Shown: one piece after another, positions 1 to 10,603 of the stretch
How positions within the stretch are numbered: position 1 is the stretch's first letter
Layout of the letters: every line of letters starts with the position of its first letter
Assembly (NCBI GenBank): GCA_040752415.1
Contig: JBFMGU010000329.1
Span: forward strand, 1 to 10,603
Direction: 5' to 3'
DNA from: Myxococcota bacterium
Lineage (GTDB): Bacteria; Myxococcota; JACRCW01
Length of the DNA stretch: 10,603 bases
The notes under the pieces: generated by a model
What the model was told of the DNA's origin: nothing
Seen by the model: the letters and a program-made list of their open reading frames with translations, nothing else
Databases searched by the model: none
Made by a program: the position numbers and the translations under genes

Positions 1-1
1 T

Positions 2-181
2 CGTCGGAGACTCTGCGTGCCGGCGTCTCCGCCCCATGAGATGCCCGCGGCCGGCACTTTGGAATCCAAAGGTGCGGGCGCCGCTGCACCTTCTCACCGC
101 TCGCCGGCACCTGGGGGTCACGTCGGAGACTCTGCGTGCCGGCGTCTCCGCCCCATGAGATGCGCGCGGCCGGCACTTTGG
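2..181. repeat. 61-bp direct repeat (2..62 and 121..181) containing a GTGCCGGC...GCCGGCAC hairpin
   Basis: cgtcggagactctgcgtgccggcgtctccgccccatgagatgc(c/g)cgcggccggcactttgg occurs twice, 119 bp apart, with one mismatch. Confidence 0.9.
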
Positions 182-255
182 GAGTGCGGCCTGAAATGCC
201 GCTTTGGATCCTGCTCCGCTGCTCAACCAGAAGTCGTCACGGACTTCTTTTGGTT

Positions 256-558
256 TACAGTGATTCCCGTTGAAGTTGTCACGCCGTTTGCCTCCGTCTG
301 GCAGAGGATGCCCCGCTGGTCCGAGGGAAAGCGGCACTTCATGCCGCAGTCCGAAAGGGTGCGGGCACCGCTCCGATTCGTGAAATTGCGAGCGCCCGCA
401 CCCGTGCCACGTCGGGGGACGTGCCGGCCTGTCCACGAGAGCGAACGCTGCCGGCACTTTCGGACTGCGGCATGAAGTGCCGCTTTCCCTCGGACAACAC
501 GGCACCCTCTGCCAGACGCAGGCGAAGCGGCATGACAACTTCAACGGAAACCACTGTA
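256..558. repeat. Long inverted repeat (REPIN/MITE-like palindromic element), arms 256..357 and 457..558
   Basis: 319..357 (gtccgagggaaagcggcacttcatgccgcagtccgaaag) is the perfect reverse complement of 457..495. Imperfect complementarity extends outward to tacagtg (256) / cactgta (558). The spacer holds two further hairpins (gggtgcgggc...gcccgcaccc; gtgccggc...gccggcac). A degenerate extra copy of the core palindrome lies at ~171..210. Confidence 0.85.
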
Positions 559-1548
559 CACGCCCAGCTTCTCCCGGAGCGCGGCGGCGCCCAATCCCGG
601 TGAGCCGCGTCCCTCCGCCTCCTTCACCAACGCAACAATCGCCGCGTTCACCGTGGCTCGGGTCCCCACCTTTTCCGCCAAGCGCACCACCTCGCCATTG
701 AGCGCGTCGATCTCCGTCTTGCGCCCCCGCGCGAGATCGTCCCACATCGACGAGCGCGCCTGCGGATCCACGGTCAACATGGGCCGCGCGACGAGGGAGA
801 ACACCGCGTCCGGCAGCGTGAGCACCCAAGGAACCAGGCGCGGCGGCAGCGGCACGTCGAGACGGGGTTGGATCCCGGCAGCGGACACGGCGTCCAGGCC
901 CTCCCGCACGCACGCGGCCATGACGCGCCGGTAGTCGCGCTGCGAGAGCATCTCCTTGATGGGGATGTTGGCCAGCGCATTCACCGGGTTGTTGAGATTC
1001 ACCAACAGCTTGCCCCACAGCACGCCGCGCATGTCGTCGTGGGCTTCAATCTCGAGGCCCGCGTGGGACAGCGCGCGCACCAGCGGCATCACCGCTTCCA
1101 CCCGCTCGACGGCAAGCCGGCCCGAGGTGCCCTGGTGGAAATGCGCACCCGCGCGTCGCAGCACGTTGAAGGGGACCATGCCGGCCAGCACCCGTTGCTG
1201 GGGCAGCGCGGCCCGCAGCAGCTCCGGGTTGTTCACGCCGTTCTGGAAGCTGACCACCAGCGCGTCTCGTCGGAGCACGCCGGCCAGCGCCGCACCCGCG
1301 CTCGCCGTGTCACCACCCTTCACCGTCACCAGCACCACGTCACAATCCGCCAGCGCGGTGGGCGCAGTGGCCACTTCCAGGCGCAATGTCTGGTCAAAGC
1401 CGCGGTAGTCGGTGAGGTGCATTCCGTGCTGCGCCACCTCGTCGGCGAGCGACTGTCGTCCCACCAGCACCACCGGCACGCCACTGTGCTGCAGGCGACC
1501 GCCCAGGTAGCAACCGATGGCGCCGGCGCCCATGATTCCCACTTTCAT
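541..1548 (-). CDS. panE: 2-dehydropantoate 2-reductase (ketopantoate reductase, PanE/ApbA family), 335 aa
   Basis: N-terminal Rossmann motif MKVGIMGAGAIG; family motifs VTVK, FQNGV, WGKLLVNLNN (catalytic Lys) and SSMWDDLARGRKTEIDALNG (catalytic Glu). Start trimmed to ATG 1548, which overlaps the upstream stop (ATGA). Confidence 0.9.
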   Translation of the reverse strand: MKVGIMGAGAIGCYLGGRLQHSGVPVVLVGRQSLADEVAQHGMHLTDYRGFDQTLRLEVATAPTALADCDVVLVTVKGGDTASAGAALAGVLRRDALVVSFQNGVNNPELLRAALPQQRVLAGMVPFNVLRRAGAHFHQGTSGRLAVERVEAVMPLVRALSHAGLEIEAHDDMRGVLWGKLLVNLNNPVNALANIPIKEMLSQRDYRRVMAACVREGLDAVSAAGIQPRLDVPLPPRLVPWVLTLPDAVFSLVARPMLTVDPQARSSMWDDLARGRKTEIDALNGEVVRLAEKVGTRATVNAAIVALVKEAEGRGSPGLGAAALREKLGVYSGFR

Positions 1549-2534
1549 CGTCGAGAACCCTCCACCAGCGCGTCCGCAATCCGCTCCGCAATGGGGAAAC
1601 CCAGGTCCCGTTGCAGCCAGCCCCATTCCCCCGCGGGATTGACCTCCAGGAACACGTGACGACCTTCCGGGTCCACAATGAAGTCCAACGCCGCGGACAC
1701 CAGGCCCAGTCGCCGCATCAGGGCCAGCACGCGCTCCGTCTCGTCGTCAGGCAGCGTGTAGGGTGTCCAATCAATGCCTTCCCCGGGCTGGGTGAGCCGC
1801 CAGTCCACGCGACCGCGCCGGGACCCGCGCGTGTCGATGGCACCGGTGAACACCTCGCTCCCCACGACGACAACGCGCAGCTCACAGCGCTTCCCGACGG
1901 TGGCCTGGAAGATCTGCGGCGCGTAGCGCACGTCGTCGATGGCAGCGAGATCCGCCTCGGTGACCTCGGTGGTATAGAAGAATTCGCTCGTGCCCTGCAT
2001 GCTGACGGTGAGCACGCCCAGCAGTTTCGTGACCATGCGCCCGCCCAGCTCGGCGTGGAAGGCGCGGACCTCGTCGGGGTTGTTGGTGACGAGCGTGGGT
2101 GGAAGGGTGAAGCCCAGCTCCTGCGCCACGCGCAGCTGCAGCAGCTTGGATTCCGCGCGGGTGTTGGCCTGCAGCGTGTTCACCCAGAACGCGCCATCCA
2201 TCAACGACAGCGCATCCACCAGCGCGGTGCGTGATTCCCGACGACAATGCTGCACGTAGCGCGGGTCCATCGTCTCCGGCATGGCGCCGGGCCAGACGCG
2301 ACGGTTCCACACCGCGGGCACCTCCCGTAACGCGACGGCCCCGCGCGGCGTCCTGAGCACCATCTCCTCCCGACCCGAGCGGAACGAGACGCTGAGCGCG
2401 AGCTCGACGGGAAAACGGTCCGTGTCCACGCGCAACGCCGGCACCCCGCGGGAGACCAGCGCCTGCTCGACGAGGTCGATGGTGTAGTAGTCGCCGCTGT
2501 GGGTCAGCAGCAGGATGGGAGCGGACGTGGTCAC
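1545..2534 (-). CDS. mvdC: Microviridin-type ATP-grasp peptide maturase, MdnB/MvdC (macrolactam ligase)-like, 329 aa
   Basis: ILLLTHSGDYYTIDLV, DTDRFP, VWNRRVW, AESKLLQLRVA-GF-LPPTLVTNNP, MVTKLL, ELRVVVVG, VDWR, FLEVNPAGEWGWLQRDLGFPIA. The THSGD start and GEWG end recall MdnB/MvdC rather than MdnC/MvdD (TFSxD..., GEFFW). Lies next to a PFFARFL precursor. GTG start. Confidence 0.88.
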   Translation of the reverse strand: MTTSAPILLLTHSGDYYTIDLVEQALVSRGVPALRVDTDRFPVELALSVSFRSGREEMVLRTPRGAVALREVPAVWNRRVWPGAMPETMDPRYVQHCRRESRTALVDALSLMDGAFWVNTLQANTRAESKLLQLRVAQELGFTLPPTLVTNNPDEVRAFHAELGGRMVTKLLGVLTVSMQGTSEFFYTTEVTEADLAAIDDVRYAPQIFQATVGKRCELRVVVVGSEVFTGAIDTRGSRRGRVDWRLTQPGEGIDWTPYTLPDDETERVLALMRRLGLVSAALDFIVDPEGRHVFLEVNPAGEWGWLQRDLGFPIAERIADALVEGSRR

Positions 2535-2546
2535 GGGAGGAGGAAG

Positions 2547-2575
2547 CCCGCCCCACGCAGCTCACGTGAGGCGGG
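2547..2575 (-). promoter_or_regulatory. Intergenic GC-rich stem-loop between precursor and ligase genes (mRNA-stabilising hairpin or weak terminator)
   Basis: Minus-strand CCCGCCTCACG-tgagctg-CGTGGGGCGGG forms an 11-bp stem with one G-U pair, followed by a pyrimidine run (cttcctcctccc) but no U-tract. Confidence 0.5.
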
Positions 2576-2590
2576 TCGGCAGGGACCTGG

Positions 2591-4330
2591 TCAGCCCGGT
2601 CCGCCGCCGTCCTCGTTGTCGGAGGGATACTTCTCGGTGAACAGGTTGCCGCCGCGACCGGGGCCGCCCGCGCCGTCCTCGTTGTCGGACGGGAACTTCA
2701 TGGTGACCATCATGCCACCGCCGTCGCCACCGCCGTCCTCGTTGTCGGAGGGATACTTCGCGGTGGTCACCTCACCGACACCGCCGCCGGCATCCTCGTT
2801 GTCGGAGGGATAACGCTCCGTGACGATGTCGCCGATGGTGCCGCCACCAGCGTCCTCGCCGTCGGAGGGAGCCTTCATGGTGACCATCATGCCACCACCG
2901 TCGCCGGCGTCCTCGTTGTCGGACGGGTAACGCTCGGTCACGGCCCCGCCGCCACCGACGCCACCCGCGCCACCGCCGCCACCCGCGTCCTCGTTGTCGG
3001 AGGGATAACGCTCCGTGACGATGTCACCGATGGTGCCGCCACCACCGTCCTCGTTGTCGGATGGCGCCTTCATGGTGACCATCACGCCACCGCCGTCACC
3101 CGCGTCCTCGTTGTCGGAGGGATAGCGCTCGGTGACCGCTCCGCCGCCCATGCGCGGCACCGGCTCGCCGCCACCGTCCTCGTTGTCGGAGGGGAACTTG
3201 CGGGTCATCACCACTCCGCCCCCGTCGCCGCCGCCGTCCTCGTTGTCGGAGGGGGCCTTCATGGTGACCATCACGCCACCGCCACCCTCACCCGCGCCGC
3301 CATCCTCGTTGTCGGAGGGGAACTTGCGGGTCATCACCACGCCGCCACCGCCGTTGTCGGCACCGCCGTCCTCGGCGTCGGAGGGGAACTTCTTGGTGAC
3401 CGCGCCCACGTTCTGACCGGTCTCACCCACGGGCCCGTCCTCGTTGTCGGAGGGGTACTTCAGCGTGACCGCCCCGACGCCACCCTCGGCGCCGTCCTCG
3501 TTGTCGGAGGGCGCCTTCATGGTGACCATCATGCCGCCGCCCTCGCCGGGGCGCTTGCTGCCGCCGCCATCCTCGTTGTCGGACGGGTACTTCATGGTCA
3601 CCATGCGACCCACCTCGCCGCGCGCAACCTGGCCACGGTTCTGTCCCTCGAGGAAGCGCGCGAAGAACGGCTTCACCGTGTTCTCGTCGCCACCGAGCTG
3701 CTGCAGGGTCAGCTTCTCCGCGCCCTTGGGGTTGGCCGCGGTGTGGATCTGCTGCGCCGCGGTGAACGCCTTGGAGAACTCCTGCTGCGCCTGCGCGCCC
3801 TCGGGGCTGCCCTTCAGCTTCTGCTGCGCGACGGCCAGCGTCTGGTTCGCCACGTTCTGCATGAGCTGGGTGCGGTCGGTGAGCAGGCGTTCCACCACCT
3901 GGGCCCGCGGGTGCTCCGGCGCGTGCATCTGGAACGCCTTGCTGGTCTTGCGCAGCGCATCCAGCACGGCGGTCTGCGACTCCAGCGTGTGATCCGCGGC
4001 CTTCAACGCCGTGATCAGCTCCTTCTCGATGGCGCGCACCTCACGCGGCACGCTCTGCACCGCACCGGCCTTCTGCGCCGCCACGCGCGCGCCCACCGCG
4101 CCCGTCCCACCTTCCCGTCGCGCGGTCTGCTGCGGCGCCTTGGGGGTCTCCTTGCGACCCGCGGGAGCCTTCTTCTCGAACGCGTCCGACTTCTTCGCCG
4201 AGGCCTTGGCCTGCTGCGCCTTGCTGGTCTGCTTGGCGGGGGCCTTGGCGGTGCTCTTCTGGACCGTCGACTCCGACGGACGCTTGCTGCCCGCGCTCTG
4301 CTTGGTGGAATTGCGGCGGATGGAAGTCAT
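2591..4330 (-). CDS. mdnA: Giant multi-core microviridin/marinostatin-family graspetide precursor, 579 aa, 16 cores
   Basis: PFFARFL at aa 221-227 (nt 3650..3670), followed by 16 TxK/R-Y/F/A-PSD-x-ED units separated by Gly-rich linkers. GGAG Shine-Dalgarno 6 nt before ATG 4330. Adjacent ATP-grasp ligase. Confidence 0.92.
   Translation of the reverse strand: MTSIRRNSTKQSAGSKRPSESTVQKSTAKAPAKQTSKAQQAKASAKKSDAFEKKAPAGRKETPKAPQQTARREGGTGAVGARVAAQKAGAVQSVPREVRAIEKELITALKAADHTLESQTAVLDALRKTSKAFQMHAPEHPRAQVVERLLTDRTQLMQNVANQTLAVAQQKLKGSPEGAQAQQEFSKAFTAAQQIHTAANPKGAEKLTLQQLGGDENTVKPFFARFLEGQNRGQVARGEVGRMVTMKYPSDNEDGGGSKRPGEGGGMMVTMKAPSDNEDGAEGGVGAVTLKYPSDNEDGPVGETGQNVGAVTKKFPSDAEDGGADNGGGGVVMTRKFPSDNEDGGAGEGGGGVMVTMKAPSDNEDGGGDGGGVVMTRKFPSDNEDGGGEPVPRMGGGAVTERYPSDNEDAGDGGGVMVTMKAPSDNEDGGGGTIGDIVTERYPSDNEDAGGGGGAGGVGGGGAVTERYPSDNEDAGDGGGMMVTMKAPSDGEDAGGGTIGDIVTERYPSDNEDAGGGVGEVTTAKYPSDNEDGGGDGGGMMVTMKFPSDNEDGAGGPGRGGNLFTEKYPSDNEDGGGPG
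2609..3598 (-). repeat. In-frame tandem array of 16 core-peptide coding repeats
   Basis: (g/a)tcctcgttgtcgga-type unit (SDNED codons) recurs every ~57-78 bp, always in frame. First core 3569..3598, last core 2609..2638. Confidence 0.93.
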
Positions 4331-4468
4331 GTCAGGCTCCGGGTCTTGGGGACGTCGTGGAAGTCCTGCGTACCCGCATGCGCGCGGGTCGGAACAGGCC
4401 TTTGCGTAGCCTCGGAAACCGCGGGAAGCAATGGCCCCGAGCTGGACGCGCCGCTACCATGACACCCT

Positions 4469-4831
4469 GTGGCTTCCCCCAAGCGTCAGCGCGTCCTCGC
4501 CATCATCGCCACCGACCGCACCTTCGAGCGCGCGGAATATCGCGGTCGCGAGGTGTGGCAGGGGCGCTGCCTGCACTGCAACGCGTATCTCCTCGTCGAG
4601 CTGAGCGGGGAGGCCATCAGCCGCGCCACCATTGAGCACATCATCCCGCGCGTGCACGGCGGCACCGACGCGCCGGAGAACCTGGGCCTGGCCTGCGCGC
4701 GCTGCAACCAGGGCAAGGGGATGCGGCATGACCGCAACTTCAAGCGCGACCCGCGCGTCCAGGAGATGGTGGAGCGGCTGCTGCAACGTCGTCGTGAGCG
4801 CTGGCGCGACCCGGAGGAGGTGACGTCCTGA
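4469..4831 (+). CDS. HNH endonuclease family protein, 120 aa
   Basis: CLHC...ATIEHIIPRVHGGTDAPENLGLACARCNQGKG: CxxC zinc ligands flanking an H-N-N HNH motif. Confidence 0.88.
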   Translation: MASPKRQRVLAIIATDRTFERAEYRGREVWQGRCLHCNAYLLVELSGEAISRATIEHIIPRVHGGTDAPENLGLACARCNQGKGMRHDRNFKRDPRVQEMVERLLQRRRERWRDPEEVTS

Positions 4832-4878
4832 CGGGGTGACGGGTGGCCCCAGGATTCACGGCGTGGCATGAGCCTGCC

Positions 4879-5355
4879 ATGCGCTCCTTCCAACTGCTGA
4901 CCTGTCTCGCCTTCCTCGCCGTGAACCTGCCCGCCAGCGCGGAGGCGCCGGGCGCGGCCCCGGTGGTGGTGTCGTCGTCGACGGCGCCCATGCACGGCAT
5001 CCTCAACGGCAAGGGCTCCGCCACGCTGCTGCACAACGCGAGCACCGGCAGCAAGGAGGCGTCACTCAGCGTGCTGGTGCTGCAGGGTGGCGCGGAGGTG
5101 CCGGAGCACGTTCATGAGACGAGCGTGGAGCTGCTCTACGTGGAGGAGGGACGCGTGGAGATGGTGGTGGGTGGCAAGGCGGTGAGCGCCTCCGCCGGCG
5201 ACGCCATCCGCATCCCTGCGGGCGTGAAGCACTCCGCAAGGGTTCCGCCGGGCAACTCCGCGGCGCGCGCGGTGCAGGTGTACGTGGGGCCGGGTCCGGA
5301 GCAGCGTTTCACCGCCGGTCCCCGGCTCAACCCTCCGCCCATGCCAGGGAAGTGA
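4879..5355 (+). CDS. Secreted cupin-domain protein, 158 aa
   Basis: Signal-peptide-like MRSFQLLTCLAFLAVNLPASA; cupin motif 1 GAEVPEHVHETSVELLYVEEG and motif 2 GDAIRIPAGVKHS. Start trimmed to ATG 4879. Confidence 0.85.
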   Translation: MRSFQLLTCLAFLAVNLPASAEAPGAAPVVVSSSTAPMHGILNGKGSATLLHNASTGSKEASLSVLVLQGGAEVPEHVHETSVELLYVEEGRVEMVVGGKAVSASAGDAIRIPAGVKHSARVPPGNSAARAVQVYVGPGPEQRFTAGPRLNPPPMPGK

Positions 5356-5412
5356 CGTCGTCAGGCACGGGTGATTGACAGGGGAACGCCACCGCCGCAA
5401 CGTGCGCGCCGC

Positions 5413-5667
5413 ATGACGGGGATCACCCTGCTGGGCCTGGTGGCCGGCACGCTGACGACGGTGGCATTCATCCCGCAGGTGCTCCACGTCTACCGGACGC
5501 GCAGCACGCGGGACATCTCGCTGGGCATGTTCGCCATCTTCAGCACCGGCGTGCTGCTCTGGCTCATCTACGGCGTCAGCATCCATGACGTGCCGGTGGT
5601 GGTGGCCAATGCCATCACGCTGGTGTTGGCGCTGATCATCCTGGCGTTCAAGCTCAAGTACGGCTGA
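5413..5667 (+). CDS. SemiSWEET (PQ-loop/MtN3) sugar transporter, 84 aa
   Basis: Three hydrophobic helices with LTTVAFIPQV (PQ motif), TRSTRDISLGM, LWLIYG and VVVANAI signatures. Start trimmed to ATG 5413. Confidence 0.9.
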   Translation: MTGITLLGLVAGTLTTVAFIPQVLHVYRTRSTRDISLGMFAIFSTGVLLWLIYGVSIHDVPVVVANAITLVLALIILAFKLKYG

Positions 5668-8600
5668 CAACGGCATCCGCGCCCAGCGCCTTCTCCAGCA
5701 CGCGCAGCGCGGTCCGCACCGCGTCGCTCTTGTCCGCCACCGAGGGCGCGCCCCCCTCGCCGGGAGCCCGCGCGCGGGTGATGCGCTTGCGCACCGCGGC
5801 CTTGAGGCGCTTCTCGTCGTCGCGGCGGCCTTCCTCGGCGGCCTGCCGGGCCAACATCAGCTCCCCGTGTCCCTCCTGCACATCCAGCACGGCCAGGCCC
5901 ATCTTGTCGTCGACGTCGGTGAGCTGGCGCCGGGCCGCGTCCCAGGCGGCGCGTGCCTCGTCGTGCTTGCCCAGCAGCGCTTCCACCGCGCCGAACGCCG
6001 TGAGGAACAACCCCTCGAAGCGACGGTCGCCCACCTGGCGCAGCGTGGTGACGGCCTTCTTGATGCGGTGGCGCGCGTCCTCCAGCTGGCCCTGTTCCAG
6101 GTGCAACGTGGCCAGGAAGCCCAGCGCCACCGCCTCGGTGCGACGATCCTGTGCCTCGCGCGCCAACAGGATCGCGCGGTGCAGGCGTTCCTCGGCGTCG
6201 TCGAGCTTGCCCATCTCCTGCTCCAGCAGGGCCAGGTTGCCGAGCTGGATGGCCTCGGTACGCAGGTCGCCCACGCCGCGCAGGATCTCAAGGGCCAGCT
6301 CGAAGTGGGAGCGCGCCTCGTCGAGCCTTCCCTGCGAGCGGTGCAGGTTGCCCAGGTTGCCCACCACCAGGCCCACGTAGCGCTCGTCGTTGACGTTGCG
6401 CAGGTGCTCCAGGGCTTCGGTGTAGCAGCGTTGCGCGTCGTCGATGCGCCCCTGCTGTCGACGGATGATGCCCAGGTCACCCTGGAGGCGACCCATGAGC
6501 CGCGCGTCGCCCGCGCCCCGCGCCCACTCCAGCGCCCTGGTGTCATCCGCCTCCGCCTCGGGGAGACGTCCCTGCATGAGCAGCGCCCAGCCGCGCACCT
6601 TGAGGACGCTGGCGAGCATGGCGGGCTCCACGTTGGCCTGCTTGGCCGCCGTCAGCGCCTGGGTGAGGAGGGAGAGATAGAGCGCAAAGGGTCCACGCGT
6701 GGCCAGCACGGAATCCACCGCCAGCATGACGCGCAGCGCCTGGGTCACATTCTCCGTCGTCACGGAGGCGGCCAGCGCGCGGTGGAAGACGGCGAGCAGG
6801 TTCTCCATCTCCAGGGAGAGCCTCTGCCGCACCTCGGCGCCCTGCGGGCCGTCGGCCTGGTCGGCGTATTGGCTGCCCAGCTTCAGGTAGTAGGCCGCGT
6901 GCCGGGCCCACACGCCGTCCTTCTGCCCCGACTGCACAAGCTTCTCCGCGGCGTACTCGCGGATGGACTCGTACATGAAGAAGCGCACCTCGCCGTCGTC
7001 GGTGTCGTTGGCGCGCAGCAGGGATTTCTCCCGCAGGGCTTGCATGACGTCGAGGACCCAGGGTGCGTCGGGCACGTCGGCGAGGTCCACCACGGCTTCG
7101 GCGGCCTCCAGGTCGAAGCCACCGCGGAACACCGAGCAGCTCGCCAGCGCGCGCTGTTCCCACGGCTGCAGCATGTTCCACGACCAATCAATGGCCCCGC
7201 GCAGCGTCTTCTGGCGACTGTTGGCATTGCGCGCACCGCCGGTGAGCAGGTCGAACCGACGGGGCAGCCGCTCCAGCAGCTTGGCCGCGCTCATCACGCC
7301 CATGCGCGCCGCCGCCAGCTCGATGGCCAGGGGCAGCCCGTCCAGCTGCCGCACCATCTCCGCCACAACGGGCGCATCCTGCGGCGTGAGCTCGTACTGC
7401 GGACGCACCAGCTTGGCGCGCTCCACGAACAACTGCACCGCCTCGCTGCCTTCCGCGTCTTCTCCCTCGCCGGGAACGGCCAGCGGGGCCAGCTCCAGCG
7501 GTCGCTCGCCCGGGACGCGCAGCAATTCGCGCGAGCTGACCAGGAAGCGCGCTTCCGGCGCAATGGTCATCCAGCGCTTCACCGTCGTGGCGGCGTGCTG
7601 CACCACCTGCTCGAAGTTGTCCAGGATGAGCAACACCTTGCCGCGCGCGGCCAGCGCGTGACCGAGCTGCAGCACGTTGTCGGCGCTGGTCTTGCCCAAC
7701 GTGAGCGGGACCTGCAGCGTCTGCGCCACGGCCGCGGTGATGTCGTCGACGGAGGTGGCCTCGCTGAGGTCGCAGAACCACACGCCGCCGGAGAGCGGGG
7801 CGCCGTAGAGGCTGAGGTGCTTGTGGCCAAAGCGGATGGCCATGCGGGTCTTCCCCGTCCCGGCCGGGCCCAGCAACGTGACGAGCCGCTCCCCCGCCTC
7901 CATGAGCTGGTGCAGCGCCTCCAGGTCCAGCGCGCGCCCCACGAAGCCTGGCGTCTCCGTCGGAAGATTGGTCTTGCGCTCCGGCGCGCTGTAGCCGCTC
8001 TCGGAGAGCTGGGTGATGGCGGAGAACACGCCTGGCTCGTCGACGGTGGGCTCGTCGACGGGCGGCGGCGGAAGCTCACGCGGCTGTTCCTGCGGCACCA
8101 CCGGACCACGCACGCTGACACCCGGTCCACTGTTGCCCTCGACGGGCGGGGGGCGCACCGGCATGCGTTCCCGGGAGGTGGGGCGGTTCTCCGGACGTCG
8201 CCGGGCCAGCAGCTCCTCGACGGCCGGCATGGCGGAGGCCGCGGCGGGCAACTGCTTCATGAGCTGCGCCTCCTGGGCCTGCACGTCGGTGAAGAGGGAG
8301 CGCACGAACCCGCCCACGCGCGCGGGTGAGTGCATGATTCCCGCCTCCGCCATGAACGACTCCAACGCCGCCACCAGCTCCGCACAGGAGGCGAAACGCT
8401 TCTCCTTCTCCCGCGCCAACGCAGTCATCACAACGTCTTCCAGCGCGCGCGGATAGTCCGGCTTCAACGACGTGGGCCGCGGGATCTCCCCTTCGATCAC
8501 CGCGTGCAGGGCGAGGATCTCCGTCTCCCGCTTGAACAGGCGGTGCAGGGTGGTGATCTCGTAGAGGATGATGCCGAGCGCGAACTGGTCGGTGCGGTGG

Positions 8601-9205
8601 TCGATCTCGTAGCCCGCCGCCTGCTCCGGCGACATGTAGCTGACCTTGCCCTTGAGCACGCCGCTGCGCGTCTCGATGGCCTGGCCCCGCGCCTTGGCGA
8701 TGCCGAAGTCCACCACCTTCGTGGTGCCCTCGTAGGTGACAATGACGTTCTGCGGGGAGATGTCGCGGTGGATGATGCCCAGCGGCTCACCCTGGAGGTT
8801 GGTCTTGGTATGCGCGTAGTGCAGACCGCTGGCGGCGTCGACGACCATCTGCAGCGCATGCGCCAGGGGGAACGGCTCCCCGCGCTTGTTGCAGCGGTTC
8901 ATGATGCGCGCAATGTCCTGCCCCTGCAGGTACTCCATGACGAGGAAGAACTGGCCGTGGTCCTCCCCCACGTCGAGCACGGCCACCACGTTGGCGTGGC
9001 GCAGGTCCGCGGCCACCCGGGCCTCCGCGAACAGCATGCGGACGAAGTCCTCGTTCTCGGCGAGGTGCGGATGGATGCGCTTGACCACCACCAGCTTCTC
9101 GAACCCGTCGAGACCCACCTGGCGCGCCAGGAACACCTCGGCCATGCCGCCTTGGGCCAGGCGACGCAACACGGTGTACTTGCCCGCCAGGGTGGTGCCT
9201 TCCAT
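5654..9205 (-). CDS. Ser/Thr protein kinase - STAND (NB-ARC-like) ATPase - TPR repeat protein, 1183 aa
   Basis: Kinase motifs LAQGGMAEV, VVVKRI, HRDISPQN, DFGIAK, YMSPEQ, TDQFALG. Pro-rich linker. Walker A GPAGTGKT, Walker B LLILDNFEQ and GLPLAIELAA (GLPL motif). C-terminal ~40-aa TPR-like repeats (GDLGIIRRQQGR, GNLGNLHRSQGR, GNLALLEQEMGK). 3' end overlaps the SemiSWEET gene by 14 bp. Confidence 0.92.
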   Translation of the reverse strand: MEGTTLAGKYTVLRRLAQGGMAEVFLARQVGLDGFEKLVVVKRIHPHLAENEDFVRMLFAEARVAADLRHANVVAVLDVGEDHGQFFLVMEYLQGQDIARIMNRCNKRGEPFPLAHALQMVVDAASGLHYAHTKTNLQGEPLGIIHRDISPQNVIVTYEGTTKVVDFGIAKARGQAIETRSGVLKGKVSYMSPEQAAGYEIDHRTDQFALGIILYEITTLHRLFKRETEILALHAVIEGEIPRPTSLKPDYPRALEDVVMTALAREKEKRFASCAELVAALESFMAEAGIMHSPARVGGFVRSLFTDVQAQEAQLMKQLPAAASAMPAVEELLARRRPENRPTSRERMPVRPPPVEGNSGPGVSVRGPVVPQEQPRELPPPPVDEPTVDEPGVFSAITQLSESGYSAPERKTNLPTETPGFVGRALDLEALHQLMEAGERLVTLLGPAGTGKTRMAIRFGHKHLSLYGAPLSGGVWFCDLSEATSVDDITAAVAQTLQVPLTLGKTSADNVLQLGHALAARGKVLLILDNFEQVVQHAATTVKRWMTIAPEARFLVSSRELLRVPGERPLELAPLAVPGEGEDAEGSEAVQLFVERAKLVRPQYELTPQDAPVVAEMVRQLDGLPLAIELAAARMGVMSAAKLLERLPRRFDLLTGGARNANSRQKTLRGAIDWSWNMLQPWEQRALASCSVFRGGFDLEAAEAVVDLADVPDAPWVLDVMQALREKSLLRANDTDDGEVRFFMYESIREYAAEKLVQSGQKDGVWARHAAYYLKLGSQYADQADGPQGAEVRQRLSLEMENLLAVFHRALAASVTTENVTQALRVMLAVDSVLATRGPFALYLSLLTQALTAAKQANVEPAMLASVLKVRGWALLMQGRLPEAEADDTRALEWARGAGDARLMGRLQGDLGIIRRQQGRIDDAQRCYTEALEHLRNVNDERYVGLVVGNLGNLHRSQGRLDEARSHFELALEILRGVGDLRTEAIQLGNLALLEQEMGKLDDAEERLHRAILLAREAQDRRTEAVALGFLATLHLEQGQLEDARHRIKKAVTTLRQVGDRRFEGLFLTAFGAVEALLGKHDEARAAWDAARRQLTDVDDKMGLAVLDVQEGHGELMLARQAAEEGRRDDEKRLKAAVRKRITRARAPGEGGAPSVADKSDAVRTALRVLEKALGADAVVSRT

Positions 9206-9333
9206 GGACCGTTCACCGCGCCCTTCGCACGCACGCGGCGAGGGTGCCGGCGCGTCCGCGAACCGACGCCATCATAGTTCCAAAGCGCATTTCCCGCATG
9301 CGCCGTGGACGGCGGTGGAACGTGGGGGTGAGC

Positions 9334-10518
9334 TCAGACGGTGACGAAGGGGACGCTGGGCGTCTCGTGCAGGCGGGATTCCTGCTGGTAGCTGCGGAAG
9401 TAGTGGAAGATGTAGCCCATGCGCTCGTCGTACTTCGACCAGTCCGAGGCGTCGCTGTGCTGGGTGGACTGCGGGTCCTGGCCAAAGCGACGCGCCTCCG
9501 CGTTCATCTCCGGCACGGCGTTGAAGCTGGTGAGCTCGAAGGGCGCGGCCTTCTGCACGTCCTGCCCCAGCACCAGGGATTGGCCGGGGATGTTGAGGCG
9601 CATCTGGTCGGTGACGTTGTCGTTGTAGCTCATGCCGGGCATGGCGCCCTTCACGAAGCGGTCCGCCACCTGCTGCTCATGCTTGGCGACGAGGAAGTTG
9701 CCCTGGAACATCAGCTCCGCGCGCCGGTTCTCCGCCTCGTAGCCCTTGGCGTCCTTCAGCGTCATGGCCTCGTGGTAGGAGCGGAACGCGTTCTGCAGGT
9801 CCGGCTTCCCCTCGAGCGCGGGCTGCTTCACGAAGTCGTCGATCATCTGCTGACCGCGCGCGGGGTCCTTCCTCCACGACGTGTCATTCTGGAAGGTGTT
9901 GATGAAGCGGCTGAAGTGCGGCGCGATGTCGCCGAAGATGGCCTGGTTGCCCTTGGCCACGGCGTCCGCGGCGTCGTCCTTCTTCCAGTTCTGCACCGGC
10001 TTGGTGACGAAGTTGACGAGGCCACCCACCGGGGAGTCACTGCCGGGCAGCTTGACGTCGACCTCCTTGCGGATGACGCCACCGGCGGTGTTGCTGGCCC
10101 ACTTGCCGAACGTGAGCCAGTTGGCGTTGTCCTTCCCCACCAGGCTGGCCATGCCCTCGCTCAGCTCATGGTAGCCGCGCGTGATGGCGTAGTTGCGCTG
10201 CACCGGGTCCTTCATGTCCGCCACGCGACGCACGTGCGCCTCGTCGAGATACGCGCTCTGGAATCTGGGCTCCGCGCGGGGGCCGCCCACGTCGGTGGCC
10301 AGCCGCTGCTGCAGCATCTGGGCCCGCATGTCATGACGGGACACGGTGCGGGAGTCCTGCTGGCGCTGCGGATCCACGGGAGCGCGTGCGGCGGGCTCGG
10401 TGGTGCGGGCCGCGGGCTGTGAGGTGGTGGTCTGCGCCGGCTGGGCGGGCTTCGCCGTCGACGTGGAGGTGGTGGCCTGGGTTTGAACCGGTCGTGATCC
10501 GCCGCCGTCAACGCGCAT
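9334..10518 (-). CDS. Hypothetical protein, DUF2515-like domain after a low-complexity T/S/P/Q/A N-terminus, 394 aa
   Basis: Long ORF with strong GC3 codon pattern. Motifs RNYAITRGY, ANWLTFGKWAS, GNQAIFGDI, HEQ and DWSKYDERMGYI resemble DUF2515-type families (from memory, unverified). Start chosen at ATG 10518 (MRVDGGG). Confidence 0.7.
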   Translation of the reverse strand: MRVDGGGSRPVQTQATTSTSTAKPAQPAQTTTSQPAARTTEPAARAPVDPQRQQDSRTVSRHDMRAQMLQQRLATDVGGPRAEPRFQSAYLDEAHVRRVADMKDPVQRNYAITRGYHELSEGMASLVGKDNANWLTFGKWASNTAGGVIRKEVDVKLPGSDSPVGGLVNFVTKPVQNWKKDDAADAVAKGNQAIFGDIAPHFSRFINTFQNDTSWRKDPARGQQMIDDFVKQPALEGKPDLQNAFRSYHEAMTLKDAKGYEAENRRAELMFQGNFLVAKHEQQVADRFVKGAMPGMSYNDNVTDQMRLNIPGQSLVLGQDVQKAAPFELTSFNAVPEMNAEARRFGQDPQSTQHSDASDWSKYDERMGYIFHYFRSYQQESRLHETPSVPFVTV

Positions 10519-10603
10519 GGGTAGCCCCAGAAGCAGGTGCGTCAGTATCGACTCTGGTTCCGGGCCCGTCCACATCCGTCGGACAACTGACGGGTGCGCC
10601 CAT

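Follow-up and report, generated by a model that had tools for sequence, protein, structure and literature searches.

A multicore microviridin-type locus with a lactam-clade ATP-grasp ligase and no ester-type ligase on its contig

A lone ATP-grasp gene lies between a precursor gene and panE

The window, by which we mean the whole stretch of DNA analysed, is an entire 10.6-kb metagenomic contig that occurs a single time. On its minus strand, the ORF at 1545–2534 encodes an intact 329-aa ATP-grasp RiPP macrocyclase of the MvdC/MdnB (lactam) clade, as judged from NCBIfam, PF21068 and PDB matches, tree placement and invariant columns. The gene begins with GTG, and no in-frame start is present further upstream. 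Upstream in the direction of transcription, 56 nt before the ligase start, ends the gene for a microviridin/marinostatin-type multicore precursor of 579 aa (2591–4330, minus strand). Downstream on the same strand lies panE (541–1548), encoding 2-dehydropantoate 2-reductase, which scored 432.6 bits with NF006083 (cut-off 371). The match begins at residue 26–27 of a longer ORF, and homologue lengths of 320–340 aa fit a 335-aa protein starting at the ATG at 1548. This ATG overlaps the TGA stop codon of the ligase gene in the sequence ATGA (1545–1548, minus strand), consistent with translational coupling, and GC content stays uniform over this junction (0.66–0.70). Past panE, the contig ends in repeat-rich non-coding DNA (1–560) without an ATP-grasp remnant.

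On the far side of the precursor gene are genes for an HNH protein, a cupin, a SemiSWEET and a Ser/Thr kinase-TPR protein, none of which matched ATP-grasp, ABC transporter or GNAT family profiles in the window. The arrangement given in the initial annotation, a single ATP-grasp gene between the precursor and panE with unrelated genes past the precursor, was thus borne out by ORF and family annotation. Profiles run against every ORF of at least 30 aa detected no second ATP-grasp protein in the window, and tblastn with seven ester-type (MvdD/MdnC-like, hereafter D-type) ligases matched only the lactam-type (C-type) gene itself, all other hits having E > 0.3. These searches confirm the ligase as the sole ATP-grasp protein of the window and rule out a D-type pseudogene or remnant there. 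The paired C and D ligases of a canonical cluster (mdnA-E or mvdA-F) are accordingly not found; the 10.6 kb hold one ligase. Rfam and promoter/terminator scans of the window yielded nothing useful.

The precursor carries 16 cores with invariant ester-forming residues

The precursor matched NF033738 (238.8 bits, cut-off 26) and PF12559 (183.5 bits, cut-off 21), and consists of a long N-terminal region, a leader motif and 16 cores, which would give rise to a series of small, cage-shaped peptides that inhibit proteases. Residues ~95–240 of the N-terminal part share 25–32% identity with the precursors of three related loci (L068, L071 and L001). The motif PFFARFL occupies residues 221–227 (3650–3670, minus strand); its role in leader recognition is described in published passages on related systems.

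The core array (2603–3604, minus strand) has the pattern T-x-(K/R)-x-P-S-D-x-E-D with Gly-rich linkers between the cores, as seen in the per-core listing and the tandem repeats. The 1.7-kb repetitive ORF is open throughout and every core is intact, with T, P, S, D, E and D invariant in 16/16. The residue at the lactam position is Lys in 12 cores and Arg in the other four, all of sequence TERYPSDNED, which the per-core listing places within 2786–3139 on the minus strand (3098–3139, 2981–3022, 2903–2944 and 2786–2827). With Arg at the lactam position and both ester pairs kept, these four cores resemble marinostatin. Both ester-forming residue pairs are invariant across all 16 diverged cores, the Arg cores included. 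Since Lys has been replaced in four cores while the ester pairs have not changed, ester formation appears, from sequence, to be the selected step on this precursor. Codon use at the ring residues is extremely biased (TCC, GAC and GAG each in 16/16 cores), making a codon-level test for purifying selection on them uninformative.

The ligase belongs to the MvdC/MdnB clade

The ligase scored higher with the MvdC model TIGR04185 (365.5 bits) than with the MvdD model TIGR04184 (267.9 bits), both scores falling under the equivalog cut-offs of 425 and 475. Multicore relatives that have a D partner score 278–365 with TIGR04185, likewise under 425; Microcystis and Moorena orthologues score 509–531. The protein has an MvdD-type pre-ATP-grasp domain (PF21068, 109 bits) followed by a RimK-type ATP-grasp domain, and its PDB matches were better to MdnB (5ig8, 286.9 bits over residues 6–327) and AMdnB (7m4s, 281 bits) than to MdnC (5ig9, 187.8 bits) and CdnC (7mgv, 162.2 bits). 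A 158-row tree (81 C-type and 77 D-type rows) separated the two ligase types with support of 99, and a more careful 61-row tree did so with support of 100/100; the window ligase fell inside the C-type group in both, on the same side of the split as the Microcystis MdnB orthologues. These results uphold the initial description of the ligase as MvdC/MdnB-like, and both the HMM scores and the phylogeny reject a grouping with MvdD/MdnC. Because both ligase types of the multicore subclade score under the NCBIfam equivalog cut-offs, we infer their division of labour from the phylogeny.

Residue-level comparisons gave the same picture. The ligase retains all 46 invariant columns of a 41-sequence alignment (A1) and, at nine columns that discriminate C-type from D-type enzymes, is C-like at eight and D-like at none. 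It deviates at two of 65 columns conserved at ≥95%, compared with two to six deviations in four paired sisters, and its end branch of 0.42 compares with 0.44 and 0.60 for the sisters L074 and L068. The closest homologue, P0002, is 61% identical and lies on a 15.2-kb contig. From its sequence, the ligase thus looks like an ordinary paired C-type enzyme and is probably functional. The dyad reported for leader recognition in a published passage on MdnC (Glu191/Asp192) is Ala-Asp in the window ligase; it was dropped as a functional indicator since paired relatives also vary there (QD, AA and AH).

Relatives carry a D-type ligase where the window has panE

Among the best 80 of 256 genome matches, a D-type ligase directly follows the C-type gene at 76 loci, or 76 of 78 informative loci once two of the four D-less loci, which end less than 100 nt from the C gene, are set aside as uninformative. 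All 15 relatives in the multicore C subclade (support 97 and 99/95) that are among these 80 matches have D right after C, and at least 8 of the 15 have overlapping C and D genes. The D partners of these relatives group in a clade of their own that parallels the C subclade (support 99), so that C and D co-diverge. The absence of D from the window exceeds chance.

The slot held by the D-type ligase in relatives is taken by panE in the window. No panE gene was found within 10 kb at any of the 80 loci (0/80, again the best 80 of 256 genome matches), and we detected no synteny of panE or other window genes with related clusters. Cluster parts are scattered in two other cases. L052 has C only, whereas L013 from the same MAG has C and D, and L074, a complete 15.5-kb contig in the nearest five-row clade, has C and D without a precursor.

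Family profiles also detected neither an ABC transporter (MdnE) nor a GNAT (MdnD) in the window, as the initial annotation had reported. We do not consider this notable, since neither gene was found beside the ligases in the 13 multicore relatives examined (0/13). Two Microcystis loci scanned as positive controls (L015 and L024) showed none either, so the controls did not establish how sensitive the scan is for these two families. The minimal gene set of the multicore subclade is precursor, C and D.

A D-type ligase may be supplied from elsewhere in the genome

We somewhat favour a split cluster, in which the C-type ligase is active on the precursor and the genome encodes a D-type ester ligase at another site. 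Recruitment of the ligases would fall to the precursor's PFFARFL helix, and an MvdD/MdnC-like enzyme from off the contig would form two esters on all 16 cores, Thr-to-Asp (i, i+6) and Ser-to-Glu (i, i+3). The window ligase would then add the Lys-to-Asp (i, i+7) lactam to the 12 Lys cores, and the four Arg cores would remain bicyclic and marinostatin-like. The D-type enzyme could come from the other part of the split cluster or be borrowed from a second microviridin-type cluster.

The proposed order follows the canonical one, with MdnC/MvdD forming the esters and MdnB/MvdC the amide afterwards; on this point published passages agree with the initial annotation. According to such a passage, MyxC, an MvdC-branch enzyme from Myxococcota, left the linear precursor MyxA1 unmodified when assayed alone. 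Together with the canonical order, this suggests that MvdC-type enzymes need an esterified scaffold. Action of a D-type ligase in trans is plausible given that AMdnC and MdnC are described in a published excerpt as processing one another's precursor, and L052 and L074 provide precedents for scattered cluster parts. Against supply in trans, the co-divergence of C and D in relatives suggests matched pairs and not free borrowing. The ATGA coupling to panE indicates that the D-less layout is no loose insertion and may be stable, which would also fit a self-sufficient enzyme.

Alternative explanations

A recent loss of D, in which a deletion or rearrangement joined the C gene to panE and left the locus non-productive or heading for decay, would fit the structure of the junction. 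Of the 16 multicore C subclade members only the window lacks D, so that this state is derived; the overlap of the C stop with the next start mirrors the C/D overlap of relatives; and panE is foreign to the compared clusters. Moreover, the panE start (ATG AAA GTG) resembles that of the D gene of L070 (GTG AAA GTG), as would fit microhomology-mediated deletion. We nevertheless consider this history unlikely, though less so if the loss was very recent: signs of decay are lacking in the precursor ORF and its cores, the ligase retains every family-invariant residue without diverging more than its paired sisters, and no trace of D is left in the window.

The initial annotation had proposed three readings, of which supply of the ester ligase in trans, discussed above, is the best supported. 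That the enzyme instead does both, making the two ω-esters and the ω-amide on all cores with no partner, seems to us quite improbable and finds no support in its sequence, given that none of the discriminating columns holds a D-like residue and that the protein exceeds its paired sisters neither in changes at conserved positions nor in branch length. Other observations would suit such an enzyme, which has no second ligase beside it on the contig, shares a transcript with the precursor, is intact, and faces cores whose ester residues are invariant even in the four unable to form a lactam. Published passages further indicate that chemoselectivity is not rigidly bound to clade, as MyxD1 of the MvdD branch makes lactams, and that all linkages in plesiocin and in thuringinin come from one ATP-grasp enzyme each (Makarova). 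The inactivity of MyxC, the one Myxococcota enzyme of the MvdC branch assayed by itself, argues the other way, and our literature search turned up no C-clade enzyme that forms esters.

We give still less credence to the idea that D is only apparently absent, owing to a chimeric metagenome join where the C gene ends or to a D gene just past the left contig end. The window was seen once, as a complete contig, and its repeat-rich end is a probable assembly breakpoint. However, both reading frames are intact over the 4-nt stop/start overlap, GC content does not shift through the junction, and a D gene lying beyond panE and 0.5 kb of repeats would be without parallel in the 76 relatives with a D-type ligase (0/76), where D directly follows C. 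Lastly, the third of the readings initially proposed, that the ligase cyclises Lys to Asp on unesterified cores and esters are never made, is the simplest reading of the contig's gene content but is scarcely credible, as T, S, D and E are retained in the four cores where Arg replaces Lys, MyxC alone was inactive on a linear precursor in the published account, and the lactam comes last in the canonical order.

Implications for graspetide biosynthesis

In microviridin pathways, the ester ligase counts as the first enzyme and as one that cannot be dispensed with. The loss known as normal, according to a review, is that of the lactam ligase, a loss believed to give rise to marinostatin-type bicyclic peptides. 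Marinostatin itself is described there as a double-cyclic peptide without an amide bond, and marinostatin-type products are linked to an absent MdnB (the C-type ligase). The window presents the reverse pattern: next to an intact precursor of 16 cores, all with fully conserved ester residues, the lactam-type ligase is kept and the ester-type ligase is missing. Should the ligase prove to work alone, the assignment of chemoselectivity by clade would change and a one-enzyme route to tricyclic protease inhibitors would be at hand; as a bifunctional enzyme, it would be the first member of the C clade to make esters and would upset the strict division into D-type ester and C-type amide formation. If the ester ligase is instead supplied in trans, this would be a graspetide cluster split over the genome, and genome mining based on clusters would mis-score such loci. 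The multicore subfamily (7–16 cores, precursors of 320–580 aa, minimal A-C-D clusters, several phyla) may be under-described; one large survey, as a published passage describes it, was restricted to precursors of ≤150 aa.

Comparison with known systems

The D-less locus falls within a multicore branch of the microviridin/marinostatin-type graspetide clusters. Its closest counterparts are multicore A-C-D loci in MAGs of Myxococcota, Rokubacteria, Arenicellales and Vulcanimicrobiota (L001, L003, L004, L006, L031, L066, L068, L070, L071, L072 and L080), which share the C-ligase subclade, have precursors of 320–520 aa with 7–16 TxKxPSDxED cores, and have no GNAT or exporter nearby; L070 also has K-to-R cores. 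All of them differ from the window in having D right after C. The resemblance to MdnB/MvdC (5IG8, the best PDB match) extends from clade and fold family to 44% identity with the Microcystis orthologue L015 and to an adjoining precursor with a PFFARFL leader and a TxKxPSDx(D/E)(D/E) core. Differences are the score of the window ligase below the TIGR04185 cut-off, the lack of an adjacent MdnC/MvdD partner, a substrate with 16 cores and not one, and Asp in place of Glu as the lactam acceptor.

Three further systems are similar in part. AMdnB/AMdnA of Anabaena (class II; 7M4S) also pairs a C-type ligase with a multicore precursor, although that precursor has three cores compared with 16 and the cluster has its own AMdnC, which is described in a published passage as processing multiple cores distributively. 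The myxomiditide pathway of deep-sea Myxococcota (MyxF/D1/D2/C) is likewise a microviridin-type system from this phylum, in which, according to the published account, the MvdC-branch MyxC adds the last lactam only once the esters are in place. It differs in having four ligases per cluster, single-core precursors and an extra KxxE motif, as opposed to one ligase and 16 cores in the window. PsnB, the ligase for plesiocin in a myxobacterium (7DRM), shares the layout of one ATP-grasp enzyme acting on a repeated-core precursor but is distant (35 bits), with the core motif TTxxxxEE and an ester-only product.

A 16-core precursor is followed by one ATP-grasp ligase and panE

The window is an entire contig, with a GC content of 0.65-0.71 over its full length, and its ligase is known from this contig of 10,603 nt alone. 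Genes for a 579-aa precursor (4330-2591, minus strand), a 329-aa ATP-grasp ligase (2534-1545, minus strand) and panE run head to tail in that order, with 56 nt between precursor and ligase and the panE start ATG (1548-1546) overlapping the ligase TGA (1547-1545) as ATGA. The precursor scores 238.8 bits on the microviridin/marinostatin model NF033738, also matches PF12559, and carries the exact leader motif PFFARFL at residues 221-227. Its 16 cores follow the pattern T-x-(K/R)-x-P-S-D-x-E-D, and the Gly-rich linkers between them vary in sequence. Every core keeps the Thr, Pro, Ser, Asp, Glu and Asp of this pattern, while the lactam-position Lys is present in 12/16, with Arg in 4/16 (TERYPSDNED). 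On the microviridin model, the motif predicts rings joining Thr to Asp (i, i+6), Ser to Glu (i, i+3) and Lys to Asp (i, i+7); cores with Arg could form two esters only, like marinostatin.

The precursor "leader" is much longer than those of cyanobacterial microviridins. Its upstream part (residues 1-220; 3650-4330, minus strand) has a low-complexity, Lys/Ala/Gln-rich start of about 90 residues, and between this and PFFARFL a region of about 130 residues with conserved counterparts in precursors from three related loci, L068, L071 and L001 (25-32% identity over window residues ~95-240).

The ligase has an ordinary C-type sequence and no D-type partner in the window

In published accounts of microviridin biosynthesis, the large lactone forms first, then the small lactone and then the lactam, with MdnC/MvdD (D-type) making the esters and MdnB/MvdC (C-type) the amide (PMC12848669, PMC5934393). 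The initial annotation had assigned the window ligase to the MvdC/MdnB-like class, and the analysis bore this out. The ligase scored 365.5 bits on the NCBIfam MvdC model vs 267.9 on MvdD, under both equivalog cut-offs (425 and 475, respectively), and matched the MdnB and AMdnB structures (5ig8, 286.9 bits; 7m4s, 281 bits) better than those of MdnC and CdnC (5ig9, 187.8 bits; 7mgv, 162.2 bits). Its nearest relative among the database homologues listed is 61% identical. In a quick IQ-TREE analysis of 158 ligases, 81 C-type and 77 D-type rows split with support of 99 (100/100 in a careful tree of 61 rows, a chosen subset from 31 of 80 loci plus the window). The window ligase fell within a C-type subclade of 16 rows (support 97; 15 rows and 99/95 in the careful tree) and, inside it, grouped with L074, L068, L001 and L071 (95; 95/95). 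The D-type partners of the subclade loci form a parallel clade (99).

We also asked how far the sequence departs from that of paired C-type enzymes. Nine columns discriminate the two types, with 85% or higher conservation within C and within D on differing residues; there the window ligase is C-like at 8 and D-like at none. It also retains all 46 columns that are invariant across the family alignment. Over 65 positions with at least 95% conservation among 79 further C-type rows (leaving out the partial L069), it departs from consensus twice, vs 6 departures for L001, 4 for L071, 3 for L068 and 2 for L074. Its end branch in the 158-ligase tree (0.42) is close to that of L074 (0.44; L068, 0.60). 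By sequence, the window enzyme does not look altered relative to its paired sisters.

For gene order, an alignment of the window ligase with 40 of 119 other listed homologues served to select genome loci (the best 80 of 256 matches, with 10-kb flanks), and a profile built from these 41 sequences located every ATP-grasp ORF in those loci. NCBIfam scoring of 33 representatives confirmed the C and D labels: in Microcystis the first gene exceeds the MvdC cut-off (530 vs 425 bits) and the second that of MvdD (548-553 vs 475 bits), and at loci with multicore precursors first genes score 278-365 bits on MvdC and second genes 379-417 on MvdD, each preferring its own model by about 100 bits. A second ligase lies immediately downstream of the first in 76/80 loci, while the window has a single ligase, as originally annotated. 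Two loci (L046, L059) are uninformative, their sequence stopping within 100 nt past the first ligase. Two Pyrinomonadaceae loci, L023 and L052, have a C-type ligase and precursors, with no second ligase or remnant in the 3-4.5 kb downstream. Among the 16 members of the C subclade, only the window is missing the D-type gene. The D-less state is real and rare: 1/16 in the subclade and 3/79 informative loci including the window (best 80 of 256). A review ties marinostatin-type products to the absence of MdnB, the C-type ligase. In the parts of the literature searched we found no report of the reverse, a C-type ligase without a D-type one, and earlier studies may cover it.

Related loci encode multicore precursors

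The C subclade matches multicore precursors at 11 loci (L001, L003, L004, L006, L031, L066, L068, L070, L071, L072, L080), whose stop-to-stop precursor ORFs span 185-517 aa and hold 7-16 cores, that of L080 being cut by the contig end; L070 has three Lys-to-Arg cores as well. A review describes up to five cores in class II precursors. Microviridin-type precursors combining 10-16 cores with a long N-terminal domain (L001, L066, L068, L070, L071 and further multicore loci) come from MAGs carrying the labels Rokubacteria, Arenicellales, Vulcanimicrobiota and Myxococcota, and the ligase tree is at odds with taxonomy, suggesting horizontal spread. At L066, L070, L068 and L074, C-type end branches in the 158-ligase tree are 2-3 times those of the same-locus D-type (L070, 0.99 vs 0.32; L066, 1.09 vs 0.40), which suggests that the lactam step is less constrained than the ester step.

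Neighbouring ORFs at 13 multicore loci, called by a simple greedy method, were scanned with Pfam (62/101 in one batch and 45/60 in the other, those dropped mainly overlapping ligases or precursors). No GNAT, C39 peptidase or exporter-type ABC protein was found among these neighbours, where small genes under longer spurious ORFs could escape; the sole ABC match, at L001, is of the branched-chain amino-acid type. The lack of a transporter and acetyltransferase in the window, listed in the initial annotation, therefore carries no particular meaning. Two Microcystis loci scanned likewise also yielded no GNAT or exporter and so were of no use as a positive control.

Candidate sources of the esters

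The initial annotation had reasonably offered three readings: one enzyme making esters and amide, action on unesterified cores, or an ester ligase supplied in trans. The ester residues are invariant even in lactam-incapable cores, indicating that esterification is still needed, and a product with the lactam only is accordingly very improbable. The ordinary C-type sequence, together with the behaviour of MyxC, an MvdC-branch Myxococcota enzyme that alone left its linear precursor unmodified, argues that the window enzyme is not the source of the esters. Parts of such systems can also be scattered. L052 is C-only, and its MAG carries a C/D pair at another locus, L013. L074, in the window's five-row clade, has C and D ligases (9951-11913 of an entire 15,492-nt contig), but neither the 9.9 kb upstream nor the 3.5 kb downstream holds a recognisable precursor; it is a cluster split in the opposite sense, with ligases and no precursor. 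Taken together, these observations lead us to favour, with moderate confidence, an ester ligase for the window's cores that would be encoded elsewhere in the genome, the most ordinary of the three readings and the most likely. D-type ligases are described as also processing precursors of other systems with the same leader motif: AMdnC acts on MdnA, and MdnC on AMdnA.

The main rival, a recent deletion of the D-type gene, is possible but unlikely. The D-less state is derived, and the ATGA at the ligase/panE junction parallels the overlap of C stop and D start ([AG]TGA) in at least 8 of 15 multicore relatives (L066, L068, L070, L071, L075, L080, L004, L006). Moreover, panE opens ATG AAA GTG, the same first three codons as the L070 D gene except for the start codon. 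These shared features hint that D might have been replaced via microhomology, but no decay was seen anywhere in the locus. A self-sufficient ligase forming both esters and lactam is quite unlikely, given the unaltered C-type sequence and the behaviour of MyxC, even if chemistry is not absolutely set by clade, since the MvdD-branch MyxD1 is reported to form lactams.

It is also quite unlikely that the lack of D reflects an artefact of assembly or that a D gene lies past the contig end. That end, downstream of panE (1-560), is non-coding and dense in direct and inverted repeats. Direct copies of 61 nt at 2-62 and 121-181 share 98% identity, 319-357 and 457-495 form a perfect inverted repeat of 39 nt, and other inverted repeats there are imperfect. 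Rfam gave no match in 1-560; the repeats probably represent clustered REP/MITE-like elements at which the assembly broke off.

Flanking genes

The panE product is confidently a 2-dehydropantoate 2-reductase (NF006083, 432.6 bits vs cut-off 371), with matches starting at residue 26-27 of a longer ORF. Its homologues are 320-340 aa long, the best being 81-67% identical, and those with a name belong to Myxococcota or Polyangia MAGs. The source is therefore probably an uncultured Myxococcota bacterium for which no close relative has been sequenced. Upstream of the precursor, the plus strand encodes a small stand-alone HNH endonuclease (120 aa, 4469-4831), a cupin and a SemiSWEET; for the endonuclease, the best NCBIfam matches were to HNH regions of IscB and Cas9d, well under their cut-offs. 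Two minus-strand genes follow. One encodes an 1183-aa protein (5654-9205) in which a Ser/Thr kinase domain is joined to a STAND/NB-ARC-like NTPase and TPR repeats, an architecture typical of myxobacteria. The product of the other, 413 aa long (9334-10575) and rich in Thr, Pro and Ala in its N-terminal region, had no match in Pfam or NCBIfam.

Follow-up and report, generated by a model that had tools for sequence, protein, structure and literature searches.

A probable microviridin/marinostatin-class graspetide precursor with 16 cores from a high-GC, non-cyanobacterial genome

The stretch of DNA analysed here (hereafter the window; 10,603 nt) carries on its reverse strand a precursor gene, an ATP-grasp ligase gene immediately downstream, and panE, and a second ATP-grasp ligase gene is found on another contig (C232) of the same draft genome. 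The features are listed below by coordinate and strand.

1..181, no strand: tandem repeat of about 120 nt, one and a half units, shared with the end of contig C232
541..1548, reverse: panE (2-dehydropantoate 2-reductase; 432.6 bits for NF006083, whose cut-off is 371)
1545..2534, reverse: lactam-forming ATP-grasp ligase (MdnB/MvdC type; 329 aa), located 56 nt downstream of the precursor gene
2591..4330, reverse: precursor gene, a single ORF of 579 aa with an ATG start, encoding a long leader followed by 16 microviridin-type cores
2609..3598, reverse: array of 16 decapeptide cores (aa 245–574), in which position 3 is Lys (12 cores) or Arg (4 cores)
3650..3670, reverse: PFFARFL, the ligase-recognition motif (aa 221–227), a single exact occurrence
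3731..4048, reverse: conserved helical leader domain (aa 95–200; AF2 block pLDDT 92–97)
4061..4330, reverse: Lys/Ala/Gln/Ser-rich leader N-terminus (aa 1–90), predicted to be disordered (AF2 block pLDDT 43–62)
G000:C232:9595-10587, forward: ATP-grasp ligase of the MdnC/MvdD type, outside the precursor operon on the other contig

Graspetides are ribosomal peptides cross-linked by ATP-grasp ligases, and the gene at 2591..4330 very probably encodes a genuine precursor of their microviridin/marinostatin class in an extreme multi-core form. The translated product matched Pfam PF12559 (Inhibitor_I10) with an E-value of 7.3e-55 (183.5 bits; cut-off, 21) and NCBIfam NF033738 with an E-value of 4.1e-72 (238.8 bits; cut-off, 26), and the regular expression T..[YFA]PSD.ED found exactly 16 cores in it. 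The initial annotation, made from the letters alone, had described one 579-aa ORF with a single PFFARFL motif and 16 cores in a given order, had assigned it to the microviridin/marinostatin family, and had envisaged a non-cyanobacterial high-GC host; the recount and the profile search agree with the first two points, and the GC content (65–71%) and the most likely source, Myxococcota, with the third. A GGAG tetramer lies 6 nt upstream of the ATG at 4330; translation may instead start at a later GTG ahead of the conserved leader domain. A sigma-70 promoter scan of window positions 1–5000 returned 0 sites, and Rfam models gave no match in the whole window.

The cores follow one another in the order TMKY, TMKA, TLKY, TKKF, TRKF, TMKA, TRKF, and TERY (cores 1–8) and TMKA, TERY, TERY, TMKA, TERY, TAKY, TMKF, and TEKY (cores 9–16), each completed by PSDNED except in core 4 (PSDAED) and core 12 (PSDGED), just as first listed, with PSD occurring in all 16. 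In the resulting consensus, T1-x2-(K/R)3-(Y/F/A)4-P5-S6-D7-x8-E9-D10, the residues T, P, S, D, E, and D are present in 16 of 16 cores, and T, P, S, D, and D are also constant in the 18 (alignment A1) and 23 (A2) aligned homologues. The final residue is invariably Asp, where the lactam acceptor of microviridin J is Glu; the consensus allows either. Position 2, which corresponds to the protease S1-pocket residue of microviridin J, is variable (Met in six cores, Glu in five, Arg in two, and Leu, Lys, and Ala in one each). At the DNA level, Tandem Repeats Finder detected periods of 57–66, 117–126, and 195 nt in the precursor gene, pairwise identity among the 75-nt units that surround the cores is only 53–89%, and the six invariant core residues use differing synonymous codons in 129 of 720 pairwise comparisons. 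Judged from this DNA divergence combined with the synonymous retention of the invariant residues, the units are real, diverged repeats under selection at the protein level.

The leader, about 220 aa long, has three parts: a basic N-terminus predicted to be disordered, a helical domain predicted to be folded, and PFFARFL. Residues 1–90 contain no conserved columns in A1 or A2. The helical domain, modelled by AF2 with the 23-sequence alignment, is predicted to form helices at aa 96–111, 116–136, 141–174, and 179–199, and its residues Q119, L126, and R153 are invariant in A2 (23 homologues). An HMM of this domain matched nine precursor ORFs in related loci, and a phmmer search of 1.84 billion representatives, made with a single-sequence query that is weak for a fast-evolving domain, gave only 5 matches with E-values up to 0.001, including a repetitive protein of 6976 aa. 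Foldseek found nothing in the PDB for the leader model at E ≤ 0.001, and the best matches of a wide VIA-align search (Z 8.7) were generic helical bundles and designed proteins, below the level that is meaningful for helical bundles. In the recognition motif, P221, F222, F223, R225, F226, and L227 are invariant in both alignments; PFFARFL is described in sections of PMC7823629 as the activating leader motif required for the ligases. A complex prediction for the window ligase with the helical domain alone (aa 92–212) gave a score of 0.00 and weighs neither way.

The ligase adjoining the precursor gene scored 365.5 bits against TIGR04185 (MvdC) and 267.9 bits against TIGR04184 (MvdD), and its PDB matches were 5ig8 (286.9 bits), AMdnB (7m4s; 281 bits), and 5ig9 (187.8 bits); the MvdC model and AMdnB fit it more closely than the MvdD model and CdnC do. 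On this point the initial annotation has to be corrected: the adjoining enzyme is of the lactam-forming and not of the ester-forming type, the precursor's contig has no ester-forming ligase, and the MdnC/MvdD type is encoded on C232. With the pattern reversed, the C232 enzyme scored 394.1 bits against TIGR04184 versus 265.8 bits against the MvdC model, with 5ig9 as its best PDB match (282.7 bits) and 221.9 bits against CdnC (7mgv). Each of these best-matching models nevertheless has a higher equivalog cut-off (425 for TIGR04185 and 475 for TIGR04184), and we therefore regard both enzymes as divergent from their cyanobacterial counterparts, with a regiochemistry that is predicted from sequence. 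Both ligase genes are intact: in 20-sequence alignments of the respective types, the window ligase retains 47 of 47 invariant columns (A3) and the C232 ligase 71 of 71. A quick tree of 100 ligases placed both in non-cyanobacterial subclades whose precursors have 6–19 cores, the window ligase falling in the B-type many-core subclade. The pairing of both ligase types with such precursors appears to be the rule, since the gene order precursor, B-type, C-type on one strand was found in 45 of 78 related loci.

Contig C232 probably abuts the precursor contig, a linkage that rests on a repeat overlap and not on assembled sequence. Window positions 1–181 are 98.9% identical to C232:11793-11973, compared with at most 88% for other matches in the genome, and positions 1–126 are exactly C232[-215:-90]; no exact suffix-prefix overlap of at least 15 nt was detected between any contig end and the window ends. 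If joined in this way, the MdnC/MvdD-type gene would probably lie about 2.9 kb from the precursor locus, across the contig break and in convergent orientation. In the three closest genomes (G001–G003), matches to panE, the peptidoglycan-binding protein, and the HAD phosphatase, compared for synteny across the C232-C256 junction, lie on unrelated contigs or are missing. The ATG of panE overlaps the stop codon of the window ligase (ATGA), and panE is probably co-transcribed with the ligase and probably stands outside the pathway; a tailoring role for it was considered and rejected, as it is the sole copy in the genome and has no homologue in the 78 related loci. For a neighbouring 413-aa protein, the best score in a protein-atlas search was 0.84, which is noise level.

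Maturation of the chain can be proposed by analogy with the characterised MdnA/B/C and AMdnA/AMdnC systems. According to sections of PMC7823629, the two esters are formed by MdnC/MvdD before MdnB/MvdC closes the lactam, the MdnB type requiring the bicyclic product of the MdnC type, and absence of the amide gives the marinostatin type; a part of PMC5934393 describes how AMdnC processes three cores, and four in an engineered substrate, distributively from one leader. Similarly, the single PFFARFL helix would bind and switch on both ligases here, although the cores extend up to about 350 residues away from it, a range much greater than that of the three or four cores examined in experiments. The MdnC-type enzyme, working distributively on the flexible chain, would form Thr1–Asp7 and Ser6–Glu9 esters in each core, and the MdnB-type enzyme would then add a Lys3–Asp10 amide, with Asp10 as the predicted acceptor, in the 12 cores that have Lys. 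In the four TERY cores, Arg occupies the position where the lactam Lys should be, and these would stay bicyclic and marinostatin-like. Full maturation would comprise 32 esters and 12 amides, equivalent to 44 water losses (about −792 Da); the two to three losses per core foreseen in the initial annotation would hold at up to three for the Lys cores, but only at two for the TERY cores. As position 5 of microviridin sits in the S1 pocket and sets specificity (PMC7823629, in part), the varied residues at position 2 of the present cores suggest a mixture of 10 different kinds of serine-protease-inhibitor cage, whose predicted specificities differ.

Comparison with known systems brings out both likenesses and differences. 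The Anabaena sp. PCC 7120 system AMdnA/AMdnB/AMdnC (class II), as described in sections of PMC5934393, likewise joins one PFFARFL-type leader and several TxKxPSDx(D/E)(D/E) cores in a single polypeptide, pairs a B-type with a C-type ATP-grasp ligase, and, as predicted here, lets one leader serve several cores distributively, and its AMdnB is among the matches of the window ligase given above; it has, however, three cores and a short leader, in contrast to the 16 cores and the long leader with a predicted helical domain found here, where the ligases belong to a separate non-cyanobacterial subclade and the operon is split. The class II precursors as a whole combine a single leader with tandem cores, as the present one does, but their cores number up to five (Ahmed et al. 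2017, as summarised in a part of PMC7823629). Microviridins J, B, and L (MdnA-MdnB-MdnC = MvdE-MvdC-MvdD, class I) share with the present system the leader motif, the core motif, the two ligase types (here encoded on separate contigs), the predicted tricyclic cage, and, as far as parts of the literature on them go, an S1 specificity residue that follows the ester Thr. Their precursors differ in having a single core within 45–55 aa and a C-terminal motif that is usually DWEE or DWEEY instead of DNED, and they are accompanied by a GNAT acetyltransferase and an ABC transporter, neither of which occurs among the eight ORFs scanned in the window.

Marinostatin (bicyclic, ester-only, from Alteromonas) carries Arg in its core in place of the lactam Lys, as do the four TERY cores, and the PFFARFL leader is common to both. 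The marinostatin type is nevertheless tied, in the part of the literature covering it, to missing core Lys and to absence of MdnB, whereas an MdnB-type ligase adjoins the precursor gene here and only 4 of the 16 cores lack Lys; with Lys kept in the other 12, bicyclic and tricyclic units would come from one chain. Chryseoviridin (CdnA1-3/CdnC, Chryseobacterium) is also a multi-core microviridin-like graspetide from outside the cyanobacteria, reportedly made with a single dual-function ester ligase and with core topologies differing from those here. Plesiocin, thuringinin, and corallotide resemble the predicted product in having several cyclised repeats per chain, and sections of PMC13097080 report that the potency of plesiocin rises with repeat number and that corallotide derives from a precursor of about 22 kDa with five modified repeats in a myxobacterium; these peptides have other core motifs, ligase clades, and hairpin or isopeptide topologies, with 3–5 repeats.

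The same chemistry might also lead to a different end product, if the modified protein is left uncut and serves as one polyvalent, bead-on-a-string inhibitor, or if its trimming is left entirely to the proteases it encounters; we hold this to be a real possibility, though on balance a doubtful one. Class II clusters normally encode a membrane protein with a C39 peptidase (Ahmed et al. 2017, as summarised in a part of PMC7823629), and here the C39 domain PF03412 had 0 matches in the genome (96.8% complete; the control matched 7 of 14 named genomes) and none in the window ORFs. Moreover, no dedicated peptidase, exporter, or acetyltransferase gene lies on the contig, no peptidase or exporter is present in the compact three-gene locus of a relative (G034), and the linkers between the cores, Gly-rich and 9–16 residues long, have no obvious conserved cleavage context. 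The repeat-dependent potency of plesiocin noted above also fits an uncut chain, as does the inhibitory activity against proteases that bicyclic or leader-bearing microviridins still possess, according to PMC7823629 in part. The same source, in the sections concerned, presents the isolated microviridins and marinostatins as short free peptides without exception, and describes heterologous hosts that free microviridin with non-specific proteases, so that a missing dedicated peptidase proves little; furthermore, an uncut 579-aa protein without a signal peptide would have to leave the cell.

Two other explanations question the integrity of the locus rather than the fate of its product. In the first, which we consider improbable, the operon is disrupted and decaying, a rearrangement having taken the ester ligase away and fused the rest to panE, so that the cores are un- or poorly modified. 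The order seen in 45 of 78 loci is indeed broken here, panE follows the B-type ligase with the ATGA overlap, a panE neighbour occurs in 0 of 78 related loci, and the MdnB type depends on the bicyclic product of the MdnC type (PMC7823629, in part). The 1.7-kb precursor ORF is nevertheless open with its cross-linking residues kept in 16 of 16 cores, both ligases retain all family-invariant columns, and the C-type gene, though displaced, falls in the same many-core lineage and is probably only about 2.9 kb away. The second, to which we attach a similarly small likelihood, regards the core number as an assembly artefact, the true gene having fewer or more repeats or being chimeric. The count of 16 comes from one draft assembly (520 contigs; estimated contamination, 4.29%), in which two unit pairs are 88–89% identical inside a 195-nt higher-order repeat that short reads could collapse; most unit pairs, however, are only 53–80% identical and hence divergent enough to assemble, the frame is open across all 16 units, and 13–19 cores occur in independent assemblies of other organisms. 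Chance likeness of the motifs in a non-RiPP Gly/Asp-rich repeat protein, compatible with the strongly biased composition of the C-terminal 359 residues (93 Gly and 39 Asp), has practically no probability left and is effectively refuted by HMM E-values of 1e-55 to 1e-72, by a leader motif just ahead of the first core with a cognate ligase 56 nt downstream, and by the same three-gene arrangement, which recurs in 45 of 78 related loci.

What the gene encodes is, then, a genuine many-core variant, as yet uncharacterised, within a known RiPP class, and related loci show that it does not stand alone. More than five cores were counted in 35 of the 78 best related loci of species genomes and at least 12 in 14 of them, with a maximum of 19–20, the many-core loci being distributed over several phyla, mostly uncultured; among 53 long database homologues, 12 have 13–16 cores. 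The initial annotation had called the gene likely undescribed and highly multiplexed, noting that homologues showing the architecture to be already described and common would speak against this. Its remark that characterised precursors are short, with one or a few cores, is borne out by the 1–5 cores given in parts of PMC7823629 and PMC5934393, and no microviridin precursor with more than five cores was found described in the literature searched, although Ahmed 2017, Zhao 2021, Ramesh 2021, and Lee 2020 may describe longer ones. The architecture itself is recurrent in public data, as the counts above indicate, so that "undescribed" holds only for the literature searched.

These observations lead us to suggest tentatively, giving it slightly less than an even chance, that the window locus belongs to a many-core microviridin lineage with long, partly folded leaders, a mixed-cage product, and a role of its own for the leader domain. 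Such a lineage would occur in at least six phyla, mostly of uncultured bacteria, while being absent from the literature searched, and its precursors would be polyproteins of 300–600 aa with 6–20 cores, in which one recognition helix serves cores hundreds of residues off. In the present member, cages of two kinds would arise from one chain, tricyclic ones of the microviridin type and bicyclic ones of the marinostatin type, and among their six different S1 residues would be Glu, which is not known as the S1 residue of any characterised microviridin. The result would be a gene-encoded cocktail of protease inhibitors with a broad spectrum, or a polyvalent inhibitor, and the folded leader domain might, for example, serve as a scaffold for the long substrate or keep it soluble. 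Microviridins, the founding members of the graspetides, attract interest as tunable serine-protease inhibitors, and guidance of several cores by one leader has so far been known from a three-core substrate and engineered ones of up to four cores. A natural 16-core substrate raises the questions of how far the leader helix reaches, whether processing is distributive and N-to-C, what the folded leader domain does, and whether the cages are cut apart or act together as one chain; for applications, a single expression experiment with one gene and two ligases would supply ten different inhibitor cages. A many-core lineage would also expose a blind spot of length-limited RiPP mining, a large survey having kept only precursor clusters with most members of at most 150 aa (PMC8939145, in the part describing its selection). 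In the list of homologues, one long, few-core member already carries NCBI's family name.

The window is the entire contig C256 (10,603 bp; GC content, 65–71%, in keeping with the high-GC host claimed by the initial annotation) of an 11.0-Mb draft genome in 520 contigs. The genes considered here, including one on another contig of the same genome (C232), are as follows.

2591–4330, minus strand: precursor, 579 aa, a single ORF
1545–2534, minus strand: predicted ATP-grasp ligase of the B type (MdnB/MvdC, lactam-forming), 56 nt 3' of the precursor
541–1548, minus strand: panE, 2-dehydropantoate 2-reductase (NF006083, 432.6 bits; cut-off, 371)
4469–4831, plus strand: stand-alone HNH endonuclease, 120 aa (PF14279, E 2.3e-12)
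9334–10575, minus strand: 413-aa ORF with a Thr/Pro/Ala-rich N-terminus, searched against Pfam and NCBIfam
C232:9595–10587, plus strand: predicted C-type (MdnC/MvdD, ester-forming) ATP-grasp ligase, second-best TIGR04185 match in the genome

The precursor, with a GGAG 6 nt 5' of its ATG, contains exactly one PFFARFL motif (aa 221–227) and exactly 16 cores of the pattern T..[YFA]PSD.ED (aa 245–574), which are joined by Gly-rich linkers of 9–16 residues; the ORF, motif, and core number claimed by the initial annotation were thus borne out, down to the order of the cores and the exceptions among them. The search with microviridin precursor models that it had proposed gave 183.5 bits for Pfam PF12559 (cut-off, 21) and 238.8 bits for NCBIfam NF033738 ('microviridin/marinostatin family tricyclic proteinase inhibitor'; cut-off, 26). 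Because Tandem Repeats Finder detected periods of 57–66, 117–126, and 195 nt, the 75-nt core units are only 53–89% identical in pairs, and the invariant core residues show synonymous codon differences in 129 of 720 pairwise comparisons, the repeats are judged to be old and no product of assembly stutter.

The core count across homologues, also proposed at the outset, was obtained in two ways. Searching 5.8 billion proteins through a word index, with lengths limited to 318–1014 aa, brought up 53 homologues, of which 12 have 13–16 strict cores and 13 have at least ten. Scanning the prokaryotes with one genome for each species yielded 313 confirmed stretches, from which the 78 best loci were retained; as the query carries 16 cores, their ranking is biased towards many-core genes. 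In these 78 loci, the largest precursor ORF has more than five cores in 35, at least ten in 18, and at least 12 in 14, the maximum being 19 strict or 20 loose cores (L084). The many-core loci are labelled as MAGs of Myxococcota, Planctomycetota, Vulcanimicrobiota/Eremiobacterota, Rokubacteria, Burkholderiales, Arenicellales, Acidobacteriota, and others; the cyanobacterial loci among the 78 have 2–5 cores. In the host phylum, most likely Myxococcota, NF033738 has matches in 46 of the 401 genomes sampled (the window's own counted), and in 29 loci from the positive genomes two cores occurred in 19 precursors, with a maximum of ten. The species genomes include one other member of the host's family and two more of its class. 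The many-core form is a recurring natural lineage and no one-off.

The chemistry and family of the precursor are already known, and its departures from characterised systems are its scale, long folded leader, mixed Lys/Arg cores, and split operon. Class II precursors are credited with 'up to five core peptides' in the review PMC7823629, with reference to Ahmed 2017, and AMdnA has three cores (PMC5934393). A large survey used 2016 genomes and admitted precursor clusters only if most members were ≤150 aa, and those myxobacterial microviridin precursors that were looked at in its supplement have two cores (PMC8939145). A full-text literature search returned no microviridin precursor with more than five cores, within a coverage that excludes Ahmed 2017, Lee 2020, Ramesh 2021, and Zhao 2021, which may say more. 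The multiplexed architecture, which the initial annotation had called likely undescribed, thus lacks a description in the literature searched, but its recurrence in the loci with at least 12 cores shows that it is not singular.

Side architectures were also seen. The largest relatives seen, the precursors of L084 7820–9400 (Burkholderiales MAG label; 19–20 cores) and L049 7766–9200 (Eremiobacterota MAG label; 17 cores), have PFFGHLL in place of PFFARFL and a 'VKVRADDD(N/T)GPPMQ' segment repeated in several linkers. Among the long database homologues, P0020–P0053 have ~230 aa ahead of the first core, where no PFF-type motif was found, only 1–8 cores, and then a C-terminal extension of conserved length (~108–131 aa in 26 of the 31 proteins of this kind, longer in the others), and may represent a different embedding of microviridin-like cores in a larger protein. 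In the homologue alignment A1, a ~200-aa insert separates PFFARFL from the first core in P0001–P0003 and 430–547 aa follow the last core in P0014–P0016, so that extra domains seem to have been plugged into precursors at several places.

The PFFARFL motif lies at aa 221 here, in contrast to roughly 20–40 in short precursors (e.g., supplement file 2 of PMC8939145). An AlphaFold2 model of aa 1–260, built on a 23-sequence alignment, predicts disorder in aa 1–90, four helices in aa 95–200 (block pLDDT, 92–97), and a PFFARFL helix in aa 216–235 that is of low confidence alone; Q119, L126, and R153 are invariant among the 23 homologues. Structure searches with the helical domain returned generic helical bundles only. 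Its HMM matched 9 precursor ORFs among loci L021–L127, namely in L032, L021, L035 (= L113), L062, L099, L056, and L023 (L099 and L044 are apparently the same contig). By this distribution, the domain is a marker of the sub-lineage that includes the window's ligase, and not of all many-core precursors.

The ligase adjoining the precursor scored 365.5 bits with the MvdC model and 267.9 with the MvdD model, both below the equivalog cut-offs, and 286.9 with 5ig8, 281 with 7m4s ('AMdnB protein'), 187.8 with 5ig9, and 162.2 with CdnC among solved structures. Since MvdD/MdnC forms two esters and MdnB/MvdC then closes the lactam (PMC7823629), these similarities point to an enzyme of the lactam type. 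Its stop codon shares ATGA (1545–1548) with the panE ATG, so that a housekeeping gene of the CoA pathway seems to be translationally coupled to the RiPP operon. A role of panE as a tailoring enzyme was rejected, as the window copy is its sole homologue in the genome and none occurs in the best 78 related loci; we take panE for a housekeeping gene that came to be transcribed with the operon.

Precursor, B-type, and C-type genes lie in this order on one strand in 45 of the 78 best loci; the others have B-type only (3), C-type only (4), three weak matches (1), or none (25, many ending at contig ends). Thus, the window order of precursor, B-type, and panE is a broken version of this rule. The TIGR04185 search of the genome revealed four ATP-grasp genes. 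The C232 ligase scored 394.1 bits with TIGR04184 versus 265.8 with TIGR04185, and 282.7, 221.9, and 192.4 bits with 5ig9, CdnC, and AMdnB, respectively, by which it is judged to be of the MvdD type. The B-type and C-type enzymes retain 47/47 and 71/71 invariant columns of their respective 20-sequence alignments, and both look functional. In a quick IQ-TREE analysis of 100 ligases (SH-aLRT support), B-type and C-type are split (92 and 96), and each is divided into a cyanobacterial subclade (2–5 cores) and a non-cyanobacterial one (6–19 cores; 88 and 93). The window ligase falls in the many-core B subclade next to L032 and L021 (91) and the C232 ligase in the many-core C subclade; they look like a cognate pair. 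Two further, more distant ATP-grasp genes of the RiPP-maturase kind (TIGR04185), G000:C65:17763–18404 (87.7 bits) and G000:C514:12050–12655 (67.5), hint at additional graspetide loci in this genome.

C232 terminates 1.4 kb past its ligase gene, inside a ~120-nt tandem repeat. No exact overlap was found between contig ends and the window ends, and in the three nearest genomes the matches to panE, the peptidoglycan-binding protein, and the HAD phosphatase fall on unrelated contigs or are absent. Because window 1–181 is 98.9% identical to C232:11793–11973 in the same orientation (≤88% for other genome matches to window 1–200), and window 1–126 equals C232[-215:-90] letter for letter before the sequences branch, C232 quite probably continues into C256; we read the branching as the trace of a de Bruijn assembler with k = 127 at a repeat exit. 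If so, the C-type ligase would lie ~2.9 kb from the B-type one in convergent orientation, with a peptidoglycan-binding protein gene, the repeat array, and panE between them. The window starts with the ~120-nt tandem repeat (1–181), followed by a ~310-nt element of nested inverted repeats (253–561; one 39-nt arm pair 100% complementary); related copies in 106 of 520 contigs, often at contig ends, look like a REP/MITE-like family fragmenting the assembly. On C232, the stretch G000:C232:9595–11572 (= L002 1495–3472) holds the ligase and, 3' of it on the same strand, the gene for a 283-aa protein with a peptidoglycan-binding domain, whose C-terminal part has a His...Gly-Cys-Ile motif reminiscent, by eye, of L,D-transpeptidases; a divergent HAD phosphatase gene lies upstream.

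By analogy with characterised systems, the single PFFARFL helix would be bound by each ligase; the C-type enzyme would then make the Thr1–Asp7 and Ser6–Glu9 esters, one core after another, and the B-type enzyme would afterwards close Lys3–Asp10. AMdnC processes three natural and four engineered cores distributively, favouring the N-to-C direction only loosely (PMC5934393). Position 3 is Lys in 12 cores and Arg in four, the TERY cores, which by the same analogy could become bicyclic only, as in marinostatin. Arg is rare at this position: of the 318 cores of 27 other ORFs with eight or more cores, 6 have it, and Lys and Arg cores are mixed in only two of these ORFs. Core position 2 (Met 6, Glu 5, Arg 2, Leu 1, Lys 1, and Ala 1, giving ten distinct decapeptides) corresponds to microviridin position 5, which fills the S1 pocket and whose exchange redirects inhibition, with Met targeting subtilisin, Leu elastase, Arg trypsin, and Tyr chymotrypsin (PMC7823629).

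The HNH gene is divergent from the precursor, 138 nt apart, with no obvious partner gene. Among it and the remaining contig genes (a cupin, SemiSWEET, a 1183-aa kinase-STAND-TPR protein, and the 413-aa protein, which matched no Pfam or NCBIfam family and reached only noise level in protein-atlas searches), no known microviridin accessory gene was found. No peptidase, ABC transporter, or GNAT gene is among the eight scanned ORFs of the contig, and a profile search found no C39 peptidase domain (PF03412) in the genome, which is 96.8% complete; the compact locus of the relative G034 likewise consists of the three genes alone, flanked by housekeeping genes.

Follow-up and report, generated by a model that had tools for sequence, protein, structure and literature searches.

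A predicted four-helix domain ahead of the PFFARFL leader of a 16-core microviridin-type graspetide precursor from Myxococcota

Results

The open reading frame P0001 (579 aa; positions 2591-4330, minus strand) is a single multi-core graspetide precursor of the microviridin/marinostatin type, of which residues 1-220 are a translated part. The helical domain predicted within these residues would serve acidic arrays of great length and many cores as an accessory leader, or "handle", a reading to which we give a probability of about 0.5. The window, that is the whole stretch of DNA analysed (10,603 nucleotides), is an entire 10.6-kb contig. P0001 is matched by PF12559 with an E-value of 7e-55 (7.3e-55) and by the NCBIfam model NF033738 with 238.8 bits for a cut-off of 26, and the GC3 of the whole reading frame is 0.89.

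P0001 combines, in this order, a basic tail, a helical domain, the PFFARFL leader and 16 cores, all on the minus strand. The tail, rich in Lys, Ala, Ser, Thr and Gln, covers aa 1-75 (4106-4330; pI 11.2, net charge +14, GC3 0.83-0.97) and is modelled by AlphaFold2 as disordered (pLDDT <50); its low-complexity composition extends to about aa 90. It is followed by the four-helix domain, or domain B (aa 96-200, 3731-4045), and by an NPK turn with a short helix and a linker modelled at low confidence (aa 201-220, 3671-3730, pLDDT 48-64). The PFFARFL motif itself (aa 221-227, 3650-3670) is evident in the sequence and in the PF12559 and NF033738 matches, and the 16 cores T.[KR].PSD.ED with their Gly-rich linkers occupy aa 245-579 (2594-3598) and bring a net charge of about -43. 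Position 3 of the core is Lys in 12/16 and Arg in 4/16, and on our reading of the sequence a GG sits 2-4 residues ahead of the next core in most linkers. An ATP-grasp ligase of 329 aa (1545-2534, minus strand; PF21068, E 1.8e-31) lies directly 3' of the precursor.

The original prediction, made from the DNA alone, had placed an extension of about 220 residues ahead of the leader, opening with some 90 basic Lys/Ala/Ser/Gln-rich residues that include SDAFEK and continuing as an Ala/Gln/Leu-rich, probably helical segment. Its coordinates and content hold in every respect: positions 3671-4330 of the minus strand translate without a stop into aa 1-220, aa 1-90 contain A19 K14 S10 T8 Q8 R7 (pI 11.4, net charge +16) with SDAFEK at aa 48-53 inside the basic tail, and aa 91-220 contain A20 Q16 L13 and include the four modelled helices.

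The contrast in GC3, the ribosome-binding-like motif before the distal ATG and the conservation at the protein level together indicate that aa 1-220 are translated and under selection, and are more than a chance open frame. GC3 reaches 0.94 over aa 1-220, with all 30-codon windows between 0.83 and 1.00, against 0.66 in the 150 nt upstream of the reading frame and 0.83-0.92 in the other genes of the window. A GGAG (4337-4340, minus strand) stands 6 nt before the ATG at 4330-4328, and GGAGAGCCC(C) is found immediately 5' of the ATG of the G034 and G150 homologues. The fusion of domain and precursor is uninterrupted in independent assemblies, namely those of the window, G034, G150, G142 and L051.

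According to the AlphaFold2 model, aa 96-200 form a folded domain of about 105 residues, made of four helices (96-111, 116-136, 141-174 and 179-199) with a pLDDT of about 95 and built from two helical-hairpin repeats, which hhalign detects inside this segment with a probability of 72% (E 3.3e-5). The N-domain of G034 is also modelled with confidence (mean pLDDT 88). Across the alignment with 12 relatives two residues, Q119 and R153, never vary, and A108, L109, S118, L126, A192 and P201 are nearly invariant. The homodimer prediction for aa 91-215 scores 0.01 against a mark of 0.42, a value that bears on self-association in neither direction.

Searches with the domain assign it to no described family. 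It matches none in Pfam and NCBIfam, and aa 1-220 give no Nif11 (PF07862) or NHLP match in Pfam at E <= 0.01. DUF5094, on aa 25-124, reaches 17.3 bits, under its cut-off of 33.2, and was rejected as driven by low complexity; the single match of a sequence profile search of the PDB (E 0.44) was rejected too, and the ESM Atlas returned no usable match. Foldseek against the PDB gives 0 matches at E <= 0.001 for the window model (best E 0.07), the top rows being generic TPR, 14-3-3 and MIT-like helical proteins from which no fold was assigned. The best hit of the same model in a wide VIA-align search (Z 8.3, the Cry5B helical domain, rmsd 3.1 over 96 aligned residues) was set aside as helical-bundle noise. 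The G034 N-domain likewise stays unassigned, with a best Foldseek E-value of 0.067 and Z-scores of 8.6 for designed helical-peptide binders and 8.0 for 14-3-3.

A profile search of 1.84 billion protein representatives retrieves 17 matches at E <= 0.001, 10 of them at E <= 1e-10, and the helical domain defines a rare, unnamed family in Myxococcota metagenome genomes. In 11/17 the domain is followed by PFF[AE][RQ]FL and then by 1-15 cores, and full-length forms of the N-domain accompany 4-16 cores. The extension, whose lack of conservation had been named as part of a refutation, is conserved: besides these matches, aa 95-212 align with G034 at 30% identity (E 6e-7) and aa 99-232 with L051 at 35% (E 9e-20). 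The distance from NP to PFF is 21 aa in the window protein and 23-31 aa in 11 relatives. Six of the 17 matches have neither PFFARFL nor cores, and two of these, P0013 and P0018, each contain three distinct regions that the profile recognises, so the module is autonomous. Some relatives are larger: P0005 (841 aa), P0006 (948 aa) and P0014 (603 aa) continue for 261-547 residues beyond the last core with further predicted domains, and in P0011 some 200 inserted residues separate the leader from the cores. P0017 carries Cys-rich CGDDPCA repeats.

Other searches had a smaller yield. A word-indexed protein search with aa 1-225 gave 4033 candidates and 0 at E <= 0.01, a blank that reflects the limit of the method, since the profile search did find relatives. 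A scan of genome contigs for related loci returned the G034 contig alone, and a metagenome scan confirmed 1/573 pattern matches (L051) and, with a second alignment, 0/593; genomic context is thus covered for a few family members.

The tail does not share the conservation of the domain and varies with the lineage. The net charge of the first 60 residues is +13 in the window protein, +12 in P0015, +5 in P0016 and between -2 and +3 in the remaining eight precursor matches, and the tail of P0015 resembles that of the window protein in composition and differs from it in sequence. A pairing of the basic N-terminus with the acidic cores, which had been suggested, cannot be the general role of the domain, given the charge of -2 to +3 in those eight precursors.

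In eight Myxococcota loci with an ATG start, canonical precursors place 9-16 residues ahead of the PFFARFL-type motif; the motif of P0001, at aa 221, lies well outside the first few tens of residues that define a short leader, and the extension is, as had been foreseen, far longer than canonical leaders. The slot ahead of PFFARFL is modular, since the G072 precursor carries a Nif11 domain (E 1.1e-14) where others carry the helical domain. With canonical short leaders in existence, and with 6/17 matches lacking PFFARFL and cores, the domain would not be needed for basic recognition by the ligases. It seems to be associated with long arrays: 24 loci with a short leader or a non-coding upstream region have 1-3 PSD motifs, although these are related sequences and there are exceptions, one short-leader locus having at least 5 PSD motifs and one 12-core locus having a different extension.

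In relatives the gene order is precursor, MvdC-like, MvdD-like. In the window assembly the two ligases are unlinked: the one adjacent to the precursor has MvdC as its best NCBIfam match (365.5 bits, below the cut-off of 425), and the second, on contig C232, has MvdD (394.1 bits, below the cut-off of 475). The cassette contains no transporter or protease gene in the window, G034 or L051, which agrees with the absence of both reported initially; within the window such an absence is weak evidence, the contig being only 10.6 kb long and the second ligase lying on C232. In the precursor's own genome, which is 96.8% complete, no C39 peptidase (PF03412) is detected. In G034 a TldD/PmbA pair lies some 4 kb upstream; it was considered as a processing protease and rejected, as an oxoprolinase gene on the opposite strand intervenes and the window has no counterpart.

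Discussion

The model we propose for the helical domain combines two elements. PFFARFL, which activates the ligases according to PMC8939145 and PMC13039773, would remain the activating element for the ATP-grasp enzymes, and the helical domain would fill the N-terminal slot in which a Nif11 leader domain is found in one relative. The domain would assist the maturation of the strongly acidic array of 16 cores, in which up to about 44 rings would have to be closed by two ligases if the 12 cores with Lys turn tricyclic and the 4 with Arg bicyclic, by keeping the substrate soluble and/or by offering an extra docking surface to the enzymes or to a later processing step. In favour of this handle function stands a conserved folded domain whose distance from PFFARFL changes little, within 21-31 aa. 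Against it, the domain has no detectable relative of known function, the constant spacing may reflect a single ancestral fusion with no functional coupling, and the primary role of the domain may be unrelated to maturation, as it also occurs in proteins that have no graspetide array.

The handle function is modelled on CorA, the corallotide precursor of Corallococcus exercitus (graspetide group 15), in which, according to PMC13097080, residues 1-86 make up a helical domain with CorB, CorC and CorD as binding partners; without this domain the product precipitates. As far as that account goes, CorA would be the best functional analogy: both are myxobacterial and unusually large graspetide precursors, and in both an N-terminal alpha-helical domain precedes repeated modified motifs. 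The likeness is in architecture only. CorA belongs to a different graspetide group, with KxxxD isopeptide bonds, hydroxylation and different partner enzymes, and PFFARFL does not figure in the available text of PMC13097080; conversely, the printed sequences of the 17 profile matches contain no CorA-type array. A second leader is stated to have improved the maturation of a trivalent graspetide (PMC13003496).

Class II, that of the multi-core microviridin/marinostatin precursors, is also among the systems nearest to P0001. With AMdnA of Anabaena sp. PCC 7120, as presented in PMC5934393, P0001 shares PFFARFL, cores of the TxKxPSDx(D/E)(D/E) type and linkers that are rich in Gly and contain GG, and with the class it shares MvdC- and MvdD-type ATP-grasp ligases, both of which score here below the equivalog cut-offs. 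It differs in having 220 residues with a folded domain before the motif instead of about 9-16, and in having 16 cores where the class definition given in PMC13039773 is of up to five cores, with double-glycine motifs and a C39 peptidase-transporter; here the ligases are unlinked and no C39 transporter is found nearby or in the genome. Against the handle function also speaks that an N-terminal His6 tag is reported to abolish the activity of AMdnC on AMdnA (PMC5934393), so that additions at the N-terminus can disturb leader function as well. Our literature search met no description of a folded domain upstream of PFFARFL.

It is possible, though we hold it to be doubtful, that the modified 58-kDa protein stays uncut, the helical domain being then the folded body, or a targeting/assembly module, of a product that displays 16 cage-like protease-inhibitor units. 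The lack of a protease and of a transporter in three cassettes, and of a C39 peptidase in the genome, speaks for such a carrier, as do the autonomy of the domain, the embedding of the array in larger proteins (P0005, P0006, P0014 and P0011) and the case of corallotide, which PMC13097080 characterises as a full-length modified protein. The position of GG before most cores points the other way, since PMC13039773 names GG as the motif at which multi-core microviridins, more precisely class II/III precursors, are usually cut; moreover a C39-type gene exists elsewhere in the G034 genome, and housekeeping proteases could do the cutting. The carrier or intact polyvalent product of the original prediction is thus compatible with arrays embedded in relatives of 603-948 aa and is weakened by GG before most cores. 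A wider and somewhat more speculative form of the idea is that of "graspetide proteins" of 320-950 aa, in which the helical-hairpin-repeat domain would be a handle that binds a peptide or protein and, with its attached array of up to 16 ATP-grasp-caged inhibitor units, would form an intact polyvalent protease trap instead of small natural products; the N-terminal module family would then serve again for other repeat arrays, such as that of P0017.

Microviridin-type precursors are treated as short peptides, in which a leader some tens of residues long is joined to one to five cores, and genome-mining pipelines may set large proteins aside; several large proteins matching the core motif are listed in PMC8939145 as excluded, though for their distance from an ATP-grasp gene or for an incompatible annotation. 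In the present family the same chemistry would act on substrates the size of proteins, which have a conserved folded domain before the leader motif and as many as 16 cores, and some relatives add more domains to these. Should the domain aid maturation, it would be a natural answer to multi-core constructs that are modified incompletely; should it be retained on the product, polyvalent protease-inhibitor proteins of a so far undescribed kind would exist. Either way, an unnamed domain family is defined.

A function of the disordered Ser/Thr/Lys-rich N-terminus and/or of the helical domain as an export or sorting signal, recognised by a T3SS-like or other non-classical secretion system or by a peptidase-transporter, seems improbable. 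Nif11/NHLP leaders direct precursors to a peptidase-transporter, which usually accompanies them. They are reportedly (Haft et al. 2010, as cited in PMC8939145) protein-derived domains of 70-100 aa, of the Nif11 or nitrile-hydratase type, reused before different cores. The helical domain of the window protein would likewise be a protein-derived N-terminal leader domain, and a true Nif11 fills the equivalent slot of G072; yet aa 1-220 have no Nif11 or other Pfam match, and the associated peptidase-transporter is not found in the genome of the window protein (96.8% complete). The polar, disordered N-terminus and two FlhA/SctV-family genes would suit a non-classical route, but these two are generic FHIPEP genes on other contigs, unlinked to the precursor, and the check for T3SS/T6SS systems that the original prediction called for gave besides them no VipB/TssC (T6SS sheath) match. 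No exporter adjoins the gene in any context examined, Pfam finds no secretion-marker domain in the precursor, its composition includes no Sec/Tat-like hydrophobic stretch (GRAVY of aa 1-74, -1.47), and family members do not share a conserved tail. Nor does the N-terminal pattern, for which a search of the genome had been proposed, recur there: searched with aa 1-220, the genome yields the gene itself and 3 weak matches (E 0.2-0.9).

The opposite view, that the extension is functionless baggage left by an old fusion with an unrelated helical-repeat protein and tolerated thanks to the flexible linker before PFFARFL, is also unlikely. It would account for the same module in core-less proteins, for the low confidence with which the linker is modelled and for canonical precursors that work without the domain. 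Against this, the fusion is retained in 11/17 clusters at only 22-37% identity to the window protein, the spacing to PFFARFL is narrow, and GC3 and the conserved columns point to purifying selection.

Finally, it is very improbable that translation begins at the in-frame GTG of V219 (3676-3674, minus strand), two codons ahead of PFFARFL, and leaves the upstream 218 codons outside the precursor: this start would give an MK-PFFARFL leader as short as the canonical ones, but GC3 is high throughout aa 1-220, the upstream part is conserved as protein in other assemblies, no clear Shine-Dalgarno sequence lies 5' of the GTG whereas GGAG precedes the distal ATG, and the residue at this position is V, R, Q or E among relatives, the positions before PFF not being conserved start codons. 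The GTG may nevertheless serve as an additional internal start.

The precursor and its N-terminal extension

The precursor is encoded by a 579-aa ORF on the minus strand (2591-4330) that opens with a 220-residue extension, stop-free in translation (3671-4330, minus). Residues 1-90 are rich in Ala, Lys, Ser, Thr and Gln (pI 11.4, net charge +16) and include SDAFEK at aa 48-53, residues 91-220 are rich in Ala, Gln and Leu, and the ligase-activating leader motif PFFARFL starts at aa 221, followed by 16 cores (T.[KR].PSD.ED) separated by Gly-rich linkers, with a net charge of about -43 for the array. The original prediction's description of a basic part and an Ala/Gln/Leu-rich part ahead of PFFARFL is therefore accurate. 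In four of the 16 cores (TERYPSDNED, aa 400, 439, 465 and 504; window 2594-3598, minus), Arg replaces the usual lactam-forming Lys, and these units could form only two lactones, in the manner of marinostatin. We class the protein as a precursor of the microviridin type whose N-terminal domain belongs to an unnamed family and whose cores number 16, whereas up to five are described for class II microviridin precursors in an excerpt of PMC13039773. In the full-text literature searched, no account was found of a folded domain placed before PFFARFL.

The extension has the coding signature of a gene. Its third-position GC is 0.94 (0.83-1.00 in every 30-codon window), against 0.66 in the 150 nt upstream of the ATG and 0.83-0.92 in the other genes of the window, whose DNA is 69% GC. 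The distal ATG is preceded at 6 nt by GGAG, and GGAGAGCCC(C) lies immediately 5' of the ATG in the homologues of two genomes of the phylum, G034 and G150. An in-frame GTG two codons upstream of PFFARFL lacks a clear ribosome-binding motif, and relatives have different residues at this site (V, R, Q, E). Within the precursor the extension is translated, conserved and partly folded, and we put the probability that it genuinely belongs to the protein as a conserved portion at about 0.9.

Conservation of the extension

A word-indexed search with the extension gave no match, and comparison of aa 1-220 with 41 related genomes revealed one in G034, where a 490-aa frame of the same layout as the window precursor is 30% identical over aa 95-212 (E 6e-7). 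PF12559 is matched in 31 of 401 genomes of the phylum. In the fetched loci, canonical precursors that begin with ATG carry 9-16 residues ahead of the motif and 1-3 PSD motifs, with one exception having at least five; the window, G034 and G150 have long extensions that look coding, and G214 has 12 cores behind a different extension. Two other architectures were met. The G152 frame (L034:1501-1929, minus) has a long coding-like N-terminal part ending in PFFARFLEHQKR and a stop, with no cores downstream in any frame, and is probably the remnant of a decayed precursor. The 197-aa G072 precursor (L007:1441-2031, minus), in which a true Nif11 domain (E 1.1e-14) is followed by PFFARFL and two cores, is a hybrid of two leader types.

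A profile of the three long extensions (window, G034 and G150), PFFARFL excluded, was scored against 1.84 billion cluster representatives and matched 17 proteins at E <= 0.001, of which 10 reach E <= 1e-10 and 5 reach E <= 1e-30. The domain is followed by PFF[AE][RQ]FL and 1-15 cores in 11 of the 17; the other six have neither PFFARFL nor cores. As none has a length of 579 aa, this library seems not to contain the protein of the window itself. Most matched clusters are metagenome-derived singletons named 'hypothetical', and only one, P0014, encoded in the same phylum (G142), is named 'microviridin/marinostatin family tricyclic proteinase inhibitor [Myxococcota'. The nearest architectural twin, P0015, has a basic tail of low complexity ahead of the helical domain, then PFFARFL and six cores; its gene is followed by two ligases (locus L051), and P0015 shares 35% identity with the window protein over aa 99-232 (E 9e-20).

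The helical domain

AlphaFold2 predicts aa 1-75 to be disordered (pLDDT below 50), aa 96-199 to form four helices (pLDDT about 95), in agreement with the helical character suspected for the Ala/Gln/Leu segment, and the linker and PFFARFL helix from aa 201 onward with block-mean pLDDT of 48-64; the model of the G034 N-domain has a mean pLDDT of 88. In an alignment of 13 sequences the conserved unit spans aa 96-215, with Q119 and R153 invariant and A108, L109, S118, L126, A192 and P201 nearly so. The two halves of the domain align with each other (hhalign probability 72%, E 3.3e-5, 47 columns), and P0013 and P0018, stand-alone proteins lacking leader motif and cores, each contain three separate profile-matching stretches, which by eye look like tandem copies of a helical-hairpin unit of about 60 aa; on this basis we interpret the domain as a pair of helical-hairpin repeats with an 'NP(K/R)S' turn. 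The distance from the NP turn to PFF is 21 aa in the window and 23-31 aa, mostly 28-29, in 11 relatives, and in eight relatives an additional helical subdomain of some 100 aa takes the place of the basic tail. Neither Pfam nor NCBIfam has a family that matches aa 1-220 or the N-domains of the relatives searched, and the PDB sequence search, Foldseek and VIA-align returned only generic helical matches below their stated noise levels; the fold is not assignable to a known family.

Possible role of the extension

Since canonical precursors do without it, the extension is not required by the ligases of this family in general, and the module also exists without cores. We propose that it would serve very long acidic arrays as an accessory leader or handle domain. 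Three observations underlie the analogy: the N-terminal helical domain of the corallotide precursor CorA binds biosynthetic proteins, and its removal precipitated the product (excerpt of PMC13097080); a trivalent graspetide matured better when given a second leader (passages of PMC13003496); and the domain accompanies 4-16 cores in our sample, with exceptions and among related, non-independent sequences. On the other hand, an N-terminal His6 tag blocked AMdnC on AMdnA (part of PMC5934393), and we consider the chances of a maturation handle evenly balanced.

The original interpretation is partly supported; its reading of the extension as carrier of an intact polyvalent product stays alive. In favour of this reading, relatives of 603-948 aa with further domains embed the array: P0005, P0006 and P0014 extend 261-547 residues beyond the last core, with PEIxPEI-type proline/glutamate repeats and helical repeats, and in P0011 an insert of about 200 aa separates leader from cores, so that, on their sequences, these arrays appear to lie within large multidomain proteins. 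However, GG motifs precede most cores of the window precursor and point to cutting (PMC13039773, in part). No transporter or protease adjoins the cassette in the window, as originally noted, or in G034 or L051; the window is the entire contig. No C39 peptidase domain was found in the window's own genome (96.8% complete) or in G150; one lies elsewhere in G034 and a weak one in G142.

Judging from the sequences, a pairing between basic tail and acidic array cannot hold across the family: the first 60 aa carry a net charge of +13 in the window, +12 in P0015 and +5 in P0016, and -2 to +3 in the other eight precursor matches. An export signal found no positive evidence, and of the secretion systems envisaged, the T6SS sheath gene was not found in the genome, which does hold two FlhA/SctV-family genes.

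The same kind of N-terminal module may also serve a different multi-core modified-peptide array: P0017 (204 aa) combines the family's other N-terminal subdomain (profile positions 6-113) with four CGDDPCA-containing repeats and has no PFFARFL.

Ligases and neighbouring genes

The single ATP-grasp ligase downstream of the precursor (1545-2534, minus) best matches MvdC (365.5 bits, below cut-off). A second one in this genome, on contig C232 (L040:1495-2487, plus; best match MvdD, 394.1 bits, cut-off 475), is unlinked to the precursor and lies among unrelated genes, between those for a HAD-type hydrolase and a peptidoglycan-binding-like protein; this ligase probably acts as the lactone-forming partner to the MvdC-like one. 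The lactones are the work of MvdD-type enzymes (excerpt of PMC12848669). The gene order in G034 and L051 is precursor, MvdC-like, MvdD-like. About 4 kb upstream of the G034 precursor lies a TldD/PmbA metallopeptidase pair (L036:2960-5718, plus), with an opposite-strand oxoprolinase gene between and no counterpart in the window. Peptidases of this type process some modified peptides.

The longest frame of a PanE/ApbA-like gene (541-1626, minus) overlaps the 3' end of the ligase by 82 nt, and its start is probably an internal Met near aa 27 (MKVGIMGAG...). Three genes seem to have nothing to do with the cassette: a 120-aa HNH endonuclease (4469-4831, plus) divergent from the precursor, an 1183-aa Ser/Thr kinase (5654-9205, minus) with an AAA/NB-ARC-type NTPase region and TPR repeats, and a 413-aa ORF (9334-10575, minus) without Pfam or NCBIfam match. 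Downstream of the PanE-like gene, positions 1-560 hold a dense repeat cluster, with 61-nt direct repeats (2-62 and 121-181, 98% identical), a perfect 39-nt inverted repeat (319-357 and 457-495) and three more inverted pairs; the cluster resembles an intergenic repeat or a miniature mobile element.

Follow-up and report, generated by a model that had tools for sequence, protein, structure and literature searches.

The minus strand of the window (the whole 10,603-nt stretch of DNA that we analysed) carries a gene for a 579-aa protein (2591..4330) which, judged from its sequence, is a multi-core graspetide precursor of the microviridin/marinostatin family. It was recognised from the list of open reading frames and from family profile matches. 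In the reading that we favour, with a probability of about 0.7, the gene specifies a class-II-like multi-core graspetide: two ligases would cage the cores, and each core would then inhibit serine proteases through the residue after Thr. Because that residue of each caged core would fill the S1 pocket, the array would supply six P1 types (Met, Glu, Arg, Lys, Leu and Ala). What was established directly is the anatomy of the sequence, the family to which it belongs, the occurrence of both ligase types in the genome and the conservation of P1 at orthologous positions.

Along the precursor, an N-terminal region is followed by a PFFARFL leader motif, 16 tandem cores and a 4-aa tail, GGPG. The protein matched PF12559 (Inhibitor_I10, Pfam) with an E-value of 7.3e-55 (183.5 bits, cut-off 21) and NF033738 (NCBIfam) with an E-value of 4.1e-72 (238.8 bits, cut-off 26), which bore out the original prediction of a microviridin/marinostatin-type precursor. 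These two matches, a GC3 of 0.89 in the reading frame and synonymous codon variation at invariant core residues (Thr ACC13/ACG3, Pro CCC12/CCG3/CCA1, Asp GAC13/GAT3) established that the core array is not a chance pattern. Plus-strand ORFs over the array (e.g. 2499-2813 and 3132-3416) were rejected as genes, being mirror frames of the repeat, and the family match lies in the minus frame. The leader recognition motif (aa 221-227; 3650..3670, minus strand; located by regular expression) is unique in the 11-Mb genome by the same search, and genome-wide there is no second precursor with PFFARFL or TxKxPSD. In the leader stretch KPFFARFLEGQ (aa 220-230), the columns P221-Q230 are invariant (alignment A1). 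The PFFARFL motif is described as the ligase-activating helix (PMC7823629, PMC12848669). With one such motif and 16 cores, the gene shows the arrangement of class II, i.e. one leader serving several tandem cores, whether or not GG sites separate them.

Two regions precede the leader motif. The N-terminus (aa 1-90; 4061..4330, minus strand) is Lys/Ala/Gln-rich, of low complexity and predicted to be disordered (pLDDT 31-52); it could not be aligned with the conserved N-terminal ~100 aa of the homologues (alignment A1). A helical domain (aa ~95-205; 3716..4048, minus strand) was predicted by AlphaFold2 with pLDDT 82-96 and helices at aa 96-111, 116-136, 141-174 and 179-199. Its columns are conserved among the long homologues (alignment A1), and the L016/P0012 precursor is 33% identical to this region over 144 aa. 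Only 9 representatives out of 1.84 billion matched aa 1-242 at E<=0.001, 6 of which (P0024, P0017, P0004, P0012, P0016 and P0019) are long PF12559 precursors; a word-index search with aa 60-242, in proteins 318-1014 aa long, had no hit at E<=0.001. Foldseek comparison of the N-terminal model with the PDB gave nothing at E<=0.001 and generic helical bundles only, so the fold provided no functional lead. No signal peptide was found in the precursor, and a maximum Kyte-Doolittle value of 0.56 over 19 aa indicated that it has no hydrophobic segment.

Counted as 13 aa per core (regular expression ..T.[KR].PSD.ED.), the array occupies aa 243-575 (2606..3604, minus strand). All 16 cores conform to T-x-[K/R]-x-PSD-x-ED and are separated by Gly-rich linkers of 6-13 aa, with GG in 14/15. 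Measured from the Thr codon in core 1 through the final Asp codon in core 16, the span is exactly the 2609-3598 given in the original prediction, whose tally of the residue flanked by Thr and Lys/Arg (six Met, five Glu, two Arg and one each of Leu, Lys and Ala) was also reproduced exactly by translation and pattern matching. The predicted invariance of PSDxED held, with P, S, D, E and D fixed in 16/16 cores (PSDNED x14, PSDAED x1, PSDGED x1). Among the 13 core positions in the window, the variable one has the highest entropy, 2.18 bits; among 420 cores of relatives it reaches 2.86 bits, where T, K, P, S and D have 0-0.17 bits. It is chiefly here that the sixteen copies differ from one another. 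The residue that follows it is Lys in 12 cores (TxKxPSDxED) and Arg in 4 (TxRxPSDxED, the marinostatin-type variant), and all four Arg cores read T-E-R. Because synonymous differences separate cores of identical peptide, purifying selection appears to be acting on the cores. DNA self-matches of at least 60 nt within the array are at most 81% identical; with repeats so diverged, collapse or expansion during assembly is therefore unlikely. A look-up of RNA and DNA sequencing runs covering 2500-4400 listed none.

The variable residue had been described as setting specificity, and the structure of microviridin J bound to trypsin, together with position-5 mutants, places it in the S1 pocket: Arg5 binds Asp189 in S1, Thr4 lies in S2 and Lys6 at S1', and the swaps F5L, F5R, F5Y and F5M are reported to shift specificity among elastase, trypsin, chymotrypsin and subtilisin (PMC7823629). 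Marinostatin E (ATMRYPSDSDEDGFN) is reported to inhibit chymotrypsin and subtilisin, with no inhibition of trypsin or elastase (PMC10125368). Met at P1, which had been linked to subtilisin, chymotrypsin and elastase, therefore does not simply equal elastase inhibition. With this correction, the broader interpretation of the gene as an inhibitor library gained partial support from the family assignment, the S1 residue and the retention of P1 core by core.

Homologues with up to 16 cores are present in Myxococcota and other MAGs. When the window precursor was aligned with four of them, the same P1 was found at 8/14 aligned cores in P0001, 10/14 in P0002, 9/13 in P0004 and 8/10 in P0012; in 10,000 shuffles the mean numbers of matches were 2.0-3.7, and at most 0.0011 of the shuffles reached the observed value, in a MAFFT alignment that uses the P1 residue itself and with four homologues that are mutually related. 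TER cores aligned with TER cores, and a terminal run (M/L)-E-A-M is common to all five sequences. The homologues with conserved Glu positions are only about 47-53% identical. Position-by-position retention is what a maintained specificity panel predicts; because the variable residue, Glu included, is conserved core by core in four homologues, selection keeps a defined panel of P1 residues. P1 also co-varies with P2': Tyr at P2' accompanies Glu in 5/5 window cores and 30/34 cores of relatives, and Ala at P2' accompanies Met in 54/115 cores of relatives. This co-variation, the retention of P1 in distant homologues far above the shuffled expectation and the synonymous changes between identical-peptide cores all argue against neutral drift among redundant repeats, by which the differences at the variable residue would be functionally meaningless. 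Drift would agree with the many residues that engineered microviridins are reported to tolerate at this position (PMC7823629) and with an entropy among relatives (2.86 bits) like that of the two unconstrained positions before Thr (2.98 and 2.86 bits). It was already disfavoured, and we consider it highly improbable.

Five cores, all on the minus strand, have Glu at P1. Four of them have Arg at P1': core 8 (3101..3139) and core 11 (2906..2944), both AVTERYPSDNEDA, and core 10 (2984..3022) and core 13 (2789..2827), both IVTERYPSDNEDA. Core 16 (LFTEKYPSDNEDG; 2606..2644) has Lys at P1' and can be tricyclic. Core 8, without the lactam Lys, aligned with TER cores of P0001 and P0002, and core 11 with those of P0001, P0002 and P0004; the aligned partners of core 10 have L, L, M and E at P1; core 13 aligned with TEK cores in 4/4 homologues, and core 16 had no aligned partner in the four. 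The five Glu cores are not independent of one another: the TER cores belong to a single subfamily, with 32-37 of 39 nt shared, and the TEK core 16 is closest at the DNA level to the TAK core 14 (35 of 39 nt). Because Arg replaces the lactam Lys, the four T-E-R cores can be bicyclic at most, as in marinostatin; a Lys in every core, as in tricyclic microviridins, is not seen here, with Arg in 4/16 cores. The absence of the lactam Lys from four of the five Glu cores had not been remarked on earlier.

The five Glu-P1 cores had been singled out in the original prediction. They are indeed present, but Glu is not peculiar to this gene: it was found at P1 in 18/95 related precursor ORFs, cyanobacterial ones among them, and in 34/420 and 43/347 cores of two overlapping samples of relatives, and it dominates some homologous arrays (8/16 cores in L006, 5/8 in L032 and 5/7 in P0021). 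Residue frequencies in both samples are biased, because the relatives were collected through words shared with the window precursor.

Turkey ovomucoid third domain with Glu placed at P1 strongly inhibits the Glu-specific protease of Streptomyces griseus. The most plausible targets of the Glu cores may likewise be Glu-specific serine endopeptidases, a proposal to which we give a little less than an even chance. The literature searched contained no link between microviridins and glutamyl endopeptidases; Glu-P1 and Met-P1 core motifs were not found in its text, and figures or tables of Ahmed et al. 2017, Zhao et al. 2021 and Ramesh et al. 2021 may show Glu or longer arrays. Motifs of these kinds were absent from the supplement of PMC12848669. 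No Glu-specific protease was found in the precursor neighbourhood. The genome gave 10 S1 protease matches, 4 of them HtrA/DegP-like (NCBIfam) and 6 unnamed. For 4 of the 6 unnamed S1 proteins, no glutamyl endopeptidase appeared among the best 60 solved-structure matches each; the closest of these structures were those of eukaryotic S1A enzymes, namely kallikreins, plasmin, factor D and trypsins.

Alternatively, the Glu cores may be real cages that are not aimed at glutamyl endopeptidases, only the Met, Leu, Arg, Lys and Ala cores being inhibitory. They would then have another target class, act at low pH, or contribute charge or solubility, protection from proteolysis or spacing for the polyprotein. 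Such a role fits the lack of a Glu-specific protease in the neighbourhood and among the four S1 proteases of the organism checked against solved structures, and the lack of a glutamyl endopeptidase link in the literature searched. It also fits the frequency of Gln at the variable position, which in relatives is as common as Glu (45 vs 34 of 420 cores); Glu-specific enzymes accept Gln poorly. An array already very acidic, with 66 Asp+Glu vs 23 Lys+Arg, points in the same direction. However, Glu is kept at orthologous positions in proteins ~47-53% identical, co-varies with Tyr at P2' (30/34) and dominates the arrays of some organisms, and a specific binding partner fits these facts better than a filler role. 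We regard the non-glutamyl alternative as rather unlikely. As for glutamyl endopeptidases as targets, a more far-reaching and equally doubtful version is that the Glu-P1 cages, the bicyclic T-E-R form included, would be an old conserved subclass of natural inhibitors dedicated to these enzymes (V8/GluSGP/Bacillus type). A large-genome, probably predatory bacterium would deploy them in a 16-headed polyprotein to disarm a whole spectrum of proteases secreted by competitors or prey at once, the helical domain letting two ligases work through the array.

A MvdC/MdnB-like ATP-grasp ligase of the lactam-forming type (329 aa; 1545..2534, minus strand; PF21068, E 1.8e-31) lies 56 nt downstream of the precursor gene. 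It scored 365.5 bits with TIGR04185 MvdC (equivalog cut-off 425) vs 267.9 bits with TIGR04184 MvdD, and shares 44-56% identity with the ligase that comes first after the precursor in relatives. A MvdD-like (lactone) ligase is encoded on another contig of the same genome (G000:C232:9595-10587); it scored 394 bits with TIGR04184 MvdD (equivalog cut-off 475) vs 266 bits with MvdC, and shares 57-66% identity with the ligase that comes second in the canonical cassette of relatives with multi-core precursors. Both are full length relative to their NCBIfam models, with scores under the equivalog cut-offs. Formation of the lactones is attributed to MvdD, that of the lactam to MvdC (PMC12848669). Among 82 related loci searched, 61 had a ligase match, and the order precursor, MvdC-like, MvdD-like was found in 56/61; therefore, both ligase types are part of the pathway. 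The MvdD-like gene lies between genes for a HAD hydrolase and a peptidoglycan-binding protein, and the next gene beyond the MvdC-like ligase of the window encodes a ketopantoate reductase. With a ketopantoate reductase on one side and unrelated flanks on the other, a contig break within the cluster was rejected as the sole cause of the ligase split. A repeat (98.9% over 181 nt, same orientation) is common to the end of C232 and the start of the window, so the two contigs may abut, which would put the two ligase genes about 3.7 kb from each other.

This possible junction, the similarity of the C232 ligase to the second ligase of canonical cassettes and the lack in the genome of any other PFFARFL/TxKxPSD precursor as a substrate for a second ligase all weigh against the idea that the adjoining ligase works alone. 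In that case it would make all bonds as a dual-function enzyme, or only part of them, with a ring pattern unlike microviridins, and the MvdD-like gene would serve something else. The position of the latter on another contig among unrelated genes is consistent with this idea, and dual-function ATP-grasp ligases are described in the family (CdnC of chryseoviridin, PMC10125368), but we consider it improbable.

From homology, we infer cyclisation, inhibition and targets of the cores as follows. The two ATP-grasp ligases would be recruited by the one PFFARFL helix, with an unusual helical domain ahead of it. The MvdD-like ligase would form two side-chain esters per core, from Thr to the Asp of PSD and from Ser to the Glu of ED, and the adjoining MvdC-like ligase a Lys-to-terminal-Asp amide in the 12 Lys cores; the four T-E-R cores, without Lys, would remain bicyclic like marinostatin. 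Each caged core would be a substrate-like serine-protease inhibitor with the residue after Thr in the S1 pocket.

No acetyltransferase domain (GNAT MdnD/MvdB) was found among the 8 window ORFs scanned, and no exporter or leader peptidase in the window; C39 peptidase (PF03412) was found neither in the window nor in the 96.8%-complete genome. Atlas look-up of a 413-aa neighbour protein gave scores all <0.9. In seven relatives examined, no conserved peptidase, exporter or acetyltransferase stood beside the three-gene cassette. The absence of C39 peptidase from the genome and of such genes beside the cassette in relatives, the lack of a signal peptide and a helical N-terminal domain kept in long homologues, some of which carry additional domains of 200-500 aa, would all suit an uncut product, i.e. 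a single large inhibitor with many heads, comparable to multi-domain Kazal inhibitors, that exits by lysis or vesicles. Kazal/ovomucoid inhibitors consist of tandem units in which a hypervariable P1 sets specificity, with several proteases addressed per gene product; the analogy is functional only, their fold and chemistry being unrelated (disulfides, no ATP-grasp cross-links). On the other hand, GG is present in 14/15 linkers, a review gives GG as the signal for cutting class II cores apart (PMC7823629), and the characterised family members in the literature covered are small peptides. We view an uncut product as a possibility worth keeping in mind, though not the likelier outcome.

Microviridins are studied as tunable serine-protease inhibitors, and the knob by which they are tuned is known to be the residue after Thr; natural arrays of up to 16 cages with maintained knob residues are seen in this gene and its relatives. 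The gene scales up a known family of natural products considerably: 16 cores far exceed the three of the case examined in vitro, and also the "up to five" of the Ahmed et al. classification, as credited in a review (PMC7823629). Earlier mining limited precursors to 150 aa, and long multi-core precursors were therefore invisible to it; in the supplements of that study, only single-core TMKAPSD and short KYPSDNED precursors resembled the window motifs (PMC8939145). The conserved Glu cages, and Gln in relatives, point to proteases that no characterised microviridin addresses, and the Glu cages open a directly testable way towards a natural scaffold for inhibiting Glu-specific endopeptidases. A 16-core substrate is also a demanding case for a single leader helix guiding distributive ligases.

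AMdnA (all7013, with AMdnC) of Anabaena/Nostoc sp. PCC 7120 likewise has one PFFARFL leader, tandem TxKxPSDx(D/E)(D/E) cores and GG-containing linkers, and its cores differ after Thr (TRK, TLK, TLK; supplement file 2 of PMC8939145). Class II cores are reported to be processed independently of one another by ATP-grasp ligases (PMC5934393). AMdnA has 3 cores, whereas the window precursor has 16, and roughly 20-40 aa precede the leader motif in class II/AMdnA, compared with ~220 aa, helical domain included, in the window. Also unlike AMdnA, the final ring-closing acid of the window cores is Asp, four cores lack the lactam Lys, and the lactone ligase is unlinked. Clusters of class II usually carry a gene for a C39-peptidase membrane/ABC protein, whereas C39 was found neither in the window nor in the genome.

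Marinostatin E (ATMRYPSDSDEDGFN, Algicola sagamiensis) shares T-x-R-Y-PSD, with Arg for the lactam Lys, with the four TERYPSDNED cores of the window. Because of this replacement, marinostatin is an ester-only bicyclic cage, and it still inhibits serine proteases (PMC10125368). It has Met at P1 in a single core, whereas the Arg-type cores of the window have Glu at P1 and stand in one polypeptide with 12 Lys-type cores, and the window also has a lactam ligase gene.

Myxomiditides (myx cluster of a deep-sea Myxococcota MAG), for which protease inhibition was demonstrated, have a PFFxRFx leader, a TxKxPSDx(D/E)(D/E) cage and MvdC-like and MvdD-like ligases, as here (PMC12848669). As described there, their precursors are single-core and have an extra (KxxE)n motif, and the cluster has four ligases including the new MyxF clade; in contrast, the window precursor has no KxxE ahead of the core array, and its ligases are of the two classical types only. 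Chryseoviridin (CdnA3/CdnC, Chryseobacterium gregarium), reported to inhibit chymotrypsin, elastase, thrombin and trypsin (PMC10125368), is a multi-core graspetide with a microviridin-type bicyclic core without lactam, as predicted for the TER cores of the window. As reported, its cluster is from Bacteroidota, its units are far fewer, and its extra rings do not repeat one cage but are ester macrocycles of other kinds.

The precursor gene (2591-4330, minus strand) encodes a protein of 579 aa that matches Pfam Inhibitor_I10 (PF12559; E 7.3e-55 in a profile search) and NCBIfam NF033738, 'microviridin/marinostatin family tricyclic proteinase inhibitor' (E 4.1e-72). It is the only precursor of its type in the genome (11.0 Mb in 520 contigs, 69% G+C), of which the window is one entire contig of 10,603 bases; the leader recognition motif PFFARFL, at aa 221-227, is likewise the sole copy. 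Sixteen repeat units, each matching xxT-x-[K/R]-x-PSD-x-ED-x, span aa 243-575. The linkers are 6-13 aa each, with Gly at 74 of 125 residues and GG in 14 of the 15. Recounting the cores in the translated ORF, we obtained exactly the coordinates of the original prediction and its counts at P1, the residue after Thr (six Met, five Glu, two Arg and one each of Leu, Lys and Ala); P, S, D, E and D of PSD-x-ED were constant in all 16 cores, as it had also claimed. Judged from its sequence, the protein is a class-II-like precursor of the microviridin/marinostatin family, very large and with a predicted mixture of tricyclic and bicyclic cores, further distinguished by an extra helical domain in the leader and a dispersed ligase pair.

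The original prediction took the residue after Thr as the one that sets specificity. This role is established by the microviridin J-trypsin structure, in which Arg5 lies in S1 against Asp189, Thr4 in S2 and Lys6 at S1', and by position-5 variants of microviridin L, whose specificity switches among elastase, trypsin, chymotrypsin and subtilisin (PMC7823629). Among the unit positions in the window, entropy is highest at P1 (2.18 bits); in relatives (420 cores from 95 ORFs) it is 2.86 bits at P1 versus 0-0.17 bits for T, K, P, S and D. We aligned the array with four homologues, 46-53% identical in the best BLASTP segment, and the cores paired one to one. P1 was identical at 8/14, 10/14, 9/13 and 8/10 aligned cores, against means of 2.0-3.7 matches upon shuffling, and the observed value was reached in at most 0.0011 of 10,000 shuffles; two caveats are that P1 itself enters the alignment and that the four homologues are related to each other. 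Cores of identical peptide are separated by synonymous changes. There is also covariation between P1 and the position that follows Lys: Glu occurs with Tyr in 5/5 window cores and 30/34 cores of relatives, and Met with Ala in 54/115. We infer that variation at P1 is not drift. Family membership and the core-by-core conservation of P1 support the proposal that the array is a built-in library of protease inhibitors.

Four of the five Glu cores read T-E-R-Y-PSDNED-A and form one subfamily at the DNA level; the fifth is a TEK (Thr-Glu-Lys) core, closest to the TAK (Thr-Ala-Lys) core. Counted from the N-terminal side, core 8 pairs with TER (Thr-Glu-Arg) in both homologues having a partner, core 11 with TER in all three partner homologues and core 13 with TEK in all four; core 10 has Glu in 1/4 aligned partners and core 16 has no partner in the four-homologue alignment. 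Because the aligned homologue cores carry TER or TEK, this alignment indicates that both Glu at P1 and its pairing with Arg are old and have been maintained. Arg replaces Lys in the TER cores, and a lactam is therefore impossible in them. Their predicted final form is a bicyclic cage resembling marinostatin E (ATMRYPSDSDEDGFN), an inhibitor of chymotrypsin and subtilisin (PMC10125368).

Glu at P1 is not rare in the family. It was found in 34 of 420 cores and 18 of 95 ORFs of relatives (10/26 ORFs having at least five cores and 8/69 with fewer, including Nostocaceae and Microcoleus) and in 43 of 347 cores of long homologues, two samples that overlap and are both biased through shared words. Mostly-Glu arrays occur in the related loci L006 (8/16) and L032 (5/8) and the long homologue P0021 (5/7). 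The general behaviour of canonical inhibitors suggests that Glu in S1 leads to inhibition of glutamyl endopeptidases, and by this analogy we infer that the Glu cores could act on such enzymes. The same genome has ten S1-type protease matches, four of them HtrA-like; no candidate target was found among the four of the other six that were compared with solved structures, and no literature was found on Glu-P1 microviridin motifs or on microviridins against glutamyl endopeptidases. Gln occupied P1 in 45/420 cores of relatives, a variant for which we found no description in the literature surveyed; Gln-rich arrays were seen in loci L007, L013 (for example QLQMQLAALKQQQQQ), L014 and L030.

The related loci came from a scan that took a single genome for each species (80 loci), for which the patterns included KYPSDNED and MKAPSDNE, so that the sample is biased. 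Based on stop-to-stop frames, L006 (a Myxococcaceae MAG) has 16 cores, L008 and L013 have 15 each, and L007, L011 and L020 have 13 each; cyanobacteria and Sorangium loci have 2-4. Searching a word index of 5.8 billion proteins, with lengths limited to 318-1014 aa, we obtained 50 homologues, 48 with a precomputed PF12559 match and reaching 16 cores (P0001, 826 aa). Numbers in the accessible texts are smaller: the classification of Ahmed et al. allows 'up to five' cores (per review PMC7823629), the multi-core case studied in vitro has three (PMC5934393), one large survey took only candidates of <=150 aa (PMC8939145), and a 2025 preprint (PMC12224551) includes 'microviridin' in its list of clusters that are conserved but unknown in Archangium, Cystobacter and Sorangium.

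At the N-terminus, aa 1-90 of the precursor are low-complexity and predicted to be disordered, and aa 95-205 form four helices at high confidence in the predicted structure. This helical domain is kept in long homologues but rare: 9 matches at E<=0.001 among 1.84 billion representatives, six of them long precursors common to the word-index set (P0024, P0017, P0004, P0012, P0016, P0019). A search for structural neighbours gave none that was informative. Within the set P0001, P0002, P0004, P0013, P0016 and P0017, some homologues have ~200 conserved residues inserted after the PFFARFL leader and before core 1, and others a helical-looking extension of 400-500 aa C-terminal to the array; no Pfam domain is on record for either. 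We found no signal peptide or hydrophobic stretch in the precursor, no C39 peptidase in a genome search, and no conserved peptidase, exporter or acetyltransferase adjoining the cassette in seven relatives. A serious alternative is that the product acts without being cut, as one multi-headed inhibitor.

An MvdC-like ATP-grasp ligase of 329 aa (1545-2534), carrying an MvdD pre-ATP-grasp domain, is encoded 56 bases downstream of the precursor gene. Among NCBIfam models it matches MvdC best (365.5 bits versus 267.9 for MvdD, both under the equivalog cut-offs). A second ligase, on contig C232 of the same genome (9595-10587), scores oppositely, with 394 bits for MvdD versus 266 for MvdC. MvdD-type enzymes form the two lactones and MvdC-type enzymes the lactam (PMC12848669). 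We searched 82 loci with both ligases; of the 61 with a match, 56 showed the order precursor, MvdC-like, MvdD-like on one strand. The cassette is split in this genome, because the next gene after the MvdC-like one encodes a ketopantoate reductase, and the MvdD-like gene lies on C232, flanked by genes for a HAD-type hydrolase and a peptidoglycan-binding protein. The longest ORF of the ketopantoate reductase (541-1626) overlaps the ligase ORF by 82 nt (1545-1626); its true start probably lies further downstream.

Short repeats, both direct and inverted, are clustered in 1-560 of the window; they include copies of 61 nt (2-62 and 121-181) and a perfect inverted pair of 39 nt (319-357 / 457-495). 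They are part of an interspersed element that gave 261 BLAST matches, spread over 99 of the genome's contigs. With 96 of these 261 matches no more than 1 kb from a contig end, the element is probably a cause of breaks in the assembly. It is shared by the 3' end of C232 (11585-12007) and the 5' end of the window (1-181), at 98.9% identity over 181 nt in the same orientation. C232 and the window may adjoin one another, but the repeat is present on 99 contigs and the match therefore does not prove adjacency. If they abut, the ligase genes would be ~3.7 kb apart and convergent.

Elsewhere in the window, an ORF of 413 aa (9334-10575, minus strand) is without Pfam or NCBIfam match; its Atlas feature matches, including type III secretion gatekeeper-like clusters, all score <0.9 and serve as leads only, and its Atlas model has a pLDDT of 0.42. 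A protein of 1183 aa (5654-9205, minus strand) combines a Ser/Thr kinase, an AAA/NB-ARC-type NTPase and TPR repeats in a STAND-like signalling architecture. Divergent from the precursor gene is a stand-alone HNH endonuclease of 120 aa (4469-4831, plus strand), whose HNH region resembles IscB/Cas9 (NF040563, E 1.3e-10, far below the cut-off). A small membrane protein of 98 aa, of PQ-loop / SemiSWEET type (5371-5667, plus strand), is encoded next to a cupin gene.
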